A DNA stretch of 64,000 bases. Origin: a bacterium (GTDB lineage Bacteria > Patescibacteriota > Gracilibacteria > Peribacterales > Peribacteraceae). Position numbers and translations under genes: made by a program. Positions 1-64,000 of the stretch are shown here, piece by piece. The notes beneath the pieces were generated by a model that made no database searches, was not told the DNA's origin, and saw nothing but the letters and a program-made list of their open reading frames with translations. The stretch covers positions 34,156 through 98,155 of the forward strand of contig JAQCIJ010000001.1 of the NCBI GenBank assembly GCA_027592135.1, written 5' to 3'. Within the stretch, counting starts at the first letter, position 1, and each line of letters begins with the position of its first letter.

Positions 1-543
1 GTAAACAAGATCAACATGGCTGCGATGGGACGTGCAGATATGCGAAAGGAAGATCGACGTCGGTTCTACCTCTATGTAGATGAGTTCCAGAACTTCGTGA
101 CCGATGCGTTTGCGACTATCCTTTCTGAGGCACGTAAGTATGAACTCGGTCTTATCATGGCGCACCAATTTATTGGACAGCTTGTCGGAAAAACAGAAGC
201 GTACGGCTCTGCAAGCTCCAAGTTGCGAGATGCAGTATTTGGTAACGTCGGTAGTATTAGCTCGTTTAAGATCGGTGCAGAAGATGCAGAATACATGGCG
301 AAAGAAATGGCACCAGTGCTTTCGGAGCAAGATGTAATTAATGTTCCAAACTTCCAATGTTACACAAAGCTCAATATCAATAATGTCACATCAAGGCCAT
401 TTAGCATGAACACGATGTATGATGAATCACAGCGTAATGATAAGCTTGCAGAGCTAATCAAAGAATACAGCAGGATGAAGTATGGTCGAAAGAAAGTCTT
501 CGTTAATCAAGAGATCGAAGACCGTATTGGGATAGTTTCTTAG
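1..543 (+). CDS. C-terminal fragment of a TraD/VirD4-type coupling-protein-like or HerA/DUF87-like P-loop NTPase; the 5' end lies outside the window
   Basis: Frame 1 is open from nt 1. The translated tail has FYLYVDEFQNF (Walker-B-like) followed by SEARKYELGLIMAHQF, the pattern of TraG/TraD/VirD4-type ATPases. Confidence 0.5.
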   Translation, partial: VNKINMAAMGRADMRKEDRRRFYLYVDEFQNFVTDAFATILSEARKYELGLIMAHQFIGQLVGKTEAYGSASSKLRDAVFGNVGSISSFKIGAEDAEYMAKEMAPVLSEQDVINVPNFQCYTKLNINNVTSRPFSMNTMYDESQRNDKLAELIKEYSRMKYGRKKVFVNQEIEDRIGIVS

Positions 544-558
544 TAAAACAATAGTGCA

Positions 559-1020
559 CTATTTCTTTTGTAATGCTCTCATTTTTTTGTATCTCTTTTC
601 TTCTTCAATCTCTTCTTCAATCTCTTCTTCAATCTCTTTCATCTCATAACTAAGCATCAGCGTGATGACTATTCGAATAGCAACAATGACTGCAAGTTTT
701 CCAAGGTCATCCCAACTTGGATGAATAATAGATTCGATAATATCTTTTCCCACAAGGAACTCGAGCCCAAGGGCTAGGTGCTTTCCGAGGTCGATGCGAA
801 TATAAGGAAGGTGGTTATTCCCACGAATAGTAGAAAGAATAAAGTGAATTGCACTCTTAATAGCACCGTATGCCATAATGGTTACACCGATATAACCAAT
901 AATTCCAGCAGTAAATATAGAGATAGCTTCGAGACTCGAAACTGCCTGAAGAGTCTTGGCGATGAATTCTGTATTTCCCATTTCGCTAGTATTGTACCAT
1001 TTTTCACAGTTTTTTACCAT
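559..1020 (-). CDS. DUF1622-like small membrane protein with an acidic EIEEE-repeat tail
   Basis: 153-aa ORF with hydrophobic helices and an LALGLEFLVGKDII motif typical of DUF1622. An alternative start is Met14 (nt 981). Confidence 0.6.
   Translation of the reverse strand: MVKNCEKWYNTSEMGNTEFIAKTLQAVSSLEAISIFTAGIIGYIGVTIMAYGAIKSAIHFILSTIRGNNHLPYIRIDLGKHLALGLEFLVGKDIIESIIHPSWDDLGKLAVIVAIRIVITLMLSYEMKEIEEEIEEEIEEEKRYKKMRALQKK
599..634. repeat. Perfect 3 x 12-nt tandem repeat (TCTTCTTCAATC) encoding EIEEEIEEEIEE on the minus strand
   Basis: Read directly from the sequence; it lies in the 3' end of the DUF1622-like CDS. Confidence 0.9.
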
Positions 1021-1062
1021 TTATTTGGTGTTGGCAACCGATTCTTGTATCGTAGCCCCACT

Positions 1063-1380
1063 ATGACTTCATTCAAACAAGCAAAAGACATGTTTAAGCT
1101 TCAGAAAGAGGCTAAGCGTATCAAAAAGGAGCTGAAAAACATCCATGTAGAAGCTGAGGCTGAGGGTGTTGTGGTTACCGTAAATGCGGAACAAGAGATC
1201 ATTTCCATTACGATTGCAGATGATGTATCAAGAGAAAGAATTCCCTCTCTACTCAAAGATGCTCTCAATCGCTCCCTCAAGAAGGCCCAAATTGTTGCTA
1301 CAGAAAAGATGCAGGGTGTAATGAGCCAGATGGGAATGGGTGCTCCAGAGCACGCGATGGGTGGAATGGGGAAAAAATAG
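1063..1380 (+). CDS. ybaB: Nucleoid-associated protein YbaB/EbfC family
   Basis: The in-frame ATG at 1063 gives 105 aa: MTSFKQAKDMFKLQKEAKRIKKEL...VTVNAEQEIISITI...LKDALNRSLKKAQ, with typical YbaB length and motifs. The upstream part of the ORF (778-1062) overlaps the opposite-strand gene. Confidence 0.85.
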   Translation: MTSFKQAKDMFKLQKEAKRIKKELKNIHVEAEAEGVVVTVNAEQEIISITIADDVSRERIPSLLKDALNRSLKKAQIVATEKMQGVMSQMGMGAPEHAMGGMGKK

Positions 1381-1408
1381 TGGATAGGGGATAGGGGATA
1401 GTGGATAA
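1381..1408 (+). repeat. Tandem heptamer repeat TGGATAG GGGATAG GGGATAG TGGATAA (GGATAG family)
   Basis: Four tandem 7-mers lie between the ybaB stop and the mltG start (ATG 1418). Confidence 0.9.
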
Positions 1409-1417
1409 TAAAAACAT

Positions 1418-2425
1418 ATGAAAAAGATATGTGCATGCATCATTATTACGATTTTTGGATCGTATCTCTGGTACTCTCACGCACTGAGTCCAGTAGATTC
1501 TACAGCTGCTGCTCGTTCTAAAGTTACTATCGATGCAGGGTCTACTACATCGCATATTGCCGACCTCCTAAAAGAGGAGGGGATTATTCGATCTCCTTTT
1601 GCATTTAAGCTCCATCTCAAGATCAAAGGACTTGATGGGTCCCTACAAGCTGGAGTGTTCTTATTGGATACCACACAATCTGTTGATGACATTGTACGTA
1701 TTTTGCAGACCGGTCGTGCAGAAGAAATGATCGTTACAGTTCCAGAAGGGTTTACGGTACAGGATATCGATAACCTTTTGGTTCAGATGCAGTTGATAGA
1801 AAAAGGAGAGGCGATTGCCTGTGCAAATACGTGTGATTTTGCATCGTACGATTTTTTACCAGAAGATAGTACAGACCTAGCAGATAGAGGAGGGAAACTC
1901 GAAGGATACCTGTTCCCAGATACCTACTACGTTCCGGCAAGTGACTTTGTTGTAAAGTTCTTTTTCGAACGCATGCTCAATGCATTCCGCAAGAATGTTG
2001 TGGAGGAGTATGGGGAGGAGATTACTGATCTTCATGAATTTATGATTATGGCCTCTCTTGTGGAGGAAGAAACACGCACAGATGAGGAGCGACCAATTGT
2101 TGCTGGTATTATCTGGAAGCGTTATGAAGCTGGATGGGGACTTGGGATAGATGCTGCTGTTCGGTATATCGTGAATAAGCCATCAGCTGCTATTACGCAT
2201 GCAGACCTCAATATCAATAATCCCTATAACCTTCGTAAGTTTAAAGGGCTTCCGCCAGGACCGATAGCAAATGTCAGCATTAAGAGTGTTATCGCGACCC
2301 TCAAGCCAGAGAAAAGCCCGTATTGGTACTATCTTCATGATAAGACAGGCCAGATTCATTACAGCAAGACCAATGAGGAGCATAATACGAATAGGTACAA
2401 CTATTTGGGGAGTGGGGCGGAATAA
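1418..2425 (+). CDS. mltG: Endolytic murein transglycosylase MltG (YceG-like)
   Basis: N-terminal TM helix, a YceG-like domain with LEGYLFPDTY and PPGPI motifs, 335 aa. Confidence 0.88.
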   Translation: MKKICACIIITIFGSYLWYSHALSPVDSTAAARSKVTIDAGSTTSHIADLLKEEGIIRSPFAFKLHLKIKGLDGSLQAGVFLLDTTQSVDDIVRILQTGRAEEMIVTVPEGFTVQDIDNLLVQMQLIEKGEAIACANTCDFASYDFLPEDSTDLADRGGKLEGYLFPDTYYVPASDFVVKFFFERMLNAFRKNVVEEYGEEITDLHEFMIMASLVEEETRTDEERPIVAGIIWKRYEAGWGLGIDAAVRYIVNKPSAAITHADLNINNPYNLRKFKGLPPGPIANVSIKSVIATLKPEKSPYWYYLHDKTGQIHYSKTNEEHNTNRYNYLGSGAE

Positions 2426-2454
2426 GAAATATTGCTAAATTAACTAAAAAGTAG

Positions 2455-2460
2455 TATAAT
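2455..2460 (+). promoter_or_regulatory. -10-like TATAAT box 6 nt upstream of the ATG at 2467
   Basis: The sequence is gtagTATAATatacatATG with no SD-like purine tract between box and start. Confidence 0.35.
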
Positions 2461-2466
2461 ATACAT

Positions 2467-2664
2467 ATGAAACACATATTCATATTCGGTTTACTCATCA
2501 TGTTTGCGTATGCAGGATTTCGCCCACCCGATGGTATGCGAAAGTTCCCGGTTGCAAATTTACAGTTCCAAGTAAAGACTCCACAGGGAACTGCCACTGT
2601 TAAACTTCAAGAAGAGTCTGTAACTTTGGTTTCAGAAGAGTCCGAGCAAGAAGAAACTGAATAA
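2467..2664 (+). CDS. Small secreted/membrane-anchored hypothetical protein with an acidic C-terminus
   Basis: 65-aa ORF with a hydrophobic N-terminus (IFIFGLLIMFAYAG). It sits in its own intergenic slot with a -10-like box just upstream. Confidence 0.45.
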   Translation: MKHIFIFGLLIMFAYAGFRPPDGMRKFPVANLQFQVKTPQGTATVKLQEESVTLVSEESEQEETE

Positions 2665-2697
2665 GCTATACTACTAATCAATTACAAAAAAATTACT

Positions 2698-3348
2698 ATG
2701 GCTAATGAACATTTCCACAGGCTAAAGATTGGCGTAATGGGTAGTGCTTCAGGGCCACAGCTTGAGAGTGGTCACGCAAAGGACATGGCTATTGAGCTTG
2801 GAAAAGAGATTGCTCGTCGCAATCACATTTTTATCAATGGAGCGTGTCCGGGTCTTCCAAATGATGCACTTATTGGAGCTATTAGTGAAGGAGGATTCAC
2901 TGTTGGAATTTCTCCCGCTTTCTCATTAGAAGAGCATGTACAGGCATACCAGTCACCACACGAGAATGACTTTATTATCTATACAGGAGCAGGATTCATG
3001 GAGCGCGATATTATCAATATCCGTTCTTCTGATGGAGTTGTTATTATTGGAGGGGGAATCGGAACACTTAATGAACTGACAATTGCGTACGAAGAAGCGC
3101 GCCCTATTGGAGTGTTAACAGGTACGGGCGGAATCTCCGACCACGTTCCGCATATTGTCGAAGATCTTTGTCTTCGAAAAATTGCTCCTAATATGGTCTT
3201 CGACAGCGATCCAGCTAAACTTCTCGATAAGTTAGAAGTAGCGATCAAAGCGTATCCACTTCCGATTCACGAAGATGGTCGTGTCATTGATAAAAAGACA
3301 TGCCGAAGAGGAGACTGGTGGTGCCAAGACGCTAGCGCGAAAGAATAA
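2698..3348 (+). CDS. LOG/TIGR00725-family Rossmann-fold protein (lysine-decarboxylase-like)
   Basis: IGVMGSASG near the N-terminus and GGGIGTLNELTIAYEE are typical of LOG/TIGR00725 proteins. Confidence 0.7.
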   Translation: MANEHFHRLKIGVMGSASGPQLESGHAKDMAIELGKEIARRNHIFINGACPGLPNDALIGAISEGGFTVGISPAFSLEEHVQAYQSPHENDFIIYTGAGFMERDIINIRSSDGVVIIGGGIGTLNELTIAYEEARPIGVLTGTGGISDHVPHIVEDLCLRKIAPNMVFDSDPAKLLDKLEVAIKAYPLPIHEDGRVIDKKTCRRGDWWCQDASAKE

Positions 3349-3352
3349 CGGC

Positions 3353-3366
3353 TGAATCCTCTATCC
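3353..3366 (+). repeat. Two units of the CTATCC-family heptamer (TGAATCC TCTATCC)
   Basis: Lies between the convergent LOG-like and der genes, in the reverse orientation of the 1381-1408 repeat. Confidence 0.6.
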
Positions 3367-3369
3367 TCT

Positions 3370-3390
3370 AAAAAATGCTATGCATTTTTT
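3370..3390. terminator. AT-rich hairpin AAAAAATGC-tat-GCATTTTTT between convergent genes, a possible bidirectional terminator
   Basis: 9-bp perfect inverted repeat flanked by A and T runs. It overlaps the der stop codon. Confidence 0.3.
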
Positions 3391-4718
3391 TTAGTAATCC
3401 ACCTAATGGGTGTTCCTTCGAAGTCGAAGGTTTTGCGTAGGCTATTCTCTAAATAGCGAAGCTGGCTTACCTGTACTTGTTTCGGGTCTTTTACAAATAC
3501 CACAAATGTTGGCGGTGTTTCTTCTGCCTGCAGTATCATCTTCGACCGTGCAAGCATTCCCATTGGTTTGCCGTATACTGTTTTTTTGTACCAATCCAGA
3601 AGCTCTTTTGTCGGGAGTCTTCGTATGCGGTTTCTCTGTGTCATCTCAATAAGATCAAAGATCTTCAGTAGCCCTTCTTTGGTTTGCGCAGATACAGGAA
3701 GTACTGGGGCGCACTTCGCAAATTGGAGTTGTTGTTGTATTTCTGCAAGACGCAGATGGCGTTCTTCTGTATCCACAAGATCGATCTTATTTACCAAAAT
3801 AATAAGCCCTTTTCCTTCTTCGACTGCCATACCTGCGACGCGTTTATCTTGGCGGCTGAGTGTCTGGGTAGCATCTAAGATCAGTACTGCGACGTCACAG
3901 TACTCCAGTTCTTTTACGCTGCGAAAGTACGCGTAGACTTCGATGTCACTCTTCGTATCTTTTCTTCGTTTGATACCGGCTGTGTCCGTAAAGACATAGT
4001 CTTGTTCATGATAGCGAATAATAGTATCGATAGCGTCACGTGTTGTTCCTGGAATATCAGAAACAAGAAGAGGAGATTTCGCACGTTGTGTTTCACTCAT
4101 AAAGGCGTTAACCAATGAGCTTTTACCCACGTTTGGTTTTCCGATAATGGCAATACGAGGAAGAGCATTCTCTATTTTTGGTACCCGTTCAAAGTTTAAT
4201 TTGATCAATTCTTCTTCAATAGCTTCTTGGAGAGCATCTGTTCCATATCTGTGCGGAGCACTAATAGGAATAATACGATCAGTAATTCCTAATTGATAGT
4301 ATTCAGGCAAAATTGAATCAATTGTCCCAGGGTCATCACATTTCGTCAGTGCCATTACAATTGGCGCATGAGACTTCGTGCTCTTGCGGAGGATTTCGAC
4401 AATCTCAAAGTCGCTTCCGGTCAGCTCTTCTCTGCTATTTACCGTAAAGACAATGACATCTGCATGCTCTAGAGCAAGTTTGGATTGTTCATGGACATCA
4501 TCTTCCAGCTCTATGTCCTGCGTCCCTCCGCCCATTCCTCCAGTATCAATTAATAGATAATCGAGCTTTTCACCTTCTACTTGCCCCGCAACTTGATCTC
4601 TGGTGGTACCAGGAGTGTCTGCAACAATTGCCTTTCTGCGACCAATGATCTTATTGAAAAGTGTGGATTTGCCCGTATTTGGCCTTCCAATGATCGCTAC
4701 AGTGGGTATTTTCGCCAT
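3378..4718 (-). CDS. der: Ribosome-associated GTPase Der (EngA)
   Basis: Two tandem GTPase domains (GRPNTGKST and GKPNVGKSS P-loops; DTGG and DTAG) plus a KH-like C-terminus, 446 aa. Confidence 0.93.
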   Translation of the reverse strand: MAKIPTVAIIGRPNTGKSTLFNKIIGRRKAIVADTPGTTRDQVAGQVEGEKLDYLLIDTGGMGGGTQDIELEDDVHEQSKLALEHADVIVFTVNSREELTGSDFEIVEILRKSTKSHAPIVMALTKCDDPGTIDSILPEYYQLGITDRIIPISAPHRYGTDALQEAIEEELIKLNFERVPKIENALPRIAIIGKPNVGKSSLVNAFMSETQRAKSPLLVSDIPGTTRDAIDTIIRYHEQDYVFTDTAGIKRRKDTKSDIEVYAYFRSVKELEYCDVAVLILDATQTLSRQDKRVAGMAVEEGKGLIILVNKIDLVDTEERHLRLAEIQQQLQFAKCAPVLPVSAQTKEGLLKIFDLIEMTQRNRIRRLPTKELLDWYKKTVYGKPMGMLARSKMILQAEETPPTFVVFVKDPKQVQVSQLRYLENSLRKTFDFEGTPIRWITKKNA

Positions 4719-4805
4719 AAGTAGACCCGCAGACTATCAGATTTTTTATAGATTTCCCATAAAGAACTGTGATAAACCAGCGTGAAACTGTAGGATATTG
4801 CGCGT

Positions 4806-7292
4806 ATGTACGATTCATCATCAACAGAAAAGAAATGGCAGGCCAAATGGGAAGAGGCAAAATCTTATGTTATAGACCTCAAAAAGGCCAAAGATCCCTA
4901 TTTCTCTCATGTAATGTTCCCCTACCCTAGTGGAGATAAGCTCCATGTAGGGCATTGGTATAACTATGGGCCAGCAGATAGCTTTTCTCGCTATCAGCGA
5001 ATGCTCGGCAAAGATGTATTCTGCCCTTTTGGATTTGATGCCTTTGGTCTTCCTGCAGAAAACTATGCTATTAAGACAGGAGTGCATCCAGATGACTCCA
5101 TTACCACAAATGTCGAGACGATGATCATCCAGCTCAAGCGTATTGGGTGTATGTACGACTGGGACAAGATGGTAAATACCTCAAAGCCTGAGTACTACCG
5201 GTGGACGCAGTGGCTTTTTTTACAGATGTATAAGAACAAGCTTGCGTACCGTAAAGATGCGAATGTGAACTGGTGCGAGAGCTGTAAAACCGTTCTCGCC
5301 AATGAGCAGGTGTGGGAGGGAAAATGTGAACGGTGCGATACCGATATTGTCCTTAAGCCCATGACACAGTGGTATTGGAAGGTAAAAGATTATGCGCAGA
5401 AACTGCTCGACGGTCTGGAAAATCTGGATTGGCCGGAGAAAACAAAGACCATGCAGCGAAACTGGATCGGCCGAAGCGAGGGAATGAATTTTACCTTCAA
5501 AGTGAAAGATTCCGAACTTGAGTTTGAGGTGTACGACTCAGTGCCGCAAACGTATCGAGCTCAGACATTCGCAGTCATAGCACCGGAGCATCCCATGCTC
5601 CTAAGTCTCATAAAAGGGCAAAAGAACGAGAAGGAGGTTCTGGATTTCATAGAGCGAATGAAGGTGAAGAAAGCGACGCAGAAATATAATTTTGACGAAG
5701 ATCTGGAAGGAGTCTTCACCGGTCGTTTCGTGGAGTTTGTTACCGGAGATCTTCCTTTGTGGGTGGCATCGTTCGCTGTTATGGATTACGGGTCGGGTAT
5801 CGTAAACTGTTCCGCTCATGACGAACGCGACTTTGCCTTTGCAAAGAAGTACGACATTCCGTTGCACGTCGTTATGGTTCCCGAGGACGAAGCGGAGGCT
5901 GAGAAAGTGCGAAACTTGGAGTACTGCTTCTTTAAAGATCCGCAGGGAGTCATGCTGGAACCCGAAGAATTCAAAGGCAGGCGTTGGGGTGAAGTGCGAC
6001 AGGATATCATCAAGTATTTGGAAAAAGAGGGTATCGGTTATCCCACGGTTCAGTATAAACTTCGCGACTGGAGTATTTCTCGTCAGCGGTACTGGGGAGC
6101 ACCCATCCCTATTGTGTATGATCCAGAAGGAAACCCTCATCCTATTCCTGAGGAGCATCTTCCATGGGAACTTCCTCGTGATGTGGACTTTAAGCCAACA
6201 GGAGTTGCTCCTCTTGCAGCCTCGAAAGAATTACTCGAGCGCACAGAGGCGATATTTGGAAAAGGTTGGACGCCAGAAGTCGATACCATGGATACTTTTG
6301 TTTGTAGTTCGTTCTATTCATTTATGTATCTTTCTACAGAAGGATACGGTACAAAATTTACCAACGCATCTCCGACAGCATCCGATCGAGAAGCGCAATT
6401 CATCGACCCGACTATAGAAAAGAACTGGATGCCAGTAGATATGTACATCGGAGGGCCAGAGCATGCTTGCATGCATTTGATTTATTCTCGTTTTGTAACA
6501 ATGGCTTTAAAAGACTTTGGGTATGTTTCCCATGAAGAACCCTATAAGCGACTTATACACCAAGGCCTGATAACGAATGGTGGAGCAAAGATGAGTAAGA
6601 GCAAAGGCAATGTCGTAAGCCCAGATGCATTTGTCGAACAATACGGAAGTGATGTCTTTAGAATGTACCTCATGTTCATGGGACCATTCGAAGGAGGAGG
6701 GGACTGGAGTGATACGGGTATCAAGGGTATCGATAGGTTTGTGCAGAAAGTATGGAAGCTATTTGGGGAAACCGAGGAATCCGAAGAAACCAAGGAATCC
6801 AAAGAGGTGGAAGTAAAACTCCATCAGACCATTAAGAAAGTGACAGAGGATATTGAGAGATTACACTTTAATACGTGTATATCAGCACTAATGGAACTGA
6901 TGAACACCGTCGAAAAGCATAAAACTTTTAATAAGAACTTAGCTCTAACTGTAGCAAAATTACTTTCTCCACTTGCACCACATTTAGCAGAGGAGCTTTG
7001 GGAGAAGCTTGGAGGTCCCGCCTACGCCAAGGCTACAGGGAGCAAGGAAGGATTTGTTATCGACCAACCATGGCCAACATACGATGAAAAAATGTGTGTG
7101 TCAGCAACAGTAGAAGTTGCTGTACAGATCAATGGAAAGCTCCGCGGAACCATCACTATAGATGCAGCTGCTTCCGAAGCGGATGTAATTACTCTTGCTA
7201 AAGAAGTACCAAATGTTTTGAAGAATCTGGAAGGCAAAGAGATCAAGAAAGAGATCTATGTTCCGGGGAAGCTCGTCAGTTTGGTTATATAA
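4806..7292 (+). CDS. leuS: Leucine--tRNA ligase
   Basis: 828 aa with the class I motifs HVGHWYNY (HIGH-like) and KMSKSKGN, plus a CP1 editing-domain insertion. Confidence 0.95.
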   Translation: MYDSSSTEKKWQAKWEEAKSYVIDLKKAKDPYFSHVMFPYPSGDKLHVGHWYNYGPADSFSRYQRMLGKDVFCPFGFDAFGLPAENYAIKTGVHPDDSITTNVETMIIQLKRIGCMYDWDKMVNTSKPEYYRWTQWLFLQMYKNKLAYRKDANVNWCESCKTVLANEQVWEGKCERCDTDIVLKPMTQWYWKVKDYAQKLLDGLENLDWPEKTKTMQRNWIGRSEGMNFTFKVKDSELEFEVYDSVPQTYRAQTFAVIAPEHPMLLSLIKGQKNEKEVLDFIERMKVKKATQKYNFDEDLEGVFTGRFVEFVTGDLPLWVASFAVMDYGSGIVNCSAHDERDFAFAKKYDIPLHVVMVPEDEAEAEKVRNLEYCFFKDPQGVMLEPEEFKGRRWGEVRQDIIKYLEKEGIGYPTVQYKLRDWSISRQRYWGAPIPIVYDPEGNPHPIPEEHLPWELPRDVDFKPTGVAPLAASKELLERTEAIFGKGWTPEVDTMDTFVCSSFYSFMYLSTEGYGTKFTNASPTASDREAQFIDPTIEKNWMPVDMYIGGPEHACMHLIYSRFVTMALKDFGYVSHEEPYKRLIHQGLITNGGAKMSKSKGNVVSPDAFVEQYGSDVFRMYLMFMGPFEGGGDWSDTGIKGIDRFVQKVWKLFGETEESEETKESKEVEVKLHQTIKKVTEDIERLHFNTCISALMELMNTVEKHKTFNKNLALTVAKLLSPLAPHLAEELWEKLGGPAYAKATGSKEGFVIDQPWPTYDEKMCVSATVEVAVQINGKLRGTITIDAAASEADVITLAKEVPNVLKNLEGKEIKKEIYVPGKLVSLVI
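6768..6803 (+). repeat. In-frame 2 x 18-nt tandem duplication inside leuS (ETEESE/ETKESK)
   Basis: GAAACCGAGGAATCCGAA is followed by GAAACCAAGGAATCCAAA. Confidence 0.8.
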
Positions 7293-7328
7293 ACAGATGC
7301 ATGCGTGTTAGGTAACCGTGCCACTATT

Positions 7329-8147
7329 TTATGTAACAGATAACTCTGTTGGCACTACTGATGAGGCAACAGCGGATCGGTTTGATTGCAGGCTACCTTT
7401 TATCCAGGTACTGATTATCTTAGCAAGTCTTTCTGGTTGTGATACATGTGGATAATGAAATGCAGTTTCCATTGTCTCAGTTCTCATATTAGGATGATGA
7501 AGTTCTTCTTCGATATTCCAAGGATCCAGTGGAGCTTTAACAAGGAGTATTTGCACATCCTGTCTGCATTTTCTTAGTAGGTTAGCAAATGTAGGTCCTT
7601 CTCGTAGTCCCCTTAATTCTGTTTTCATACGATGACGTTCATGTTCGTAGGCTTGTTCGTGCCTTTCTAGAAATGAGCCAAAGGTTGCATCGCTCATCTC
7701 TAAGGCAAGAGGCCTGAGCATACTTTCTGCAGGTGTAGATGTATCTTCTGTTGATTTGGCTTCATTATCATTTCCATTATTCTTACTCATTTCATTCTTT
7801 GGCGGATTCAACAGTACTACAGTCTGAACTCGAGGGCACTGCTGCAGTATTTCTATCGTTCTGTGGGTTCCAAAAGAAGTTGCTATCAGTATTGTATGAC
7901 TTTGCTCGTTGATCAGTGCCACTTCTTGCTCAGTCTTATGGTGCATCCAGTCAGCTTTTTTATTGAATGTTTTAAACTCTTGATAGTGCACATCTGGATG
8001 ATCTACGTGAATTCCTTCTTTATCCAAAAGATCACAGAGCTGTTCGCGATCTCCTACTGCATCCTGAATACCAGGAATCCACAGAGCTGTATGCTCTGAG
8101 GCATGGATTTCTGGTCCAGCACTAAATCTTGGTATAGGTTCTATCAT
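7329..8147 (-). CDS. Alpha/beta-hydrolase-like hypothetical protein
   Basis: 272 aa. It has a nucleophile-elbow-like ATSFG, a C-terminal HYPHVSQPERLAKII resembling the His region of alpha/beta hydrolases, and a long polar insertion. Confidence 0.45.
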   Translation of the reverse strand: MIEPIPRFSAGPEIHASEHTALWIPGIQDAVGDREQLCDLLDKEGIHVDHPDVHYQEFKTFNKKADWMHHKTEQEVALINEQSHTILIATSFGTHRTIEILQQCPRVQTVVLLNPPKNEMSKNNGNDNEAKSTEDTSTPAESMLRPLALEMSDATFGSFLERHEQAYEHERHRMKTELRGLREGPTFANLLRKCRQDVQILLVKAPLDPWNIEEELHHPNMRTETMETAFHYPHVSQPERLAKIISTWIKGSLQSNRSAVASSVVPTELSVT

Positions 8148-8251
8148 AGACTTTTCGCGATTATTTTATATAAAATAGCCTGAAATAGCGTGTATGCATA
8201 GAAATTACTCCAGAATGTACGCCAGACTTTTATGTCTACTTTCTGGGGCAC

Positions 8252-9706
8252 ATGCTAGACTCTCAGCTCATGGACCACCCATTCGATCGATATGCGGCAT
8301 ATACCGATGTCGCTGCCCTTAAAGAGAGCAGTGCACAGCCGCTACGTAAATGCATGAGAGTGAATACGTTAAAGATGGATACAGAAGCTTTCAAAAAGTA
8401 TGCAGCGCAGAAGAACTGGAAGCTTGATCCAGTATTATGGTGCAAAGAAGGATTTTTTATAGATAGAGAAGACAGATCTGTACCTCTAGGAAAAGATCTA
8501 CTTCATCTCCTTGGTCACACCTACATGCAAGAAGCAAGTAGTATGTTGCCGGTTGCCATGCTGGACCCTCAACCCGGAGAAAACATATTGGATATGGCAG
8601 CAGCACCTGGAAGTAAATCGACACAGATTGCGGCACGTATGAATAACCGTGGGGTATTAATTGCAAACGATATGCAAGAAGCACGGCTGCAAACACTGCG
8701 CGCAGCACTGAACCGTTTGGGTGTAATGAATGTGATTGTAACTAAGAAAATGGGCCAATGGTTTGGTTCGCACATGACTGGTCGCTTCGATCGTGTGCTC
8801 ATTGATGCTCCATGTACAGGGCAGGGGACTGCTCGAAAGGATGCAGGAGCTTTAAAATATTGTTCGATAGATTCCATTGGGAAAAATGCAAAACTTCAGC
8901 GTGAATTACTAGAAGCTGCAGTACATGCGACGAACATTGGCGGACGTATAGTCTACTCAACATGCACACTCACTCCGGAAGAAAATGAAGACGTCGTCTT
9001 ATCGGTTCTTTCCAAATTTCCTAATCAGCTAGAAGTACTTGATCCTCGTAACTGCGGAGTGGATAACGAAAAGTGGAAAGTGGATAAAGCAATCGAAGAT
9101 TCCTTAATAGTGCAGCGCAGTCTTTATCCTTTATCCACTATCCACTATCCATTCCTCAGGCTTTGGCCACAAACCTATAACTCCGAAGGATTCTTCTGTG
9201 CTGTGCTCAAAAAAACAGGCCCAACCAAAGATGCAGAGAAGACCGATCTCGTAAAGCTTGATAAAGAAGTGTTGCAGAAAGGTCGCGTAAAAGAAATTTG
9301 TGAGTTCTTAGAAATGCGTTTCGGTACATCGTTTAAAAACAAAAGTGAAGTATTGCTGCAAAGCATCGAACGACTGTGGATAACCACAGAGGAAGTGTTT
9401 ACGTTCAAACTCCCCTGCTCTAATGCAGGTATTGGACTCCCCTTTGGGAAAACGCTGACCAAGTCCCCTATTATGATCGACCATGATATCGCAACTTTGC
9501 GTGGATCTGCTGTAACCAAGGGGGTTATAGATCTTACCGAAGAGCAGTGGAAATTACTTGCCCGAGGGCAGGATATCGATTGTGATCCTGAGCTTTTCGG
9601 CAAAGTACTTTTCCAATACAACGGAATCTGTATAGGAAGAGGAAATGCGAGAGAGGGTCGTTGTAAAAACCAACTTCCTCGCTGGATTGTACAAGTATTG
9701 TCATGA
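8252..9706 (+). CDS. RsmB/RsmF (NOL1/NOP2/Sun) family rRNA m5C methyltransferase with a C-terminal extension
   Basis: Motifs DMAAAPGSKSTQIA (SAM motif I), DRVLIDAPCTGQGT, YSTCTL and EGFFCAVLKK. Confidence 0.85.
   Translation: MLDSQLMDHPFDRYAAYTDVAALKESSAQPLRKCMRVNTLKMDTEAFKKYAAQKNWKLDPVLWCKEGFFIDREDRSVPLGKDLLHLLGHTYMQEASSMLPVAMLDPQPGENILDMAAAPGSKSTQIAARMNNRGVLIANDMQEARLQTLRAALNRLGVMNVIVTKKMGQWFGSHMTGRFDRVLIDAPCTGQGTARKDAGALKYCSIDSIGKNAKLQRELLEAAVHATNIGGRIVYSTCTLTPEENEDVVLSVLSKFPNQLEVLDPRNCGVDNEKWKVDKAIEDSLIVQRSLYPLSTIHYPFLRLWPQTYNSEGFFCAVLKKTGPTKDAEKTDLVKLDKEVLQKGRVKEICEFLEMRFGTSFKNKSEVLLQSIERLWITTEEVFTFKLPCSNAGIGLPFGKTLTKSPIMIDHDIATLRGSAVTKGVIDLTEEQWKLLARGQDIDCDPELFGKVLFQYNGICIGRGNAREGRCKNQLPRWIVQVLS
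9123..9150 (+). repeat. Four tandem CTATCC-family heptamers inside the rsmB-like CDS (TTTATCC TTTATCC ACTATCC ACTATCC)
   Basis: Read directly. It is translated as LYPLSTIHYP, immediately before the conserved LRLWPQ...EGFF motif. Confidence 0.9.
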
Positions 9707-9718
9707 TAGTATTTTGGC

Positions 9719-10738
9719 ATGGATAAGCCAAATTATGGATTCACCGGTTTTCTGGATTGCTCGGATGATCCGGAGCTATTTCGTACAATGGAGAACAGTG
9801 AGCTCCCAATACCTTTTGCGCTTATCCAAGAGCGAACCCAAATAGAGAGACGCCAGATTGTAAGGCCTGGAGTAAATATTACAGCACTTGCTCGCAGCGC
9901 AATGCGACAGATCTTTGAAAAGCTAAACATTACAGGAAGAGATTGCGCAGGAGTGGTGCTCTCGAGCTGTAGCGCAGGCAATGAATCAGATTCACTCAGT
10001 AAACTTGCTGCTCGAACTGGGGCTACACATGGTATTCCATTTTCACGAAGCTTGAACTACGCCTGTAGTGGATTCCCTGCAGCTGTACAGACTGCACAAG
10101 AAATGGATAACCCATTGGGGCGTCATATTATCATTATCACTGCAGAAACTATGAGTAGGATTGTCGACTGGAGTGAAGAAAATACAGCAGTCGTCTTTGG
10201 TGATGGCGTTGCGGTTACGAGTATCATCCCAGGTGGAAAACATGAGATCTACGAAGCCTCGGCAAAAGGAAACATCGATGATCCAAATAATTGCTTACAG
10301 TTTGGACTAAAAGAAGGCACGCTCACGGTTGATGGTGACAGTGATCCATCGGCAAGATTGACAATAAGTATGAGCATGCGTGGTGGAAGGTATCTCTATA
10401 AAAAAGTTCCTACAGCACTTGTCGATATCGTTGATGACTATGCCAATGGCCTCGAGGCGTTTGCGCATATTGTTCCCCATCAAGCAAATGGAAAGTTTAT
10501 TGAGAAGATGCGAGAAATTATTGCAGAAAGACAACCAAGCTCTGTACCTCATCTTGTTGGGACTATCCAGACTCACGCAAATACCGCATCAGCATCGATT
10601 CCAAAAGCTCTCGCAGCTTCTATAGATTCATTTTCTCCAGGAGATCTTATTGGTTGCCCTGCTAAAGGTGCAGGCATCAACTTTGAGGAGGGGACATTAA
10701 CAGAAGGATTAGTGGTGTTTAGAGTAGGGGCTAATTAG
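9719..10738 (+). CDS. 3-oxoacyl-ACP synthase III (FabH/KAS III)-like thiolase-fold enzyme
   Basis: The Cys-His-Asn triad contexts NYACSGF, VPHQANGKF and HANTASASIP are present; 339 aa. Confidence 0.75.
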   Translation: MDKPNYGFTGFLDCSDDPELFRTMENSELPIPFALIQERTQIERRQIVRPGVNITALARSAMRQIFEKLNITGRDCAGVVLSSCSAGNESDSLSKLAARTGATHGIPFSRSLNYACSGFPAAVQTAQEMDNPLGRHIIIITAETMSRIVDWSEENTAVVFGDGVAVTSIIPGGKHEIYEASAKGNIDDPNNCLQFGLKEGTLTVDGDSDPSARLTISMSMRGGRYLYKKVPTALVDIVDDYANGLEAFAHIVPHQANGKFIEKMREIIAERQPSSVPHLVGTIQTHANTASASIPKALAASIDSFSPGDLIGCPAKGAGINFEEGTLTEGLVVFRVGAN

Positions 10739-10755
10739 TGAATACATGAAAGCTC

Positions 10756-10783
10756 TTTATCCTCTATCCTTTATCCTCTATCC
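10756..10783 (+). repeat. Four tandem CTATCC-family heptamers (TTTATCC TCTATCC TTTATCC TCTATCC)
   Basis: Ends 9 nt upstream of the dnaG ATG (10793). Confidence 0.9.
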
Positions 10784-10792
10784 TCTTTTTCT

Positions 10793-12547
10793 ATGGATCC
10801 GACCCTAGAAATTAAATCCCGGCTACCGATAGAGGAACTGGTTGGCCAGTACTGTCAGCTAAAAAAGAAGGGAAGTGGCTTTGTGTGCGTATGCCCTTTT
10901 CATCAAGATACACACCCCAGTATGCAGATCAGCCCCGATAAGGGAATCGCGTACTGTTTTGCATGCAGCAGTGGTGGAGACATTTTTAGTTTCTACGAAA
11001 AAATAGAAGGAGTAGATTTTCGCCAAGCTCTTAAAGACCTTGGAGAAAAAACAGGTGTAAAAGTAGAGGGGCTAAAGATGGAGGCTCCTGTGCAAAAAGA
11101 TCACAAGCAACGTATTCGCGAATGCCTAGAAGCTGCTCAGAAGTTTTATGCAAGTAATCTCACTACACACGAAAAAGCAAAGCTTTACTTGGAAAACCGC
11201 AAAGTACCCAAAGAGCAGATCGAAGAGTTTGGTCTCGGTGTCGCTCCAGATTCATTCAGCGACACGTACGAGCACTTACTTAAAACAGGTTTCAGTAGAA
11301 AAGAAATTGTCGATGCAAGTTTGGGGATCCAAAAAGAATTACAGCAAGAAAAGATCTACGATCGCTTTCGTAACCGTTTGATGTTTCCGATCTTCGATGC
11401 CAACGGACTCATCGTTGGTTTCGGAGGACGTACACTTGGAGAAGATGATGCGAAGTATATTAATTCCGGAGATACACCACTCTATAACAAATCAGTAGTA
11501 CTGTATGGACTACATCTCGCAAGAGAAGAAATACGTGCAACCAAAAAAGTCATTCTCGTTGAGGGGTACTTCGATGTACTTGCCTGTCATCGTTTAGGTA
11601 TAACAAATACGATTGCCGTAAGTGGAACCGCTCTTACAGAGCAACATGTAAAAACTCTTAAGCGATACGCAGAAACAGTTGTTTTGTGTTTAGACCAAGA
11701 CCGCGCAGGGCAGCAAGCTGCAGAGAGGTCGTATTTACTGTGTAGTGAAGTAGATCTTCCGGTGCATGCAATAACACTAGAGCAAAAAGATCCTGATGAA
11801 GCAGCAGTTGCAGACCCCGAAGGATTCAAGGTTCTTATGAAAGAGGGGAGTCGACCATATCTCGATATGATTATCGATCAAATGCGAGAAGGGGATGTAA
11901 GTTCATCAGAAGGAAAGCATGAAGCACTCAAAATACTACTACCATTGATACAGGCAATTTCATCATCTGTAGAACGAGGGCATTACATCGGCAAAGTTGC
12001 AGGACTTCTTTCGACGACCGAAACAGAGTTGAAACAAGATATCCAGCAATTCGAAAAATCAATTGTGCGCATTCCAATACCATCCAGAGAGACTGAAGTG
12101 ATTCAAGAGCATTCAGATGCATTCTCTAGTGCAGAGATAGCCCTAGGTATTATGATGATGTTTCCACTGCTAAAATCTCTGATTTCAGAACTTATTCAAC
12201 CAGAAGAGCCAGCAGCAGCTGCTCTCTATAGTGCTATCAAGGAATTACCAGATGTACAAAATATTCACATAGAGATGCTAAAACTTCCTGAGGAATACGT
12301 TGAACGGGTTTCTATTTTGATGCTTTTTTGTGAACATCTTGATTTTGGAAGTTGGAGCCAATCACTTGCAGAGCGTGAAATGCGCAAAAATTTCTCTACT
12401 GCCAATCGTGTTTTCTTACGAAAAAAGCAGGAGAATATCGCTACCAGACTGCAAAAAGCTCGCAAAGAGGGGAATGCTGCAGAAGAAGATAAGTTGTCCC
12501 TGCAATATACTCAGATACTCAAGCTGGCGAAAATGGCTTCAAAGTAG
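10793..12547 (+). CDS. dnaG: DNA primase DnaG
   Basis: CHC2 zinc finger ([12 protein letters not shown]...CFAC), a TOPRIM domain (ILVEGYFDV...DQDRAGQ), 584 aa, immediately upstream of rpoD. Confidence 0.93.
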
Positions 12548-12569
12548 TTGTTGTTGGCTACATTTTCCC

Positions 12570-12575
12570 TATACT
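12570..12575 (+). promoter_or_regulatory. -10-like TATACT box 7 nt upstream of the rpoD ATG
   Basis: The sequence is cccTATACTgcttgcaATG with no SD-like sequence. Confidence 0.35.
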
Positions 12576-12582
12576 GCTTGCA

Positions 12583-14148
12583 ATGGCTTCACATCCAAGA
12601 AAATTCATCGTACAACCAACAGACGACGACCTTAAAGAGTTGCCCGAACAGGTTAAGCATCTTATTAAGAAAGGACGTGAACAGCGTTATGTAACACATC
12701 AGGAGATTATGTCTGTTGTTCCAAATGCGGAAGAAGATGTAGATTTGCTTGATGATGTGTATTCATTACTCGTCAATCTTGGTATCCAGGTCATCGATGT
12801 GAAAGACGCACTTATCTGGGAGAAGAAGCATAAAGGAGGACTAACAATACCCGAGCCTACTGAAGATCTTTCTGATATCTCCTCTACGGATGACGATGAC
12901 GATGCAGATATAGATACAGATGGCGCGGATGAGGATGACGATGAGGAATCGTCAGTTGCTTCAATGGATAAGTCCGAAGAGATGCTTGAAGTAGTTGCTA
13001 CTGCAGGTATTGCTATCGATAAAGATCGCGAAGTATCCGAAGAAGAAAAAGGAAGAAGAAAAAGAGAGCGCGAAGTAGACCTTTTAGAAATTAGTAATGA
13101 CTCCGTTCGAATGTACTTATCAGAGATTGGGCGTGTTCCTCTTATTGACGGTAAGAAAGAAGTAGAATTGGCCAGGCGTATTCGCAAAGGAGATGCATCT
13201 GCAAAGCAACAACTCGCAGAAGCGAACCTCCGATTGGTAGTATCTATTGCTAAAAAATACATCGGACGAGGGCTTTCATTCTTGGATCTTATTCAAGAGG
13301 GAAACATCGGTCTTTTCCGTGCAGTAGAAAAGTTTGACCCAGAGCGTGGATTTAAGTTTTCCACATACGCTACATGGTGGATTCGCCAGGCGATTACTCG
13401 TGCTATTGCAGATCAGGCACGAACAATTCGTATTCCTGTGCACATGGTGGAAACCATCAATAAGCTGACACACACGCAGCGCAGACTTGTACAGGAACTA
13501 GGTCGAGAACCTACAGTAGAAGAGCTTTCTGTAGAAATGGAGATGGATATTAAAAAAGTACGACATATTCAAAAGATCAGCCAAGATATTATTTCTCTCG
13601 AATCCCCTGTTGGATCAGAAGAAGATAGTAAACTTGGTGACTTTATCGAGGACGAAGATGCAGTAAATCCGTTCGAGGCTACTAACCGTCAGCTTCGAAA
13701 AGAAAACGTACACTCAATGCTTGAATTCCTAACGCCACGTGAGCGCAAGATTATCGAAATGCGATTTGGTCTTAAAGATGGAATTGGCCACACACTCGAA
13801 GAAGTTGGTAAAGAGTTTGGTGTAACACGAGAACGTATCCGTCAGATTGAGGCTAAAGTACTACAAAAAATGAGAGATCACCCACGGTCTATGACGATCC
13901 GTGAACATGGAAGTAGTCCGAAGCGAGTTGGATTCTCCTCGTCTGCAAAGATGGGTAGCTCTGAGTCTGGCCAATCTGGAGCTTCGTATGTTGACTTCAT
14001 GCGAATGCTCGAAGAGGATATGAAGAGGCTTACAGAGAAATGTCCAAAGTGTAACAAAGGAGAACTCGTTCGCCTGACCAAAGAGGGCAAAAAAATCGAT
14101 AAGTGTGATAGTTGTGCACATGAGATCGATATACAATTAAAAAGCTAA
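12583..14148 (+). CDS. rpoD: Primary sigma-70 factor RpoD with an acidic N-terminal insert and a C-terminal Zn-ribbon extension
   Basis: Region 2 ([50 protein letters not shown]), region 3 and region 4.2 ([24 protein letters not shown]) are present. About 85 extra aa follow, including CPKCN...CDSCAH. Confidence 0.93.
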
Positions 14149-14168
14149 GTATCAGTAGCCAATTATAT

Positions 14169-14199
14169 AAAGAGCCGAGGATATAAATCTCAGCTCTTT
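14169..14199. terminator. Hairpin AAAGAGCCGAG-n9-CTCAGCTCTTT between convergent rpoD and the DUF378 gene
   Basis: 11-bp stem with one mismatch, followed by a T-rich tract. Confidence 0.4.
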
Positions 14200-14219
14200 A
14201 CTTTTAGCTCTTTACTCTA

Positions 14220-14459
14220 TTAGGCAGAGCAGCTACCTCCTTTTACGAGCTTCTTTACCGCCGCAAGGCCGACGAGCACGTAAACAATCGATTCCACCTG
14301 TGGCCAGCTACCCAAAACGAGGTTAACCACGTTGAGGTTCTGTCCTACAAAGTCGCCAACACCTACAAGACCCCAGTTAAGGGCTCCAATAAGAATCAGC
14401 CAGTGACAAGCTTTACAAAAATTCATAAAATGGTGGGGAAGGGAGAAAAAAAATGCCAA
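14220..14459 (-). CDS. DUF378-family small membrane protein
   Basis: ILIGALNWGLVGV and VYVLVGLAAV are the characteristic DUF378 pattern. An alternative start is Met12 (nt 14426). Confidence 0.65.
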   Translation of the reverse strand: MAFFFSLPHHFMNFCKACHWLILIGALNWGLVGVGDFVGQNLNVVNLVLGSWPQVESIVYVLVGLAAVKKLVKGGSCSA

Positions 14460-14478
14460 TAGGCACGTTACATGCTAG

Positions 14479-14499
14479 TTTATCATCATCTATGATAAA
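14479..14499. promoter_or_regulatory. Palindrome TTTATCAT-n5-ATGATAAA in a divergent promoter region, a candidate operator
   Basis: 8-bp perfect inverted repeat between the DUF378 gene and the helicase-nuclease gene. Confidence 0.3.
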
Positions 14500-14579
14500 T
14501 GTAATCTTGCATACATCTGCTATTCATTGTCTGCTACGTACTTTGCAGATCTAAAGATGTGTTGTCTGGCTTCTTCTGG

Positions 14580-14585
14580 TAGCAT
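14580..14585 (+). promoter_or_regulatory. Extended -10-like TGgTAGCAT 6 nt upstream of the ATG at 14592
   Basis: The sequence is cTGgTAGCATgcatttATG. Confidence 0.3.
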
Positions 14586-14591
14586 GCATTT

Positions 14592-17585
14592 ATGATGACA
14601 GAAACTCAGGCAGCATCTGGCAAAGCTACAAAGAATGCAGTGCAAAAACTCGTAGGTAGAGGAGGAAAAACTTTTGAAGTTGAGTATGCAAAGTTAAACG
14701 AAGCACAGAAGCAAGCCGTCGATACTATCGATGGACCCGTTATGGTAGTCGCAGGACCAGGCACAGGTAAGACACAGGTATTAGCTCTGCGTACAGCCAA
14801 AATACTACAGTCTACGCAGATGAATCCATGGAACATTTTGTGTCTGACATTTAGTAAGAGCGGAGCAACTGCAATGCGCAATCGTCTTCGTGAAATTATT
14901 GGTAGTGATGCGTATGGTGTTACGGTAAATACTATTCATGGTTTTTGTAACGATATCATCACGGCACACCCTGCAGTATTCGAAGACTGGTCTTCGCTGG
15001 AACAGATAAGTGATGTGGAACGCTACCGATCATTGAACAAAATAATTGATCAACTTCTTCCCGCAATGGTTCTGGTGAACCCGAAATCACCCTATACACG
15101 ATCACGAGATATATTGGGTCGCATATCTCAGCTAAAACGAGAAGGGGTAACAGACAGAGAGCAGCTTCTGGCTATTGCAGACCAATATGATCAACAGATG
15201 CTATCAAAGAGTAAAGAAGGTACCAAGGTGCATGCACGTAATGTGCTTTCTGCGAAGAAATTCCGCGAATTTATCAATATCTTCGATCTCTATCAGCACA
15301 TGCTAAAAGATACCGGTCGCTACGATTACGAAGACATGATTCTTAATGTTACCGAGGCTCTGCGCCAAGAGGATTGGCTTCTTGCAAGCCTCCAAGAGCG
15401 GTATCAGTACGTACTTGTCGATGAGTTTCAGGATACCAATGGTTCTCAGTATGCATTTATCGATACGATCACTTCAGATCCTACTGCAGATGCATCCCCA
15501 AACTTTTTTGTTGTTGGAGATGATGACCAAGCTATTTATAGATTTCAAGGCGCAAACCTCACAAATATACTTTCATTTCGTGATAGATACCCGAGTGCGC
15601 CAGTTATTACACTAACGCAGAGCTATCGTTGTACACAGCCTATACTGGATGCAGCGGATTCACTCATCTCTCAAAACACCGAACGCCTTGTAGGAAAGAT
15701 TGAAAATCTCAATAAGCATCTTACGGCAGCTGCACAAGAAGGTGGGTTACCACCTCAGATGCACTTTGCACCTTCTGATATGGCAGAACCCTGGGTGATT
15801 GCCGATATGGTAGATGCAAGGCTCCGTGAAGGAATTGCACCCAATGATATAGCAATCATCGTACAGACCAATCGAGAATTACTCCCACTGTATGACGTGT
15901 TTAAAGCACGAGAAATTCCAGTCGTGCTTTCTGGGAAGTTAAACCTCCTAGAGCATCCTCTAGTAGAGCAAGCTCTTGCAATACTAAAAGCAGTACATAA
16001 CCTTCATGATGATCACCTCCTCTCCAGTGCTCTAGCATCAGCGTGTTTCGGCTGTCATCCAGCAGATCTCTCAGTACTCTATGCACTCAAGCGTGAAAAG
16101 AAATGTACCCTACTTGAGTGTGCTCTAAAAATAGAAGAGGAAGAGTTCAACTTGCGAGATCAAGACATTCTGATCACTGCTCGAGATAGTATTCTCGATC
16201 TTCATCATAAAAAAGATCAACGCACAGTCGTCGAAACTCTTGAGCATATTTATCGTGAAACTAACCTCTTAGGTTCTTTGAAAGAAGGAGAAATGGATAT
16301 CTTAGATTTTGCTGCAGGCCAAGAGTTCTTTGATCGTATAAAAGACAGAGCATACGAGCAGCCACACTTTACCTTCGAAGTATTTTTAGACGATCTCGAG
16401 TATTACCTCGATGCAAATTATAGTGACTTAAAACTTACGTACGATCTCCCGCATCTTACAGAGTCTGGTGTGCAGATGATGACAGCACATAAAAGTAAAG
16501 GACTAGAGTTTCATACGGTGATACTCTCAAACTTTAGAGAGGGGCATTGGGACAAGAGAAAAAATCCCACATCGCTTGCAATACCAGAAGACTTACTCTT
16601 TGGATGGGAGAAAGATCAGAAGTCGTATGAGAAGAATCAAGATGAACGAAGAGTAGCTTTTGTTGCTATGACTAGGGCTAAACGTGAATTGATATTTTTA
16701 TGCCCTTCACAACTTACAACAGGTGATAGCATGAAAGCAGTTTCTCCTTCGGGGTTCTTTGCAGAGGCTGGTGAACTTCCAGAAGTACATACAGAAGTCC
16801 TGCACCCAGACCAAATGTCGACACTAATTTCTGTTCCTCCAAGAGAATTCGATGCAGAGTTTGCAGCATTTTTACAAAAGCGCATCGAGAACTTTGCACT
16901 GTCTCCGACGGCATTGAATCATTTTATCGAAGATCCGTTACTTTTCCTAGAAGTAGATCTCTTGCAAAAGCCTCAAGCCAAAGAGCCGCACTTTGCTTAC
17001 GGAAATGCAGTGCACCACGTGCTTGCCAAGTGGGCAGACTCTATTGCGACGGGTGAGGTGCTTACGGAGCAACAAATACTTGATACGTTTGATGATCACC
17101 TTATCAAACGTGAGTTGCTTACCAAGAAAGAACTCGAGCGCCTGATGCACCTCGGTCACCAAACACTGACACGATACATGAGTTCCCATTTGCAGAGCCC
17201 GTATCCTATAGTATACAAAGTAGAATATCCGATAAATACGCACCTGGGTGATATTCCGATTAAAGGAAAACTTGACCGTATTGACTTAATGGAACCGAAT
17301 TCTTCCGCAGCTATTATTACCGACTTTAAAACAGGGAAGCCAAAGACTGAAAAGCAGATCGTAGATTTAGGATACCACCGCCAATTGGTCTTTTATGATC
17401 TCCTTATTCGCAATGGATATAGCATTCTGGATCCGAAGGAATTCAGATTAGAATTCGTTGGGGAAGGGGCAGATGATCCCATCATCAGATCCTTCACAAT
17501 CTCGGAAGAAGACCGTAAAGAGCTTACAGAGCTGATAAATACCGTCTGGCAGAAGATACTTGCATTAGACTTCACAGAGGTCTAA
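14592..17585 (+). CDS. UvrD/PcrA-type superfamily-1 helicase fused to a C-terminal PD-(D/E)XK (RecB/Cas4-like) nuclease domain
   Basis: GPGTGKT Walker A, VLVDEFQDTN, a QSYRC-like motif and VAFVAMTRAKREL. The C-terminus has GKLDRIDL...IITDFKTGKPK...YHRQLVFY nuclease motifs. 997 aa. Confidence 0.88.
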   Translation: MMTETQAASGKATKNAVQKLVGRGGKTFEVEYAKLNEAQKQAVDTIDGPVMVVAGPGTGKTQVLALRTAKILQSTQMNPWNILCLTFSKSGATAMRNRLREIIGSDAYGVTVNTIHGFCNDIITAHPAVFEDWSSLEQISDVERYRSLNKIIDQLLPAMVLVNPKSPYTRSRDILGRISQLKREGVTDREQLLAIADQYDQQMLSKSKEGTKVHARNVLSAKKFREFINIFDLYQHMLKDTGRYDYEDMILNVTEALRQEDWLLASLQERYQYVLVDEFQDTNGSQYAFIDTITSDPTADASPNFFVVGDDDQAIYRFQGANLTNILSFRDRYPSAPVITLTQSYRCTQPILDAADSLISQNTERLVGKIENLNKHLTAAAQEGGLPPQMHFAPSDMAEPWVIADMVDARLREGIAPNDIAIIVQTNRELLPLYDVFKAREIPVVLSGKLNLLEHPLVEQALAILKAVHNLHDDHLLSSALASACFGCHPADLSVLYALKREKKCTLLECALKIEEEEFNLRDQDILITARDSILDLHHKKDQRTVVETLEHIYRETNLLGSLKEGEMDILDFAAGQEFFDRIKDRAYEQPHFTFEVFLDDLEYYLDANYSDLKLTYDLPHLTESGVQMMTAHKSKGLEFHTVILSNFREGHWDKRKNPTSLAIPEDLLFGWEKDQKSYEKNQDERRVAFVAMTRAKRELIFLCPSQLTTGDSMKAVSPSGFFAEAGELPEVHTEVLHPDQMSTLISVPPREFDAEFAAFLQKRIENFALSPTALNHFIEDPLLFLEVDLLQKPQAKEPHFAYGNAVHHVLAKWADSIATGEVLTEQQILDTFDDHLIKRELLTKKELERLMHLGHQTLTRYMSSHLQSPYPIVYKVEYPINTHLGDIPIKGKLDRIDLMEPNSSAAIITDFKTGKPKTEKQIVDLGYHRQLVFYDLLIRNGYSILDPKEFRLEFVGEGADDPIIRSFTISEEDRKELTELINTVWQKILALDFTEV

Positions 17586-17602
17586 ATTGGCTCTAACAAG
17601 CC

Positions 17603-18448
17603 ATGGAACAAGTATCTACATCTGCTGGCACACCTCTAGATTCAAGGCAAATTGCTGTTAAAGATCTTTGTAATGACAATGCTTGCACTCTTGAAAATGT
17701 AGCGGAAATACGCTTTAGAGATTTCAGGAGTCTCCAGTGTCTCGTACCCGAAGCGCGTACAGATCTTGCTCATAGAGCTATGGATCAAGTTACTGACTTA
17801 CAAGCACAAGTTGCCCTTGTAGCTCGTAGCATTTCTCAGATATCTACTGCAGAAGGAACTGTAGATATTCAGGCAGGAGAAGAATATGTTGCGCAGGAAG
17901 TTTTACGAGAACTCTTTTTAGATGACACAGTGGGTTGGATGAAGAGGCACAGGCTACATCTTTCATCTGCAGAAGGTGCAGTAGGAAAAGTAAACATGCC
18001 AAAAGGAAATACGGAGCAAATAATTTGGGCGCAAACAAAGAATGTATTAGAAGGTAACTTAAGCAATTTATCAATAGAAGAAGAGATAATGCGATCAATC
18101 TCTATTCTTTTCGAAATTAGAATGCAAAGAGAACGCATGTGGTTAGCATTTTGTGCAGCTCCAATACATTCTATAAAAGCGGTTGCAACAACTGTTGCTT
18201 CCACTGTGGCCTTGCTTGGAATAGGCGCTGGTTTGAGTATAGGATTAGCTACTACTGGAGCACAATATGCACACAATGGTTACGGAAATATTCGTCAGAG
18301 ACGAAAGTTTTCTCGGCCAGAATGCAATGCGCAAAAGTTTCTTCGGACAAATAGCTATACACACCGATCGTACATTCTACATTGCATGGATAAGCTAAAA
18401 ATCTATGGAAACGTCGAAGAACTGATTGGGTACGGAGATGCCGCTTAA
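17603..18448 (+). CDS. Hypothetical protein with one hydrophobic Gly/Ala-rich segment
   Basis: 281-aa ORF filling the gap between annotated genes. No motif recognised; TM-like segment AVATTVASTVALLGIGAGLSIGLATTGA. Confidence 0.5.
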   Translation: MEQVSTSAGTPLDSRQIAVKDLCNDNACTLENVAEIRFRDFRSLQCLVPEARTDLAHRAMDQVTDLQAQVALVARSISQISTAEGTVDIQAGEEYVAQEVLRELFLDDTVGWMKRHRLHLSSAEGAVGKVNMPKGNTEQIIWAQTKNVLEGNLSNLSIEEEIMRSISILFEIRMQRERMWLAFCAAPIHSIKAVATTVASTVALLGIGAGLSIGLATTGAQYAHNGYGNIRQRRKFSRPECNAQKFLRTNSYTHRSYILHCMDKLKIYGNVEELIGYGDAA

Positions 18449-19032
18449 GCGAGGTGATCTCGCAGGGCATGCACTGCTCTGCCTCGGTGACTTATTGTAT
18501 TTTTCTGATCGATACTCATCGCACTGTACACCATATCAAAGCTTTCAGGTTTAAAGCACGCAGAGATGGGAAGTCCTGGTAAGTAATCTGCTTCGAGAGT
18601 TGGGGTAATAATCCCCTCGCAGATACCTTCAAATATATGCTCAGTATTGGATGCATCGATGTAGGCAATGTTCGAGACAAATCGAGCTTTACGATTACTT
18701 TCTGATTCCATTCTTTTTAAGAAGTACTCTATCCATTCCTCATCACTTGCATCCGCCCCTGCTCCCCAGCGCCTCGTATGGATGCCAAGTTCTCCTTGTA
18801 TTGCTTCGATAATTATTCCACTGTCATCAGCGATTGTTGGAATACATCCGCCGCGTTCGTAAAAGTGCCTGGCCTTGATTAGAGCATTCTCCGCATAGGA
18901 AGACCCTGTTTCTTCGGGGTCTATGGCAATTTGTAAATCAGCAGGGGTTAACAGCTCTAGATCAAGATTTCCGAGCACCTCAGAAATCTCTATAAATTTG
19001 CCAGTATTTCCTGTACCAATTAATAGCTTCAT
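18445..19032 (-). CDS. rdgB: Non-canonical purine NTP pyrophosphatase RdgB/HAM1
   Basis: MKLLIGTGNTGKFIEI at the N-terminus and an ISHRGRA motif near the C-terminus; 195 aa. Confidence 0.88.
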   Translation of the reverse strand: MKLLIGTGNTGKFIEISEVLGNLDLELLTPADLQIAIDPEETGSSYAENALIKARHFYERGGCIPTIADDSGIIIEAIQGELGIHTRRWGAGADASDEEWIEYFLKRMESESNRKARFVSNIAYIDASNTEHIFEGICEGIITPTLEADYLPGLPISACFKPESFDMVYSAMSIDQKNTISHRGRAVHALRDHLA

Positions 19033-19076
19033 ACACGTAACTCTAAACTGTGTGGGTAGGGATACCTGCGCTTCTT

Positions 19077-21302
19077 TTAATCTTGCGCTACTTTATCTAT
19101 GTAGACTTCACGGGCTTTTGCACCGTTGCTTGGTCCTATCAGATTTTTTTCTTCCATAATATCCAGTAGCCTCGCAGCTCTGGCATATCCGACTTTCAGC
19201 TGTCTCTGCAAAAGGCTCGCAGACGCTTTTCCTGTTTCTTGTACAACACGAACAGCCTCGAAGAACATATCATCTCCGCCATTATCGTCTGCATCCAAAT
19301 TAATATAACTGCCATTGCTTCCCTCTTCACCATCTTCTCCTCTGTTTCCATCCATTTCTATCTGCTCGGTCACTTTTCCACCTCCGGCAATCTTTACGCT
19401 ATTGATAACACGTTCGACTTCTTTACCGGTAACAAGGATACCTTGTATACGGATTGGGTTCGAAGTCTCTGCAGTCATATACAGCATATCCCCTCTGCCA
19501 AGTAAATCTTCTGCACCAATGGAATCTAAGATAGTGCGAGAGTCCACAGCAGATACTGTGCGGAAGGCGATACGTGTAGGGATGTTTGCCTTAATAAGAC
19601 CAGTAATAACATCGACGCTCGGACGCTGTGTAGCAATAATCAAGTGCATACCTGTAGCACGCGCCATTTGTGCAATACGTGCGATCATGGTTTCTGTATC
19701 TCTGCGATATTGGCGCATCATCAAGTCGGCAAGCTCATCAACGACAATAACAATACGCGGAAGCATGTGCTCTTCTTCTTTTTGTTTTTCGTTAAATTCA
19801 TCAAGGTTACGCACTCCTGCCTCAGAGAACCGGTGCAAGCGACGTCCCATTTCTGCAACTGCCCAACGCAATGCTTGTAGGGCGCGTTCTGCTTCTGTGA
19901 TAACCGGAGTAAGAAGGTGAGGAATACCATCGTAGGGCATAAGTTCTACACGCTTCGGGTCAATAAGAATCAATTTAAGTTCATGTGGTGCATTCTGGAA
20001 GAGTAGTGATGTTAGAAATGCATTCATGCAGACTGATTTACCAGAACCTGTAGCACCGGCTATCAGCAAATGCGGCATGTCGTTAAGAGCTGCTACAACT
20101 GCATTACCAGATACATCTCTACCGAGAGGCAAGCTAAGAGGGGATTCACTCTCCATAAATTGTGGGCTCTCCATAATCTCTCGAAGATGGACCAGTGTTC
20201 TTACAGAGTTTGGCATCTCAATACCGACAAGAGATTTTCCAGGAATAGGCGCTTCGATACGAAGGCTGGGGGCTGCTAGTGCCAAAGCCAAGTCGTCTTT
20301 AAGGGCCGCAATTTTACTAAGCTTTACTCCTTCTGCAGGCTTTAGTGTAAATTGTGTCACTGTTGGACCTGGATGTGCATCACGCATGGTAACGTCGATA
20401 TCAAATTCTTCCAGCTTCTCTTCGATAAGTTTGGCCTGCTTCTTTAGTTCGGCATCGTCGACTTTGAGTTCCGAATGCGTTCCATCGAGCAAATCGTATT
20501 GAGGGAATGTCCATTCTTCGAATCGCGTGTCTTTCATCTGCAATGTATCTTTTACTTTTTTGCTTAGTATTTTTTTAGTGCGGTCTTTTATAGAGGTCTG
20601 CGCAAAGGCTGGACGAACAATATTTAACTCTGGTTGTTCTTGGTCGTCTTCTACCAAATCGTCATCCTCATCGGACTCTTCATCATCTTCTTCGTATTCA
20701 TCTTCTTCGTACTCGTCATCTTCATCCACTACTTTCTTGCGACGTTTTTTCTTCTTTGGTTTTAGTACACTTCCTGCCCATTCAAGAATGCCTCCGAAGT
20801 CTGGTTCAAAGGATATAAAGAGACCCGAGATAAAGACAGCACTGAGTACCGTGTACCCAACAGTTCTACTGGTAAATACCAAAAATGGAAGACTCATCAT
20901 AAAGCCAACGGATCCAGCTAACGCATCTCTATTAGAAGCGATTTCTTCTAGAGGTGCTCCGATGTGGACAATTCCCAAAAAGGAAAGTAAACACAGCACA
21001 AGCCCGACACTGCGCTTCGTTTCAAATTGAGCATTATGTGCAAACCAGTGAAGTAATCCGGAGATAATCAAAAATGCGGGAAAAATTCCACTCCATGCAC
21101 CAAAAAAGAATGTCAAAGCTGTTCCCATGCTTTCTCCAACAAGTCCAGCGTCTTGATTAATAACAAGGTACAGAAGGATTCCTGCAGTAATCTGGCCTGT
21201 GCCAGAAACGAGTCTCTGCGTTTCGGGCGCGAGATTGAGGGCGTTCTTTTTCTTTGCACGCCTTCGGCGGTATTTTCGACGTTTTTTGCGAACCATTACC
21301 AT
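19077..21302 (-). CDS. ftsK: DNA translocase FtsK/SpoIIIE
   Basis: N-terminal TM helices, an acidic linker, a motor domain (LLIAGATGSGKS, IVIVVDELADLM, HLIIATQRPSVDV) and a gamma winged-helix domain (LLQRQLKVGYARAARLLDIME). Confidence 0.93.
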   Translation of the reverse strand: MVMVRKKRRKYRRRRAKKKNALNLAPETQRLVSGTGQITAGILLYLVINQDAGLVGESMGTALTFFFGAWSGIFPAFLIISGLLHWFAHNAQFETKRSVGLVLCLLSFLGIVHIGAPLEEIASNRDALAGSVGFMMSLPFLVFTSRTVGYTVLSAVFISGLFISFEPDFGGILEWAGSVLKPKKKKRRKKVVDEDDEYEEDEYEEDDEESDEDDDLVEDDQEQPELNIVRPAFAQTSIKDRTKKILSKKVKDTLQMKDTRFEEWTFPQYDLLDGTHSELKVDDAELKKQAKLIEEKLEEFDIDVTMRDAHPGPTVTQFTLKPAEGVKLSKIAALKDDLALALAAPSLRIEAPIPGKSLVGIEMPNSVRTLVHLREIMESPQFMESESPLSLPLGRDVSGNAVVAALNDMPHLLIAGATGSGKSVCMNAFLTSLLFQNAPHELKLILIDPKRVELMPYDGIPHLLTPVITEAERALQALRWAVAEMGRRLHRFSEAGVRNLDEFNEKQKEEEHMLPRIVIVVDELADLMMRQYRRDTETMIARIAQMARATGMHLIIATQRPSVDVITGLIKANIPTRIAFRTVSAVDSRTILDSIGAEDLLGRGDMLYMTAETSNPIRIQGILVTGKEVERVINSVKIAGGGKVTEQIEMDGNRGEDGEEGSNGSYINLDADDNGGDDMFFEAVRVVQETGKASASLLQRQLKVGYARAARLLDIMEEKNLIGPSNGAKAREVYIDKVAQD

Positions 21303-21346
21303 AAGTATACCAGAACTTCTGATTTGCGAAAGAATGGTATTTTTCG

Positions 21347-21937
21347 CTAAGCAAAGGGATCATTATCTTGTGTAATCATTTGCAAATACTTTAGAAAGTC
21401 ATTTCGACTCGAAATAAGTGAGCGCATCAAAAACACACAATGAGCAATATCGCTATAGTCTCTCAACACAGTTTCTGGCAAAGAAGCAGCAAATGGTTTC
21501 CACGAAGTTGTGGAAGTTGAGCATAGCCGATGTATACCTTCTTTAACTCTATCTACAATACACTGATTTTCAATAGAAACAGTTGAGCGATAGACAGTTT
21601 CTGGTGGCCCTTCTTCGTGAATCCATAGATCGTTAAAAGAGTGCTGCTGTACTGTGTATCCTTGAGGTTTCAGATTCTGTTGTATTTTGCATCGTAGTCG
21701 ATAGATCAGTCTTCTTGCTGTTTGTACTTTCTCTATTTCTGAGTACTGTAAATTACACATGCCACTTGCGGTTTTCACTTGCGCAGTGCACATACCAGAT
21801 CGCAAAGAGAGACTTCCAAATTCTTTCGGATCATATGCAATACTTACTGAGAAATTACCTGGATCAAATGCATCCCATTGTAGAGTGTCAGCAATGATTT
21901 CATCGGTATGGACATTTGCCCTTCGATCTTCTTTCAT
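21347..21937 (-). CDS. Hypothetical protein
   Basis: 196-aa ORF in its own slot downstream of ftsK. No recognisable motif. Confidence 0.5.
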   Translation of the reverse strand: MKEDRRANVHTDEIIADTLQWDAFDPGNFSVSIAYDPKEFGSLSLRSGMCTAQVKTASGMCNLQYSEIEKVQTARRLIYRLRCKIQQNLKPQGYTVQQHSFNDLWIHEEGPPETVYRSTVSIENQCIVDRVKEGIHRLCSTSTTSWKPFAASLPETVLRDYSDIAHCVFLMRSLISSRNDFLKYLQMITQDNDPFA

Positions 21938-21982
21938 ACGAAAAAGTATGCAATCGCACAGCCATTCCTTGCAATGAGTTGC

Positions 21983-21988
21983 TATACT
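21983..21988 (+). promoter_or_regulatory. -10-like TATACT box 6 nt upstream of the ATG at 21995
   Basis: The sequence is gcTATACTtaatgtATG. Confidence 0.35.
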
Positions 21989-21994
21989 TAATGT

Positions 21995-22822
21995 ATGAAA
22001 GTAGTCATTTTTGGCGGCAGAGGCTATATGGGGCAGTACTTTGCATCACTGTATCCCGATGCATTGACACCATCCGTGGATATTGCAGACAGCAGGGATA
22101 TCGCAGATGTTCTCGATACTGAGAAGCCTGATGTCGTCATTAACTGTGCAGGGAAAACTGGACGCCCAAATGTCGATTGGTGTGAGACACACAAGCAAGA
22201 AACTATCCATAGTAATGTGATCGGACCACTAGTTCTTGTCGAAGAGTGTGGAAAGCGTGACGTGTACCTTGTACACATTGGAACAGGGTGTGTGTACTCG
22301 GGGAATTCTTCCACACCATTTACAGAAACCGATGCTCCAAACTTTTTTGGGAGTTTTTACTCTCGAAGTAAAGGTGTGATAGATCAGCTTCTTCATGATT
22401 TTCCAGTACTCAATATCCGTCTCCGTATGCCATTTGATGGCACTAGTAACGAGCGTAATCTCATAAATAAGATCAAAAAATACGACAGACTACTGGATAC
22501 AGAAAATTCTATGACGTACATCCCAGACTTACTTGCAGCTGCAGATACACTTATCCAGAAGCGGGCAACTGGACCCTATAACATCACAAACCCTGGTGCG
22601 ATTACACCATTTAGAATCATGGAGCTGTATAAAGAGATCGTTGATCCAAGCCATACATTTGCACTTCTCAAGGAAGAGGACCTACCAGAGGTCGCATCTG
22701 CCGGTCGCAGCAGCTGTGTGCTGTCTGGAGACAAATTAGCATCAGAAGGAATAGTGATGAAACCTGTAGAAGATGCCTTCCGAGAAGCCCTTCATACACT
22801 CAAATCTGCAGCGAATTCGTAG
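21995..22822 (+). CDS. NRS/ER-type NDP-4-keto-6-deoxyglucose 3,5-epimerase/4-reductase (RmlD-superfamily, rhamnose synthesis)
   Basis: Recalled similarity to plant/viral NRS/ER along most of its length: GKTGRPNVDWCETHKQETI, TPFTETDAPNFFGSFYSRSKG, LRMPFDG, NSMTYIPDLL, TGPYNITNPG. Confidence 0.7.
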   Translation: MKVVIFGGRGYMGQYFASLYPDALTPSVDIADSRDIADVLDTEKPDVVINCAGKTGRPNVDWCETHKQETIHSNVIGPLVLVEECGKRDVYLVHIGTGCVYSGNSSTPFTETDAPNFFGSFYSRSKGVIDQLLHDFPVLNIRLRMPFDGTSNERNLINKIKKYDRLLDTENSMTYIPDLLAAADTLIQKRATGPYNITNPGAITPFRIMELYKEIVDPSHTFALLKEEDLPEVASAGRSSCVLSGDKLASEGIVMKPVEDAFREALHTLKSAANS

Positions 22823-22847
22823 TATTGTGCAATATTCGATATTGTGT

Positions 22848-22853
22848 TATAAT
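22848..22853 (+). promoter_or_regulatory. Extended -10-like TGtTATAAT 11 nt upstream of the ATG at 22865
   Basis: The sequence is tgTGtTATAATaatttatagatATG. Confidence 0.3.
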
Positions 22854-22864
22854 AATTTATAGAT

Positions 22865-24658
22865 ATGAAGACTCTCAAACCTCAAATTCAGGCTCTAGTC
22901 AACAGATTGGGATCACTTTTGAAACGTCGTTGGAAACGCGTTCTTATCTTCGTTGTTATTGCGCTTCCTGTTATAGCGCTCACAAACTTCCTGAGATCCG
23001 AGCCAGAACCTGAATATCTAACTGCTCAAGTGGAGCGAGGAGAACTGGTTCAGGCTGTAGAGGTTGTGGCTACCGTAATTTCAGAGAAAGATCTTGAGCT
23101 CAAATTCCCTGTATCAGGGATCGTCGATGAATTACTTGTTTCTGATGGTGATATTGTCATAGCAGGGCAGGAACTTGCGAGACTCCGATCAGGAAGTTTA
23201 AATGCAGCAGTATCTGCAGCTCAAGCCCGTCTTACTACTACCTATGCAGAACTTCGTGCCTTAGAAGAAGGGGCTCGACCAGAGGATATTGCCATTGCAG
23301 AGGCAGAGCTTCAGAACAAGAAGGCATCACTAGATTTTGCTCAATCAAAGTTTGATGCAGCAGTAGATTCATTAGAGCAGGCAAATAGTAAATTAGAATC
23401 ACTACAATCAGAAGCAAAGACTGCTTCTATTGGTGAGGTAGCGAGTGCGAGCAGCACACTTTTGAAAGAAATTTCCAAGACAGAGACAGCACTTGGTGTT
23501 ATCGAAGATGTATTCGAAGATCTTACACTACAGAATATCTTGTCACAGGCTCAGCCTGCAGAATATTCAGAGATTGAAACCCAGAGAAAAGCTACATATG
23601 CAGCAATTGCCGATTTCATCTTTCAGCAAAGAGGTTCTTCAAAAGATTTTAGAGAGGCATCAGCAGCACTTCTTGCGTCTCGAACAATAATTAATGATGC
23701 TGCGCGTATTATTCAGAGAGCGTATGACTTTATCTCTCGACAAGAACCCTTGGGACTCTTTGATTTCACAAAAAAGGAAACCCTCAAAAACTCTCTTGCA
23801 ACACAGAAGAACAATGCAGAAACTGCCTATAACAATATCGATACTGCCTACAAAGCTTTACAGGATAAAGTGGCAAACTTTGATACGAGAATTGCGACAG
23901 AGGAATCTAACCTCGTAACTTCTAAAGGAGCACGAGACCAAGCGCTTGCCGACATCAACACATTCCGTACCGCAGTTGCCGTTTCAGAGGCACAGCTATC
24001 TCTGAAGAAAGCAGGAACACGAAAGGCAGATGTCGATGCATCTCGTGGGCGTGTACAATCAGCGCGAGCTGACCTCGAAAGAGCTCAGGCAGATTATGAC
24101 GATACGATCCTTAGGGCACCAATCGATGGAACAATTACCAAAGTAAACCTAAAGAAAGGGGAGTTCACCCCTGGCCAGTTTAGCGAGACGGTTGCGGCTA
24201 TTACTATTCTTGGAGTATCGCCGTACCGTATCGAAGTCTTTACCTCAGAGATTGATATTCCAAAGATCGACTACAAGCAGCCTGGAGAACTTCTTTTGGA
24301 TGCATATCCCAATAGAGAATTTCCAGTGGAAGTAACCGAGATCGACCCAGCAGCGACGATTGTCGATGGGGTTCCGAAGTATCGCATCAAGTTGGATTTT
24401 CCAGAGAGTTTTGAAAAACTCTTAAAAATTGGCATGACAGGGGATCTTGATATTATCACTGACATCAAAGAAGACGCGCTCTACATTCCTGGACGTGCAG
24501 TTATCAAAAACGAAGAAGGGGAAGACATCGTCCGTGTGCTTCTGGAAGACGGAGAGGTAGAAGAGAGACCAGTAGTTGTCGGGATGGAAACCATTACCAA
24601 TGTAGAAATTGTTAAAGGTCTCGAAGAAGGAGAAGCAGTAATCGTTCTTATTAAGTAG
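22865..24658 (+). CDS. HlyD/MacA-family periplasmic adaptor with a very long coiled-coil hairpin
   Basis: N-terminal TM, lipoyl-like halves (GIVDELLVSDGDIVIAGQELARL ... ILRAPIDGTITKVNLKKGE), a long alpha-helical Ala/Glu/Gln-rich middle, and a C-terminal beta-barrel/MP domain. Confidence 0.85.
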   Translation: MKTLKPQIQALVNRLGSLLKRRWKRVLIFVVIALPVIALTNFLRSEPEPEYLTAQVERGELVQAVEVVATVISEKDLELKFPVSGIVDELLVSDGDIVIAGQELARLRSGSLNAAVSAAQARLTTTYAELRALEEGARPEDIAIAEAELQNKKASLDFAQSKFDAAVDSLEQANSKLESLQSEAKTASIGEVASASSTLLKEISKTETALGVIEDVFEDLTLQNILSQAQPAEYSEIETQRKATYAAIADFIFQQRGSSKDFREASAALLASRTIINDAARIIQRAYDFISRQEPLGLFDFTKKETLKNSLATQKNNAETAYNNIDTAYKALQDKVANFDTRIATEESNLVTSKGARDQALADINTFRTAVAVSEAQLSLKKAGTRKADVDASRGRVQSARADLERAQADYDDTILRAPIDGTITKVNLKKGEFTPGQFSETVAAITILGVSPYRIEVFTSEIDIPKIDYKQPGELLLDAYPNREFPVEVTEIDPAATIVDGVPKYRIKLDFPESFEKLLKIGMTGDLDIITDIKEDALYIPGRAVIKNEEGEDIVRVLLEDGEVEERPVVVGMETITNVEIVKGLEEGEAVIVLIK

Positions 24659-24659
24659 C

Positions 24660-25415
24660 ATGCCCAAGAAAACAAAAAAAACAGCCGCGCCATTAATAGA
24701 GACGCAAAATCTCCACAAGTCGTACTTTAGTGAGGAGTTGGAGACGGCAGTATTACATGGAATTAATCTGACGATTCATGAAGAAGAGTTTATTTCTATT
24801 ATGGGACCTTCGGGTTCTGGAAAATCTACACTGATGCATATTTTAGGATTTCTGGATCAGCCAACACAAGGAAAGTATCTCTTTCGTGGAGAGCCAACAA
24901 GAACAATGACCGACGATGAACTTGCTGCTATTCGTGCAACTCGTGTGAGTTTTGTATTCCAAGCTTTTAACTTGCTACCGAGAACATCGGTACTCGACAA
25001 CGTAATGTTACCATTGCTCTATCACCCTACGATTCCTGCATCCGAAAGAATCGATCGATCCATGGAAGCTATCAGAGCTGTAGATCTTACAGATCGTGCA
25101 CTGTATTACACCAATCAACTTTCTGGAGGGCAGCAGCAACGCGTGGCAATTGCCAGAGCTCTGGTAACAGATCCTGATGTTATCTTTGCCGATGAACCAA
25201 CAGGAAACCTGGATAGTACGTCTGGAAACCAAGTGATGGAAGTGTTACAAAATCTGCATGAACAAGGAGGAAGAACCATTATCCTTGTAACACATGAACA
25301 AAGTACTGCAGCGCACGCGAAGCGTATTATTCATCTCAAAGATGGTCTGGTCGATTCCGATGTACAATCCTTTAAGCGTATTTCTGCAAAAACAAACAAT
25401 ACCCTCGAAAAGTAA
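24660..25415 (+). CDS. ABC transporter ATP-binding protein (MacB/LolD type)
   Basis: [10 protein letters not shown] Walker [16 protein letters not shown] signature, [11 protein letters not shown] Walker B. Confidence 0.93.
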
Positions 25416-26644
25416 TGCTTATTAAAGATACGATGTTTGCGGCGCAGCGCAGTCTGACCAGTAATAAAAGCAGGTCACTGCTTACGATGCTTGGTGTCAT
25501 TATTGGTGTAGGGTCTGTTGTGCTCATGACATCTGTCGGAGCAAGTATGGAAAAACTGATTCTCGGACAGATTAGTTCTATTGGTGCAAAAAGCATGGTG
25601 ATTTTCCCTGGCCAACAACAAGGTGCAGAAGGAGCTATTCAGGCAGGGTATGATAGTCTGACATTCGAAGATATTGATGCACTCAATAAACTCACAACCA
25701 TCACAAGTGTGGCTCCTGCTATGTTTATGGCTGTAGATCAAGCTACGTTCGGAAGAGAGAAGACAGAGCCTCGTGTTATCGGAACGATTCCGAATTACTT
25801 TAATAATCGTGAGGTAAACGTAGAGCGCGGAAGATTACTCGATGAAAGTGATGTACGTGCTGCACGTAATGTTGTCGTTCTGGGGTCAGAAATTGTCGAT
25901 GACTTATTCGGTCCTCAAAATCCCATTGGGAAACGCGTTAAACTCGGATCGAGGTCGTATGAGGTTATCGGTACGTTGGAATCGATTGGTACGCAGTTTT
26001 TCCAGAATGCCGATGAGTTTGTGTTTATTCCACTGACAACAGCTCGTGCGCAGAACGCACAGAAGTATGTGAATATTGTCAGTATGCAGTCGGTAGGGGA
26101 TTTTGATCTTGCTCAATATGATGTCGAGACACTGCTGAGGCGTCGGCACGGGATAGTGAACCCCGATGGAGATCCCGATAAAGATGACTTTATTGTTAGT
26201 ACATCAGCCCAAGCGAACGACATTCTTGGGTCAGTATCGCTGGGACTCACACTATTTATTACTACCGTTGCGGGTATCTCTCTTATTGTTGGCGGCATCG
26301 GTATTATGAATATCATGCTCGTATCTGTCACAGAGCGCACGCGTGAAATTGGTTTGCGTAAGGCAATTGGTGCCAAGCGTAGAGATATCCTCTTGCAGTT
26401 TCTCGTAGAAGCGATAGCCCTTACGATGCTGGCAGGAATCATTGGAGTTGTATGTGGAGTGGGGCTTGCAGCACTGATTGCAGCTATTACGGATACGTTC
26501 TTACCAACCTACGACTTTGTGATGTCCTATCCTTCTATAGGAGTGGCCCTTGCTATGGCATATGTTGTAGGGCTAGGATTCGGAATCTATCCTGCTAAAA
26601 AAGCTGCCGATCTTTCCCCTATGAATGCCCTTCGCTACGAGTAA
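25415..26644 (+). CDS. ABC transporter permease, FtsX/MacB family (copy 1)
   Basis: MacB-type periplasmic domain between TM1 and TM2, an FtsX C-terminal module (GGIGIMNIMLVSVTERTREIGLRKAIGA) and the tail PAKKAADLSPMNALRYE. There is a 1-nt TAATG overlap with the ATPase gene. Confidence 0.9.
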   Translation: MLIKDTMFAAQRSLTSNKSRSLLTMLGVIIGVGSVVLMTSVGASMEKLILGQISSIGAKSMVIFPGQQQGAEGAIQAGYDSLTFEDIDALNKLTTITSVAPAMFMAVDQATFGREKTEPRVIGTIPNYFNNREVNVERGRLLDESDVRAARNVVVLGSEIVDDLFGPQNPIGKRVKLGSRSYEVIGTLESIGTQFFQNADEFVFIPLTTARAQNAQKYVNIVSMQSVGDFDLAQYDVETLLRRRHGIVNPDGDPDKDDFIVSTSAQANDILGSVSLGLTLFITTVAGISLIVGGIGIMNIMLVSVTERTREIGLRKAIGAKRRDILLQFLVEAIALTMLAGIIGVVCGVGLAALIAAITDTFLPTYDFVMSYPSIGVALAMAYVVGLGFGIYPAKKAADLSPMNALRYE

Positions 26645-27865
26645 ATGCTACTTACTGATACATTCAAATCGGCATACACAGCAATCACCGCTCATCGGAT
26701 GCGGTCGATCCTTACGATGCTTGGTATTATTATCGGAGTGGGTTCTGTAGTGCTGATGGTATCTGTAGGACGCAGTTTCGAGCGATATGTGCTGGATCAA
26801 GTAGAGTCGTTCTCGAGTCACTTAATTGAGGTCTATCCAACTGGTTTCGAGAAATTTGGACGCACACTTGATTCATTAAGCTTTGCAGATTACGAGGCTG
26901 TCTTGAAGCTCACGACAGTAAAAGATGTAGCACCAGTTATTTTTATTCGTGAAAAAGTTTCGGTAGGTACAGAAGAGATCTCTCCAAATATTTTTGGGAC
27001 GACACACCATTTTTTCAGTAACTATAGTCTCAAGCTACGTGACGGTAGAATTTTAAACGATTCAGACTTTAAAGGTGCACGCTCTGTTGCAGTGCTAGGA
27101 TTCCAAGCGGCAGAAGATTTGTTTGGACCAAACAATCCTTTGGAAAATCGCATTCGTATCGGTCAGAGGTTTTATACGGTCGTTGGTGTAATGGACACCG
27201 TCGGTTCTGCACTACTGCAGGATCTTGACTCTTTTGTGTATGTACCGTTTACCACAGCGCGTGCACAGACAGGGCAGAAGTTTATGAGTTATATGACGAT
27301 GAAGGCGACTATCGAAGATGATGCATTAGCAATGGCAGATGTCACATCTCTACTTCGTCAGAGACACGGTATAGAAAACCCTGATAATAATTACGACAAA
27401 GACGACTTTCGCGCACGGAGTGCATCTCAAGCGACAGAGATAGTAGGAACAGTAGGTCTTGGCCTTACAGCATTTATCGGTCTGATCGCAGGTATTTCTC
27501 TGATAGTAGGAGGAATCGGAATTATGAACATCATGCTTGTGTCTGTTACAGAGCGCACAAGAGAGATTGGTCTTCGTAAAGCACTTGGCGCTACTCGCCA
27601 AGATATTATGCGTCAGTTCCTTATAGAAGCAGTAGCGCTTACGATGCTTGGGGGAACGATCGGTATTATCGGAGGAGCAGTCATTGGAGCAGTGCTTACT
27701 GCAGTAGCGAGTAAGTTCGTTGGTCACGTACCATTTTTACTATCTATCCCTGCATTACTGTCAGCCGCCGGTATGGCTTTGGCTGTAGGACTGCTGTTTG
27801 GGATAGTCCCTGCAAGAAAGGCTGCAGATTTAAGCCCAATGGAAGCTATAAGATGGGAGGGGTAA
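26645..27865 (+). CDS. ABC transporter permease, FtsX/MacB family (copy 2)
   Basis: Paralogue of the preceding gene with the same MNIMLVSVTERTREIGLRKA motif. It starts immediately after the previous stop. Confidence 0.9.
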   Translation: MLLTDTFKSAYTAITAHRMRSILTMLGIIIGVGSVVLMVSVGRSFERYVLDQVESFSSHLIEVYPTGFEKFGRTLDSLSFADYEAVLKLTTVKDVAPVIFIREKVSVGTEEISPNIFGTTHHFFSNYSLKLRDGRILNDSDFKGARSVAVLGFQAAEDLFGPNNPLENRIRIGQRFYTVVGVMDTVGSALLQDLDSFVYVPFTTARAQTGQKFMSYMTMKATIEDDALAMADVTSLLRQRHGIENPDNNYDKDDFRARSASQATEIVGTVGLGLTAFIGLIAGISLIVGGIGIMNIMLVSVTERTREIGLRKALGATRQDIMRQFLIEAVALTMLGGTIGIIGGAVIGAVLTAVASKFVGHVPFLLSIPALLSAAGMALAVGLLFGIVPARKAADLSPMEAIRWEG

Positions 27866-28095
27866 CTACCGTACATCGTCGCATAGAGATCTTCTTCTAG
27901 AGAATGAAATCGATGGTGCATAGAATATTCGAGAGTACCAATAGCATGTGCATTTGAAAGTATTCCTTTGCTATTACCATCTATACGATCAGACAAGCGT
28001 TTCTCCGTACCTCGCATACTTTTTTGTACTCCTTGAATATGGAAAACAATGTCTTTAAGGGTAACGCCGCCGTTGTTTGCATCGTGTTCTTTCAT
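27724..28095 (-). CDS. Questionable hypothetical ORF whose last ~47 codons run antisense to the permease 3' end
   Basis: 123-aa ORF. The first ~77 aa look protein-like (MKEHDANNGGVTLKDIVFHIQGVQKSM...). The remainder overlaps the convergent CDS by 142 nt. Confidence 0.3.
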   Translation of the reverse strand: MKEHDANNGGVTLKDIVFHIQGVQKSMRGTEKRLSDRIDGNSKGILSNAHAIGTLEYSMHHRFHSLEEDLYATMYGSYPSHLIASIGLKSAAFLAGTIPNSSPTAKAIPAADSNAGIDSKNGT

Positions 28096-28217
28096 GGGTT
28101 TTGTATGATAGATGTTGAAAGGGTGAGGAACAAGTTGAGAAATGGAACGCTCACATTTTCCTTGAGATAATAGGTAGATACGCTAAAATCCTTCACGTGG
28201 GTCGGTACCGAAGTGGT

Positions 28218-28260
28218 TCAGCCGTCGCTCCTCGCTTCGCACGGAGCTATGGCCGACAAG
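28218..28260 (+). repeat. 43-nt GC-rich hairpin insertion, copy 1, in the D loop of the tRNA-like gene
   Basis: Sequence TCAGCCGTCGCTCCTCGCTTCGCACGGAGCTATGGCCGACAAG. GCCGTCGCTC pairs with GAGCTATGGC. Confidence 0.85.
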
Positions 28261-28283
28261 CAAACGGGTCTGGCTGTAAACCA

Positions 28284-28326
28284 TCAGCCGTCGCTCTTTA
28301 CTTCGTTACGAGCTATGGCCGACAGG
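28284..28326 (+). repeat. 43-nt GC-rich hairpin insertion, copy 2, in the 3' strand of the anticodon stem
   Basis: Sequence TCAGCCGTCGCTCTTTACTTCGTTACGAGCTATGGCCGACAGG. It is 35/43 identical to copy 1 and has the same length. Confidence 0.85.
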
Positions 28327-28349
28327 GATGGCTCCGCCTTCGGGGGTTC

Positions 28350-28445
28350 GCCTGCCCGCCGTAGCCATTGTGGAGCAATGCGTAGGTGGGAGTCCTTTCC
28401 AGACATGTTCGACCCCACGTCGCCTGCGGGCTATGAGGGGCAGGC
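28350..28445 (+). other. GC-rich structured segment closed by a long-range 8+7-bp helix
   Basis: GCCTGCCCGCCGTAGCC (28350-28366) pairs with GGCTATGAGGGGCAGGC (28429-28445). TCGCCTGC occurs as a direct repeat at 28348 and 28420. Confidence 0.5.
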
Positions 28446-28513
28446 AAAGACGCTCGAAGAGAGGAAATCAGGCGGGAGGTGATGGAGTTAAAGTATAGGT
28501 TCAAGATGTCTGA

Positions 28514-29101
28514 TTATTCTTCAGCATCAACCAGCTGACTCATGTATTCGACCTGTTCTTCAGAGCTCATATTAGCAGTTACATTATTCTTTGCTTCTTC
28601 GATTTGTTCCTCAAGGTGTTTTCTTGCACCTTCTTGGTCACCTATTGATTGTAAAGTAAAAGTAACTTTCCAGTCTTTGATGCGACTTAAGTAATGCTTT
28701 GTATAGCGATTTTTCGGTTCTACAGCATTGACAGCATCAATTGCTCGACCGTTTAAGTCTCCTACTTGTACACCAACGTCTAGCTTCTGACTAACTGTGA
28801 GGTCAGGTTGAATGATAAAGTACATACTGTTAGCAAGCATTGAAGCTCTGTTCAGTGTCTCTGCTGTATCCTGACTAGGAGTTTCAAGGCAGCCTTGCAG
28901 AGCTGTTCTATATTCTTCGATGGCACTCCGAACCTCTGCTAACTCTTCTTCGGTAATTTCAAATGATTGGGAAGCACAGCCTGCTAAAATTGGCAGACTA
29001 GCTGTTGCTGCAAGAAAGTGGCGCCTACTTATTATTACAGATGATGAGTCTGATGAGGATTCACGTGCTCTTTTAGTCACATATTGTTGCGTTAAGGACA
29101 A
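28514..29101 (-). CDS. Hypothetical lipoprotein with a twin-arginine-like signal peptide
   Basis: SRRHFLAATASLPILAGCAS combines an S-R-R-x-F-L Tat-like motif with an LAGC lipobox. The rest is helical with no recognised domain. Confidence 0.6.
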   Translation of the reverse strand: MSLTQQYVTKRARESSSDSSSVIISRRHFLAATASLPILAGCASQSFEITEEELAEVRSAIEEYRTALQGCLETPSQDTAETLNRASMLANSMYFIIQPDLTVSQKLDVGVQVGDLNGRAIDAVNAVEPKNRYTKHYLSRIKDWKVTFTLQSIGDQEGARKHLEEQIEEAKNNVTANMSSEEQVEYMSQLVDAEE

Positions 29102-29300
29102 AATCCTAAAATGATTAGAGCTAGACTATAATGGTTATTGGATGTGTTATCCAACTAAATTTAGAGAAAAATGAAGGTGAATTTTAAACCTAATCATGCA
29201 ATTTCGTTGAACTCTAGTCATTTTGCCATTAGACTACAAAAGTCCGAAACGTATATAATACCTTTGGTCATAGCTCTTTTTAAGATAGAATTCTCAACGT

Positions 29301-29385
29301 GGGTCGGTACCGAAGTGGTCAAACGGGTCTGGCTGTAAACCAGATGGCTCCGCCTTCGCTGGTTCGAGTCCAGCCCGGCCCACCA
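29301..29385 (+). tRNA. tRNA-Tyr (anticodon GTA), class II with a long variable arm, CCA encoded
   Basis: Manual cloverleaf: acceptor GGGTCGG/CCGGCCC, D stem CCG/CGG, anticodon stem TCTGG/CCAGA with loop CTGTAAA, 13-nt variable arm, T arm GCTGG-TTCGAGT-CCAGC, discriminator A, CCA. Confidence 0.93.
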
Positions 29386-29455
29386 TCAATAAGCACTTTT
29401 TCCATGACAATATATAGAGATAGAAGTATCTTTGAGATACTTTTCCACATCTCTC

Positions 29456-30316
29456 ATGTCCCTCTTCTCATCATTCTATTTCTACTTGGTAGTCGGACTC
29501 TTTTTTCTTATGGGATTTCGCGTTGTGCGACCAATACAACGAGGACTTGTGGAGCGATTTGGTAAATATGTTCGTACCTCAGAACAGGGGTTGCGATGGA
29601 TCATTCCATTTGTCGAACGCATGCGAAAAGTAAATATTACAGAGATACGTTTGGATATTGCAAAGCAGTCTGTGATCACCAAGGATAACTTGAACTTGGA
29701 AATTGATGCCGTTGTGTATTTTAAAGTACATGATGTTTCCAAAGCTATTTATAACGTTGACGACTACGCACAATCTATTCCGTCACTTGCACAAACCACA
29801 CTGCGTGCGATCGTGGGAGAAATGCCATTTACAGAGGTCAATGCTAACCGTGCAAGTATAAATAACAAGATTGAGAAAGAGTTGGATTCGCAAACACAAG
29901 CTTGGGGTATCGATATCCTCCGTGTAGAACTCCAAGATGTCAGCCCTTCGAATGATGTACAGAATGCGATGGACAAAGTGGTAACGGCAGAACGAGAAAA
30001 AGAAGCGACAATCACACAAGCAGCAGCCCTTAAAGAAGCGGCTAAAGAAGAAGCTGAGGCTATCGTAATCGCTGCGAGAGCACAGAAGGAATCTGCAATC
30101 GAAAGAGCGACAGGAGAAGCAGAGGCCATCGCACTCGTGAACAATGCTGTAGAGAAGACATTCCAACTGCGAGCGCAGAAGTACAGAGAGCTAGAAGTCA
30201 CAGAAAATGCACTGAGTGATAATGCAAAAATCATTATCACTGAAAAAGGAATTTCTCCTTCTGTTATTTTAAATACTGAAGGAAGTGATGTGATTCCTGT
30301 AGAGCGGAAGGTTTAG
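29456..30316 (+). CDS. SPFH/Band-7 (stomatin/prohibitin-like) membrane protein
   Basis: N-terminal TM followed by RVVRPIQRGLVERFGKY...ITKDNLNLEIDAVVYFKV...LRAIVGEM and a coiled-coil Ala/Glu-rich C-terminus. The ORF also opens at TTG 29432. Confidence 0.85.
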   Translation: MSLFSSFYFYLVVGLFFLMGFRVVRPIQRGLVERFGKYVRTSEQGLRWIIPFVERMRKVNITEIRLDIAKQSVITKDNLNLEIDAVVYFKVHDVSKAIYNVDDYAQSIPSLAQTTLRAIVGEMPFTEVNANRASINNKIEKELDSQTQAWGIDILRVELQDVSPSNDVQNAMDKVVTAEREKEATITQAAALKEAAKEEAEAIVIAARAQKESAIERATGEAEAIALVNNAVEKTFQLRAQKYRELEVTENALSDNAKIIITEKGISPSVILNTEGSDVIPVERKV

Positions 30317-31479
30317 TGTTTTGCAGCCTTTTTCCTTTTCTTCCTTTTCTCAGCACGTAGTGCAACTGCCTTTTTAGCACTCATTAGGTCTCCATCAGGA
30401 AGGGTTCTGCCTAGGCGTTTAAGAGCTATGCGTAGAATATCTATAAATTTACATTCACCACCATTGTGTGTAGCGGGTAATCCCTTCATCGATAAATCAG
30501 CAACGGTCATTCCATTTAATTGCCCAACAGTAAAAATCCCCACTTTATCCAGTGCGTTTGTATGTCGTGTCCCAAGACCTAGATACGCAATAGTAACATC
30601 ATCGATTGCATGTGGGTCCTGTAGTATTGCTGCAATTTCTGCATCAGAAATTTTATAAACATGACTTTCTCCATTTCCAATTGACGCTCCAGATTGCAGG
30701 CGACGAATCAACATACCATTTTTTTTATCACGAGAATCTCTCCAGCACCAGTGATCAACAATTTTGTTACCAAATTTCATTCGCAGCAGCAATTCTATTC
30801 CTTCTGCGAAGTGACGTGATCCCTGTAAGAAGATCGGTTCTCCATCTTTATCTTTGTAACCTTCTACAAGTCCAGTGCCTCCTTCGCGAATACCTATTGC
30901 TGCTTTTTGTGCATCGGTAATTTCGACATCCTTCTTATTAGGATCTTCATCGGAATCGTCTTTATCATCCGTTTGATATTCGTGCATAATTTCATCATTA
31001 AGGTCATCAACATATATTCCTCGATGCCATTTCTCAATTTCTGCTTCGCTAATTTGATACTTTTCAGTAATAAGATTGGCTAGTTCTGTTCTGCCAATTG
31101 AACATAATTGAAGTATTAAGTCTAATACTTCACGTTGGTCTCTTGATTCAAGAGGAAGAGTGCCACTGTTTGGTTTACCATTTGAGGCATATCGAGAATG
31201 CTGTTTTAAGAGATCAAAGGTTTTGCTGTGGAACGTGTACAGAGGGATAAACATTCGGATAGAATCGACTTGTTCATTAGATGGGAGCTCCAAGCCCGTG
31301 CGCTTTTTCCATAACGTTTTAGCATCAGAAACGTTCTTATTTTGTAGTACTTGATACACTTCTTTGAGTGTTTCAAAAAAGATACAACAGGTTTCGTGAC
31401 TTGGAGTTATATTTATTGGATGAGGACTATCCATCCAGGATGCAATCTCTTGAGCCCATGCTGGTTGCGTTATCAACAT
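30313..31479 (-). CDS. Hypothetical protein with a C-terminal RNA polymerase alpha-CTD-like helix-hairpin-helix domain and a Lys-rich tail
   Basis: LGLGTRHTNALDKVGIFTVGQLNGMTVADL...ILRIALKRLG matches the alpha-CTD HhH pattern (L.LS.R..N.L....I.T.G.L). The N-terminal ~290 aa are unassigned. Confidence 0.55.
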   Translation of the reverse strand: MLITQPAWAQEIASWMDSPHPINITPSHETCCIFFETLKEVYQVLQNKNVSDAKTLWKKRTGLELPSNEQVDSIRMFIPLYTFHSKTFDLLKQHSRYASNGKPNSGTLPLESRDQREVLDLILQLCSIGRTELANLITEKYQISEAEIEKWHRGIYVDDLNDEIMHEYQTDDKDDSDEDPNKKDVEITDAQKAAIGIREGGTGLVEGYKDKDGEPIFLQGSRHFAEGIELLLRMKFGNKIVDHWCWRDSRDKKNGMLIRRLQSGASIGNGESHVYKISDAEIAAILQDPHAIDDVTIAYLGLGTRHTNALDKVGIFTVGQLNGMTVADLSMKGLPATHNGGECKFIDILRIALKRLGRTLPDGDLMSAKKAVALRAEKRKKRKKAAKH

Positions 31480-31571
31480 TTTGATTCATAGTAGATATTT
31501 ATAGTCATTCTGCAAGCACTTGCTGTAGCAAATATCTCGTTCATTTGCTCTCTATTTGGCAAAATATCTGA

Positions 31572-31577
31572 TACAAT
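31572..31577 (+). promoter_or_regulatory. Extended -10-like TGaTACAAT 8 nt upstream of the ATG at 31586
   Basis: The sequence is cTGaTACAATgtcttcgcATG. The same 9-mer occurs at 40633-40641. Confidence 0.35.
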
Positions 31578-31585
31578 GTCTTCGC

Positions 31586-32947
31586 ATGAAATCTGGAAAC
31601 GAATCGACTGCTCAATCTTCTACTTTTAAGGAAATGGGCTTAAATACGGCTATCCTTAATGTTCTAGAACAAAGAAACATCACTCAGCCGACCCCAATTC
31701 AGAGCCAATCCATACCTTTGGGACTGGAAGGAAAAGACCTTATTGGTATTGCTCAGACAGGGACTGGCAAGACTTTTGCCTTTGGACTGCCAATGCTTCA
31801 ACGCATGGCAGAGGGCAAGAAAAGGGGATTAATAATACTTCCAACAAGAGAACTAGCGTATCAGGTAGAGGAATCTCTCAAGCCTTTTGCAGCAGCTTTG
31901 GGTATTCGTACAGCAGTATTCGTAGGAGGATCTCCAATGCACTTGCAGCGAAAGATGCTAAAGCAGAATCCTCGTGTCCTTATTGCAACTCCAGGGCGTC
32001 TCAATGACCACATCGAACGTAAAACAGTCTCTCTTAATGAGGTAGAGATCCTCGTGCTCGACGAAGCAGATCGCATGCTTGATATGGGGTTTAAGCCACA
32101 GATCAATACAATTCTTGCGAAGGTACCAAAAGAAGGTCGGCAGACATTGCTCTTCTCTGCAACGATGCCTCAGGAAATCTTTACACTCGCAAAGACCGAA
32201 ATGAACATGCCATTGCGTATAGAAGTTGCGCAGGAAGGAACAACTGCATCAAAGGTGGTGCAGGAGTTGATCATCGTGAAGCAGCCAGATAAAAGAGACC
32301 TCCTGATTACATTACTCAAAGAACACGAAGGACAAATACTGGTGTTCTCTCGTACAAAGCACGGAGCGAAGAAGATTACACACACCCTAAACGAAAAAGG
32401 ATTCAAAGCAGCAGAGATCCATGCAAATAAGTCTCTCGCTCAGCGTCGTGCAGCTCTTGATGGATTTAAAAAAGGAAGACACCGCGTACTTGTTGCAACA
32501 GATATTGCCTCTCGTGGAATCGACGTGGATGACATTACTCTTGTTGTAAACTACGATCTTCCTGACGACGCAGCAGACTACGTACATCGTATTGGTCGTA
32601 CGGCTCGTGCTGGGAAAAGTGGAAAAGCTATCTCGTTTGCTACTCCTACGCAAGCGGGACACATCCGTGATATCGAAAAGCTGATTCGCGGCCAACTACC
32701 ACGAACGCAGCACAAATCTCTTCCATCACTCGAAATGGAAAAAGGAATGAGTAAAGGAGGAGGGCGACCACCACGCAGGGGATCTGGAGGAGGAAGGCCA
32801 AGTGCATCATCACGACCGAGTGCACGATCCAATTTTTCGAGAAGTCCAAGCTCTCCTCGAACGTTTTCTGGTAATGCAACGCCTAGCAGTGCACTTCGTA
32901 GCAAAAAGCCCCGACCGTTCTCTCGAAGCAGGACGAAGAAGCGGTAG
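31586..32947 (+). CDS. DEAD-box ATP-dependent RNA helicase with an Arg/Ser/Gly-rich C-terminal tail
   Basis: Q motif (FKEMGL...PTPIQ), AQTGTGKT, DEAD (VLDEADRM), SAT, HRIGRTARAG. The ORF also opens at TTG 31556. Confidence 0.92.
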   Translation: MKSGNESTAQSSTFKEMGLNTAILNVLEQRNITQPTPIQSQSIPLGLEGKDLIGIAQTGTGKTFAFGLPMLQRMAEGKKRGLIILPTRELAYQVEESLKPFAAALGIRTAVFVGGSPMHLQRKMLKQNPRVLIATPGRLNDHIERKTVSLNEVEILVLDEADRMLDMGFKPQINTILAKVPKEGRQTLLFSATMPQEIFTLAKTEMNMPLRIEVAQEGTTASKVVQELIIVKQPDKRDLLITLLKEHEGQILVFSRTKHGAKKITHTLNEKGFKAAEIHANKSLAQRRAALDGFKKGRHRVLVATDIASRGIDVDDITLVVNYDLPDDAADYVHRIGRTARAGKSGKAISFATPTQAGHIRDIEKLIRGQLPRTQHKSLPSLEMEKGMSKGGGRPPRRGSGGGRPSASSRPSARSNFSRSPSSPRTFSGNATPSSALRSKKPRPFSRSRTKKR

Positions 32948-33061
32948 GTTTATTGTACAACTATTGCGAATTCTAAATGAGGATTGCTATAGACTATTTT
33001 TATCATTGGTCAATCGAGCTGCCATTTATCCTATACTGAACCTAATTTCCCCCTTCTTTTT

Positions 33062-33466
33062 ATGTTTTTCGTTGAAAATGTCTCGGTTGTTGCGGTTCTC
33101 GTAGCGACGTTTTGTAGCATGCTACTTGGTATGATTTGGTATAATCCGCACGTATTCGGTTCATTCTGGATGGAGCTTACTGGCTTCCGTGAAAATAAGG
33201 ATATGAAAAGCTCTATGCTAACAGGTTTTATAGCTACATTTATTAGTACGTATTTCCTCGCAGTCCTTCTTGCGATTTCTGGTTCTTCAAACTTTAACGA
33301 TGCAGTTGCTATAGCAGGTCTTGTATGGCTTGCAGGAAGCATGCCGACAGCTTTGCACAGAGTTGCTTGGGAAAAGAGTCCAATCAACCTCTTTGCCATT
33401 AATGTGGCTGGAGCTTTGCTAAGCCTCATGGTTGCTGCAGCGGTCTTGCAACAGTGGCCTGGGTAA
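33062..33466 (+). CDS. DUF1761-family membrane protein
   Basis: 134 aa with four hydrophobic helices and an MIWYNPHVFGSFW motif typical of DUF1761. Confidence 0.65.
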   Translation: MFFVENVSVVAVLVATFCSMLLGMIWYNPHVFGSFWMELTGFRENKDMKSSMLTGFIATFISTYFLAVLLAISGSSNFNDAVAIAGLVWLAGSMPTALHRVAWEKSPINLFAINVAGALLSLMVAAAVLQQWPG

Positions 33467-33493
33467 GGAAGATTTGAAGATATTGATTTCTTT

Positions 33494-33862
33494 ATGACAG
33501 TAGCACACGGAAGCCCTACAGATCTTTTCATCACCTTTGCTATCGATAGCATTGTTACTGATAATGAAAAACTCACTACTCATCTAAAAAGTGCAGACTT
33601 CTTTGATGCTACGACTTTCCCAGAGGCTATATTTATAGCAGATAGCTTTGTAGATTCTGGTGAAGGAATATATGCCATTACAGGAATGCTAACAATGCAC
33701 GGTGTAACCAAGAAAGAGATTGTTACTGCAAAGATAACCAGTACATATCTTACAGCTACCCATGTTATCGACCGTACAGACTACGGAATCGGTGGTCCTG
33801 CAGACGGGCTAAAAGCCGTAGATCCTGCTATTCCTCTCGACATCAAAGTAGTCTTTAACTAG
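33494..33862 (+). CDS. YceI-like domain protein, N-terminally truncated (possible gene remnant)
   Basis: DNEKLTTHLKSADFFDATTFPEA and ITGMLTMHGVTKKE are YceI motifs. Similarity (GRFEDIDFF) continues upstream of the ATG, right up to the stop of the preceding gene in the same frame. Confidence 0.6.
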   Translation: MTVAHGSPTDLFITFAIDSIVTDNEKLTTHLKSADFFDATTFPEAIFIADSFVDSGEGIYAITGMLTMHGVTKKEIVTAKITSTYLTATHVIDRTDYGIGGPADGLKAVDPAIPLDIKVVFN

Positions 33863-35829
33863 AGCGCGCCTAATTGTCTAAGAGCACTGAGTGCTCTACT
33901 GTTATTTGGATCGTATTTGAGTGCTTCGGAGAATTGCTCGATAGCTTCTTCTATCTTCTTTCTTTCGGCATACAAGATTCCTGCATTAATACGGGCAGCG
34001 ACGTATGCAGGTTGCAGAGCGATAGCTTTCTCATAGGACTCTAGTGCTTCACGGTTGCGACCGAGGCTGCGATAGGCGATACCTATATTGTAATGTGCCT
34101 GTGGAAAGAAAGGATTGATTTCGATAGTCTCGTGATACTTTGCCATACCCTCTTCAGTTCTTCCGGTATTGATATAGAGAGCACCAAGGTTAAGATGAGC
34201 TACAGGAAAGAGGGGCTGTAACTCTATGGCTTCCAAGAAAGATTCTTCTGCCTTTTGAATTTCTCCCATCTCCTGATAGGTAATACCAAGCCCTAAGTAG
34301 GCTTGAGGGTTTTTGGAGTTCAGCATCAGTGACTGCTTAAATTTGGAGGCTGCTTCTGTGAAGTTACCCTGTTCGCGGTAGGCAGACCCCAAGTTGCTGA
34401 GGATTACGGCATTAGAGTTGGCAGATAGTGCTTTATTATAAAGATGTATAGCTTGGTCGATATCTCCTTTGGTTGCCAGTGCGTTTGCGATACTTGTTTC
34501 AAATTCAGAGATAGCTACTGTATCTTGCTCACCCAGATCAGAGCCCATACGAATAGAAAGTGCTGTTCTATACGACTGCGCTGCTTCCTCAATTTTTCCT
34601 TGTCGACGGTAGAGGTTTCCAATGTTGTTGTGGGCTACGTGAGAATCTGGGTAGTAGCGAATAACATTCGTAAACAACGTTTCTGAATTTTTCCATACTA
34701 GCGATTGAACAGATGCAGTATACGAAAGAAATGCACAAAAGATCACCGTAGCGGAAACAGTGATATTTCTCAATGTATCACGCTGTGCCAATCGGTAGAT
34801 TCCAAGAGAAAGAAGTAAGAATATACCGATACTGGGGATGTAGGCATATCGATCGGATGCTATATAGTACGTTCCTGCTTTGGCAAAGTTTGGAAGGCTT
34901 GGTGCTAGGGTGATCGCAAAAAAGCCTAAGCAAAATGCAAAGATTTTCGTAAATCGCATGGAGATGAGTGTCAAAATTGCGATCAGCGCCACAATGGTAA
35001 ATGGAATCAAGAAGTCTGATGAGCTAAAGACTATTGTGTGGTGATAAGGGTAGAGCACAGAAAGATGAAGAGGTGCTATCAGTTTCTCGAGGTAAAACAC
35101 CGTACTCTTTCCTGCCATTGCAATAATTTGCACAACTGTCTCTGCTTGTAGCATTTGCGATTTACCGAAGTAGGCAATCACTGCAAAAACAAGAGCAAGA
35201 ACAAGGTACGGAACTTTCTCGAGGAGTGATTTTTTGCTCAGGGGTTTTCCTTGGAAGTAATCCATCAGAATAAGGATAACGGGCAGCGTTACAATGGTGA
35301 CCTTAGAAAGAAGCCCAAGCGTAAATGTCACAAGACTCCAGCGCGTATTATTTTGCAAATAGAACCCTGTGCTCAGGAGAAAAAAGAGTGTTGAGAGAAG
35401 ATCCTTTCTTCCACTTGCCCAAGCAATAGCTTCTGTATGAAGAGGGTGCACTAAAAATAAAACACCTGTTAGAAGGCTGACCCATGTATTTTTCGTAAGC
35501 AATCGAATAACCCACACGACAAGTGTGGCATTAAGAATATGTAGAATAAGACTATGAAAGTGATACCACACAGGGCTGGTACCGGATATCAGAAAATCAA
35601 ACTGATAGGAAAGCAGAGTAAGAGGGATATAGAGCTCTGGATCGTATGTTGTAAATATGGTCTTGATGTTTGCAAAGCTAAAGCCACGAATCGCAGGGTT
35701 TTCGTAGATAAGGAGACCATCGTCCCAACGGACGAAGCTATTCGTAAGAGATGCCCCATAGATTAGCAGCCCAATGAATGCGAAGCATCCGAGAAGGAGA
35801 TACCAATGAGATCGTAGACCTTTTTCCAT
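33859..35829 (-). CDS. Polytopic membrane protein (PMT_2/DUF1736, TMTC-like glycosyltransferase fold) with C-terminal TPR repeats
   Basis: About 11 N-terminal TM helices followed by at least 7 TPR units (AHNNIGNLYRRQGKIEEA..., AYLGLGITYQEMGEIQKA..., AHYNIGIAYRSLGRNREA...). Confidence 0.7.
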   Translation of the reverse strand: MEKGLRSHWYLLLGCFAFIGLLIYGASLTNSFVRWDDGLLIYENPAIRGFSFANIKTIFTTYDPELYIPLTLLSYQFDFLISGTSPVWYHFHSLILHILNATLVVWVIRLLTKNTWVSLLTGVLFLVHPLHTEAIAWASGRKDLLSTLFFLLSTGFYLQNNTRWSLVTFTLGLLSKVTIVTLPVILILMDYFQGKPLSKKSLLEKVPYLVLALVFAVIAYFGKSQMLQAETVVQIIAMAGKSTVFYLEKLIAPLHLSVLYPYHHTIVFSSSDFLIPFTIVALIAILTLISMRFTKIFAFCLGFFAITLAPSLPNFAKAGTYYIASDRYAYIPSIGIFLLLSLGIYRLAQRDTLRNITVSATVIFCAFLSYTASVQSLVWKNSETLFTNVIRYYPDSHVAHNNIGNLYRRQGKIEEAAQSYRTALSIRMGSDLGEQDTVAISEFETSIANALATKGDIDQAIHLYNKALSANSNAVILSNLGSAYREQGNFTEAASKFKQSLMLNSKNPQAYLGLGITYQEMGEIQKAEESFLEAIELQPLFPVAHLNLGALYINTGRTEEGMAKYHETIEINPFFPQAHYNIGIAYRSLGRNREALESYEKAIALQPAYVAARINAGILYAERKKIEEAIEQFSEALKYDPNNSRALSALRQLGAL

Positions 35830-35838
35830 GTAGCTATT

Positions 35839-36588
35839 TTAGAGCACAATTCCTACAACGTCTTTCAGAAGAACGCCAATTCCATATGCAAATATTGCTC
35901 CTATAGCTCCAACACTTACAATTTCTATAGGTCCACGCAGTAACCTCTCTCTCGTTACTATACTACGTGTAAGTCCTAGGACTATTAATGCAGCCAATGT
36001 AGACCATATGGCAAAGGTAAACCTATTGGATCGTTCTATCCCAATAAGATAAGGAATAAGTGGGATGGCTCCAAATAGTACAAAGGACACAAAGGTCATA
36101 CATCCATGAAGCAGAGGATTCTCAGTACTCTCTAATGTTAATCCATGCTCATCGAGCATCATTGTATCTGCCCAAACATCTTTATCGGAGATGATGACAC
36201 TTGTCGCTCGTTCTAGGTCTTCCCCAGTAAATCCTTTTTTCTCCAGAGCAATGACAATTTCTTCTCGTTCTATTTCAGGAATTTTCTCAATCTCTTCTAG
36301 TTCTTCTTTGCGGATTCTGTGATATTGATCACGTTCAGATTTAAGAGAAAGAAATGCACCTGTTGCCATAGAAGTTCCATCGGCAATCAAATTTGCAATA
36401 CCCAGAACAATAACGATGTAGTGCGGCATATCAGCACCGACAGTTCCAGCGACAACGGCAAAGGTCGTTACAATACCGTCATTTCCTCCATAGACAACAT
36501 CTTGGATAAATGGCCCTAGCGTATTGCCATGTGTCTCACTTTTCATGTGCTCTAGTGTTCGCTTTCGAAGAGGTGTCTGTTCATTCAT
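35839..36588 (-). CDS. VIT1/CCC1-family iron/manganese transporter
   Basis: [21 protein letters not shown] motif, an acidic cytoplasmic metal-binding stretch ([16 protein letters not shown]) and C-terminal TM helices. Confidence 0.85.
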
Positions 36589-36675
36589 ATTTGAACTATA
36601 TCATAAATGTGACAGAAGGTGCATAAGGTACAGAAGTAATAGTTACTTCTGTTTCCTCTGCGCCCTCTTTCTGTG

Positions 36676-36681
36676 TACAAT
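36676..36681 (+). promoter_or_regulatory. -10-like TACAAT 7 nt upstream of the ATG at 36689
   Basis: The sequence is gtgTACAATattatccATG. Confidence 0.3.
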
Positions 36682-36688
36682 ATTATCC

Positions 36689-37834
36689 ATGTTCAACAAG
36701 AACTTTATTACAGCATTCGTCGCTGGCATGGCTACAGTGTTCTGTGTATCGGCTGCAGCGCAGCAGTTTGGAGCATTAATGTTTCCAGATGTTGTTCCAA
36801 ATGACTACTTTTACGATGCAGTGAATCGTTTTGCAAAAAAAGGAATTGTTACTGGATACAAAGATGGTCGCTTTGGACCTCATGATTACGTTACTCGTGG
36901 ACAGGTTTCTGTTATAGTTGACCGATATGATCAGCAAGTTATTCGTCGTATGCGTGAGCAAATAGATGCTATGCGTAGTCAGTTGAGCTTAGGAAGATGT
37001 GGAGACAACGAAGTGCAGGTTGGTGAAGTTTGCGATGATGGAAATTCTCTCAGTGGAGATGGCTGCAGTGCAGAGTGCTTACAAGAGATTCATTGCTCTG
37101 GAGGATATATGATTGGAGACCGTTACCCAGCACCAGATGGTTGTAATATTTGTACATGCACCGAAGCAGGTATTGCCTGTACAGAAACAGCGTGTACACA
37201 AAAGAAGTGTTTCAGCAGTGGAGAATGTGGACAAAGTGAAGTGTGCTCTGTAGAGGAAGGGGATTGCAGGTACCCTTGCCCAATAGGAGCTGTCTGTATT
37301 CAGGCATGTGCAGGCGTATGTATTCCACAAACAGCTACGATCATCTGTGGAAATGGTGTGTGTGAAGAAGGGGAATCTGCAGTGCCAGATCGAACAGGTT
37401 TGCTGCTTTACTGCCCACAAGATTGTGAACTTGCAGGCCCTGTCTGTGGAGATGCAGTCTGTGATTCTGGAGAGGCTGATGAGTACCGACTTGGTGAAGA
37501 CGGCCCTATCCTTATTCGTCGAGGGGTATGTGCTACAGATTGCGAGGGAGGCTTGAGTGCTTGCGAACAAAAGAAGAAGAGTATCGACGTGATATTTGCA
37601 AAGAATCTCAGCTGCCAGACCGATACTGATTGTGCTGTGTTTTCACGAGGGTGCAGCCCATATCAGACTTGCGGAAAGCCAATTCTTCGCTCTTCATTAT
37701 TACAAGTATCTGCAGCAGTTTTTGGATATGTTGATGAATGTGAAACATCAGAGCCCGCTCTGTGTGCTGGATGTTTGCCAAATAGCGCGGTCTGCATCAA
37801 TGGCCTTTGCGAGATATTCCAAGAAGAGCTTTAA
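36689..37834 (+). CDS. Secreted SLH-domain protein with cysteine-rich repeats (DUF4215/Myxococcus-type and VWC-like)
   Basis: Signal peptide, then the SLH motif FPDVVPNDYFYDAVNRFAKKGIVTGYKDGRFGPHDYVTRGQV, then CGDNEVQVGEVCDDGNSLSGDGCSAEC and many further Cys-rich modules. Confidence 0.75.
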   Translation: MFNKNFITAFVAGMATVFCVSAAAQQFGALMFPDVVPNDYFYDAVNRFAKKGIVTGYKDGRFGPHDYVTRGQVSVIVDRYDQQVIRRMREQIDAMRSQLSLGRCGDNEVQVGEVCDDGNSLSGDGCSAECLQEIHCSGGYMIGDRYPAPDGCNICTCTEAGIACTETACTQKKCFSSGECGQSEVCSVEEGDCRYPCPIGAVCIQACAGVCIPQTATIICGNGVCEEGESAVPDRTGLLLYCPQDCELAGPVCGDAVCDSGEADEYRLGEDGPILIRRGVCATDCEGGLSACEQKKKSIDVIFAKNLSCQTDTDCAVFSRGCSPYQTCGKPILRSSLLQVSAAVFGYVDECETSEPALCAGCLPNSAVCINGLCEIFQEEL

Positions 37835-38724
37835 GAAATAGTTTTTGCAAATGCATTGCGCGTCACTGCATAGAGACCTGCAATACTTACAAGGATTACT
37901 ACCCAGACACCAGCACCCGTCTCTGGTTGTCGAATCGGGCCTCTGCCTTCGCGAATAACATTTGCAGCTACTGCACTTTGTGGAGCATCGCTTGGATCAT
38001 CACCAAATGCTTCGGGGATAGGATTTCCAGCACCATCAAATGGATGAATCCGTTCACTGCCTACTGCGTAAGGGTTTGTAGGAAGGCCAGTATTTTGTGG
38101 AGGTGGAGGTGGGGAAAAATCAAGTGGATTAAAATTATCAGCATTACTCGGTGGTGGCGTTGTAGTTCCTACAGGTTCTGCAAAAAAATCATTTCCAATG
38201 ATTGCATCAATATCGATAAAGTTATCTACTGTTTGTGTAACGACAACAATTTCTCCAATCAATTCACTAGATATAGAAGAGAAATACTCATATCTTCCAG
38301 GTTGAATATCTGGAGTGATAGTAAATTTATCTGAATCCCCATAAAAAAGTGTACTTGTCATAAGGCAAAATCCTGTATCACTACAGAGGGTTTCAGATTC
38401 AATAATATGGGGCATGTCTTGATCATTTACAAAGATAATTGTTTGACCATGCTCAACTTCTGCACTTGCAGGAAAAAATCCATCAGTAGTAATGCGTATA
38501 GTTTGCTCCAATCCTTCACCTGCCAGTTGCCCTGTTACGTTATCTAATCCACGGAAAAAGCCAAATCCAATGCCAATAACAACCAGCATTCCTACAAGTG
38601 CTGCAGGACGTCGGGAAATTTGCATTCCAGAAAGATCACCTTCTTGAGAAGGTTCAATCTGCTTGATGGTCACCGGTACCGGCTCATCATCTTCAGACTG
38701 CCAAACTGGATCAATATTATTCAT
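37831..38724 (-). CDS. Membrane-anchored cupredoxin-like domain protein with a Pro-rich linker and a C-terminal QPETG sorting-signal-like tail
   Basis: N-terminal TM, a beta-sandwich-like segment (IRITTDGFFPASAEVEHGQTIIFVNDQDMPHII), and a C-terminus of RQPETG + hydrophobic helix + basic residues. Confidence 0.6.
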   Translation of the reverse strand: MNNIDPVWQSEDDEPVPVTIKQIEPSQEGDLSGMQISRRPAALVGMLVVIGIGFGFFRGLDNVTGQLAGEGLEQTIRITTDGFFPASAEVEHGQTIIFVNDQDMPHIIESETLCSDTGFCLMTSTLFYGDSDKFTITPDIQPGRYEYFSSISSELIGEIVVVTQTVDNFIDIDAIIGNDFFAEPVGTTTPPPSNADNFNPLDFSPPPPPQNTGLPTNPYAVGSERIHPFDGAGNPIPEAFGDDPSDAPQSAVAANVIREGRGPIRQPETGAGVWVVILVSIAGLYAVTRNAFAKTIS

Positions 38725-40213
38725 GAGGATTTTTATTGCTAACCGTTAGCTGTCTTCGAGAAGCAAATGAAGTACCAATAATTGCAGATCCAACAAGGAA
38801 CAATACTACAGCAGAAGGGAGGCCTGTTTCTCCTGGTACTGGAGTTGGTTCAATTTCGTTCAAGATATTTGCTACCGGGTTTTTTCCAGGTCCATCACTT
38901 ATAGATCCTGCTACAAGTGGAGCACTAGAAGAATCTGGATCTCCAACAACAATCGAAACCTCACGGCTAAAAGCACTCTCTTCATCTTGTTTACTGAGAG
39001 CTCTTACTGCAAAGTAATAGCGCTTACCAATTTCGAGAGATCGAATCGTTAGACTATTTTCACTTTTATCAATAGTACGACGTTGCATATAGCGACCTGA
39101 GGTTTTGCTGTAGTATACAGTATTTGCCTTAAGCTGAGAGCTTTGCAGTGCATCCCAAGCGAGGAATACAGAGCTTCCGTCAGTGGTAACACGAACGTTA
39201 CGAATTTGCAAAAGAGCAAATGCTGTACGATTATCTGCAGTATCTGGATTATTTCCTAAATTTGGTACACAGATCCCACTTCCACAGAGACTGCTTTCGC
39301 ATTGATTATCTAATGCACAGTCTGCTCCATTTGGAAACAAGCTCACTGTTTCTTTGCACTGTCCTGCTTCACAGGTTCCCCCTTCGCAGTCCTCATCTCG
39401 TACACAAGCATTAGGGTCTACTTCGGGGATAGGCTCAGGCTCAGCATCTGTTTCTATATTTTCTGGGAAATTGTCGAAGATATTTCCAATAGTGTCTTCA
39501 TTACTTTCTGTAGGTTCTACATCTTCTGTTGGCTCAAGGCTGTCTTCGGCAAACTTGACGATTAATACACCTGGCTCCTCTTTTACAATGTAAGACTCTT
39601 CTCCGTCATCCTTACCAATAATGACACTATGGCCTTCAGGTTGGACATCGTAGAATGTAATTGGTGTACCAATAGAGTTTGTTTCTTTTACGAGAAATTG
39701 AATACGTGCAAAGAGAATCTTTTTTTCTTTCTCCACATTCCCATCTGCTGTAGCTTCCATCTTTGCATACCCTTCTCCTGAAGAGAAATCCTTTTCATCT
39801 GGTGTGACGATACCAAACTTTTCACTAATACTGATTGATTGCCCTTCTAGAATGTTTGGGTCATAGGAGAGCCATGCACGCACACGCTCGATGCTTTGAT
39901 TGTTTGGATTATCAATCACAAGATCTATATCTAAAATATCTCCTTTGCGTAGAGGTCTTGTACGGAGTGTTTGAGGATCTTCTATCTCGAAGCTAGAACA
40001 ACGCACTTCGTCTATAACACGTGTCTCTACTACTATTCCAGGACTTGGAATAGGGCCAAATAACCATTCTTCATCTGTATTTTCTCGCTCGATACAGTGC
40101 GGATGCAGTTCAAATGTTGCATCTTGAGTTGCTGCATCCACAGGTGTAGGCATTATACTGATAATTAATGCAGCGAGTATGCTCAGCCGATGCTTGCAAG
40201 AGTAGGTATACAT
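38717..40213 (-). CDS. Surface protein: cohesin-like domain, Cys-rich module, FN3 domain and a C-terminal PGETG sorting-signal-like tail
   Basis: Signal peptide. Cohesin-like pattern (ILDIDLVIDNPNNQSIERVRAWLSYDPNILEG...ILFARIQFLVKE). FN3-like (VRVTTDGSSVFLAWDA...YYFAVRAL). C-terminus VPGETG + TM + SRRQ. Confidence 0.6.
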   Translation of the reverse strand: MYTYSCKHRLSILAALIISIMPTPVDAATQDATFELHPHCIERENTDEEWLFGPIPSPGIVVETRVIDEVRCSSFEIEDPQTLRTRPLRKGDILDIDLVIDNPNNQSIERVRAWLSYDPNILEGQSISISEKFGIVTPDEKDFSSGEGYAKMEATADGNVEKEKKILFARIQFLVKETNSIGTPITFYDVQPEGHSVIIGKDDGEESYIVKEEPGVLIVKFAEDSLEPTEDVEPTESNEDTIGNIFDNFPENIETDAEPEPIPEVDPNACVRDEDCEGGTCEAGQCKETVSLFPNGADCALDNQCESSLCGSGICVPNLGNNPDTADNRTAFALLQIRNVRVTTDGSSVFLAWDALQSSQLKANTVYYSKTSGRYMQRRTIDKSENSLTIRSLEIGKRYYFAVRALSKQDEESAFSREVSIVVGDPDSSSAPLVAGSISDGPGKNPVANILNEIEPTPVPGETGLPSAVVLFLVGSAIIGTSFASRRQLTVSNKNPHE

Positions 40214-40224
40214 AAGAGAAGTAT

Positions 40225-40551
40225 TTACTGAACAGAGAGTGTAGAGAGGATGCCAATCGCATCATCTACAGTCAGTTGGCCGTCCTGATTAGGATCAGCC
40301 TTCAGTTGATCGGTAGTAGCACTTCTATATCCTTGAGCGACTTCCAAGATAATAAGGACATCACTCATATCAATAGCGCCACTTCCATCGACGTCTCCAA
40401 CAAAAGGTGCACCTCCTGCTTGAATGAGAGAAACAGGTTGTACATCTCCTGCTGTTTGAATGCCAACCAGAAATGAGCCAATAATGCATGCCATGCCAGT
40501 GGCAAGCAGCTTAAGGTTCCTTCTGAGGGAGTGTGGGTATTTGATATACAT
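40225..40551 (-). CDS. Small membrane-anchored dockerin-domain protein
   Basis: 108 aa: N-terminal anchor plus two Ca-binding dockerin repeats (GDVDGSGAIDMSDVLIILE and ADPNQDGQLTVDDAIGIL). Confidence 0.7.
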   Translation of the reverse strand: MYIKYPHSLRRNLKLLATGMACIIGSFLVGIQTAGDVQPVSLIQAGGAPFVGDVDGSGAIDMSDVLIILEVAQGYRSATTDQLKADPNQDGQLTVDDAIGILSTLSVQ

Positions 40552-40635
40552 ATCATGTTATTATAGCAAGAAACTCGCATTTTGTGGATAGTGCATGGGT
40601 TGAAACATATATACAAATGTTGTTTAATAATATGA

Positions 40636-40641
40636 TACAAT
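40636..40641 (+). promoter_or_regulatory. Extended -10-like TGaTACAAT 9 nt upstream of the holA ATG
   Basis: The sequence is taTGaTACAATctgtctctaATG. Confidence 0.35.
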
Positions 40642-40650
40642 CTGTCTCTA

Positions 40651-41613
40651 ATGTCTCAAGTATTTTTATTCTCAGGCGAAAATCTCTATGAGATGACCCA
40701 AGAGAAACAGCGATGGATTAGCGGTTTTATTGATAAACACGGCCAAGAAAACCTTACGATTTTTGATGGAAAGAAGCTTTCAGCAAAGCTTTTAAAGGAT
40801 GAATTAGCTGCATCTCCATTTATCGCTGAAAAACGACTTATAGTGATAGAGGGGATTCTAAAGATGGAAAAAGGAGAAATGCTCCAGCTGCAAGATGTTA
40901 TTCATCCACAAAATATACTACTATTTGTTGACTCAAAGCCTGACAAACGACTCTCAAGTACAAAAGAACTTTTGACTATTGCAAAGATACAGTCGTTTAG
41001 TCCGATAAGAGGAGATCGTCTTATAGGATGGCTAATACAGCAGGCAAAAACGTCTGGATCTTCACTATCTACAGATAGTGCAAGACATCTGATAGACACA
41101 GTAGGGGAAGATCAGATGCTGTTGGTTTCAGAAATACAAAAGCTTGCAACATTTACAGGTTCTGGCTCTATAAATTACGAAGCCATTGATGCGCTGGTTA
41201 TGCTAAGTGAAGAACAGGTCGGATGGAAATTGATGGATTTACTTTCGCTTGGCAAAAGAGATGAGGCAATACATTTTGCACAGGAATTATTACAAAAGGG
41301 AGAGAGCCCCTATGCCTTGTGGGGCAAATTACTCTGGCTTGTTTTGCAACTTACTCTCGTCTGCGCAGCACTTGATGATGGTATAGCAGCTCCACCGGCT
41401 ATCACCAAAAGCACAGGCATAAGCTTTGGAACTGTAAAAACAGTACTACCGCTTGCTAGAAAAATGGATAGAGCAAAGCTGAGCAACATTGTTTCTCAGT
41501 TCGTCCTTACAGACAAAGCTTTAAAAACCGGAGGATATAAATCTACTGTCGAAGCACCTGAAGAACTTCTATCTATTATTGATCAATCTATTGTCATGCT
41601 TAGCGGATCATAG
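40651..41613 (+). CDS. holA: DNA polymerase III delta subunit
   Basis: 320 aa with an N-terminal VFLFSGEN...L, a clamp-loader delta-like layout and a C-terminal helical domain. Confidence 0.75.
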   Translation: MSQVFLFSGENLYEMTQEKQRWISGFIDKHGQENLTIFDGKKLSAKLLKDELAASPFIAEKRLIVIEGILKMEKGEMLQLQDVIHPQNILLFVDSKPDKRLSSTKELLTIAKIQSFSPIRGDRLIGWLIQQAKTSGSSLSTDSARHLIDTVGEDQMLLVSEIQKLATFTGSGSINYEAIDALVMLSEEQVGWKLMDLLSLGKRDEAIHFAQELLQKGESPYALWGKLLWLVLQLTLVCAALDDGIAAPPAITKSTGISFGTVKTVLPLARKMDRAKLSNIVSQFVLTDKALKTGGYKSTVEAPEELLSIIDQSIVMLSGS

Positions 41614-41994
41614 TTGTTCAATCTTTTTCAGGAGATCCTCTGTCTGTATATTTTCTTCTCTTTCATGAATCTCTTCTTGCTCGGATCGCTCTTCTCGACG
41701 TCCTTTAATAGAGGCTTCTGTTCTTGCGATTAACTCTTTATTGTTATTATTTCCAATCTGAGCACTATATTTATCATCGATAGCCGCTAATTGCTTCTGT
41801 TCATTATTAAGGATATCTCTAAGGTTTTGTAATTGCTCTGGTGTCATTATTGGCATGATGTTTACCCAATATTGCCGTTCTTCGTCATTCATACTTTCGG
41901 ACTGAAGAATGAGTGCTATAAGATCTGGAAACTTTGTACGAAGATCGTCAGAAATAGTCACTCCAGACGCCGATCCTGATGAATCATCTTTCAT
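41608..41994 (-). CDS. Hypothetical coiled-coil protein
   Basis: 128-aa ORF immediately downstream of greA on the same strand. No motif recognised. Confidence 0.5.
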   Translation of the reverse strand: MKDDSSGSASGVTISDDLRTKFPDLIALILQSESMNDEERQYWVNIMPIMTPEQLQNLRDILNNEQKQLAAIDDKYSAQIGNNNNKELIARTEASIKGRREERSEQEEIHEREENIQTEDLLKKIEQL

Positions 41995-42001
41995 AAATTA
42001 C

Positions 42002-42505
42002 TTACGAAATCTTAAGTACTTCGTACTTGAATATCCCAGCTGGAGTATTTACTTCAAATATATCACCTTTCTCTTTGCCGAGCACCCCTTTTCCAACAGG
42101 GGATTCGTTGCTGATTTTCTTTTCAAGTGGATCTGCTTCTGTAGAACCAACAATGGTGTAGGCAATAGGGTCATCACCATCAGTCTTGTTACGAATAGTT
42201 ACTGTAGAACCAATTTGAACGTCTTTTCCTTTCGAGTCACCACTCTTCCCAGAGATGATTTTTGCATTCTTAATCATTTGCTCTAGTTCGAGAACACGAC
42301 CCTCAATGAATGCCTGTTCGTTCTTTGCCTCTTGGTATTCAGAGTTCTCTGAGAGGTCACCATAGGAGATAGCTTCTTTTAGGCGGAGAGCTACTTCTTT
42401 ACGTTTAATAGTCTTAATTTCCTCCAGTTCCTCTTGAAGTTTCTTAAGGCCTTCTTTGGTAACGAGGGTTTCATCGAGTATTTCGTCGTCTGCTACTTTT
42501 GACAT
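42002..42505 (-). CDS. greA: Transcription elongation factor GreA
   Basis: YGDLSENSEYQEAKNEQAFIEGRV in the coiled-coil finger and a C-terminal FKBP-like domain. The ORF extends to 42547, but Met15 (MSKVADDE) gives the canonical length. Confidence 0.9.
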   Translation of the reverse strand: MSKVADDEILDETLVTKEGLKKLQEELEEIKTIKRKEVALRLKEAISYGDLSENSEYQEAKNEQAFIEGRVLELEQMIKNAKIISGKSGDSKGKDVQIGSTVTIRNKTDGDDPIAYTIVGSTEADPLEKKISNESPVGKGVLGKEKGDIFEVNTPAGIFKYEVLKIS

Positions 42506-42584
42506 AGAAAATGTGGGAATGCAAAATTTCTGGCTAATTGTAGTCAAATAGAGGGGTTACAGCAACAAATTTACAAAGATTTGG

Positions 42585-45500
42585 CTATTGGCCAGTTTCT
42601 GTAAGCAGTTTTGGCCATTCCATAATAGGCAGCTGATCGGGGTTTTCTTGTAATAATGCTTCAATAATACGTTTTGCAAGCTGCACATTGGTAATCAGTG
42701 GAATGCCGTGATCTGTAGCAATGCGGCGAATAAAGTATCCATCTGTCTGATCTTCCCCTCGAGAGTGCGTTGGAATGTTAATGACGAGGTCAATTCTCTT
42801 CTTTTCTAGATATTCGCGGATATTTGGACTTCTTGGCTCTGATACCTTATTAAGCAATGCGGAAGGCACATTACGTGATTCAAGGAACTCATGGGTTCTT
42901 GTAGTAGCAAAGAAGGAAAAGCCTTTTCCATAGAGATTTTGAATAGAGCTCAGCATATCCACCTTGTCTTCTAGTCTCCCAATAGTCACCAGAATATTTT
43001 TCTTTGGTATGGTAAATCCAACAGCCATCATGGCAGTAAGCAACGCCTGTTCTGCATTGTGACCGAAACACGCAACTTCACCAGTGCTAGCCATTTCTAC
43101 ACCAAGCCTTGGATCTGCACCTTTTAGTCGACTAAAACTAAATTGAGCAGCCTTGACTCCAACGTGATCTAGATCCAGCGTCTGATAGCGCTTTTCTTGA
43201 GGAGCTTTGCCAATAAGCGCCTGTGTTGCAAGCGTAATAAAATTATGCCCGGTCACCTTACTGGCAAAAGGAAAACTTCGACTGGCACGCAAGTTACATT
43301 CAATTACTTTAAGCCTGTTGTTCTTTGCTAAGAACTGGATATTGTATGGACCAGAAATTTCGAGGGCCTTTCCTATAGATTTTGATATAGCCTTGATCCT
43401 TCGAAGTGTTTCGAGGTTTACCCGTTGAGGTGGAAGCACGATTGTAGCATCACCAGAATGCACACCAGCATTTTCGATATGCTCGGAGATTGCGTATATC
43501 AATAGTTCACCATTTTGAGCGACTCCATCAAATTCTATTTCTTTTGCTCCTACCTCAAATTTTGAGACAACAATTGGAGCTTCTTTATTTATAAAAGCAG
43601 ACTGTTCGACATAGGCAGAAAGATCTTCATCAGAATGAACGACTGCCATCGAAGCACCAGAGAGTACATAACTTGGTCGTACGATTACGGGGTACCCCAC
43701 CTCTTTTGAAAACCCCTTTGCGTCTGAAAGATCGGTAAATTCTTGCCACTCTGGTTGGTCTATTCCAAGGGTATCAAGCATAGTGCTAAATTTATGCCTA
43801 TCCTCTGCATTGTCGATATTCACTGGAGCAGTGCCGAGTATGTGAATACCAGCTTCAGCAAGTCGCGGAGCAAGGGAATTCGGTATCTGGCCTCCCATAG
43901 AAACAACAACACCAGAGGCAGATAAAAGTTCGATAATATCGCGTACACGTTCTTCGCTAAGCTCATCAAAGAAGAGTGAGTCACATTCATCATAGTCTGT
44001 ACTTACGGTTTCTGGATTGCTATTGATCATTGCAACTTCGTATCCCTGCTTCTGAAGTTCATGCGCAGCCTGAACACAGCACCAGTCAAACTCTACAGAG
44101 GAACCAATAGAGTACGGACCTCCTCCAAGGACAAGAACGCGATCTTTATCCCCTTTCTCGAAGGTGACATCATTTTCTGTTCCGTGGTAGGTAAGATAGA
44201 GATAATTTGTTTGAGCAGGAAATTCTCCAGCGAGAGTATCCACCTGTTTTACCACTGGCTCTATGCCAAGATTTTTACGGAGTGTGCGAATGGATTCTGT
44301 TGTATTCTTCGTCATCTCTGCGATAGCACTATCACTAAATCCTGCCTTCTTCGCACGCAGTATAAGGGGGGCATCTGGCAGATCGCTTTGTTCACTAATT
44401 TCCTTTGCTATTTTTGCACAGTCAGCAATACGGTTAAGAAACCAGAGATCGATCCCTGTGCCAATAGTAATCTGCTCGGGAGTCCATGCCCCTTTAAGAG
44501 CTTCCGCTACAGCAAAAATACGCCGAGGCGTTGGTCGCTTTACCTCCATGTCAATATCTGAAAATTCCATTGGAACAGGATACAAACCCAAAGCGCCAAT
44601 ATTGAGCATACGCATAGCTTTTTGTAAGGCTTCTTCAAAAGTTCTTCCTAGCGCCATTACCTCTCCTACCGATTTCATTTCTGATGTGACTTTATCTGAG
44701 ACAAAGCGAAATTTTTGCAGATCCCAGCGGGGGACTTTTACAGCAACGTAATCAAGAGATGGCTCAAAGTCTGCACTGGTTACTTCGGTAATAGCATTAC
44801 GAAGTTTCGGCAGGCTATAGCCGAGGGCAAGTTTGGCAGCGACAAACGCAAGAGGGTATCCCGTAGCCTTAGATGCTAATGCAGAGCTCCGGCTTAGTCT
44901 CGCATTCACTTCGATAACTCGGTACCTTCGAGATTTAGGGTCCAATGCATATTGAATGTTGCATTCACCAACAATTTTTAAGTGTCGAATCACTTTGAGT
45001 GCAATGGATCGCAACATTTGATATTCGTAGTTATCGAGAGTTTGGCTTGGAGCAACAACAATAGATTCTCCTGTGTGAATACCAAGTGGGTCGACATTTT
45101 CCATATTACACACCGTAATACAGTTGTCGTATGCATCACGTACTACTTCGTATTCAATCTCTTTCCATCCAGTAAGATCTTCTTCCACAAGTACCTGTCG
45201 AGATTCTACAAAAGCAATTTTGCAGATATCTGCTAACTCTTTTTCGTTAGAAGCTCTTCCACTCCCTTTACCCCCCAAAGCAAATGCTGCACGAGTAATT
45301 ACCGGATAGCCAATAGCTGTTCCTGCGGTAAGCACTTCGTCTATAGATTCACAGGCGAAGCTCTTTGGTACATCAATACTAATTGATCGTAGTTCTGCAT
45401 TAAACACTGCACGGTCTTCGGTCTTATTAATACTTTCTACACTTGTTCCCAGCACCTTCACATTGTATTTCTTAAGGACGCCAGATTCTTCGAGTGTGAC

Positions 45501-45857
45501 TCCACAGTTAAGAGCAGTTTGCCCGCCGAACGATAGAGCGATAGCATCTGGGCGCTCTTTTTCGATGATTCGTTCTACAAAAGCAGGGTTAACCGGCTCA
45601 AAATATACACTATCAGCAAGTCCCCAACTTGTTTGGTTGGTAGCAATGTTTGGATTAATCAAAACGACACGTTTGCCCTCTTCTTTAAATGCTTTAATTG
45701 CTTGGCTTCCAGAGTAGTCAAATTCTCCAGCTTCTCCGATCTTCAAAGCACCGGACCCTAGTAGCAAGATTGTCTTTACCCCTTCTAGACTTTTAGAAAA
45801 TGCGTCTCCTTCCCCTATATGGGGGCTTGGAGTGCCCTTGGTCTGGTCAGCGGTCAT
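42585..45857 (-). CDS. carB: Carbamoyl-phosphate synthase large subunit
   Basis: 1090 aa with duplicated ATP-grasp halves (GSGALKIGEAGEFDYSGSQA... and GGGPYSIGSSVEFDWC...) and an MGS-like C-terminal domain. Confidence 0.95.
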   Translation of the reverse strand: MTADQTKGTPSPHIGEGDAFSKSLEGVKTILLLGSGALKIGEAGEFDYSGSQAIKAFKEEGKRVVLINPNIATNQTSWGLADSVYFEPVNPAFVERIIEKERPDAIALSFGGQTALNCGVTLEESGVLKKYNVKVLGTSVESINKTEDRAVFNAELRSISIDVPKSFACESIDEVLTAGTAIGYPVITRAAFALGGKGSGRASNEKELADICKIAFVESRQVLVEEDLTGWKEIEYEVVRDAYDNCITVCNMENVDPLGIHTGESIVVAPSQTLDNYEYQMLRSIALKVIRHLKIVGECNIQYALDPKSRRYRVIEVNARLSRSSALASKATGYPLAFVAAKLALGYSLPKLRNAITEVTSADFEPSLDYVAVKVPRWDLQKFRFVSDKVTSEMKSVGEVMALGRTFEEALQKAMRMLNIGALGLYPVPMEFSDIDMEVKRPTPRRIFAVAEALKGAWTPEQITIGTGIDLWFLNRIADCAKIAKEISEQSDLPDAPLILRAKKAGFSDSAIAEMTKNTTESIRTLRKNLGIEPVVKQVDTLAGEFPAQTNYLYLTYHGTENDVTFEKGDKDRVLVLGGGPYSIGSSVEFDWCCVQAAHELQKQGYEVAMINSNPETVSTDYDECDSLFFDELSEERVRDIIELLSASGVVVSMGGQIPNSLAPRLAEAGIHILGTAPVNIDNAEDRHKFSTMLDTLGIDQPEWQEFTDLSDAKGFSKEVGYPVIVRPSYVLSGASMAVVHSDEDLSAYVEQSAFINKEAPIVVSKFEVGAKEIEFDGVAQNGELLIYAISEHIENAGVHSGDATIVLPPQRVNLETLRRIKAISKSIGKALEISGPYNIQFLAKNNRLKVIECNLRASRSFPFASKVTGHNFITLATQALIGKAPQEKRYQTLDLDHVGVKAAQFSFSRLKGADPRLGVEMASTGEVACFGHNAEQALLTAMMAVGFTIPKKNILVTIGRLEDKVDMLSSIQNLYGKGFSFFATTRTHEFLESRNVPSALLNKVSEPRSPNIREYLEKKRIDLVINIPTHSRGEDQTDGYFIRRIATDHGIPLITNVQLAKRIIEALLQENPDQLPIMEWPKLLTETGQ

Positions 45858-45934
45858 GTTCCGAACGAGACTACAGCTTAAGATTTATTTGGGCAAGGGT
45901 ATTATTACGATGAAATAAGAGTATTATAGACTCC

Positions 45935-46765
45935 ATGCACCGTGCTGCGTGGATCATTGGCCTTCTTCTGATAGTTCCAACTGCCAGAGCAGGGGATTGG
46001 GAAAAATTTTCAACTGACCTCGAACTTTTTGAGCAGTTGATTGTAGATGATCAATTGCAAATGCAGATACAACAAGAGGATGCTGAACTAGAAGATAGTG
46101 CAGATCTTTTTCCAGGTGAAGAAGAGGAAGAAGCAGCTGTAACAGGAGAAGAAGAAAAATTTACAACGATCTCTGTCGACGGAACAGATGTTCTTCTTTC
46201 CGATGTACCTACAGAAGAGTGGTTTTCTGAATATGTAGTAAAAGCTGCACAACTCAATTTAATATCAGGATATCGCGATAGCGAAGGTAAACCGACAGGG
46301 GAGTTTGGCCCAGAAGATTATGTTACTGTAGAGCAGCTCGCAAAGATGGCTATTATTGCTGCAGGTATTGATACGTATAACTGTGGAGATACGTTGATCA
46401 ACACCACTGCAAAAGGACGGTGGTCTCAGAAGTATATCCAGTGTGCAGAGCATCTTGGATTTGCCGTATTTAGTGATGGCAGTATAAAAGTCACTAAACC
46501 TGCTCATAGATCAGAGGTAGCTATCACCGTACTGCAGGCATTCTCTGTGCGCATAGCACCAGTGTCTGGTTCTATCTTTGAAGATGTAACAAGGGCAACA
46601 CCCTACGGAAATGCTGTAGAGACTATGTCCCGCGATGGAGTTGTTTCTGGATACACGCAAAGTAATGGAAATCCTACGGGATACTTTGGACCATCTGACC
46701 CTGTAAACCGAGCGGAGACTGCAAAGATATTCTCGTTGTCTTCTCAGACATACGGCACGCGTTAA
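45935..46765 (+). CDS. Secreted protein with SLH domains
   Basis: Signal peptide, an acidic linker, then SLH-like repeats (SDVPTEEWFSEYVVKAAQLNLISGYRD...; FEDVTRATPYGNAVETMSRDGVVSGYTQ...NRAETAKIF). Confidence 0.75.
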   Translation: MHRAAWIIGLLLIVPTARAGDWEKFSTDLELFEQLIVDDQLQMQIQQEDAELEDSADLFPGEEEEEAAVTGEEEKFTTISVDGTDVLLSDVPTEEWFSEYVVKAAQLNLISGYRDSEGKPTGEFGPEDYVTVEQLAKMAIIAAGIDTYNCGDTLINTTAKGRWSQKYIQCAEHLGFAVFSDGSIKVTKPAHRSEVAITVLQAFSVRIAPVSGSIFEDVTRATPYGNAVETMSRDGVVSGYTQSNGNPTGYFGPSDPVNRAETAKIFSLSSQTYGTR

Positions 46766-47757
46766 ACGTGGTGTCTGTTGCTGTGACGCAAGAGATGACG
46801 AAAGTACTTTGCTCTAAAGTTCTTAGATGTTAATTGTACAACGGCAGATCCTATGACAATCATCAAACCTCCGAAGATGTGATACCATGCGATATGCTCG
46901 CCAAGCATGACATGTGCGAACAGTAAGCTTCCTATTGTTATTAATGGCAAAATCATCGCAACAGTATGTATTGGTAATCGCTCTATTGATTCATAGAAAC
47001 TAAATAAATAAAGGAATCGAGCAATTAATCCATACCCAATAAGTGCACCCAGCATTTCATAAGGGAAAATTTCTAATTCAGAGATGAGGTTATGCTCTAT
47101 AAATGGAGAAACAATTAGGAAAAATACAATAGCTATAGAGCTTCGTACAAAAAGAATCAATTCTGGATGTAGCTTGTGCATCTTTTTCTTAAAGATTACT
47201 CCTCCAATTGCATACACCAATGCTCCAAAAATAATCAGAAGGTCACTAGTTTCTGGGGTAAACTTGGTAGTGAATCCTTGTGTTATTACCATTACAACAC
47301 CACTAAATGTACAAACTAATGCAAAAATATCTGTTCGTGTGATTTTTTCTCGCAAGAAAATAGACGCAAAGAGAAAGAGGAAAATTGTGTATGTTCGTAA
47401 ATAGAGCTCTGCATTTATTGCTTGAGACATTTGTAGTCCGGTAAATACCAAGAGAGGAGCAATAATACTGCTCGTAACACCGATGAGCATCAGGGGCAAT
47501 ATGCAATTTTTACCTTTCTTTCTGAGTTCTTTCATAATAGGAAATAATCCAAACGAAAGGATCGTAAACACCAGCACAATTGATTCACTAACAAAGAGTA
47601 GTGACAGGGGACTTAAAGAGCCTGTAAGCATCTTTGCGTATGTTGTCGATGTAGATGCACAAATAATAGCAATACCTAAACCAAGCCACCCAATATATAG
47701 AGATCGCATCTTTCGTTTCGTACCAATAAATGGTAAGGATAGGGTTTTTGTGTACAT
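46762..47757 (-). CDS. EamA/DMT-family transporter
   Basis: 331 aa, about 10 TM helices in two EamA-like halves. Confidence 0.7.
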   Translation of the reverse strand: MYTKTLSLPFIGTKRKMRSLYIGWLGLGIAIICASTSTTYAKMLTGSLSPLSLLFVSESIVLVFTILSFGLFPIMKELRKKGKNCILPLMLIGVTSSIIAPLLVFTGLQMSQAINAELYLRTYTIFLFLFASIFLREKITRTDIFALVCTFSGVVMVITQGFTTKFTPETSDLLIIFGALVYAIGGVIFKKKMHKLHPELILFVRSSIAIVFFLIVSPFIEHNLISELEIFPYEMLGALIGYGLIARFLYLFSFYESIERLPIHTVAMILPLITIGSLLFAHVMLGEHIAWYHIFGGLMIVIGSAVVQLTSKNFRAKYFRHLLRHSNRHHV

Positions 47758-47808
47758 ATTTATATTATATTATAACATATTTACCAAAATAAGGCTATTC
47801 CCTATTTT

Positions 47809-47959
47809 GTAACTGCTCACTGACTTTGTACTATTTTGGCTAATGGCAAATGAATTTGCCACATTATACACACCTGTTAGCCGGCGGTTTAAACCGCCGG
47901 CTAACATTCAGTTCTATGCCGAATGTATTCGGCAATCAAGAATGCTAGTGAGCAGTTAC
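47809..47959. mobile_element. 151-bp MITE-like element: 13-bp perfect terminal inverted repeats flanked by an 8-bp direct duplication
   Basis: GTAACTGCTCACT (47809-47821) and AGTGAGCAGTTAC (47947-47959). CCTATTTT lies immediately outside both ends (47801-47808 and 47960-47967). There are three internal hairpins and no ORF. Confidence 0.7.
47876..47905. terminator. Perfect 12-bp GC-rich hairpin GTTAGCCGGCGG-TTTAAA-CCGCCGGCTAAC inside the MITE-like element
   Basis: Read directly. It lies downstream of the stop of the 48026-49351 gene and could act as a terminator. Confidence 0.4.
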
Positions 47960-48025
47960 CCTATTTTTAACTCTACGTACTTTTTCTGGGCATATATCTA
48001 GTTGTATTACTGTGTTAACACACAA

Positions 48026-49351
48026 CTACAAACGACGGGGGATTAGCGTGTATGCAAGTGAGAGAGTCAATAGAGAAGCTGGAAGCAGCATTTGACGATC
48101 AAACGACTGACCAATGATGAGATACTCAGTATTTGCAGTAAGAAGATACACTCCCATATATCCAGCCATTGCTATCAAGCCCCAGAGCATTGTTATGAGA
48201 TATCGCCGATCTATGTGGACTGTATTTTTTTGCATACCAATAATCATCACAACCAGAATGACAATCACAGCATACCAATACATACCAAAGGATCCTGTGA
48301 CAAACATTGCTTTACTAAAGGCAGAGACTGCTTCTGTATTTATAGTAAACTGTGTATCTCCAGATCCGTGAGGCGTAAGAGATAAGGTATGGAATCTTGC
48401 AAACACAGGCCATGATAGTGAGAGCAAAATAGCAAAGGCAACGGGGTACCGCATACTACTAATCGATCCTGCTTTTCGCACCAGGATGATACTCATCATG
48501 ATAATCCACGGTATGTAGCAAAAGAAGATTCCGTCTGATTTAGTCCACACAGAGGCGCATACAAATAGCCCAGAGAGCATAAGCATACGTGGGTCATCTG
48601 ACCTCCTATATTCTAGGAGAAAGATCAGACTAAGAAGTGCAAAGCTTACAAGTGTAATATCTGCGTAAGATTGTCCTGTATGAATAGTCATTAATGGAAT
48701 CCCAACAATGAGTGCCATTGCACACAGTGCATACGATCTTCCTCTACGAGAGAGAAAGAAGAAAACTACACCAAGAGAAGAAAGTGTCAGGAGAAGATGA
48801 ATAGAATTAGCAGATAAATCGCTCCAAATAGGGCTAAACTGATTAATGCTAATCTGCAATGAGTGATACAAGAATGGGTAGTTAGGCTTACTCACTAATC
48901 CATCTCGTGTATCAAATACAATTGCACTATCATAGAAAGATACTTTCGACCGCATGTTCCAGTTGGTTGTGCTGTCGTAGTGGAATGTAGGTAGTAGTGC
49001 ATGTGATACTGCATAGCAGGTTGATGATGCGAGTATAAGCACAGAGATCACTGTAAGAATTATGGGAATCTTAACGACAGAAACTTCTGATATAGATTCA
49101 GAACTTTTAGTTTTAATTAAGGGCTGAACGGATATTAGAAACATACCAGTACAGCATAGATTACTGATGATTATACTTAGTGCACTCAGTTCAATTTGAG
49201 CAAGTGTCAGGAGGATAAATGCTAACAGATTTATCAATGCAGCGAGAGGCAATGCTAGTAGAAGCTCTAGTAGAACTCCATAGTCTTGACGAAGAAGACG
49301 ATGGGAAACCATCCATCCTTCTGCCAATAATATTAGAGTCATAAATATCAT
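48026..49351 (-). CDS. Polytopic integral membrane protein (possible GT-C-type glycosyltransferase; function unassigned)
   Basis: 441 aa, at least 10 hydrophobic helices, 4-nt overlap with the upstream gene. Confidence 0.55.
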   Translation of the reverse strand: MIFMTLILLAEGWMVSHRLLRQDYGVLLELLLALPLAALINLLAFILLTLAQIELSALSIIISNLCCTGMFLISVQPLIKTKSSESISEVSVVKIPIILTVISVLILASSTCYAVSHALLPTFHYDSTTNWNMRSKVSFYDSAIVFDTRDGLVSKPNYPFLYHSLQISINQFSPIWSDLSANSIHLLLTLSSLGVVFFFLSRRGRSYALCAMALIVGIPLMTIHTGQSYADITLVSFALLSLIFLLEYRRSDDPRMLMLSGLFVCASVWTKSDGIFFCYIPWIIMMSIILVRKAGSISSMRYPVAFAILLSLSWPVFARFHTLSLTPHGSGDTQFTINTEAVSAFSKAMFVTGSFGMYWYAVIVILVVMIIGMQKNTVHIDRRYLITMLWGLIAMAGYMGVYLLTANTEYLIIGQSFDRQMLLPASLLTLSLAYTLIPRRL

Positions 49352-50316
49352 ATATTGTTTTGATACAGGGCTGAACCATCATTATATTTCTTTATAAAGT
49401 TCACAGAAAATTGTTTTTCATTACATCGTAATTCTTTACCGTCAATAGACCAATTTGTAGATTTATAAATGATAATATAGTCGGGTTTATCATCAGAGAT
49501 GATTACAGGGTACGCATGATATTGCAGAAGTTTACTGGCATACGTTGTTCCTGTATGACAGAGATATGCGGAACGAGCCTTTTCCCCTATCAGATTTTGT
49601 GCAATTTCTGGAAGTGAGCCTGCAGTAGAATACGTCTTATGAAGAAGCCACTCTGCTGAATGATCTATACTTAAGCGAAGAACATCAATAGAAAACCGTG
49701 CTTGTGTAATCAGTACAATGATAATGCTTACAGGGATAATCATCTGTTTTTTTCTGGTAAGGATTAAGAAAACTACTATGAGGATCATTCCTAATCCTAA
49801 AACTACTGTAAGTGGTATGCCTAAAATGCTGTACCCAGGCAGGCGATGATACGAGGCTGGTGAGTAGGGTTGCATTATCATCGCATGATGGATTGCAGTT
49901 GAAAAAACGGTGATCAGTGATGCTTGATTGAATTCAATATCATGAAACTGAGCACCAGTTTTGCTATTACTAAAAAAGTAGAGTCGATAGGATTGCTCCA
50001 CGGGTTGCCATGCGGGGCTCTTTGTAAGATCAATAGTTGCCTCTTGCATACTTCCTTCTGGAAGTACTGTTTGTAATGTGTCAAAAGTATTGAAAGAGCC
50101 GTCACGACCTTTGAACATCACAAATAACGATAAAGGCTCAAGGGTTGAGTACTTCAACGTTACAGAACCGCCTTTTCCTTTGATATCTGCACTCGCATGA
50201 GAAGCAGACTGAGAAACGACTTCCTCGATTGCAATATCTTCGGAAAGTAATAACACAGGAGCTTCACCTGCAAAGGCGTAAGGGGTAAAGAGGAGAAATA
50301 GTGAAAAAGCCCACAT
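49348..50316 (-). CDS. Hypothetical membrane protein: signal peptide, extracytoplasmic domain, TM helices and a cytoplasmic domain
   Basis: 322-aa ORF, translationally coupled to the downstream polytopic membrane protein. Confidence 0.55.
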   Translation of the reverse strand: MWAFSLFLLFTPYAFAGEAPVLLLSEDIAIEEVVSQSASHASADIKGKGGSVTLKYSTLEPLSLFVMFKGRDGSFNTFDTLQTVLPEGSMQEATIDLTKSPAWQPVEQSYRLYFFSNSKTGAQFHDIEFNQASLITVFSTAIHHAMIMQPYSPASYHRLPGYSILGIPLTVVLGLGMILIVVFLILTRKKQMIIPVSIIIVLITQARFSIDVLRLSIDHSAEWLLHKTYSTAGSLPEIAQNLIGEKARSAYLCHTGTTYASKLLQYHAYPVIISDDKPDYIIIYKSTNWSIDGKELRCNEKQFSVNFIKKYNDGSALYQNNI

Positions 50317-50356
50317 ATAAATATTCTACACTATTATCCATGTATTCTATTTATAA

Positions 50357-50444
50357 TGGTGCCGCAAACTGGATTCGAACCAGTACGACCAATTACGGTC
50401 AAGGGATTTTAAGTCCCTAGTGTCTACCATTTCACCATTGCGGC
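50357..50444 (-). tRNA. tRNA-Leu (anticodon TAA), class II, CCA encoded
   Basis: The reverse complement folds as GCCGCAA-TG-GTG...CAC-T-AGGGA-CTTAAAA-TCCCT-(17-nt variable arm)-ACTGG-TTCGAAT-CCAGT-TTGCGGC-A-CCA. Confidence 0.95.
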
Positions 50445-50519
50445 AATTCTAAAAATAAAAAGATCAACACCATCTACATTATACTGAATCAAGTGAATCT
50501 TATGAAGCTAAAACTTCTA

Positions 50520-51713
50520 TTAGATTGGAAGTGCCGCAGGAGCAGGCCCTGTAACAGTTCTCGACTCACGTTCACCAACCTGTAGGGCAATTCCTGTAGT
50601 AGGATCTACCTCCTGTGCAGTAAGAATTAATCGTCGTAGGGTGGTTCCTACTGGTGTACAAGTCATAAGTGTAGCCATTCGTCTATTGGATGGCTGATCC
50701 AGTACGTCTACATTACTTGGTTTAACTTCTTTCTTTCCTTGAATAATATATCGGTGCTTATCACCTCCGTAATATATCCAGTACTCGTCTCCAACATTTA
50801 GCTCGTGAAGCCGAGCAAACACAGTTTTAAACTGTCCATCAGCCCAAGGGTAGTATGAGCTGTGACCTGTAACAAAGAAGTTACCGGCTTGTCCAGGCCG
50901 TGCTGTCCCTGGATAGTGCACTACTCCATGTTTTAGTGCATCTTGAATGTCTGACTCTACACCTTCCCAGTCTTCTTTAAGTAGACTGCTGTATGATGGT
51001 GTGACTAGTGGGATATTGAGTCCCAGACGTGGAACAATAACACGGTTCTCTGGAGGTCCAACTGTAGGAAGATAGCTCAGCATATCCCCTTCTTCCCTAC
51101 CTGCAACTGCAAGCATTGGGCTCTTAAGAAGCTTCTCTTTTAGGGCATTATCTACTTCGGATACATTTCCATTCAGAGAGGATACGCGCTCTACAGGGTC
51201 AAGATACGGTGAGATAATTTGAAAGAAGCTCTGATAATTAAGTGATACAAAGAGCACGACAAAGATGCTGGCAAAGGTTCCTCCAAAGCGAACAACATCT
51301 AGAGCAAACAGAGACCCCCGGCTGTATTCCTTTGCAGATTTATTCTTTTGGACGACCCAAACAGGTTGTGCAAGAAATCCCCAGATTCCATCTAGTCCTC
51401 CTGAAAATATCTTTTTGATATCAGATATATGGAATGTAAATCCTTTGTAGCTGTGAATGTATTGGCTTTTTCCTTCTGATACTATGTTCTTTGTTGTTCC
51501 CATCAATTTTCCTCGTACTACCTTTAGAACACTAACAACTTGCTCACATCGATCTTGTACAACTTCTGTTTTCCGTGTTTCTTGTACGAGCTCATCAGCA
51601 TCGGTTACTTCCCATGCAGTATTTTTCTTTAGTGTAGGCTGAATGCGCGAGATATGCTCAGGTTCTGCTTTCTGTTCTCTAGGGCCAATATGGATATGGC
51701 CACTTTCATCCAC
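50520..51713 (-). CDS. Sortase-family transpeptidase with a long N-terminal extension and TM anchor
   Basis: Catalytic contexts FFVTGHSS (His), ATLMTCTP (TLxTC Cys) and TLRRLILTA (Arg). The TM segment is FGGTFASIFVVLFVSL. Confidence 0.85.
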   Translation of the reverse strand: MDESGHIHIGPREQKAEPEHISRIQPTLKKNTAWEVTDADELVQETRKTEVVQDRCEQVVSVLKVVRGKLMGTTKNIVSEGKSQYIHSYKGFTFHISDIKKIFSGGLDGIWGFLAQPVWVVQKNKSAKEYSRGSLFALDVVRFGGTFASIFVVLFVSLNYQSFFQIISPYLDPVERVSSLNGNVSEVDNALKEKLLKSPMLAVAGREEGDMLSYLPTVGPPENRVIVPRLGLNIPLVTPSYSSLLKEDWEGVESDIQDALKHGVVHYPGTARPGQAGNFFVTGHSSYYPWADGQFKTVFARLHELNVGDEYWIYYGGDKHRYIIQGKKEVKPSNVDVLDQPSNRRMATLMTCTPVGTTLRRLILTAQEVDPTTGIALQVGERESRTVTGPAPAALPI

Positions 51714-51840
51714 ACGTGCTTTGTGGTTTTCTTCATCGTCTTCTTGCCAATTTTGGTGCGGATGTAGAGGAATCCTCTTATTATAGCAGAAAATACGTTT
51801 TTTTCACAGTCTAGGAGGATTATTCTACCATACTTTTAAC

Positions 51841-52944
51841 TTATCGCATCTCTTCTGTTATTACTCCTCCTCCTACAATTTCTACTCCATTATACAGTAC
51901 TATTGATTGACCACTTGCAATTCCTCTTAAGCCTTCATTAAAGCGAAAAAGCAAAGATTTACCATCATGCTTCAGTGTGCCTTTACGACGCGTGCCAAGC
52001 GAGTGAATACGAGCCTCAAAAGTAATTTCCTCATTTTCCTCTGGTATCCATGATACCCATCGTAGATCTATTGCCCGTAGTTCCTTTTTAAGATCAGCCC
52101 CATCTGGAGCCACATAGATGGTATTGCTCTCTGGTTCTTTTCGTACGACATGCAAAGGTATCTTTAGCCCTCCAATGCCTAATCCTTTTCTTTGGCCAAT
52201 CGTATAAAACGGAATTCCCTTGTGCTCACCGACAACTGTTTCATCCTCGAGTTTAATGTCTCCGGGTTTGCTATCGGTGATATATCTCTTTAGGAAAGCT
52301 TCTGGTTCTTTCTCTGGGAAGAAGCACAGATCCTGACTTTCTTTATAACTTGTCTCCTCATACGGGACACCATACTTTGTAGCAAGGGCGAATACTTCAG
52401 ACTTTTGTAATTCCCCTAGGGGAAACATTACCTTGCTCAATTGATCTTGACTGAGTCCATAAAGATAATAGCTCTGGTCTTTGGAGCTATCTACAGCTTC
52501 CAGTAATAGATGCCGAGTAGTTCCATCGGCTTGCACTTCTTCTGTGGTACGAGCGTAGTGCCCTGTGGCAAGTTTGTCGCATCCAAGTTTATCTGACAAC
52601 TCCAGCAATCTTCCAAACTTTACTGATCTATTACATCCTATACACGGGTTTGGGGTGTGGCCTTCTTTGTATCCTTTAAGAAAAGGGTCAACGACATCTC
52701 GTTTAAATTCATCCTCAAGATCAAGAATCTGTAATGGGATATCTACGTCTTTAGCAACTTGATTTGCCCGAGCAATAGTTTGTGCATTACAGCACTTACT
52801 GGGAAGAATCTGTGCAAGAGGTGGAGCTAATGGATCTGTCCATAGAGTAAAGCGAACACCCAACACCTCATGCCCTTGTTCTTTGAGCATGTGTACCACT
52901 ACAGAGGAGTCTATCCCGCCAGACATAGCCACGAGTATCTTCAT
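51841..52944 (-). CDS. mnmA: tRNA-specific 2-thiouridylase MnmA
   Basis: MKILVAMSGGIDSSV PP-loop, NPCIGCN, and a conserved C-terminal beta-barrel. Confidence 0.93.
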   Translation of the reverse strand: MKILVAMSGGIDSSVVVHMLKEQGHEVLGVRFTLWTDPLAPPLAQILPSKCCNAQTIARANQVAKDVDIPLQILDLEDEFKRDVVDPFLKGYKEGHTPNPCIGCNRSVKFGRLLELSDKLGCDKLATGHYARTTEEVQADGTTRHLLLEAVDSSKDQSYYLYGLSQDQLSKVMFPLGELQKSEVFALATKYGVPYEETSYKESQDLCFFPEKEPEAFLKRYITDSKPGDIKLEDETVVGEHKGIPFYTIGQRKGLGIGGLKIPLHVVRKEPESNTIYVAPDGADLKKELRAIDLRWVSWIPEENEEITFEARIHSLGTRRKGTLKHDGKSLLFRFNEGLRGIASGQSIVLYNGVEIVGGGVITEEMR

Positions 52945-52991
52945 AGACGGTATTGTACGTTTCTTTACTTTAAAATCACTTAAAAAGGGTC

Positions 52992-52997
52992 TAGAGT
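52992..52997 (+). promoter_or_regulatory. -10-like TAGAGT 7 nt upstream of the ATG at 53005
   Basis: The sequence is cTAGAGTatgtccgATG. Confidence 0.25.
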
Positions 52998-53004
52998 ATG
53001 TCCG

Positions 53005-54024
53005 ATGCGAAAACTACTAGAAAAACTCTTCGGTAAAGGCTCTAACGAGCTTCATTTCTCCTATGAAGAGAAGAAGTATTCTTTTGGCGTAAAGGTGCTC
53101 GTAGCATTGTTGGCTCTGATTATTCTTTCTCTTTCGGAGAGGGCAATAGCTGACCTACAACAAGGCATTCCTCGCATTGATTATCCAAATTACTATGATC
53201 TACAAGAAAATAGAGATGTACAGAATTATCAAAGAAACACCCTAAACCCTCTATACCAGAAGAAGCATGACCTCGAGAATAGAAATCGAGAAGTACGATC
53301 GGAATATGACACCAGTCTTCTCGAGAAAATTGCCATTGAGGACACCAGACTTTTCGGAGATGAAGATAGTGTACGACAAGACTTTTCAAGCAATCAAGAG
53401 CTATTAAGTAGGGTAAACGAAGGGATTGAAATTGCAGAAAAAGAGTTAGAGAGATTACAAGTTCTTGCGCATCAGGCAGAAGCACCTTTGCGCAATGACT
53501 ATATTGCACGAGTACGTATTCGTCAGCTTAAAGTATTTTTATGGGAGGCGATCTTCTGGATTCCGTTCTTTTTCATTACACTCTGGTGGTATAGCAGGAC
53601 AAAGAGAAAAGATTCTCGTTGGGAAATTATTTCTATTGCAGCACTTATTGCATCGAGCATTATTAGCTTGCAATCATTTTGCGTATTCCTCTGGAGTTGG
53701 ATTCCGCGAGAGTTGCTGGAAAAACTTTGGGAAATACTTCAGGCCACATTGCTTACACGTATCGTAGGATATTACTTGATGATGGCAGTGATTATACTTC
53801 TACTCGGAGGTCTTATCGTCTCTGTACATAGAAGGGCTACAGACCCAGTAAGCGGGGGGAAGAAGAAGATTCGCAATAAACAGTGTCCAACCTGCAGCTA
53901 TCCACTAGAGCTTAGTGGAGATTTCTGTGGTGGATGCGGAAAGCAACTTCAAGAAAAGTGTAGCAGCTGCAGTAAACCTACATATACATGGGCAGCAGCG
54001 TGCGAGCACTGTGGCAACAAATAG
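53005..54024 (+). CDS. Membrane protein with an N-terminal coiled coil and a C-terminal double zinc ribbon
   Basis: TM helices in the second half. The C-terminus is CPTCSYPLELSGDFCGGCGKQLQEKCSSCSKPTYTWAAACEHCG. Confidence 0.6.
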   Translation: MRKLLEKLFGKGSNELHFSYEEKKYSFGVKVLVALLALIILSLSERAIADLQQGIPRIDYPNYYDLQENRDVQNYQRNTLNPLYQKKHDLENRNREVRSEYDTSLLEKIAIEDTRLFGDEDSVRQDFSSNQELLSRVNEGIEIAEKELERLQVLAHQAEAPLRNDYIARVRIRQLKVFLWEAIFWIPFFFITLWWYSRTKRKDSRWEIISIAALIASSIISLQSFCVFLWSWIPRELLEKLWEILQATLLTRIVGYYLMMAVIILLLGGLIVSVHRRATDPVSGGKKKIRNKQCPTCSYPLELSGDFCGGCGKQLQEKCSSCSKPTYTWAAACEHCGNK

Positions 54025-54026
54025 CA

Positions 54027-55088
54027 ATGATAGATAAACTTCGTACCCTTGCGGCTGAATTTGATGCATTGCAGAAAAAGATGATCGAACCCGAAGTTCT
54101 TTCTGACCCGAAACAAATTGCAAAAATTGGAAAGCGCATGAAGGACCTCGAGCCACTTACAGGAATGCTAAAGCAGCACGACGCAGCAACTGCTGCAATT
54201 AAATTTGCCGAAGAAGATATAGAAGATCCTGAGATGCGAACTATGGCAGATGAAGAAGCAGAGGCTGCACGCAAGCGTGTAATAGAGCTTGAGGAGGAAA
54301 TGAAATTGTTTCTAATCCCAAAAGATCCTGATGATGATAGGTCAGTCATCTTAGAAATTAGAGCGGGGACCGGAGGAGACGAGGCAGGAATATTCGCTGG
54401 AGAGCTATTACGGATGTATTTACGCTTTGCAGAAGAACAGGGATGGAAATCAGAACTTATGGACAAGAAAGACGCTGAGAGTGGGGGGGTAAAAGAGGCA
54501 GTGTTCAAGATCGATGGAGTAGGTGCGTATGGAATGTTGAAGTTTGAGTCGGGTGTACATCGTGTACAGCGTATTCCTGCTACGGAAAATAAAGGGCGTG
54601 TGCACACAAGTGCCGCATCTGTTGCGATCTTGCCAGAGGCAGAAGAAGTGGATATTCAAATTAGAGATGAAGATATTCGTGTAGACATCTTTCGTTCGTC
54701 TGGACCTGGTGGTCAGTCGGTAAATACTACAGACTCCGCTGTGCGTCTTACATATATACCGCTCGATATCACGGTAATTTGTCAGGATGAAAAGTCTCAA
54801 TTGAAAAATAAGAACAAAGCCATGGGGGTACTTCGTTCGCGTCTCTACGCTGCCGAGCAGGATCGACTTGCTAAAGAAAGAGGGGATATGCGTCTTGGGC
54901 AAATTGGAACTGGGGATAGATCAGAAAAAATTCGTACCTATAACTTTCCGCAAGATCGTGTGACAGATCATAGAATAAGCCAAAGTTACAATAACCTTCC
55001 TAGTATTATGGAAGGAGGTATTCTACACATAATTGATACATTGCAACAGCACGATCAACTCGCAAAGTTGTCTTCTGTTGGGGCTTAA
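54027..55088 (+). CDS. prfA: Peptide chain release factor 1
   Basis: PAT tripeptide (RIPATENKGRVHTS), GGQ motif (SGPGGQSVNTT). The start at Met14 of the ORF (MIDKLRTL) lies 2 nt after the upstream stop. Confidence 0.93.
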   Translation: MIDKLRTLAAEFDALQKKMIEPEVLSDPKQIAKIGKRMKDLEPLTGMLKQHDAATAAIKFAEEDIEDPEMRTMADEEAEAARKRVIELEEEMKLFLIPKDPDDDRSVILEIRAGTGGDEAGIFAGELLRMYLRFAEEQGWKSELMDKKDAESGGVKEAVFKIDGVGAYGMLKFESGVHRVQRIPATENKGRVHTSAASVAILPEAEEVDIQIRDEDIRVDIFRSSGPGGQSVNTTDSAVRLTYIPLDITVICQDEKSQLKNKNKAMGVLRSRLYAAEQDRLAKERGDMRLGQIGTGDRSEKIRTYNFPQDRVTDHRISQSYNNLPSIMEGGILHIIDTLQQHDQLAKLSSVGA

Positions 55089-56401
55089 GCAATATCCTTT
55101 TTCTCTGTACCGGTTATATCTTTCATCACTTGATGCGCAGATGGTGCAGAGAGCTCTTCTGTTACACGAACATCAGGAAGTTTCCATAAAAATGGCATAG
55201 GCAAGAAGCTACTAAGAATGGCTACCCACAGTACTTTATCTAAGCCCGCATAGTTTGCAGCGGTATCACCAATAGCTTGATGGACATCAAAGTAGTTAAG
55301 CAGCCAAGCACCTCCAAGATCAGACACAGCAAGCCCAATGTTCATAATAGAAGCGAGAACCGCGAACATCGTCGCTTCAATACCCTTAGGACAGAGTCTT
55401 GCTGTAAGTACCATCAGAGGAATAAAGGCAATCTCTGTAAGCGGTGCGGAGATAAAGGTATCTGCCAGTGCAAAGAATCGAGGGCTCATACCAAGATACT
55501 CATACCATCCATACACAAGTCCTATCGTCGGCATGCTTAAAATCACCGATGCAATAATGATCCAGAAGAAGAGTGTGCGAAGAGAAATACTGAGAAGGAA
55601 CTTACGAAAGAAGAGAATACCTACAATACTCATGGCATGGGAAATCATACTAAGGCGTCCGAAGAATTCTGCATCGAAACCAAGTTCATCGATCATATAA
55701 TACGAAAGACCTCCACCACTGCTAGGAGTTGCTCGCCAGATAAAGACAAAGACAATTGCCCAGAGGAGATCTCTGGTAAATGCGTGTTTAAATTTGGTCC
55801 ATGTTTCCTTTAGAGAAAATACGGCAAAATCTGTTTTGTCTTCGGTAATTATAATGGCAAGAGCGCTGGTAAATAGCGGAAGTGTACCAGTAATAAAGAA
55901 TACATTCCGTGGACCAATACTGTCTACAAGAATACCAGAGAGATACGCTACAGATAGGGCTCCAACCATTATTGATGCTCTGCAAATACTCTGCAGTTTC
56001 CCCGCTACTTTTTGGTCTCTACTGCGCTCTGCAACTATGCCATCGACAATAACATCTGCAAGAGCAAATCCCATAGCAGAGATCAGTAATGCAATCATTA
56101 CTTGGTGGTACGAATGTACCCACGTGGCCATAGAAAAATATCCAAATGCACCCATCAACCCAGATAAAAAGAGGTACGGTTTTCTGCGGAAACCCCAGAT
56201 AGGCTGTCTATCAGATAAGAATCCATACACCGGTTTAATACTCCACGGAATAATTGCTATAGATCCGAGTATTGCAACCTGGGCAGGTGTCAGCTGCAAA
56301 TCATCTTTGTAATAAAATGTCGTTGCGACAGAGGCAATACCAGTTGCTCCAGCTATAAAATAGACGAAGGGTATGAGTATTCTTGAATAATCTCTTTTCA
56401 T
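55085..56401 (-). CDS. MFS transporter of the folate-biopterin transporter (BT1) family
   Basis: 12 TM helices. GFLSDRQPIWGFRRKPYL is the characteristic BT1 loop motif. Confidence 0.7.
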   Translation of the reverse strand: MKRDYSRILIPFVYFIAGATGIASVATTFYYKDDLQLTPAQVAILGSIAIIPWSIKPVYGFLSDRQPIWGFRRKPYLFLSGLMGAFGYFSMATWVHSYHQVMIALLISAMGFALADVIVDGIVAERSRDQKVAGKLQSICRASIMVGALSVAYLSGILVDSIGPRNVFFITGTLPLFTSALAIIITEDKTDFAVFSLKETWTKFKHAFTRDLLWAIVFVFIWRATPSSGGGLSYYMIDELGFDAEFFGRLSMISHAMSIVGILFFRKFLLSISLRTLFFWIIIASVILSMPTIGLVYGWYEYLGMSPRFFALADTFISAPLTEIAFIPLMVLTARLCPKGIEATMFAVLASIMNIGLAVSDLGGAWLLNYFDVHQAIGDTAANYAGLDKVLWVAILSSFLPMPFLWKLPDVRVTEELSAPSAHQVMKDITGTEKKDIA

Positions 56402-56410
56402 ACGATGATA

Positions 56411-57745
56411 CTACCCTTTTCGTACCTGTTCTATCAAATCGGATCGAAGATCAATAACTGCCTGTGTGCCAATATCAGACCGAAATCGAACAGGGCCAGT
56501 AACCTTCTCACAGAGATTCTGCGCTATAGACTCTGCTTCGGCGATTGTATCTCCTATTCCTACGATTCCTGCTGTCCGAGAGCCACCGAGGAGCAGTGCG
56601 CCGCTTTCTGATTCCGAGACATCACCAAGATAAATGCGAGCATTACTACCTGTGTCTGGAAGAGAAAACTCTTCTCCTTTGTTGTCTTTGCTCTCGGGGT
56701 AACTCTCCGGTGTGATGTATTTACAGACGGTTGCCTTATTGGCAAATGAAACCATGTCATCGGTAAGCTCTTCGTGAATAATACCTTGGCAAATATCCAC
56801 AAAATCAGATTCGAGAAGCGGTAAAATATTGAGAGCCTCTGGGTCTCCAAATCGAGCATTGTATTCGATAAGCTGAATTCCCTTCTTTGTTGCAATAAAT
56901 CCGCCATATAAAATTCCTTGAAATGGCTCTCTACATTCTTCAAGGAGAGCAGCTGCTGTAAGTGTATTAAGCTCAGATGCAGCTTGAAGATCTTCTGCAC
57001 TAAGAAAGGGTAGGGAGTGGTTGGCATCAGAGTATGTTCCCATTCCACCAGTATTCGGTCCTGTGTCTCCTTCGTAAGCTCTCTTGTGATCTTGCACTGC
57101 AGGCATATCGATGACCTGAGTACCTGATACAAAACTTAAGAGACTAAACTCAACTCCTATGAGCTTTTCTTCTACCACTACCGTTCCACATTCTTCTATA
57201 CATTCAATAGCATAGGCCACTCCTTCATCTATCGAGTGCAGGTGTTCTCCACTAACTTTTACGCCTTTTCCTCCTTTGAGTGCATCGTATTTAACGACGA
57301 AGTTGCCTTCAAGCTCTTCCAAAAAGGATTGGATTGAAGATTGAAGATTGAAGGTTGAAGATTCAAAGACCCTAAAAATCGGAGATGCATCAATCCCATG
57401 CTTCTGAAGCAACTCTCTTGCAAATCCTTTACTAGATTCTATGCGAGCGAGAGATTTCTTTGGCGCGATGGACGTAATACCTATTTCTTCTAAGGCATCA
57501 ACAAGCCCTGCTCCGATGGGATCATCGGGTGCAACAAATGCAAAGTCTGGTTGTACTCTTTTTGCAATTTCCAAGACAGCATCAAAATCCATAAGATCAA
57601 CAATAAACTGATCTGAAGATAGGTGCGCAATTCCTGGGTTACGAGCTGGGACAAGAGAGATGATCTCTGGCTTCTGAGGACTTCGAGCAAGTGCATCAGC
57701 AATTGCATGACCACGAGCCGCAAGAGATGTAAGAAGGACCTTCAT
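56411..57745 (-). CDS. purD: Phosphoribosylamine--glycine ligase
   Basis: 444 aa, ATP-grasp layout, GDTGPNTGGMGTYS and EYNARFGDPE motifs. Confidence 0.93.
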   Translation of the reverse strand: MKVLLTSLAARGHAIADALARSPQKPEIISLVPARNPGIAHLSSDQFIVDLMDFDAVLEIAKRVQPDFAFVAPDDPIGAGLVDALEEIGITSIAPKKSLARIESSKGFARELLQKHGIDASPIFRVFESSTFNLQSSIQSFLEELEGNFVVKYDALKGGKGVKVSGEHLHSIDEGVAYAIECIEECGTVVVEEKLIGVEFSLLSFVSGTQVIDMPAVQDHKRAYEGDTGPNTGGMGTYSDANHSLPFLSAEDLQAASELNTLTAAALLEECREPFQGILYGGFIATKKGIQLIEYNARFGDPEALNILPLLESDFVDICQGIIHEELTDDMVSFANKATVCKYITPESYPESKDNKGEEFSLPDTGSNARIYLGDVSESESGALLLGGSRTAGIVGIGDTIAEAESIAQNLCEKVTGPVRFRSDIGTQAVIDLRSDLIEQVRKG

Positions 57746-57746
57746 T

Positions 57747-59252
57747 TTAGACGAGGCTCATAGTTTTGCTTCCATCGCCATCATCATCATCATCTTTTTC
57801 TCCTATATTACGAGAAGTATTTCGACTGTTTCCCAATTCCTTTAAAAGCTTCGGTGTAATTTCTTGTGTAGGATATTTCTTAGTAAAACATCCTTCAGAG
57901 AACCCCTTGATATTCTTATTTCCGTATAGAATTGCTTTATGTAAATCTTCAATCTTGCTGTAGAAGAGTCCATCTGCACCGATGAATTTACAAACCTCTT
58001 CAATACTTTTCTTATGAGCAATTAGTTCTGATTCTGTAGGTAAATCGATCCCGTACGGGTCTGGTCCGATAATTGGTGGAGATGCAGAAGCGAAATACAC
58101 TTTCTTTGCACCTGCTTCTCGTACGAGCTCTACAATCTTTTTACTGGTGTTGCCTCGGACAATAGAGTCATCGACTAACAGTACATTCTTTCCTTTAAAT
58201 TCCAATTTTATAGGGTGCAGTTTAAACTTTAGACTACGTTTACGTATTTTCTGTCCTGGCATGATAAATGTTCTGCCTATATATCTATTTTTTACAAAAC
58301 CCTCTCGATACCTCGCCTTTACCTTGTCAGCAAGCCCCGTAGCAGATGCTCTTCCAGTATCCGGAATAGGAATAACAGAATCGATTTTTATTCCAGCTGC
58401 ATTAATCTGATCAGCAAGATACTCACCCATACGTACACGAGCTTTGTAAACGTTTACTCCATCAATGGTAGAATCGGGAGCGGCTAAGTAAACCCACTCA
58501 AATATACAAGGTGTAAGTTCTCCTTTACATACAACGCGACTGTGCAACTTGTTCTTTCTATCGATATAAATAACTTCTCCAGGTTTTACGTCGCGAACAA
58601 ACTCAAACTCTAGGCCATAAAAAGCACTACTTTCGGAGGCAAGTATATATTCCTCTTTCATGCCATATTTTCTTTTTCCAAGAACAAGAGGACGTATACC
58701 ATGTGGGTCTCTAAAACCAACTATTCCATGTCCTCCGATTAGCGCTACTGCAGAGTATGCACCTTTGCATTTTTTAAACACGGTTTTCATCGCTGCAAAA
58801 ACATGTTCTTCTGTAAGCTTCTTTGGTTTTTGATTCCCCAAAGCTACTGCAAAAATATTGAGGAGTATTTCTGAGTCAGCTGTAGTATTTAAATGTCTGT
58901 AGTATTTTTCGAGAAGTTCTTTTCCAAGTTCTTTATAGTTTGTAAGGTTCCCATTGTGAGCAAGTGCAATTCCAAATGGGCTGTTTACGAAAAACGGTTG
59001 CGCTTCAAATTCTGAGCTACATCCTGCAGTAGGGTAACGCACGTGACCAATACCCATAGGGCCTTTTAGTCGCGAAAGAGATTTAGCATGAAATACGTCG
59101 CTCACCATTCCTTTTGCCTTTTTCAGGTGGAACTGATTGTTATAGGTCATGATTCCCGCTGCATCTTGTCCTCTATGTTGCAAGAGCATGAGGCCATCAT
59201 AGAGATCTTGAATCACATCTTGATAACCGGAGATCGCTAAAATTCCACACAT
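57747..59252 (-). CDS. purF: Amidophosphoribosyltransferase
   Basis: MCGI N-terminal nucleophile, a glutamine amidotransferase class II domain and a PRTase motif (VLLVDDSIVRGNT). Confidence 0.95.
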   Translation of the reverse strand: MCGILAISGYQDVIQDLYDGLMLLQHRGQDAAGIMTYNNQFHLKKAKGMVSDVFHAKSLSRLKGPMGIGHVRYPTAGCSSEFEAQPFFVNSPFGIALAHNGNLTNYKELGKELLEKYYRHLNTTADSEILLNIFAVALGNQKPKKLTEEHVFAAMKTVFKKCKGAYSAVALIGGHGIVGFRDPHGIRPLVLGKRKYGMKEEYILASESSAFYGLEFEFVRDVKPGEVIYIDRKNKLHSRVVCKGELTPCIFEWVYLAAPDSTIDGVNVYKARVRMGEYLADQINAAGIKIDSVIPIPDTGRASATGLADKVKARYREGFVKNRYIGRTFIMPGQKIRKRSLKFKLHPIKLEFKGKNVLLVDDSIVRGNTSKKIVELVREAGAKKVYFASASPPIIGPDPYGIDLPTESELIAHKKSIEEVCKFIGADGLFYSKIEDLHKAILYGNKNIKGFSEGCFTKKYPTQEITPKLLKELGNSRNTSRNIGEKDDDDDGDGSKTMSLV

Positions 59253-59264
59253 ACGTTATGCGAG

Positions 59265-59285
59265 AGGATAGTGGATAGAGGATAA
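59265..59285 (+). repeat. Three tandem GGATAG-family heptamers (AGGATAG TGGATAG AGGATAA)
   Basis: Lies 12 nt upstream of the purF start on the minus strand, where it reads TTATCCT CTATCCA CTATCCT. Confidence 0.85.
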
Positions 59286-59415
59286 TTAAAAAAGAAGGCT
59301 CGACGGACATTGGTCTGGGGAGCGATAGAATTTGATGAAAGTCCAATCTCCATAAAGATATACTACGGAGATTTTAACGAAATGCAAGAAGAAAAATCAT
59401 TACCCTCTATCCACT

Positions 59416-60267
59416 TCATCGTATCGCCATTTGCCGCTCCTTCGCAGTTACGCAGTTTCTAATAAGACTAGCAACCGTCATAGGACCAACACCACCTGGT
59501 ACTGGAGAGATAGCAGAAACAATAGATTCAAGGCCTACAAAGTCTGTATCACCACACAGTCCATCGTCTGTTTGATGGATACCAACGTCTACGACGACTG
59601 CTCCTTGTTTTACCATTGCAGCGGTAATCATTTTCGGTTTACCTACAGCGGCAATAACGATGTCTGCTTGTTTGATTTGTGCGGCAAGGTCTGTTGTTTT
59701 GCTATGGCAAATTGTCACAGTGGCATTGCGATTGAGCAGCATGATAGCAACAGGTTTACCGACAGTGTTACTACGCCCTACAACAACCGCATGCTTCCCG
59801 GCAATCTCAATATCAAAATGTTCCAAGAGTCTGATAATTCCAGACGGCGTTGCGGGTGGCAGATGTTCGAAGTCTTTGCTAAGAAAAACTTTTCCTAGGT
59901 TATACGCACCAAATCCATCGATGTCTTTCATGGGATCTATGGCTTTAATAATCTGAGGTTCATATTCTTTTAGATGAGCAGGGAGTGGTAGCTGAACAAA
60001 AAATCCTGTGACATCTTCGTCATTATTTAACCCATCGATTACCTCCATAAGTTCGCCGATAGAAATATTCTCATCAAGATGCCTATGCTCGTTTCGCATG
60101 CCTACTTTTTCACAGCTCTTCACCTTTTGTTTTATGTAACTTTCACTTGCAGGATCGTTGCCCACTTGGACAACAACAAGCTTTGGGTCAAGTGTCTCTA
60201 CGAGAGGCTTAAGAAACTCTAGCAGGGCATTACTTGCAATTTTGCCGTCGAGAATGAGAGGTGACAT
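59416..60267 (-). CDS. folD: Bifunctional methylenetetrahydrofolate dehydrogenase/cyclohydrolase
   Basis: LVVVQVGNDPASESYIKQK, VVVGRSNTVGKP and SPVPGGVGPMT motifs. Confidence 0.93.
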   Translation of the reverse strand: MSPLILDGKIASNALLEFLKPLVETLDPKLVVVQVGNDPASESYIKQKVKSCEKVGMRNEHRHLDENISIGELMEVIDGLNNDEDVTGFFVQLPLPAHLKEYEPQIIKAIDPMKDIDGFGAYNLGKVFLSKDFEHLPPATPSGIIRLLEHFDIEIAGKHAVVVGRSNTVGKPVAIMLLNRNATVTICHSKTTDLAAQIKQADIVIAAVGKPKMITAAMVKQGAVVVDVGIHQTDDGLCGDTDFVGLESIVSAISPVPGGVGPMTVASLIRNCVTAKERQMAIR

Positions 60268-60276
60268 GGTTCTAGT

Positions 60277-60897
60277 TTAGCCTACTTGTACTTCAGATTC
60301 CTGTGAAATTTGCCCAAAGTGTTCCTGATACTGCCTCCAGACAAAATGAGCTGTCTCTTGCTTACTTCCTGATGTATCGACAAAGACGACCGATGGATCT
60401 TCAATACTTTTGTAGTTTTCGTATACTCTGCGTTGAAAGTTCTCCATCTCAAACTGATCTTGAGTCTTTCTACTATTGATGCGTTCCATACAGATATCAA
60501 AAGGAGGAAGCGTTATAAATGTAAGATCAGGCTTGGGAAATTTTGCGTTGATAGATTCAAGCCACTGCTTATCTATACCCTGAGCTGCTCCATACACAAT
60601 AGTGGAAAGTGAAAATCTATCGCAGACGACAATCTGACCTTTTCGTAGGGCGGGTTCGATCACAGTGCTGACGTGGTTTGCCCTATCTGCGCAGAAAAGG
60701 AGCTGCATAGAATCGGGAGTTGGCATCGTATCTTGCTGCAGCATTTTACGAATATCTTGACCAACTTTGGATTCTGTGGGCTCTGCAGTCATCAGGACAC
60801 TCTTGCCACTTTTACGCAAGGAGTCGACTAAAAATGCTGTTTGGCGGGTAGTTCCAGATCCATCTGGGCCCTCGAAGACAATGAATTTTGCAGTCAT
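60277..60897 (-). CDS. tmk: Thymidylate kinase
   Basis: FIVFEGPDGSGTT P-loop, DRF motif, 206 aa. Confidence 0.9.
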   Translation of the reverse strand: MTAKFIVFEGPDGSGTTRQTAFLVDSLRKSGKSVLMTAEPTESKVGQDIRKMLQQDTMPTPDSMQLLFCADRANHVSTVIEPALRKGQIVVCDRFSLSTIVYGAAQGIDKQWLESINAKFPKPDLTFITLPPFDICMERINSRKTQDQFEMENFQRRVYENYKSIEDPSVVFVDTSGSKQETAHFVWRQYQEHFGQISQESEVQVG

Positions 60898-61010
60898 AGT
60901 TGATGAATTGTAGTGTTTTTTACGTTTCTCGTAAAGAAAAGGTTTTCAAACCACTCAAACCTACCAAACAGCGTGGTTTTCTGCTATAATCAGACGATAA
61001 CCGTAATTCT

Positions 61011-61433
61011 ATGGGCCCACTCGATTTAATTCGGCATCCGCTGATATTCACCGGCATTACCCTACCAGAGTTCATTCGTTGGTACTTTTGGGAGCAACCC
61101 AGCCGAATCTTAAGGGTCTACTTTGCATACCTTCGAGCATTTATCGAAATATTCTCATTTATCTTTTTAGTACGCACTCTTATTTCTCCGTGGAGGCAGA
61201 TCACCGATCCGTATCAAAAAAGAGGGTTTAACCTTGGTCAATTCTCGCAGACACTTACATTAAATATTGTCAGCAGGACCATTGGATTGATATTTCGATC
61301 GATCACTCTCTTCTTTGGTCTCGGTGCTGTTGTACTTTTAACAGTGTGTTGCGCTGCGTTCTACATGGCGTGGCTTTTATTTCCGATTGTTTTTTGGGTT
61401 GGTCTTACGTATGTCTTCAGCGCTGCGTTCTAA
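61011..61433 (+). CDS. Small integral membrane protein (hypothetical)
   Basis: 140 aa with three to four hydrophobic helices. Its stop is 3 nt before the following AAA+ gene. Confidence 0.55.
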   Translation: MGPLDLIRHPLIFTGITLPEFIRWYFWEQPSRILRVYFAYLRAFIEIFSFIFLVRTLISPWRQITDPYQKRGFNLGQFSQTLTLNIVSRTIGLIFRSITLFFGLGAVVLLTVCCAAFYMAWLLFPIVFWVGLTYVFSAAF

Positions 61434-61436
61434 ATT

Positions 61437-63851
61437 ATGCAAGTTCAATTTGATCCAACGGCCACCCGAGCATTTTCTGCTCGAGTATTACGACGCTTTA
61501 TAGAAGGGCCGATTGCAATACTTATTGTAGTGCTCGTTACAGCTATATTGTTATTTGAAGATTATAGAGAGCACACCCTCAATCATTTTGTTATAGGTAT
61601 CACTCTTTTGGTATTTGCAAATATAGTTATCCAAAACTTTATTGTAGATATGCTAGAGAATGATAATCGTAAAGCACTCTCAAAGAAGAATTCTGCATGC
61701 CTTCTAACGTTCCATGTCTTACGAAGGTTGCCAAACAATGCAGATACCTCCTATCAACTCCTTGATGCTGTTACAAAAACCAAAAGAGGAAAGTTTATAC
61801 TTAATGAAATGGGTCTAGAGCGCGATGTGCTACTAAAGATTGCAAAGTTAGAATGTGAGCACGAGAAGATCGTACCATTCCTCATCGAGGCTGCTGCAAA
61901 TATGGAGCGCTTTGGTGTCCGAAAGATGGATGCAGACGTTGTGCTCTTTACTTTCTTTCAGCGCAAAGGTGCTTTGGAGCAACTACTTAATTCACTAGAT
62001 ATCTCGATTGCAGATATGGAGATGATTATTAAGTGGGAAGATTACCATGCTGCTGTCTGGCATACAGATAAAGCATGGAGTCCAGCGGGCTTAACAAAAA
62101 CCTTTGGTGGCATGGGGCGAAAGTGGGTTACAGGGTTTAATGATGTTCTTGATAGTATTACCGAAGATATCAGTCAGAATATTTTATATCGCGGTCAACA
62201 TAAAGTCACAATTCATTTAGATAAGCTGAAAGATGCGATGCATATTCTCTCTCGTTCGAGCCAGCATAACGTTATTATCACAGGAGATGATGGTGCTGGT
62301 AAGCAGTCATTTGTGGAGAATATTGCCTACCAACTACGGTTGCAAGAAAGTAAAAAAGGATACGCCTATACACGAGTACTTCGCTTAAAAGCACAGGATC
62401 TCCTCTCTGGAGCACACGACCCAGATACTGTCCTTCTTCAGGCGCTTAAGCGTGCAAACAAGCAGGGGCACTTTATTCTGGTGCTTGATAACATTGGACT
62501 ATTCTTACAATCTGGCGACCCTAAGGTCACCGGAGTGCTGAGTAAGTTCTTGCAGACAAAAAATATCAATGTTATTGGAATCGCAGACACCAAGGACTAT
62601 CACAAATACATCAAAACCAATCCAGCTCTCGAGACACAATTTGAAGTAATCTCTTTGGAGCCTACAGTCTTTGCCGACACGATGAGTGTTCTTATGGAAG
62701 AGTACTTTAGTATCGAGGATCGCCAGCATACTCACGTAACATACAAGGCACTCAAGAGCATTATCGATCTTGCAGACCGCTATGTACATAAGGGCGCATT
62801 CCCTGGTAAGGCTATAGATCTTCTCTATGATGCTGTTGCAAATGCAAAAGAAGCAAAGGCTGATTACGTCACAGAGGATAACGTTCGAGAGATGATCTCT
62901 CTAAGAGCTCATATGGATATCACAGGCACTGATGAGAAACAAAAAGAAGTTCTTCTAAACCTCGAGGCCAAGATGGCCAAAGAAGTTATCGGTCAGCGCG
63001 ATGCACTTACATCAATTTCCAATGCGCTTAAACGTGCCAGTGCAGATATCACCAATCGCAAGAAGCCTATTGGAACGTTCTTGTTCTTAGGTCCTACGGG
63101 TGTCGGTAAAACACAGACAGCAAAGACACTCGCCAAGAATTACTTTGGATCTACAGAGCAAATGATTCGAATGGATATGAACGAGTACGGAAACGAGGAT
63201 AGTGTTAGTATGGTGATAGGTTCTACGGATCCTCGATACCCATCCGAAGGGTTCCTCACCCGCGCTGTACAGGACAAACCGTTCTCTTTGATTTTGCTTG
63301 ATGAGATCGAAAAGGCAGACAAAAAGGTACTCAACTTGTTTCTGCAGATTTTAGACGAGGGACACTTGATTGATGGACAAGGAGTAAAAACAGATTTCCG
63401 TAATGCGATTATCATTGCGACGTCCAACGCAGGCGCTCAGTTTATTGTGGACTTCTTAAAGAACACCGTTACTCCAGACCCAGATCAATTTAAGAAAGAA
63501 CTTCTCGATGAACTGATAAAGTCTGGAAGCTACTCACCAGAATTCCTCAACCGATTCGATGATATTATTTTGTATCAACCTCTGACAAAAGAAGAGACGA
63601 TCCAGGTTGCTTCTCTTATGATAGGTTCCATCATTAAAGAGATGGAGGAAGGGAAGGGGATTGCGATTCAGATCGACGATGATGCTATTACTGCCATTGC
63701 TGCCAAGGGGCATTCTGTAGAGTTTGGAGCAAGAGAAATGAAACGTGCTATAACAGATACACTCGAAACATACGTCGCAAATACCATGTTAAATAACGAC
63801 GTGCAGCGAGGTACAGTTTTGAGGATTACCAAGGCTGATTTAAAACTCTAG
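61437..63851 (+). CDS. Clp/Hsp100-family AAA+ ATPase with N-terminal TM helices and a degenerate first nucleotide-binding domain
   Basis: D2 is canonical (FLGPTGVGKTQTAK, LILLDEIEKA, sensor RFDDIILYQPL). D1 has GDDGAGKQ and VLDNIG in place of GxxGxGKT and DE. The N-terminus has two hydrophobic helices. Confidence 0.8.
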   Translation: MQVQFDPTATRAFSARVLRRFIEGPIAILIVVLVTAILLFEDYREHTLNHFVIGITLLVFANIVIQNFIVDMLENDNRKALSKKNSACLLTFHVLRRLPNNADTSYQLLDAVTKTKRGKFILNEMGLERDVLLKIAKLECEHEKIVPFLIEAAANMERFGVRKMDADVVLFTFFQRKGALEQLLNSLDISIADMEMIIKWEDYHAAVWHTDKAWSPAGLTKTFGGMGRKWVTGFNDVLDSITEDISQNILYRGQHKVTIHLDKLKDAMHILSRSSQHNVIITGDDGAGKQSFVENIAYQLRLQESKKGYAYTRVLRLKAQDLLSGAHDPDTVLLQALKRANKQGHFILVLDNIGLFLQSGDPKVTGVLSKFLQTKNINVIGIADTKDYHKYIKTNPALETQFEVISLEPTVFADTMSVLMEEYFSIEDRQHTHVTYKALKSIIDLADRYVHKGAFPGKAIDLLYDAVANAKEAKADYVTEDNVREMISLRAHMDITGTDEKQKEVLLNLEAKMAKEVIGQRDALTSISNALKRASADITNRKKPIGTFLFLGPTGVGKTQTAKTLAKNYFGSTEQMIRMDMNEYGNEDSVSMVIGSTDPRYPSEGFLTRAVQDKPFSLILLDEIEKADKKVLNLFLQILDEGHLIDGQGVKTDFRNAIIIATSNAGAQFIVDFLKNTVTPDPDQFKKELLDELIKSGSYSPEFLNRFDDIILYQPLTKEETIQVASLMIGSIIKEMEEGKGIAIQIDDDAITAIAAKGHSVEFGAREMKRAITDTLETYVANTMLNNDVQRGTVLRITKADLKL

Positions 63852-64000
63852 TGGTTTTACATGAAATATCCCCATCATACCGTTACTGAGGTGCTCTGCG
63901 ATATGGCAGTGGAACATCCACTCTCCAGGGTTGGTGATATCAAATAGTAGATCTACCGTATGACCAATAGGAACAAGTACGGTGTCTTTCCACACCATGT
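63840..64000 (-). CDS. C-terminal fragment of a multicopper oxidase (3' end only; the rest lies outside the window)
   Basis: The reverse-strand translation MVWKDTVLVPIGHTVDLLFDITNPGEWMFHCHIAEHLSNGMMGIFHVKPLEF* contains the HCHxxxHxxxGM copper-binding motif. It overlaps the convergent AAA+ gene by 12 nt. Confidence 0.75.
   Translation of the reverse strand, partial: MVWKDTVLVPIGHTVDLLFDITNPGEWMFHCHIAEHLSNGMMGIFHVKPLEF

Follow-up and report, generated by a model that had tools for sequence, protein, structure and literature searches.

The split tRNA-Tyr copy that begins at position 28199 of the stretch of Peribacteraceae DNA analysed here (the window, 64,000 nt) is probably a displaced 5' fragment of the ancestral tRNA-Tyr gene, which borders a variable cassette and has been colonised by REP-like hairpins. 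A sequence-only reading had presented it as a bacterial tRNA with several archaeal-type short introns. That striking claim is replaced here by an ordinary one, a pseudo-tRNA, a cassette border and palindromic repeats; a bacterial tRNA gene interrupted by introns of archaeal style is improbable here. The split copy would represent positions 1-71 of the 85 of the ancestral gene, non-functional and still behind the original promoter. About 1.1 kb of variable DNA (the tail 28396-28502, one cargo ORF and a new upstream region) would part it from the working tRNA-Tyr, and four palindromic repeats of 32-43 nt, members of a putative REP-like or miniature mobile hairpin family, would have colonised the left copy because it was dispensable. 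The repeat family is absent from Rfam, has a sharp architecture and clear covariation, and shows the same motifs in distant phyla.

A promoter-like site (TTGAGA-16 nt-TAAAAT, 28162-28189, plus strand; 10 of 12 matches in a consensus scan) lies immediately 5' of the split copy. The flank that contains it is orthologous to the upstream flank of the functional tRNA-Tyr in a sister genome (L049 5056-5132 versus window 28142-28217, 94.8%), and by this comparison the site is probably the ancestral tRNA-Tyr promoter. The split copy opens with tRNA-Tyr positions 1-19 at 28199-28217 (the 5' strands of the acceptor and D stems with part of the D loop; 19/19 against 29301-29319). Positions 20-42 follow at 28261-28283 (the remaining D arm and the anticodon stem-loop to CCA; 23/23 against 29320-29342), and positions 43-66 at 28327-28350 (the end of the anticodon stem, the variable arm, the 5' T-stem strand and the T-loop TTCG; 22/24 against 29343-29366). 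All three are on the plus strand. The 5' T-stem strand reads GGGGG in the split copy and GCTGG in the intact gene. As first read from the sequence and confirmed with a repeat finder, the segments 28199-28217, 28261-28283 and 28327-28342 match positions 1-58 of the intact tRNA-Tyr at 58/58. The two 43-nt insertions between them also stood up to examination: 28218-28260 lies in the D loop, between GTGGT and CAAAC, and 28284-28326 in the 3' strand of the anticodon stem, between ACCA and GATGG. The boundaries of both are unambiguous, they are 83% identical to each other over 41 nt, and no target-site duplication was found at either. A CRISPR-like arrangement (repeat, 23 nt, repeat) was rejected, since the 'spacer' and both flanks form collinear tRNA sequence.

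The insertions are hairpins of one family. A covariance model of the family (R1), built from other genomes only and without any window sequence, was run with filters off on the 64 kb and gave exactly four significant copies, all in this block and one on the minus strand; the repeat count for the source genome covers these 64 kb, where no copy lies elsewhere. Copy 1 (28218-28260, plus strand; TCAGCC GTC GCTCC..GGAGC TAT GGCCGA CAAG) scores 49.8 bits (E 4.8e-10) and copy 2 (28284-28326, plus strand) 44.3 bits (E 1.1e-8). Copy 3 is 40 nt long and lies in reverse orientation in the T loop (28351-28390, minus strand; 19.1 bits, E 0.019 in the window). Its reverse complement is CCCACC TAC GC..GC TAC GGCGGG CAGG, and its orthologue in another genome, L033, scores 27.5 bits (E 3.9e-4). 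Removal of copy 3 joins GGTTCG to AGTCC and restores a sequence identical to the intact T loop. The AGTCC at 28391-28395 (plus strand; tRNA positions 67-71, the end of the T loop and 2 nt of the 3' T-stem strand) is identical to 29367-29371 and is the final tRNA-similar stretch; the equivalent AATCC in L033 matches the intact tRNA of L033. With this parse the tRNA identity is 70/72 up to position 71 and then ends. Neither the T stem nor the acceptor stem has its genuine 3' strand, and the split copy would be expected to yield no working tRNA.

A 17-nt spacer that is not tRNA-like follows at 28396-28412 (TTTCCAGACATGTTCGA, plus strand); it is kept among the block copies (alignment A2). Hairpin copy 4 (28413-28444, plus strand; CCCCAC GTC GCCTGCGGGC TAT GAGGGG CAGG) scores 33.4 bits (E 5.5e-6), and elements nearly identical to it follow stop codons in three unrelated contigs from metagenomes, L044, L045 and L048. 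The block ends with a conserved stretch of 58 nt (28445-28502, strand not assigned) with codon-like, period-3 substitutions: of the 14 columns that vary among the 4 copies within columns 308-356 of alignment A2 (about window 28449-28497), 12 share a codon phase. Conservation among block copies stops at 28502. The peptide of the tail, searched with phmmer against 1.84 billion representatives, matched only one repetitive 1177-aa protein, which was judged irrelevant, and a spurious 89-aa ORF across the block matched in the protein database only the spurious ORF of strain L041. A tmRNA-like reading, with a tRNA-like domain and a start-less ORF, was rejected: ARAGORN calls no tmRNA, the topology is wrong and the peptide C-terminus is unconserved. 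A long hairpin of 28347-28366 with 28429-28448 and a consensus fold of the block tail were also discarded, neither having compensatory changes.

Between the split copy and the intact tRNA the ORF list gives a cargo ORF (28514-29101, minus strand, 188-195 aa) with no family match, Pfam included. A second promoter-like site (TAGACT-18 nt-TATAAT, 29230-29259, plus strand) precedes the intact tRNA-Tyr(GTA) at 29301-29385 (plus strand), which encodes CCA, is called by ARAGORN and by Rfam RF00005 (59.4 bits), and is presumably the functional gene. The only tRNA calls of ARAGORN and Rfam in the window are this gene and 50357-50444.

The hairpins have a common architecture consisting of a 6-nt stem, GTC, a variable hairpin, TAT, the second 6-nt stem strand and CAGG, are 32-43 nt long and GC-rich, and have the consensus TCAGCCGTCGC..GCTATGGCCGACAGG. 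Sixteen copies from other genomes fit this one architecture, with 91% of cells paired and double-sided changes in 8 of the 11 pairs; none of 500 shuffled controls reached the observed values. The insertions are precise, occur in either orientation and sit mostly at T-C steps in or beside loops, and copies are sometimes nested inside one another. In Opitutales the hairpins occupy non-tRNA intergenic sites beside housekeeping genes (13 sampled 8-kb stretches across 4 assemblies, 10 of the 13 from one assembly, with up to 4 copies in one stretch). A Babeliaceae genome and genomes of candidate phyla (CPR) carry them too, and in metagenome contigs they follow stop codons. The sequence-only reading had held that many such non-tRNA sites would indicate a plain pseudogene colonised by repeats, and such sites were found in Opitutales and other genomes. 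Hairpins lie less than 100 nt from tRNA genes at 4 of 11 CPR loci (L001, L004, L010 and L027), with L033 carrying them inside a partial tRNA copy, and at 0 of 12 loci in Opitutales and Verrucomicrobia. Sequence motifs shared across phyla point to a single factor that mobilises or binds the repeat. No enzyme that would mobilise it was identified; no transposase, RAYT included, is among the 25 most frequent families of 61 neighbouring ORFs (about 80 kb sampled), and the best 25 families listed for the 45 ORFs of the window are all housekeeping. Rfam has no family for the hairpin or the block (gathering threshold and E<=10 at the locus, E<=1 on six related loci), viral contigs scanned for the block tail and for the hairpin gave no match, and a literature search on the repeat sequence itself found nothing relevant.

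Comparison with related genomes shows an orthologous empty site. In the sister genomes L049 and L050, whose flanks are about 90% identical to the window, an uninterrupted tRNA-Tyr stands exactly at the site of the split copy, followed by a different 730-nt cargo and no hairpins. The near-identical strain L041 matches the window at 99.98% as far as 27870 and then carries two blocks separated by other cargo. The tRNA part of its block A has decayed, and its block B has two uncompensated stem-breaking changes within the 58 'exon' positions. The comparison proposed earlier returned both an uninterrupted tRNA-Tyr in a sister genome and decaying blocks in a near-identical strain; the order of events given for the locus is inferred. 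The cargo ORF of the window has no counterpart in L049 or L041, where other genes are found instead (in L041 ATP-grasp-like, HXXEE and GNAT); window, L041 and L049 have three different cargos. The more distant relatives sharing an SPFH gene (L052, L053 and L055-L057) have lost the tRNA-Tyr synteny and are hence uninformative.

Over its full length of about 310 nt the block shows about 90% identity among the window, L041 block B and L033, and hairpins 1-4 are at shared positions in all three; the flanks of L033 are unalignable to the window and not syntenic. L033 and L041 block B have an extra 29-nt insert in the anticodon stem. In L033 the block and the intact tRNA of that genome agree at 72/72 and share a compensatory variable-arm pair specific to the lineage. 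A short version of the layout was found upstream of tRNA-Ile in a Peregrinibacteria genome (L027) and of tRNA-Thr in a Peribacteria genome (L004): tRNA positions 1-12, a hairpin and positions 13-18 are followed, after about 55 nt, by the intact tRNA. A fragment of tRNA positions 1-7 with hairpins lies 5' of L041 block B. For each hairpin embedded in a tRNA (Tyr in three genomes, Ile in L027, Thr in L004) an intact copy of the same tRNA lies downstream at a distance of about 50 nt to 1.1 kb (about 0.65-1 kb in the Tyr blocks), and among the tRNA loci examined no hairpin lies within an intact tRNA. The displaced-fragment reading does not account for the conservation of the block in an unrelated context or for the hairpin-in-tRNA-fragment arrangements 5' of other tRNAs.

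The insertions are precise, lack target duplications and occur in either orientation; they are therefore taken to be DNA-level insertions, not introns, and the hairpins would have been mobilised as DNA. Miniature palindromic repeats, the Rickettsia palindromic elements among them, are known to invade genes, including RNA genes. The earlier fallback, a decaying paralogue colonised by repeats, is favoured by the evidence, but it is incomplete, the block being conserved in unrelated context. Against a displaced fragment stands the absence of any substitution in the 58 'exon' positions of the window. The 72/72 match in L033 calls for gene conversion, recent recombination or selection, and the block is conserved more than expected for a neutral pseudogene, unless it is mobile or constrained. 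Given its conservation in unrelated surroundings, the block may serve at the DNA or RNA level in some role other than that of a tRNA.

Such a role is made explicit by a second explanation, possible but a good deal less probable than the displaced fragment, in which the block is a functional unit, the conserved end or att-like recombination site of small cassettes at the 5' side of tRNA genes. Its own copy of the tRNA 5' end would restore the gene ('self-healing'), the hairpins would be built-in folded-DNA or protein-binding sites, and the tRNA-like part would be nonworking. The identity of the block between the window and L033 within unalignable, non-syntenic surroundings argues for such a unit, as do the hairpin positions common to the two, the different single-gene cargos bounded by the two L041 blocks, and the three distinct cargos of window, L041 and L049. 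The short layouts 5' of tRNA-Ile and tRNA-Thr, the 1-7 fragment at L041 block B and the closeness of hairpins to tRNAs in CPR, with none close in Opitutales and Verrucomicrobia, agree with it. Yet no recombinase lies in or beside the cargo in the window or L041, the tail is devoid of compensatory base pairs, and in Opitutales the hairpins are plain intergenic repeats far from tRNAs. The genome and metagenome scans yielded four block copies only; with a 20-base tail pattern the metagenomes gave, besides GC-rich matches of no relation, just three short hairpins of the family, all between genes. Further, a crossover within the first 19 nt fails to predict the identity of 'exons' 2-3 with the resident tRNA.

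A broader proposal, which we regard as speculative and on balance improbable, is that the hairpin P1-GTC-P2-TAT-P1'-CAGG is the working part of undescribed tiny integrative elements of CPR, Verrucomicrobia and Dependentiae, which in CPR would be aimed at the 5' part of tRNA genes and supply a replacement 5' end with a promoter. If true, the hairpin-interrupted tRNA fragments upstream of intact Tyr, Ile and Thr genes would be the residue of such elements, and cassette-like arrays of accessory genes would be built without a resident integrase. In CPR the repeat is tightly tied to tRNA genes and to duplicated tRNA 5' fragments; a form of tRNA-targeted integration that acts at the 5' side, as a mirror image, may lie behind this.

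That the locus is a real interrupted tRNA gene, whose transcript would lose its hairpins to an endonuclease and a ligase, or by cleaving itself, and become a tRNA-Tyr-like RNA, is very unlikely. The precision of the insertions without target duplication, the intact promoter-like site, the 58/58 'exon' identity and the insertion positions kept in L033 would all suit it. Excision of hairpins 1-3 restores everything through the T loop, and ARAGORN calls the product tRNA-Tyr. However, this repeat-consistent product has a T stem GGGGG/CUUUC with three G-U pairs and an acceptor stem with two mismatches and two further G-U pairs. ARAGORN also calls tRNA-Tyr on the 82-nt cloverleaf proposed earlier, and its perfect 7-bp acceptor stem stands, but this better-looking product needs an arbitrary third deletion, 28362-28411, whose ends coincide with no repeat boundary. 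The 40-nt insertion at 28351-28390 is the better-supported parse. The T arm and acceptor 3' strand of the earlier cloverleaf use terminal parts of hairpins 3 and 4, copy 4 supplying the ACCCC that had been taken as the acceptor 3' strand; by a rough estimate, the chance of finding a 7-nt acceptor complement by free deletion within about 100 nt is ~0.03-0.1. The non-canonical T arm noted for that product was confirmed (a T stem of 3 pairs and 2 mismatches in ARAGORN), and CCA is indeed not encoded at the split copy. Unspliced, the locus 28199-28420 is called as a tRNA by neither ARAGORN nor Rfam, even at E<=10, and the suggested check against RF00005 gave no match.

A script run over all registers found no complete bulge-helix-bulge motif (two 3-nt bulges, 4 bp between them and flanking helices) at any junction: inserts 1 and 3 form at most 2 of the 4 central pairs, and insert 2 forms 4/4 central pairs with flanks of 1/3 and 2/3. 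Group I introns have at least 200 nt, a catalytic core and a place in the anticodon loop, whereas these inserts, which occupy the D loop, anticodon stem and T loop, are 40-43 nt, far below group I or group II size, and have no Rfam match. Hairpin 3 is opposite in orientation to 1, 2 and 4, and the family is dispersed. The missing 3' strands, the uninterrupted tRNA-Tyr of the sister genome and the decay in L041 (uncompensated changes in block B, loss in block A) speak further against introns, as do the extra 29-nt anticodon-stem insert of L033 and L041 block B and the constant presence of an intact copy close by, hairpins never being seen in a sole functional tRNA. A literature search for tRNA introns in candidate-phyla bacteria found nothing relevant. 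When tRNAs are annotated or introns surveyed in metagenome-assembled genomes, loci of this kind can be a source of error.

An assembly artefact or a chimeric metagenomic contig is hardly credible: the genome was assembled from a metagenome and repeats may lead assemblers astray, but an independent Logan assembly of SRR2027816 reproduces the same 11.2 kb at 100% identity, the cargo ORF is in the same context on three contigs, and homologous blocks occur in the separate assemblies of L041 (NCBI) and L033 (another study).

The displaced, hairpin-colonised fragment can be compared with several known systems. Like archaeal (Thermoproteales) multi-intron tRNA genes, which are spliced by EndA, it has several short insertions at D-loop, anticodon-stem and T-loop positions. 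Archaeal short tRNA introns are thought to be mobile between tRNA genes. Here, in contrast to them, no complete bulge-helix-bulge is formed, one insert is reversed, the tRNA 3' end is missing, and the host is bacterial with an intact paralogue nearby. Integron attC sites are likewise imperfect hairpins that separate single-gene cassettes, their outer boxes paired, the spacer in the centre unpaired and the terminal stem-loop variable; here RYYYAAC/GTTRRRY boxes are absent, the hairpins lie in tRNA-derived sequence, and no integron integrase (intI) was seen among neighbouring genes. Rickettsia palindromic elements are also selfish palindromic DNA inserted precisely within the sequence of structured-RNA genes, but they are 100-150 bp and tolerated in functional genes, whereas the present hairpins are 32-43 nt and occur in tRNA sequence only near an intact copy.

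With the REP, BIME and REPIN repeats, which RAYT (Y1 HUH) transposases mobilise, the hairpins share more. Both are GC-rich imperfect palindromes of about 30-45 nt with covarying stems and conserved short motifs, dispersed between genes, often after stop codons or tRNA genes, in either orientation, clustered or nested, and without target duplication. The short imperfect palindrome with a covarying stem, by which REPs and REPINs are recognised, is shown by this family. Unlike classical REPs, which have a 5' GTAG, the family has GTC and TAT flanking the inner hairpin and a 3' CAGG; its motifs are common to CPR, Verrucomicrobia and Dependentiae, which is unusual for REPs, and within the 64-kb window its copies are confined to one locus. 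The surrounding arrangement resembles tRNA-targeted genomic islands with att-site duplication, in which a tRNA direct repeat brackets variable cargo beside a tRNA gene, the cargo varies between strains and tandem arrays form, as in L041. Here too a direct repeat of the tRNA (70/72 positions) bounds DNA that differs in the close relatives L049 and L041. An end integrase and a duplicated tRNA 3' part are absent; the duplicate is instead the 5' 71 nt, with the intact gene on the far (3') side, a mirror image, and the cargo is a single small ORF. The classical form is found in the sister genome L049, with the intact tRNA on the left, then the cargo, and a CACCA remnant on the right.

The tRNA-Tyr-like locus at about 28199-28420, hereafter the split copy, contains three segments (28199-28217, 28261-28283 and 28327-28342) that together reproduce positions 1-58 of the intact tRNA-Tyr(GTA) at 29301-29385 without a mismatch (19 + 23 + 16 = 58/58). 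As an earlier sequence-only reading had noted, they are parted by two 43-nt insertions, 28218-28260 in the D loop and 28284-28326 in the 3' strand of the anticodon stem. The insertions are 83% identical to each other and their edges are unambiguous, with neither target duplication nor deletion. The tRNA likeness extends to position 71 (70/72 identical) and ends there; positions 72-85 are missing. Excision of a third, reversed insert (28351-28390) from the T loop yields GGTTCG|AGTCC, the T loop of the intact gene. Downstream of the tRNA-like part follow a 17-nt spacer, a fourth insert (28413-28444) and a conserved 58-nt stretch. The intact gene is called by both ARAGORN and Rfam; the raw split locus gives no ARAGORN call and no Rfam match even at E<=10.

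The four inserts belong to a family of GC-rich hairpins. Scanning both conserved arms of the 43-mer over one genome per species returned 39 stretches; L numbers below denote sampled stretches of other genomes or metagenome contigs. The convincing matches share a common plan: a GC-rich inner hairpin, variable in length, has GTC on its 5' side and TAT on its 3' side; the two complementary 6-nt strands of an outer stem enclose these, and CAGG or CAAG follows. They come from several candidate-phyla genome bins (Patescibacteria, Peregrinibacteria, Peribacteria, Saccharibacteria), one Babeliaceae genome, and Opitutales assemblies in which many copies lie between ordinary housekeeping genes. Copies are found directly 3' of tRNA genes in L004 and L027 and behind stop codons in L044, L045 and L048. 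The outer stem covaries (TCAGCC/GGCCGA, CCAGCC/GGCTGG, TCAGCC/GGCTGA, CCCCAC/GCGGGG). In a 16-copy alignment drawn from other genomes only, 91% of cells are paired and 8 of 11 pairs have changed on both sides, values reached by none of 500 shuffles. Searched with filters off by a covariance model that contains none of its sequence, the entire 64-kb window yields four significant copies, every one inside the split locus: 28218-28260 (+, E 5e-10), 28284-28326 (+, E 1e-8), 28351-28390 (minus, E 0.019; its L033 orthologue, E 4e-4) and 28413-28444 (+, E 5.5e-6). No Rfam family matches the element. The interest lies in a hairpin family, undescribed and present across phyla, that is curiously tied to tRNA 5' fragments in candidate-phyla genomes.

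A sister population, L049 and L050, has flanking genes with about 90% DNA identity to the window (SPFH protein, 95%) and carries a normal, uninterrupted tRNA-Tyr at the exact site of the split copy, which is therefore the ancestral tRNA-Tyr site. The match of L049 5056-5132 to window 28142-28217 (94.8%) takes in the promoter-like TTGAGA-16-TAAAAT. Downstream of its tRNA lies a different cargo of 730 nt and then a CACCAtc remnant, which joins the sequence upstream of SPFH; in the window, that same sequence comes after the intact tRNA. By this comparison, inserted or variable DNA extends from window position 28218 to about 29300. The covariance model finds zero hairpins in L049 and L050. The L049 cargo (5199-5930), between tRNA-Tyr and the SPFH gene, holds two small minus-strand ORFs without family matches and is edged by the direct repeat CACCAT, a classical 3'-side arrangement at the same hotspot. 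Directly upstream of the ancestral tRNA promoter, small minus-strand coiled-coil-like ORFs lie in the window (27724-28095), L041 (6222-6527) and L049 (4374-4944); their N-termini are alike, and their number and length differ among these three close genomes.

L041 (GCA_027624115.1) and the window share 99.98% identity as far as window position 27870, beyond which they differ. It carries two versions of a block of about 310 nt, consisting of the split tRNA-like part and the conserved tail to 28502, with a 437-aa ORF between them; beyond come HXXEE and GNAT genes and, last, tRNA-Tyr. Block A adjoins the ancestral flank, and its tRNA part has decayed. Block B keeps hairpins 1-4 and has two substitutions in the 58 tRNA-matching positions, both stem-breaking. 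Upstream of block B are a tRNA-Tyr 5' fragment (T+GGGTCGG) followed by nested TAC-type hairpins (8512-8581) and a minimal 29-nt hairpin copy at 8445-8473 (TCAGCC TCC GCTAAGC TAC GGCCGA CAGG).

In L033, a different Patescibacteria bin with unrelated flanking genes, a homologous block lies about 650 nt upstream of that genome's own tRNA-Tyr, and its four hairpin positions are those of the window's block; excising its T-loop hairpin gives GGTTCG|AATCC, as in the L033 tRNA-Tyr. L033 also encodes a large serine recombinase (1305-2700, +; Resolvase, Recombinase and zinc-ribbon domains), whose gene runs convergently with the intact tRNA-Tyr and directly abuts its 3' end. This suggests a separate element integrated on that side. 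Simpler cases occur in L027 4430-4487 (Peregrinibacteria) and L004 4153-4097 (minus; Peribacteria), where an intact tRNA-Ile(TAT) and tRNA-Thr(CGT), respectively, is preceded, 51-55 nt upstream, by a copy of its 5' 12 nt, then a hairpin, then the 5-6 nt that continue the tRNA. More hairpins stand straight after tRNA-Val and tRNA-Thr in these stretches, and one, reversed, after tRNA-Ile.

The split copy still sits behind the probable promoter of the ancestral gene (28162-28189), and a second promoter-like site (29230-29259) lies in the variable DNA upstream of the intact tRNA-Tyr. An insertion or recombination in the T-arm region may have displaced the original 5' part of the tRNA, whose function the downstream copy would have assumed; hairpins would afterwards have spread as DNA into the dispensable split copy. 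Their insertion appears to be precise and mainly at T|C steps in or beside loops: GGT|CAAA, ACT|CGAA (other strand), GCT|CAG (L027, L004) and CCT|CTG (nested copies), with the anticodon-stem site CCA|GAT as the exception. Hairpin-guided single-strand transposition, as in REP/RAYT or IS200/IS605-type systems, shows similar behavior; no enzyme of either type was identified among the top 25 families listed by the family scans. The inserts are most like REP or miniature palindromic repeats, but the motifs differ from those of REP proper and no RAYT was found among those families, so that membership in REP proper is unproven. The locus is also like a tRNA-associated island with att duplication, but as a mirror image, with the 5' part duplicated, and it differs in having no integrase. 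Because family members directly follow tRNA genes in L004 and L027, the hairpins might be transcript-end structures; speculatively, those in the split gene would curtail transcription from the orphaned promoter.

A second reading, which we consider unlikely, makes the block the conserved end of small cassettes targeted to tRNA 5' parts, with the hairpins belonging to the cassette machinery. Three observations that sit awkwardly with the main reading leave room for it. First, the block is about 90% identical as a unit between the window and L033, despite surroundings that cannot be aligned. Second, its tRNA segments track the resident tRNA of each genome (72/72 in L033); the variable-arm pair is GTC/GAC in L033, GGC/GCC in the window and intermediate, GTC/GCC, in L041 block B. 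Third, the final 58 nt (28445-28502) show period-3 substitutions: among the four block copies found in all, 12 of 14 variable columns fall in one codon phase (alignment columns 308-356, about 28449-28497). The plus-strand frame reads KDARREEIRREVMELKYRF and has no conserved start codon; a minus-strand frame has the same third positions, and no relatives of the peptide were found. Block conservation goes no further than these codons, and the peptide read beyond them is different for each copy. An ATG at 28405 comes into frame only upon deletion of hairpin 4 (32 nt) and is not conserved in L033 or L041 block A.

The reading as a decaying paralogue colonized by repeats, the sequence-only reading's fallback, is largely right, given the decay in L041 and the intergenic hairpin copies elsewhere; conservation of the block as a unit is left unexplained by it.

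The interpretation first offered, a tRNA gene split by three archaeal-style introns, is not supported. Its conceptually spliced product is indeed called tRNA-Tyr by ARAGORN. However, the proposed T arm GGGGG-TTCGCCT-GCCCG borrows the reversed hairpin's stem and terminal CCTG, hairpin 4 supplies the proposed acceptor ACCC-C as its first stem strand, and the ends of the third deletion (28362-28411) coincide with no repeat boundary. By rough estimate, a 7-nt acceptor complement arises through a single free deletion with a chance of 0.03-0.1 when the GC-rich sequence is about 100 nt long, and for the contiguous complement TCGACCC (28408-28414, with wobble) the chance expectation is about one in three. 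Excision at the repeat boundaries leaves a T stem with three G-U pairs, a poor acceptor and no encoded CCA. No junction pair makes a complete bulge-helix-bulge motif, the inserts match no RNA family and fall far short of the size of group I or II introns, and the decay in the L041 blocks is uncompensated. One of the four inserts is reversed, an orientation that DNA insertion accommodates easily and a strand-specific RNA mechanism only with difficulty. The hairpins found within tRNA sequence all lie in a partial or duplicated copy, with the same tRNA uninterrupted about 50 nt to 1.1 kb downstream, and none of those found interrupts an intact tRNA, the pattern expected if insertions inactivate the gene. 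Neither archaeal-type nor group I tRNA introns match the locus in the features compared.

Other small palindromes were seen. The anticodon stem of the block in L041 (block B, 8713-8741) and L033 (3641-3669, minus) carries an extra 29-nt insert, CGTCGCACATGTGCGACAGTGGTAAACCA, after GTAAACCA, the counterpart of GTAAACCCA; it is a perfect 16-nt palindrome between 8-nt direct repeats (GTAAACCA). The window's block lacks it, and it is therefore a different small element or a slippage duplication. At 47873-47904 (minus strand), in the gap past a 441-aa minus-strand gene, a perfect hairpin, TTAGCCGGCGG-TTTAAA-CCGCCGGCTAA, is followed by CAGG; it matches the hairpin model weakly (E 0.86), lacks the inner GTC/TAT motif, and is perhaps distantly related or else a terminator-type hairpin. 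Hairpins are nested up to three deep in L032 7142-7199, L015 983-1027 and L029 1729-1773, each inserted at a T|C step of the preceding copy's loop. In bin casp150-mb.199, short tandem arrays are made up of hairpins in alternation with a 36-nt spacer of unchanging sequence (L010 2319-2435, L001 2252-2346, L002 2567-2700); no tRNA was found in the L002 stretch, and the L010 and L001 arrays lie about 55 nt downstream of tRNA-Ser (CGA and TGA, respectively), on the opposite strand.

What the first reader, a model, noticed from the sequence alone, without database searches (positions are those of the whole stretch)
28218..28326. Two related 43-nt GC-rich hairpin elements inserted without target duplication
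The two insertions have identical length (43 nt) and identical ends: TCAGCCGTCGCTC at the 5' end and GAGCTATGGCCGACA(A/G)G at the 3' end. Overall they are 35/43 identical. Each folds into a stem of about 10 bp (GCCGTCGCTC with GAGCTATGGC). Seven of the eight differences fall in the apical part around a conserved CTTCG loop. They include one compensatory change of the loop-closing pair (G:C in copy 1, A:T in copy 2). No target-site duplication is visible at either insertion point, which fits an intron-like or structure-targeted element better than a cut-and-paste MITE. I did not notice the element elsewhere in the 64 kb.
Basis: seen in the sequence. Interest (0 to 1): 0.6.

Follow-up and report, generated by a model that had tools for sequence, protein, structure and literature searches.

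The report
Mobile palindromic hairpins riddling a tRNA-Tyr copy

Summary
Window 28218-28260 and 28284-28326 are 43-nt GC-rich hairpins, 35/43 identical. They are inserted without target duplication into a second copy of the tRNA-Tyr(GTA) gene (28199-28416). The intact gene is at 29301-29385.

A third, 40-nt relative lies inverted in the T-loop (28351-28390). Deleting all three in silico restores a callable tRNA-Tyr.

The element is not lineage-specific. Its exact 20-nt core (GCCGTCGCTC...GAGCTATGGC) occurs in 72 loci from at least 8 phyla. The outer and apical stems covary.

Copies directly abut the CCA end of tRNA and tmRNA genes. They also sit in P12 and P18 of RNase P RNA, in both orientations, and nest inside each other.

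The only recurrent neighbouring gene encodes an ~80-aa stand-alone GIY-YIG nuclease of the UPF0213/SLX1 type. From the protein side, 46/65 such genes have a family hairpin within 160 nt upstream. In addition, 35/57 have a co-directional t(m)RNA upstream.

Metatranscriptome contigs retain the hairpins inside RNase P RNA, so they are not spliced there.

Best reading: these are DNA-level, non-autonomous palindromic elements, probably copied in trans after cleavage by the nuclease. That last mechanistic step is inferred, not shown. I found no published description. The 315-nt composite locus is conserved in one other metagenome-assembled genome (MAG), and I cannot explain why.

The parts
28162..28189 (+). 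Promoter-like site TTGAGA-16-TAAAAT, 10 nt upstream of the disrupted tRNA-Tyr copy
   Evidence: Consensus scan, 10/12 matches. This is a consensus match only. It is not conserved by the same criteria in L064.
28199..28217 (+). tRNA-Tyr paralog, segment 1 (acceptor 5' strand, D-stem 5' strand, D-loop up to GGU)
   Evidence: 19/19 identical to the intact tRNA-Tyr at 29301.
28218..28260 (+). Hairpin element 1 ('A' orientation): TCA-GCCGTCGCTC-apical stem-loop-GAGCTATGGC-CGA-CAAG, inserted in the D-loop
   Evidence: The exact core is shared with 72 loci. It is 93% identical over 43 nt to a copy in a PVC-group MAG (L035).
28261..28283 (+). tRNA-Tyr paralog, segment 2 (D-arm 3' side, anticodon arm through ...GUAAACCA)
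   Evidence: 23/23 identical to the intact gene.
28284..28326 (+). Hairpin element 2 ('A' orientation), inserted inside the 3' strand of the anticodon stem, directly after ...ACCA
   Evidence: The orthologous copy in L064 differs by a compensatory A-U to G-C change in the apical stem.
28327..28350 (+). tRNA-Tyr paralog, segment 3 (end of anticodon stem, variable arm, T-stem 5' strand GGGGG, T-loop TTCG)
   Evidence: The first 16 nt are identical to the intact gene. The T-stem differs from it and equals that of L064.
28351..28390 (-). Hairpin element 3, same family in inverted orientation (reads on + as CCTG-CCCGCC-GTA-GCCATTG-loop-CAATGC-GTA-GGTGGG), inserted in the T-loop between TTCG and AGTCC. 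Junction ambiguous by 1 nt.
   Evidence: Matches the reverse-complement ('B') form of the family, tetranucleotide CYTG + outer stem + 3x3 internal loop. Its removal together with the other two restores a callable tRNA. Conserved in L064.
28391..28416 (+). tRNA-Tyr paralog, segment 4: T-loop AGT, T-stem 3' strand CCTTT (three G.U pairs), a 10-nt extra stretch, acceptor 3' strand (T/C)CGACCC
   Evidence: ARAGORN calls tRNA-Tyr(GTA) after in-silico removal of the three inserts. The call is cleaner when the 10 nt are also removed. It finds nothing with the inserts present.
28417..28509 (+). 3' extension conserved with L064 (about 86-88% identity). It contains the stem GCCTGC...GCAGGC, which can alternatively pair with 28350-28366. 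It also contains a GGAGG motif and a short ORF start, ATG at 28482 (MELKYRFKM...).
   Evidence: Function unknown. The coding signal is weak: GGAGG lies only 2 nt from the ATG, and the ORF has 18 codons here and 9 in L064.
29301..29385 (+). Intact tRNA-Tyr(GTA), class II, CCA encoded; the reference 'empty' copy
   Evidence: ARAGORN and Rfam tRNA, 59.4 bits.

Best explanation
The 43-nt hairpins and the inverted 40-nt copy are non-autonomous members of a widespread family of miniature palindromic DNA elements.

A unit consists of four parts:
- a short variable outer stem;
- a strongly conserved GC-rich stem interrupted by a 3x3 mismatch. This reads GCC-(G/U)UC-GC...GC-UA(U/C)-GGC on one strand and GCC-RWA-GC...GC-GAM-GGC on the other;
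- a variable, covarying apical stem-loop;
- a CA(A/G)G tail.

The family's home is the 3' flank of tRNA and tmRNA genes. There one module starts at or within the CCA, a second inverted-type module follows, and an ~80-aa stand-alone GIY-YIG nuclease gene (UPF0213/SLX1-like) lies just downstream.

Solo modules are copied at the DNA level, in either orientation. They land in loops and ends of structured-RNA genes and in the apical loops of other copies, without target duplication. They stay in the transcript where the host RNA tolerates them.

In this window three solo modules landed in a redundant tandem copy of tRNA-Tyr, in the D-loop, the anticodon stem and the T-loop. That copy is no longer a usable tRNA.

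Shown:
- family membership;
- cross-phylum spread;
- hairpin covariation;
- occurrence in both orientations;
- nesting;
- retention in RNase P RNA;
- the statistical link to the GIY-YIG gene and to t(m)RNA 3' ends.

Inferred:
- that the GIY-YIG protein is the mobilising enzyme. The proposed route is structure-specific cleavage at extruded hairpins or t(m)RNA gene ends, followed by repair that copies a module from another locus, i.e. homing-like copy-and-paste rather than transposase strand transfer;
- that it acts in trans from elsewhere in this genome. No such gene lies in the 64 kb.
For: Local evidence:
- The two copies and the paralogy with the intact tRNA-Tyr are confirmed.
- Removing the three inserts restores tRNA-Tyr(GTA) in ARAGORN. 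With the inserts present it finds none.

Family evidence:
- The exact 20-nt core was found in 72 genome loci. They come from Acidobacteriota, Planctomycetota, Verrucomicrobiota, Lentisphaerota, Kiritimatiellota, Bacteroidota, Patescibacteria and Actinomycetota.
- On 65 anchored copies, 108 cells show double compensatory changes against 54 +/- 7 in shuffles (0/500 shuffles as high). The covariation score is 0.204 against 0.045-0.078 for slid controls.

Contexts:
- 8 copies start 1-5 nt after a t(m)RNA 3' end, and 25 lie within 180 nt of one.
- 11 copies are inside RNase P RNA: sense orientation in P12 in the acidobacterial copies, antisense orientation in the P18 region. The three sense copies in Verrucomicrobia (L031, L055, L059) lie further 3'.
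- Nested copies occur in both orientations.
- Several near-identical copies sit at different tRNA genes of one MAG, e.g. L026/L041 and L002/L019.

Neighbouring gene:
- All-vs-all comparison of flanking ORFs found one recurrent family that is not explained by local synteny. That family is GIY-YIG PF01541, present in 8 loci.
- The profile's closest solved structures are UPF0213 BH0048 (1e-12) and SLX1 (1e-7 to 1e-5).
- The catalytic-type residues Y5, Y17, R27, H31 and E63 are invariant.

Reverse test, starting from 80 metagenomic GIY-YIG loci:
- 46/65 have a family hairpin within 160 nt upstream, against 6/52 control windows.
- 35/57 have a co-directional t(m)RNA ending within 600 nt upstream.
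- In 26/37, the 10-mer starting at the CA of the CCA has a perfect inverted repeat 28-88 nt downstream.

RNA evidence:
- Metatranscriptome contigs span the P12 and P18 hairpins of the L011 RNase P RNA with 0-2 differences.
- Related RNase P RNAs carry 4-7-nt loops at the same place, i.e. empty sites.
Against: - No GIY-YIG gene lies in the 64-kb window, and the rest of this genome is unseen. Trans-mobilisation is therefore an assumption.
- GIY-YIG enzymes are hydrolytic nucleases with no known strand-transfer activity. No experiment links this subfamily to these hairpins.
- The hairpins could instead be RNA-level regulatory or processing modules of the nuclease mRNA that were secondarily copied.
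- Orientation is not random with respect to host transcripts. The 'A' form sits right after the CCA and in P12, and the 'B' form sits before the ORF and in P18. This hints at RNA-level selection.
- The whole 315-nt composite is about as conserved between this window and L064 as the functional tRNA-Tyr itself, while the flanks share nothing.
- Its variable arm matches each genome's own tRNA-Tyr. Both points are awkward for 'dead pseudogene plus junk'.
- Only 3 copies occur in 64 kb, and no common target motif is seen at the three junctions.
Confidence: 0.6

Rival explanations
1. The composite locus (28195-28509) is a functional structured RNA. It would be a tRNA-Tyr-derived scaffold, such as a decoy or mimic of tRNA-Tyr, or the leader of a small ORF. 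The three hairpins would be selected structural or protein-binding modules rather than parasitic insertions.
For: - The unit is 78% identical (with gaps; about 86-88% in aligned blocks) to a locus in a Patescibacteria-labelled MAG (L064). That locus also lies about 0.9 kb upstream of tRNA-Tyr. Nothing else in L064's 8 kb matches the window.
- The variable arm of the disrupted copy matches each genome's own tRNA-Tyr, GGCTCCGCC here and GTCTCCGAC there.
- There is a compensatory A-U to G-C change in the apical stem of element 2 between the two genomes.
- The window has a promoter-like site 10 nt upstream.
- The region is GC-rich (about 60%) in a roughly 42% GC neighbourhood.
- The sense-strand order A, A, B followed by an ATG resembles the canonical order before GIY-YIG genes.
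Against: - Only two genomes are available, so covariation cannot be tested.
- A metagenome scan for further interrupted copies found none.
- Signs of decay are present: a T-stem with three G.U pairs, a 10-nt extra stretch and an altered 3' end.
- Insert 1 is a different, shorter 34-nt variant in L064, and L064 carries an extra 29-nt insert.
- The whole-region fold gives only z -1.9.
- There is no Rfam match.
- The short ORF differs in length, 18 versus 9 codons, and its GGAGG lies 2 nt from the ATG.
- Gene conversion between tandem tRNA copies could explain the matching variable arm.
Confidence: 0.2
2. The hairpins are primarily RNA elements of the GIY-YIG cassette, for example a 5' stabiliser, a processing signal or an autoregulatory switch on a transcript read through from the t(m)RNA promoter. 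The scattered solo copies would be relics of decayed cassettes or products of recombination, not an independently mobile element.
For: - There is a fixed order on the sense strand: t(m)RNA-CCA, module A, spacer, perfect complement of A's 5' arm, module B, ATG.
- A's 5' arm has two alternative partners in 26/37 loci, which resembles a switch.
- The modules are transcribed and stable within RNase P RNA.
Against: - Cassette decay cannot explain copies in the D-loop, anticodon stem and T-loop of a tRNA gene, in P12/P18 of RNase P RNA, or nested in either orientation inside other copies.
- The purine-rich and pyrimidine-rich forms are reverse complements of each other. That is expected for DNA insertions in two orientations.
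- The same near-identical module occurs in unrelated phyla.
Confidence: 0.12
3. The inserts are true introns of a functional tRNA-Tyr gene, removed at the RNA level by an archaeal-type splicing endonuclease acting on bulge-helix-bulge motifs or by an unknown bacterial activity.
For: - After removal of the three inserts a tRNA-Tyr(GTA) is recognised.
- The positions (D-loop, anticodon stem, T-loop) recall the non-canonical introns of some archaeal tRNAs (established knowledge).
- The tRNA-homologous segments are perfectly conserved.
Against: - The context is bacterial: a class II tRNA-Tyr and a sigma-70 gene.
- There is no BHB. The insert ends form a long continuous helix with a tail on one side only.
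- The third insert is the reverse complement of the other two.
- The same elements remain unspliced in RNase P RNA transcripts and occur outside genes.
- Even the 'spliced' product has a weak T-stem and 10 extra nt before the acceptor strand.
- An intact tRNA-Tyr gene lies 1 kb away.
Confidence: 0.04
4. An ordinary lineage-specific REP/MITE family mobilised by a conventional transposase (RAYT, or IS200/IS605 TnpA).
For: The elements are short imperfect palindromes with an adjacent conserved tetranucleotide and no TSD. That matches REP and IS200/IS605-derived elements (established knowledge).
Against: - Only 3 copies occur in 64 kb.
- The identical 20-nt core occurs across at least 8 phyla.
- No HUH/Y1 transposase family recurs next to copies; only GIY-YIG does.
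- There is no GTAG head.
Confidence: 0.04

Closest known systems
REP / REPIN elements with their RAYT (TnpA-REP, HUH Y1) transposases
   Same: Imperfect GC-rich palindromes of 20-60 nt with an adjacent conserved tetranucleotide. No target duplication. Non-autonomous copies are thought to be mobilised in trans by a single-copy nuclease gene that is itself flanked by the repeats.
   Different: - The tetranucleotide here is CA(A/G)G at the 3' side, not GTAG at the 5' side.
- The associated gene encodes a GIY-YIG (UPF0213/SLX1-like) nuclease, not an HUH enzyme.
- Copy number is low.
- The core is conserved across phyla rather than species-specific.
- The preferred sites are t(m)RNA 3' ends and loops of structured-RNA genes.
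Rickettsia palindromic elements (RPE), yeast mitochondrial GC clusters and fungal double-hairpin elements (from my own knowledge, not re-read here)
   Same: Small palindromic selfish DNA that inserts into genes, including RNA genes, at positions the product tolerates. It remains in the transcript and can nest or form arrays.
   Different: - Those families are confined to one lineage or organelle.
- They have no consistent partner gene of this type.
- RPEs are 100-150 nt.
- GC clusters often show short target duplications.
Cyanobacterial small dispersed repeats (Elhai et al. 2008) and STRR repeats inside P12 of RNase P RNA (Vioque 1997) (from my own knowledge; papers not held in the library searched)
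   Same: Very small repeats are found nested in one another and inside stable-RNA genes. P12 of RNase P RNA is a tolerated landing site.
   Different: The sequences are different and shorter (7-27 nt). They are restricted to cyanobacteria and have no known nuclease partner.
Free-standing GIY-YIG homing endonuclease genes, e.g. phage T4 segB in the tRNA gene cluster (from my own knowledge)
   Same: A GIY-YIG nuclease gene lodged beside tRNA genes and thought to spread by cleavage of the conserved neighbouring gene followed by recombinational repair.
   Different: - Seg and I-TevI enzymes carry DNA-binding domains and are over 200 aa. The proteins here are a bare ~80-aa catalytic domain nearest to UPF0213/SLX1.
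- Those genes have no conserved hairpin modules.
- They are phage-borne. Two pattern scans of viral contigs found nothing.
Archaeal bulge-helix-bulge tRNA introns at non-canonical positions
   Same: Multiple short inserts in the D-, anticodon- and T-arms of one tRNA gene, with no target duplication.
   Different: The host is bacterial. There is no BHB. One insert is inverted. The same element is retained in RNase P RNA.

Membership tests
Archaeal-type (BHB) tRNA intron | Bulge-helix-bulge: two 3-nt bulges carrying the splice sites, separated by a 4-bp helix | tested here: not met
   The folds of both inserts with flanks show the insert ends paired into a continuous helix of more than 10 bp with one mismatch. 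There is a 4-nt unpaired tail on the 3' side only, and no exon-exon helix (and inspection).
Archaeal-type (BHB) tRNA intron | Host with splicing endonuclease (archaea or eukaryotes) | tested here: not met
   tRNA-Tyr has the long variable arm typical of bacteria. The window encodes RpoD sigma-70, DnaG, FtsK and a MacB-type transporter. The endonuclease gene itself was not searched for in the unseen rest of the genome.
Archaeal-type (BHB) tRNA intron | Insert removed from the mature RNA | tested here: inconclusive
   No RNA runs hold this locus. For the same element in RNase P RNA (L011), RNA contigs retain it.
Group I / group II self-splicing intron or other Rfam family | Match to a curated covariance model | tested here: not met
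   Only tRNAs were found in the window at gathering threshold. Only chance-level matches (E 1-8) were found in 28100-28600. In 18 family loci only tRNA, tmRNA and RNase P matched.
REP/REPIN-RAYT | Short imperfect palindrome, no target duplication | tested here: met
REP/REPIN-RAYT | Conserved GTAG head at the 5' end | tested here: not met
   The conserved flank is a 3' CA(A/G)G tail (CYTG in the reverse orientation).
REP/REPIN-RAYT | Associated HUH Y1 transposase (RAYT) gene flanked by the repeats | tested here: not met
   All-vs-all clustering of ORFs within 1.5 kb of 72 loci gave GIY-YIG as the only recurrent non-syntenic family.
REP/REPIN-RAYT | Tens to hundreds of extragenic copies per genome, species-specific sequence | tested here: not met
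   There are 3 copies in 64 kb, all in one gene. The identical core occurs in at least 8 phyla. Whole-genome copy number could not be measured.
MITE (transposase-derived, TIR + TSD) | Target-site duplication flanking each copy | tested here: not met
   The junctions are defined against the intact paralog: none at inserts 1 and 2, and at most 1 ambiguous nt at insert 3.
   Both 43-mers carry the exact core, an outer stem TCA/CGA and a CAAG or CAGG tail.
   All three copies lie inside a tRNA-Tyr gene copy. Insert 2 directly follows an internal ...ACCA.
   phmmer with three family proteins found none in the six-frame ORFs of the window. The copies here are therefore orphans. The rest of the genome is not available.

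The most novel reading that the evidence does not exclude
These hairpins may mark an undescribed class of bacterial mobile element. It would be a promoter-less, ~80-aa SLX1/UPF0213-type GIY-YIG nuclease cassette that docks exactly at the CCA end of tRNA and tmRNA genes. It would use paired 'A' and 'B' palindromic modules with a conserved 3x3 mismatch as its recognition structure. It would seed solo modules into loops of stable-RNA genes (tRNA, RNase P RNA) across at least eight phyla. A bolder variant: the conserved, module-studded tRNA-Tyr copy is itself functional, for example as a landing pad or decoy that protects the working tRNA-Tyr gene from the nuclease.
Probability: 0.35. Interest if true: 0.8.

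Novelty: new variant of a known kind. Interest (0 to 1): 0.64.

Why it matters
If the link to the nuclease is causal, this would be a palindromic repeat system driven by a GIY-YIG structure-specific nuclease rather than an HUH transposase. Its sequence core is conserved across phyla that share almost nothing else.

It would give a function to the large orphan UPF0213 / 'GIY-YIG nuclease family protein' group. At least 579 relatives were found in one metagenome scan.

It would explain unannotated GC-rich hairpins next to tRNA and tmRNA genes, and the odd expansions in P12 and P18 of RNase P RNA.

It would also warn annotators that tRNA-like genes can be hidden by such inserts: ARAGORN and Rfam both miss the copy here.

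The exact abutment to the CCA raises a directly testable question. Is the target recognised as DNA, or through the RNA?

Tried and rejected
- **Known RNA family.** Rfam at gathering and E-value thresholds gave nothing.
- **RNA structural motifs.** I considered a tetraloop-receptor (UAUGG), kink-turn, 5S-like or L1-like motif from memory. I dropped these because the element occurs in both orientations and nests.
- **CRISPR-like array or terminator.** The repeat and spacer sizes do not fit, and there is no T-run.
- **Integrase att duplication as the general cause.** A direct repeat of the tRNA 3' end follows the modules in only 5 of 47 loci. These are mostly short ORF-less versions (L029, L043, L045, L048).
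- **More copies of the interrupted tRNA-Tyr.** A metagenome scan for tRNA-Tyr with any 25-55-nt D-loop insert found none. Viral contigs had none for two patterns. Only three DNA runs of one study hold the locus, and no RNA runs do.
- **Homologues of the flanking 195-aa ORF.** Only 2 were found, which is uninformative. It and the 123-aa ORF have no Pfam, NCBIfam or PADLOC hits.
- **Synteny with L064.** There is none beyond the composite and tRNA-Tyr.
- **The short ORF after the composite.** 4 of 6 differences fall on third codon positions. By my own binomial estimate this is not significant once three frames are allowed for.
- **Literature.** Nine full-text searches were run, on the sequence strings and on GIY-YIG with tRNA, tmRNA, RNase P, REP, UPF0213 and YhbQ. 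None turned up a description. The library lacks most subscription journals.
- **Covariance model.** I did not build one. Anchored counting on the invariant core was used instead. The core itself cannot be assessed for conservation, because the search pattern fixed it.
Full report
**1. What is in the window**

The stretch 28190-28510 is a GC-rich island (57-63% GC in 100-nt windows) in DNA of about 37-48% GC. It lies between two minus-strand ORFs that have no family hits.

ARAGORN and Rfam find an intact class II tRNA-Tyr(GTA) at 29301-29385. Aligning that gene to 28190-28500 shows a second copy starting at 28199. Its segments 28199-28217, 28261-28283 and 28327-28342 are identical to the intact gene, but they are separated by two 43-nt inserts.

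- They are 35/43 identical. Seven differences are apical and one is in the tail.
- They share identical ends that occur nowhere else in the window.
- Each folds into a 9-10-bp stem with one C.U mismatch and a small apical stem. The closing pair of that stem changes G-C to A-U.
- The junctions are unambiguous, and there is no target duplication.

**2. A third copy and a full-length tRNA**

Comparison with the family described below shows that 28351-28390 is the same kind of element in reverse orientation. It sits between TTCG and AGTCC of the T-loop.

With all three inserts removed in silico, ARAGORN calls a tRNA-Tyr(GTA). Removing a further 10 nt before the acceptor 3' strand gives an 82-nt call. 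With the inserts present nothing is found, even in intron mode.

The host is therefore a complete tandem duplicate of tRNA-Tyr carrying inserts in the D-loop, in the 3' strand of the anticodon stem (directly after ...ACCA) and in the T-loop.

**3. The element is a cross-phylum family**

A scan of one genome per species for GCCGTCGCTC-N13-23-GAGCTATGGC returned 72 loci. About ten look like chance matches inside coding sequence. The rest are hairpins whose outer flanks pair (tcc/gga, ccc/ggg, gctc/gagc, cca/tgg). Their apical parts are variable stem-loops, and a CA(A/G)G tail often follows.

On 65 copies anchored on the invariant core:
- 84.9% of cells pair, against 77.2% in shuffles.
- 108 cells carry double compensatory changes, against 54 +/- 7 in shuffles (0 of 500 shuffles as high).
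- The covariation score is 0.204, against 0.045-0.078 when partners are slid.

Two caveats apply. The core was fixed by the search, and copies were pre-filtered for at least 2 of 3 outer pairs.

Relaxed matching shows a sister variant, GCCTTCGCTC...GAGCTACGGC. It also shows that the reverse complement ('B' form: GCC-RWA-GC...GC-GAM-GGC) is the second hairpin seen next to many copies.

Window insert 1 is 93% identical over 43 nt to a copy in a PVC-group MAG.

**4. Where copies sit**

Of 82 instances:
- 25 lie within 180 nt downstream of a tRNA or tmRNA gene. Eight of these start 1-5 nt after the 3' end, all in sense orientation.
- 11 lie inside RNase P RNA genes.

Infernal alignments place a sense copy in P12 and a reverse-type copy in the P18 region of acidobacterial RNase P RNAs.

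Copies are nested in the apical loops of other copies, in either orientation (L009, L010, L036, L050, L058, L065, L072). Single MAGs carry near-identical modules at different tRNA genes (L026/L041, L002/L019) or in tandem arrays (L013, L049, L104). Both orientations and nesting argue for insertion at the DNA level.

**5. Not spliced**

Freshwater metatranscriptome contigs cover the L011 RNase P RNA, including the P12 hairpin (X4 record 8, 4941-5095, no differences; X6 record 20). They also cover the P18 hairpin (X7 record 25, 4673-4917).

Related RNase P RNAs in the same runs have 4-7 nt at the P12 position instead of the 38 nt. These amount to empty sites.

No RNA run holds the window locus itself.

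**6. The partner gene**

Clustering all ORFs within 1.5 kb of the hairpins gave one recurrent family that is not explained by local synteny. It is an ~80-aa stand-alone GIY-YIG domain (PF01541, E 1e-9 to 1e-15) with a C-terminal FE(K/R)YLK(S/T)GSGRAF motif, present in 8 loci.

The residues Y5, Y17, R27, H31 and E63 are invariant. From my own knowledge, they correspond to the catalytic residues of I-TevI.

The nearest solved structures are UPF0213 proteins and SLX1, a structure-specific endonuclease. There are no NCBIfam hits, and the only PADLOC match is a weak one to a candidate family (PDC-S57, E = 0.0026).

For the reverse test I used a profile of these proteins against metagenome contigs. 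It matched at least 579 relatives, and the best 80 loci were kept. Results:
- 46 of 65 have a B-type hairpin within 160 nt upstream of the start codon, against 6 of 52 control windows.
- 35 of 57 have a co-directional tRNA or tmRNA ending within 600 nt upstream, in most cases 92-200 nt.

The canonical order is: t(m)RNA-CCA, module A with tail ...tggCA(A/G)GCC, spacer, a perfect complement of A's 5' arm, module B, 10-40 nt, ATG. In 26 of 37 loci the perfect inverted repeat begins at the CA of the CCA.

A duplicated tRNA 3' end follows the modules in only 5 of 47 loci.

**7. Explanation and its limits**

I conclude with high confidence that the two 43-mers are orphan modules of this family, inserted as DNA into a spare tRNA-Tyr gene.

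The idea that the GIY-YIG protein mobilises them is inference from association and from the known biochemistry of the superfamily. The proposed route is structure-specific cleavage followed by repair that copies a module. No such gene lies in the window.

An RNA-level role for the A/B modules in expressing the cassette from the t(m)RNA promoter is also plausible. It may coexist with DNA mobility.

**8. What remains unexplained**

The 315-nt composite (28195-28509) recurs in one Patescibacteria-labelled MAG (L064), again just upstream of tRNA-Tyr. It is the only thing, besides the tRNA, shared between the two sequences.

Points of agreement between the two loci:
- Inserts 2 and 3 and a 90-nt 3' extension are conserved.
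- The apical stem of insert 2 shows a compensatory change.
- The variable arm of each disrupted copy matches its own genome's tRNA-Tyr.
- The T-stem is shared between the two disrupted copies rather than with the local tRNA.

Points of difference:
- Insert 1 is a shorter variant in L064.
- L064 has an extra 29-nt insert.

Gene conversion between tandem copies, horizontal transfer of the unit, or function of the composite could each account for part of this. Two sequences cannot decide. A promoter-like site precedes the copy in the window.

**9. Novelty**

Nine literature searches found no description of the hairpin, of its link to GIY-YIG genes or of the CCA-abutting architecture. The library searched is incomplete.

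The closest known kinds are REP/REPIN-RAYT systems and other miniature palindromic parasites of RNA genes. The nuclease class, the target and the cross-phylum conservation differ from these.

Noticed in passing
window 28351-28390: A third family hairpin, inverted and 40 nt long, lies in the T-loop of the disrupted tRNA-Tyr copy.
   Followed up: yes
window 28417-28537: This is a conserved 3' extension of the composite. Its stem GCCTGC...GCAGGC can alternatively pair with 28350-28366. It also has a GGAGG motif 2 nt before an ATG (28482) that opens an 18-codon ORF, MELKYRFKMSDYSSASTS. L064 has MELKYRFRM followed by a stop. Most differences are synonymous, but the numbers are too small to call it coding.
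   Followed up: partly
window 28392-28411: Ten extra nucleotides (AGACATGTTC, or equivalently CCAGACATGT) lie between the T-stem and the acceptor 3' strand of the disrupted copy. L064 has AGACCGATTC at the same place. Origin unknown.
   Followed up: partly
L001 (ENA contig of the same population), position equivalent to window 28298: A second assembly of the locus differs by one T-to-C change in the apical internal loop of hairpin 2.
   Followed up: no
L064 3672-3644 (minus strand): An extra 29-nt insert, CGTCGCACATGTGCGAC + AGTGGTAAACCA, lies before hairpin 2. It consists of a perfect 16-nt palindrome followed by a fusion of the D-loop and anticodon-stem flanks. It looks like a footprint of recombination between the two insert sites.
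   Followed up: no
L049 2313-5100: A 2.3-kb insert sits between a tmRNA gene and a repeat of its last ~30 nt. Both the gene and the repeat are followed by the same pair of hairpin modules. The insert carries small ORFs, which I did not scan against family libraries. A GIY-YIG gene follows the second module pair.
   Followed up: partly
L013 1500-2150; L028 3280-3545; L104 upstream of 751: Tandem arrays of hairpin-containing modules lie between the tmRNA and the GIY-YIG gene in the Flavobacteriaceae loci L013 (five units of ~105 nt) and L028 (two of ~140 nt); L104 has repeated ~35-nt units upstream of its GIY-YIG gene, with no t(m)RNA found upstream.
   Followed up: partly
L029, L043, L045, L048 (100-190 nt after tRNA genes): ORF-less A+B module pairs are bounded by a direct repeat of the last 11-18 nt of the tRNA. 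This looks like small integrated units or deletion derivatives. It is not seen for most cassettes.
   Followed up: partly
L005 5509-6020, L011 4672-5143, L031 5098-5535: These RNase P RNA genes are enlarged to 438-512 nt by family hairpins. In L005 and L011 the hairpins lie in P12 and the P18 region; in L031 the family hairpin lies further 3'. All three still score 187-268 bits against the bacterial type A model.
   Followed up: yes
window 27724-28095 and 28514-29101 (minus strand): The two ORFs flanking the composite have no Pfam, NCBIfam or PADLOC hits. The 195-aa one has only two relatives among 5.8 billion proteins. The 123-aa one overlaps the end of the MacB-type permease gene and may be shorter or not real.
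   Followed up: partly
window 22865-27865: A MacAB-like efflux operon (HlyD-family adaptor, ABC ATPase, two MacB/FtsX permeases) ends 330 nt before the disrupted tRNA copy. This is ordinary chromosomal context.
   Followed up: no

Follow-up and report, generated by a model that had tools for sequence, protein, structure and literature searches.

A conserved cohesin–dockerin gene trio of Peribacteria that may build a non-enzymatic cell-envelope complex

What does a bacterium build with a cohesin, a dockerin and a cupredoxin fold when no enzyme is attached to any of them? The question is raised by three minus-strand genes, here g1, g2 and g3, in a 64-kb window (the whole stretch of DNA that was analysed) from an uncultivated bacterium of the Peribacteria, a lineage of the candidate phyla radiation (CPR). 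The reading frames given in a preliminary description were exact, as was the 8-nt overlap between g2 and g3, and all of the peptides it quoted were found in the translations.

40225..40551, minus strand: g1, 108-aa stand-alone dockerin protein (ORF, Dockerin_1, family profile against solved dockerins)
38717..40213, minus strand: g2, 498-aa secreted protein with cohesin, Cys-rich module, FN3 and sorting-type tail (ORF, Pfam, alignment, AF2, Foldseek)
37831..38724, minus strand: g3, 297-aa protein (ORF, Pfam, alignment, AF2, Foldseek)
40560..40588, minus strand: promoter-like site, TCCACA, 17-nt spacer and TG-extended TATAAT, ending 9 nt before the g1 ATG (consensus scan only)

Our comparison set comprised 79 related loci, with adjacency counted where the flanking DNA sufficed (75 loci for g1, 71 for g3). 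The trio co-occurs there in the same order throughout, g1 adjoining g2 in 75/75 loci and g3 adjoining g2 in 71/71. The g1–g2 gap is mostly 3–36 nt, g2 and g3 mostly overlap by 4 or 8 nt, and g1 stays near 108 aa even in relatives whose g2 identity falls to ~36%. Because all three proteins belong to conserved families and no locus with enough DNA departs from the gene order, the trio is not a chance arrangement. Since this order is retained in every related species examined, we think that, on balance, g1, g2 and g3 make up a single operon for a small, non-enzymatic complex of the cell envelope, exposed at the cell surface and specific to Peribacteria. The promoter-like site precedes g1; a consensus scan finds no more sites of this kind in the region than shuffling would give. 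A convergent neighbour noted in the preliminary description (36689-37834, plus strand) is indeed present, its product carrying an SLH match (41.3 bits, Pfam) and Cys-rich repeats, but only the closest relatives have this gene, a clade-specific insertion outside the conserved module.

40447..40509, minus strand: g1 hydrophobic segment, residues 15-35 (column counts, 74 sequences)
40228..40398, minus strand: g1 dockerin module, residues 52-108 (alignment and PDB dockerin match)

The g1 protein consists of a basic N-terminus, a hydrophobic helix, a conserved juxtamembrane stretch and a two-repeat dockerin. This dockerin, recognized in the preliminary description, is marginal by Pfam in the window protein (Dockerin_1, 23.0 bits against a threshold of 22.9) and is matched by 50/74 relatives; the family profile ranks solved dockerins above EF-hand proteins and aligns across both repeats with those of type I, such as 2y3n_B (E 1.8e-6) and 6kgc_B (E 4.4e-6). 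Each of the two 12-residue calcium loops, D53-D64 and D86-D97, is followed by a helix, and the aspartates at positions 1 and 12 of both (D53, D64, D86 and D97) are invariant in the family. The hydrophobic segment carries a ladder of small residues (C/S22, S/A26, F27, G30, T/S33, A34, G35), with F27 and G30 invariant in 74/74 sequences; as read from the sequence, it could be a retained signal-anchor or a cleaved Gram-positive-type signal peptide. Twin-arginine and cysteine residues are not conserved across the 74 sequences, and g1 was therefore rejected as a Tat substrate and as a lipobox lipoprotein.

39548..39988, minus strand: g2 cohesin-fold beta sandwich, residues 76-222 (AF2, Foldseek, family Pfam)
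39254..39415, minus strand: g2 disulfide-rich repeats, two Cx5Cx4Cx4C, residues 267-320 (alignment, AF2 pLDDT ~87-93)
38939..39232, minus strand: g2 FN3 domain, residues 328-425 (Pfam fn3)

The cohesin-like domain proposed for g2 falls below the Pfam threshold in the window protein itself (20.6 bits against 24.1), but holds at the level of family and fold: Cohesin is matched in 82/90 relatives (best E 3.4e-10), and the AlphaFold model, with pLDDT > 90 in this region, finds solved cohesins in Foldseek at TM 0.6-0.75, among them 2w1n (the best match, E 1.7e-12), 4uyq_A (TM 0.75) and 3ul4_A (TM 0.69). The conserved pair C40-C72 probably links the cohesin to an additional N-terminal strand (residues 32-38). 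The disulfide-rich repeats differ in number and type across the family, with relatives matching DUF7107, EB and DUF4215. The FN3 assignment stands (fn3, 28.4 bits against 25; 86/90 relatives), and FN3 is the most conserved domain of g2 (mean column identity 0.74).

We picture g2 as exported by a classical signal peptide and held at the surface by its C-terminal tail (VPGETG, a membrane helix and RRQ), with FN3, the disulfide-rich module, a flexible acidic linker and the single cohesin following outward from this anchor. The dockerin, predicted to be two-looped, calcium-binding and the sole folded part of g1, would bind the g2 cohesin, and g3 would be co-produced with g2 through their overlapping stop and start codons. 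In support of the pairing, g2 resembles chain A and g1 chain B of the same solved complexes (4uyp/4uyq, 6kgc-6kgf, 2ccl, 1ohz, 5lxv); g1–g2 covariation, an uninformative test here, gave no domain-specific signal. The context in a sister lineage also speaks for the complex: one Gracilibacteria locus (L086) sets its g2 and g3 homologues next to a protein that ends in a dockerin and to a further protein with a cohesin alone. Counting against it are the sub-threshold cohesin score of the window protein and, if g1 is retained in the membrane, an awkward geometry: the dockerin lies only ~18 residues from its helix and the g2 cohesin is the domain farthest from the g2 anchor, so binding would require g2 to bend back on itself at its disordered linker.

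38720..38839, minus strand: g2 tail, residues 459-498, V-P-G-E-T-G, membrane helix (S476, A477, G480, T481, A484) and R-R-Q (column counts, AF2)
37834..37938, minus strand: g3 tail, residues 263-297, P..QPETG, hydrophobic helix and Arg (column counts)
50520..51713, minus strand: sortase gene, 397 aa, a candidate for processing the tails of g2 and g3 (PF04203, 79.9 bits)

The preliminary description had seen sorting-signal-like tails on g2 and g3, and closer inspection agrees: the VPGETG of g2 and the QPETG of g3, each with a helix and a basic end, resemble sorting signals of a non-canonical kind, and the window also encodes a sortase. Residues G461, T463, G464, G480, T481 and Q488 of g2 are invariant in 90/90 sequences, AF2 places the tail helix at residues 467-489, and the g3 tail keeps P263 in 59/60, T269 in 55/60 and G270 in 60/60 sequences. 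None of the NCBIfam sorting-signal models matches these motifs, which are not canonical LPXTG. The sortase gene is intact, with GHSS, LMTCTP and RR motifs visible, and scores 52.8 against a cut-off of 39.35 for TIGR01076, without a class assignment; it is ~10 kb from the trio rather than adjacent. A sortase is also reported in the Peribacteria genome paper, which gives no evidence for a host-attached lifestyle (PMC4736985). The tails may either be cut and wall-attached by the sortase or be kept as packed membrane helices, and with either fate the product would be a scaffold at the surface, structural or adhesive in function. How the proteins are anchored is inferred, and a part in attachment, such as the episymbiotic one raised in the preliminary description, is conjectural.

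It is possible, if rather unlikely, that the trio is instead an integral-membrane heterotrimer held mainly by its membrane helices, with the xTG motifs acting as uncut juxtamembrane contacts. One helix of each protein has an invariant Gly within a small-xxx-small ladder (positions 22, 26 and 30 of g1; 476, 480 and 484 of g2; 41, 45, 49 and 53 of g3, all in its N-terminal helix), a hint that the helices form a bundle in the membrane. Conservation extends to the stretches next to the membrane in g1 (TAGxVQP..LIEAG) and g2 (VPGETGxPS), and the lack of a match to any LPXTG model fits uncut tails. The g2 helix is on par with its cohesin domain in mean column identity (0.61 and 0.60), more conservation than is usual in a segment removed by sortase. 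Small-xxx-small motifs are, however, frequent in membrane helices generally, and the C-terminal helix of g3 is poorly conserved (0.38). In both g2 and g3 a motif ending in TG, ~20 hydrophobic residues and C-terminal basic residues make up the classic sortase-substrate layout, and an intact sortase gene is nearby.

The g2 cohesin might also serve, as in ScaE, to anchor dockerin proteins encoded elsewhere, leaving g1 as a small secreted cap or regulator, or a calcium-binding peptide, rather than the main partner. We find this doubtful. The N-terminus of g1 is compatible with a long Gram-positive-type signal peptide, with the small residues T-A-G before a possible cleavage site; EF-hand models are also matched by 43/74 (~58%) g1 relatives; and the neighbours of the g2 homologue in Gracilibacteria locus L086 are large proteins with C-terminal dockerins. 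Against these points, a search with a dockerin-only HMM turned up none besides g1 in the window, itself 64 kb of the genome, or in ~1.1 Mb of Peribacteria flanks. The closest g1 relatives in a library of 1.8 billion proteins are small proteins of ~108 aa (44-64% identity), whereas longer dockerin proteins are farther away (31-45% identity), the single one checked not being from Peribacteria. The strict adjacency of g1 and g2 at all 75 loci is hard to explain without a functional link.

38239..38508, minus strand: g3 cupredoxin fold, residues 73-162 (AF2 pLDDT > 90; Foldseek)

In g3, a conserved cytoplasmic N-terminal motif, a membrane helix, the cupredoxin fold, a Pro-rich linker, PxNPY(T/A)V and the tail of QPETG, helix and Arg follow one another; the first two of these elements were missed by the preliminary description. 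Its cupredoxin-like assignment survives as a fold and fails as a copper site. Cupredoxin_1 scores below threshold in the window protein (25.6 bits against 27) and is found in 39/60 relatives, and the model resembles plastocyanin and amicyanin (TM ~0.7, Foldseek). This fold, together with Cupredoxin_1 and Copper-bind matches and 'plastocyanin' source names, would suit a blue-copper electron carrier in an extracellular redox system, a very improbable reading that the sequence effectively refutes. Residue-level alignment with 1baw and 4r0o shows the Cys ligand replaced by Ser149, which is nearly invariant in the family, the C-terminal His by Ser152 and the Met by Leu; the one remaining His is Gln in many relatives. 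Having lost three of the four type-1 copper ligands, g3 is therefore not a redox protein, and its domain may serve for binding or as a spacer. A miniature cellulosome or amylosome degrading polysaccharide is scarcely credible, for all that cohesin and dockerin modules are both present: Pfam finds no catalytic or carbohydrate-binding module in g1, g2 or g3, as the preliminary description held for carbohydrate-active enzymes, the dockerin has no cargo, there is only one cohesin, and in all relatives the operon is surrounded by housekeeping genes (holA, greA, carB). We infer that the complex is neither cellulosome nor electron carrier.

Among known systems, the best structural match to g2 is GH84C of Clostridium perfringens (NagJ; PDB 2w1n; toxin dockerin 2jnk/2ozn), likewise a non-cellulosomal protein with a cohesin directly followed by FN3. 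The GH84C cohesin binds the dockerin of another secreted protein in a calcium-dependent manner. There the cohesin–FN3 unit belongs to a large glycoside hydrolase and the dockerin to a second enzyme, whereas neither Peribacteria partner carries an enzyme, the dockerin protein is a mere 108 aa long and the C-terminus of g2 is a tail of the membrane or sorting type. Cellulosomal type-I complexes (1ohz, 2ccl, 4uyp/4uyq, 6kgc) resemble g2 in their cohesin chains (TM 0.6-0.75) and the g1 profile in their dockerin chains, which share the two EF-hand-like calcium loops with a helix after each; unlike them, the trio lacks a multi-cohesin scaffoldin, a CBM and enzymes; sequence identity is only 12-21%, and specificity residues are not comparable.

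ScaE of Ruminococcus flavefaciens is a single-cohesin anchoring scaffoldin that is attached to the wall by sortase and tethers a dockerin-bearing partner (PMC5301203), and g2 likewise has one cohesin and a C-terminal sortase-type signal. ScaE has a canonical LPXTG and binds the XDoc of large cellulosomal proteins (ScaB, CttA), whereas in g2 the motif is VPGETG, the helix is unusually conserved, FN3 and Cys-rich modules are added and the presumed partner is a stand-alone dockerin. The Gracilibacteria locus keeps the order of g2 and g3, its g2 homologue having a cohesin (32.6 bits), fn3 (25.2 bits) and a C-terminal helix. It differs in using genetic code 25, in tails of PQNGP and QSGP rather than xTG, in a g3 homologue without the cupredoxin domain and in an additional cohesin-only protein; its dockerins are on large surface proteins, one of them with a C-terminal Dockerin_1 at 31.4 bits, and the 108-aa dockerin is absent.

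In the saccharibacterium Southlakia epibionticum, the dockerin- and FN3-domain envelope proteins SEML1_0315 and SEML1_0890 are essential (PMC10633639); this organism also belongs to the CPR but to another phylum-level lineage, no operon joining these genes to a cohesin is reported, and the likeness is one of domain content. The type-1 blue copper proteins plastocyanin, amicyanin and pseudoazurin share the fold of g3 residues 73-162, which departs from them in its replaced ligands, two flanking membrane helices and long Pro-rich linker. Set beside these systems, the trio would be a new variant among non-cellulosomal cohesin–dockerin systems.

The module comprises three minus-strand genes in the order g1, g2, g3 (hereafter the trio):

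40225–40551, minus strand: g1, a 108-aa ORF encoding a stand-alone dockerin protein
38717–40213, minus strand: g2, a 498-aa ORF encoding a cohesin-FN3 protein
37831–38724, minus strand: g3, a 297-aa ORF encoding a cupredoxin-fold protein

All three positions, and the peptides quoted in the preliminary description, are borne out in the window, as is the 8-nt overlap between g2 and g3; g1 and g2 are separated by 11 nt. Whether the trio co-occurs in related genomes had been posed there as a check, and it does. A conservation scan with one genome per species gave 80 loci, of which almost all bear the names Peribacteria or Peregrinibacteria, a CPR lineage to which the names of the g2 homologues also point, and locally built HMMs placed g2 in 79 distinct loci. 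Within these, g1 lies directly upstream of g2 wherever there is upstream DNA (75/75 loci), the sole apparent miss (L023) being explained by an over-extended ORF start, and g3 lies directly downstream in all 71 loci with enough DNA. The g1–g2 gaps are mostly 3–36 nt. For g2 and g3 the usual arrangement is an overlap of 4 or 8 nt, suggestive of translational coupling. The length of g1 stays near 108 aa even in loci where g2 identity falls to approximately 36%. Synteny in relatives extends to the flanking genes carB and greA, a small ORF and the divergent holA. A small, acidic, coiled-coil-like ORF of 128 aa (41608–41994, minus strand), with a weak Abi_alpha match only, sits between holA and greA; its positional counterparts in relatives encode 103–138 aa. 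Our literature searches found no description of a g1-g2-g3 operon, and relatives carry the public labels ‘dockerin type I repeat-containing’, ‘fibronectin type III domain-containing’ and ‘cupredoxin domain-containing’. The trio is genuine and conserved, with more structure than the preliminary description recognized, and its mechanism is one that we infer.

The domain names first given to the window copies were right in kind, although two of them fall below Pfam thresholds: Cohesin (PF00963) scores 20.6 bits on g2 (threshold 24.1) and Cupredoxin_1 25.6 bits on g3 (threshold 27), whereas fn3 (PF00041) on g2 reaches 28.4 bits (threshold 25) and Dockerin_1 (PF00404) on g1 just passes, at 23.0 bits against 22.9. 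Scanning every family member with Pfam makes the marginal matches firm, with Cohesin found in 82 of 90 g2 relatives at E ≤ 0.01 (best E 3.4e-10), Dockerin_1 in 50 of 74 g1 relatives and Cupredoxin_1 in 39 of 60 g3 relatives; fn3 matches 86 of the 90 g2 relatives.

Searching PDB sequences with a g2 profile returned FN3 matches only, plus one weak cohesin match (4ums, E 0.22); the cohesin assignment depended on the predicted fold. The AlphaFold2 model of g2 (mean pLDDT 81.5; residues ~70–222, 270–320 and 330–425 mostly above 90) consists of a β-sandwich, a small disulfide-rich module, an FN3 domain and a C-terminal helix. The β-sandwich, residues 76–222 with pLDDT above 90, has the cohesin-type fold. 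In Foldseek, the best PDB match of the model is the cohesin-FN3 double module of Clostridium perfringens GH84C (2w1n, E 1.7e-12), followed by cellulosomal cohesins at TM 0.6–0.75 (4uyq_A 0.75, 3ul4_A 0.69, 1aoh 0.68); FN3 matches have TM 0.72–0.83.

The dockerin of g1 carries the characteristic duplicated segment of approximately 22 residues, a 12-residue calcium loop followed by a helix, with loops D53-V-D-G-S-G-A-I-D-M-S-D64 and D86-P-N-Q-D-G-Q-L-T-V-D-D97. The aspartates that open and close each loop (D53, D64, D86 and D97) are invariant in 74 g1 sequences. Both repeats are covered when the g1 family profile is aligned to solved type-I dockerins (2y3n_B, E 1.8e-6; 6kgc_B, E 4.4e-6), which outrank EF-hand proteins in the same search. 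Furthermore, the two proteins match the two sides of one set of solved complexes (4uyp/4uyq, 6kgc-f, 2ccl, 1ohz and 5lxv), g2 the A chain and g1 the B chain. No catalytic or structural cargo is attached to the dockerin in g1 or any of its orthologues, which are all ~91–175 aa long and have only an N-terminal hydrophobic segment besides.

This hydrophobic segment (40447–40509) conserves C/S22, S/A26, F27, G30, T/S33, A34 and G35. The N-terminus could be a signal-anchor, a reading favoured by the invariant helix face, or it could be a long Gram-positive-type signal peptide cut after T-A-G. A Tat signal is rejected, the position of the second Arg varying among K, R and Q in the family, and so is a lipobox, Cys22 being Ser in 28 of 74 relatives; an NCBIfam scan of the isolated N-terminus gave no match even at E ≤ 10. 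Ending 9 nt ahead of the g1 start codon is a promoter-like site whose −10 box is TG-extended (40560–40588, minus strand); the number of such sites in the region is not above shuffle expectation. There is no obvious Shine–Dalgarno sequence ahead of g1, and the operon transcript may be leaderless.

Three points count toward g1 as the partner of g2: the strict adjacency of the two genes, the failure of a dockerin-only local HMM to find a further dockerin when run over the window and ~1.1 Mb of Peribacteria flanks, and the small size of the nearest library matches. When g1 was compared with 1.8 billion representative proteins, these nearest matches were many single-domain proteins of ~80–175 aa at 44–64% identity; multi-dockerin proteins, of unrecorded source, are more distant, at 31–45% identity. 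The one such protein traced, P0195 (900 aa; Dockerin_1, PKD and PG_binding_1), lies on a non-Peribacteria contig. The g1 dockerin also retrieved three proteins of 836–2637 aa with 8–11 tandem dockerin-like repeats (P0175, P0176 and P0177). From sequence comparison we infer that the g1 dockerin probably binds the g2 cohesin. In a covariation analysis of 54 non-redundant g1/g2/g3 triples (mutual information, APC-corrected), no domain pair stood out by its top scores, and shared ancestry dominates the signal. With g1 retained in the membrane, binding would be geometrically feasible only if g2 doubled back by way of its disordered linker of 45 residues.

In a sister lineage, a g2-type protein occurs among larger proteins. 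The weakest match in the conservation scan, locus L086, is a Gracilibacteria contig (JANQMV010000050.1, GC 34%) that has to be translated with genetic code 25, in which UGA is a sense codon, to give a correct reading. Its extended cohesin/dockerin cluster (L086:1-8400) encodes:

L086: a large surface protein with a C-terminal Dockerin_1 (31.4 bits)
L086: a 1513-aa protein with a half-dockerin
L086: a 186-aa protein consisting of a cohesin only
L086: a g2 homologue with cohesin (32.6 bits), fn3 (25.2 bits) and a C-terminal helix
L086: a g3-like protein without the cupredoxin domain

Here a cohesin-FN3 protein of the g2 type adjoins dockerin-bearing proteins, a neighbourhood that supports a cohesin–dockerin function. 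The dockerins of L086 reside on large proteins, which suggests that the Peribacteria trio may be a reduced version with a cargo-less dockerin. The tails in L086 read PQNGP and QSGP, not xTG.

The third protein had been called cupredoxin-like, which holds for the fold only. The AF2 model of g3 has membrane helices at 39–66 and 271–291 and one confident domain, residues 73–162 (pLDDT above 90), the remainder being disordered. This domain is a cupredoxin Greek-key β-barrel that matches plastocyanin and amicyanin at TM ~0.7 (Foldseek). In alignments to the plastocyanins 1baw and 4r0o, the Cys ligand is replaced by the nearly invariant Ser149, the second His by Ser152 and the Met by Leu. H106, the first His, is the only copper ligand of the four kept in this clade, and is Gln in many g3 relatives. 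Because three ligands are replaced, g3 is not a type-1 blue copper protein, and we read its domain as a binding or spacer module. Two further conserved stretches lie outside the domain: a cytoplasmic N-terminal motif, M..HP.W.S.D..VPV, with W8 invariant (residues 1–15; 38680–38724), and an extracellular PxNPY(T/A)V in which N217 is invariant and P215 and P218 nearly so (residues 212–221; 38062–38091).

The C-terminal tails of g2 and g3 bear on how the module is anchored. The g2 tail is among the best-conserved parts of that protein, reading V-P-G-[E/A]-T-G-x-[P/S]-[S/T], then a helix with S476/A477/G480/T481/A484, then R-R-Q; G461, T463, G464, G480, T481 and Q488 are invariant in 90 g2 sequences. 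The g3 tail reads P263..[Q]-P-x-T269-G270, followed by a hydrophobic helix and Arg. The sorting-signal-like layout noted in the preliminary description is present in both (VPGETG, 21 hydrophobic residues and RRQ in g2; QPETG, 18 and R in g3), which are the only tails of this type in the 64-kb window. The motif is not LPXTG, and NCBIfam sorting-signal models on the isolated tails gave no match even at E ≤ 10. A sortase is encoded in the same genome, within the window:

50520–51713, minus strand: sortase gene, 397 aa (PF04203, 79.9 bits; TIGR01076, 52.8 against a cut-off of 39.35)

The gene is intact, with the catalytic His, Cys and Arg motifs present. The encoded protein, which belongs to no named sortase class, is unusual in being extended at its N-terminus by ~220 aa that include one hydrophobic helix; after the gene on the same strand come a 322-aa membrane protein of unknown type (49348–50316, minus) and a PMT_2-like 441-aa protein (48026–49351, minus). 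Sortase and S-layer genes have been reported in the Peribacteria genome paper (PMC4736985).

An invariant Gly lies within a small-xxx-small ladder in all three proteins, as judged across 60–90 orthologues: in g1 at 40447–40509, in g2 at 38747–38815 and in the N-terminal helix of g3 at 38527–38613, where A41, A42, G45, V49 and G53 are conserved. Such glycine patterns are typical of helices that pack together; signal peptides that are cleaved and sorting helices that are discarded do not usually show them, and the ladders hint that g1, g2 and g3 may pack together in the membrane. We therefore keep two anchoring models, which are not mutually exclusive, because a sortase-type layout and a sortase gene stand against non-LPXTG motifs and conserved helix ladders: the proteins may be attached to the wall by sortase, or may be retained as a membrane-helix bundle. 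The tails are a candidate non-canonical sortase signal of CPR bacteria.

Downstream of the trio lies a convergent gene whose stop overlaps that of g3 by 4 nt:

36689–37834, plus strand: SLH/Cys-rich protein (Pfam SLH, 41.3 bits against a threshold of 20.8), also with Cys-rich DUF4215/myxo_disulf repeats

This gene is a clade-specific insertion, because only the closest relatives have it, and we reject it as a member of the module. Elsewhere, the genes for a VIT1 iron-transporter homologue and a PMT_2 (protein mannosyltransferase-like) and TPR protein follow g3 directly on the same strand (as in locus L001); their window counterparts are at 35839–36588 and 33859–35829, both minus. The PMT_2/TPR protein may be connected with glycosylation of the Pro/Ser/Thr-rich linkers. 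A second SLH-domain protein is encoded near the trio (45935–46765, plus).

Cohesin–dockerin pairs are best known as cellulosome connectors; non-cellulosomal pairs are widespread in genomes, and few have a known role. The trio holds one cohesin and one dockerin without an enzyme, in a housekeeping neighbourhood and with gene order kept in every Peribacteria locus with enough DNA. Together these features point to a basic structural or attachment role, as predicted from sequence, in the envelope of an as yet uncultured CPR lineage. A fuller picture, which we consider rather unlikely, would make the trio a core, lineage-defining Peribacteria envelope machine: a heterotrimer held in the membrane by a glycine-ladder three-helix bundle and outside it by a calcium-dependent clamp of cargo-less mini-dockerin and cohesin, with the sortase-type tails of g2 and g3 tying membrane to wall and a possible origin in larger, cargo-bearing Gracilibacteria clusters. 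If true, cohesin–dockerin chemistry would be used structurally, in envelope architecture or host contact, and not for enzyme display. The pair is small and easily expressed (~70 aa and ~200 aa), making it a direct test bed for cohesin–dockerin binding outside cellulosomes; confirmed binding could yield a compact orthogonal affinity pair, and the trio can serve as a marker operon for the lineage.

Among known systems, a cellulosome or amylosome is rejected: Pfam finds no CBM or CAZyme module in g1, g2 or g3, in agreement with the early observation that no carbohydrate-active enzyme is attached. Whereas a cellulosome has several cohesins, a CBM and dockerin-tagged glycoside hydrolases, the trio has one cohesin and no enzyme, and no further dockerin was found in the window or ~1.1 Mb of Peribacteria flanks. 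In a Saccharibacterium, a dockerin-domain protein and an FN3 protein have been reported as essential envelope proteins (PMC10633639), a likeness to g1 and g2 by domain type alone, and their essentiality indicates that dockerin/FN3 modules can matter in CPR biology. The closest functional analogues of the trio are ScaE of R. flavefaciens, a single-cohesin anchoring protein that is sortase-linked (PMC5301203), and the non-cellulosomal cohesin-FN3/dockerin system of C. perfringens (2w1n).
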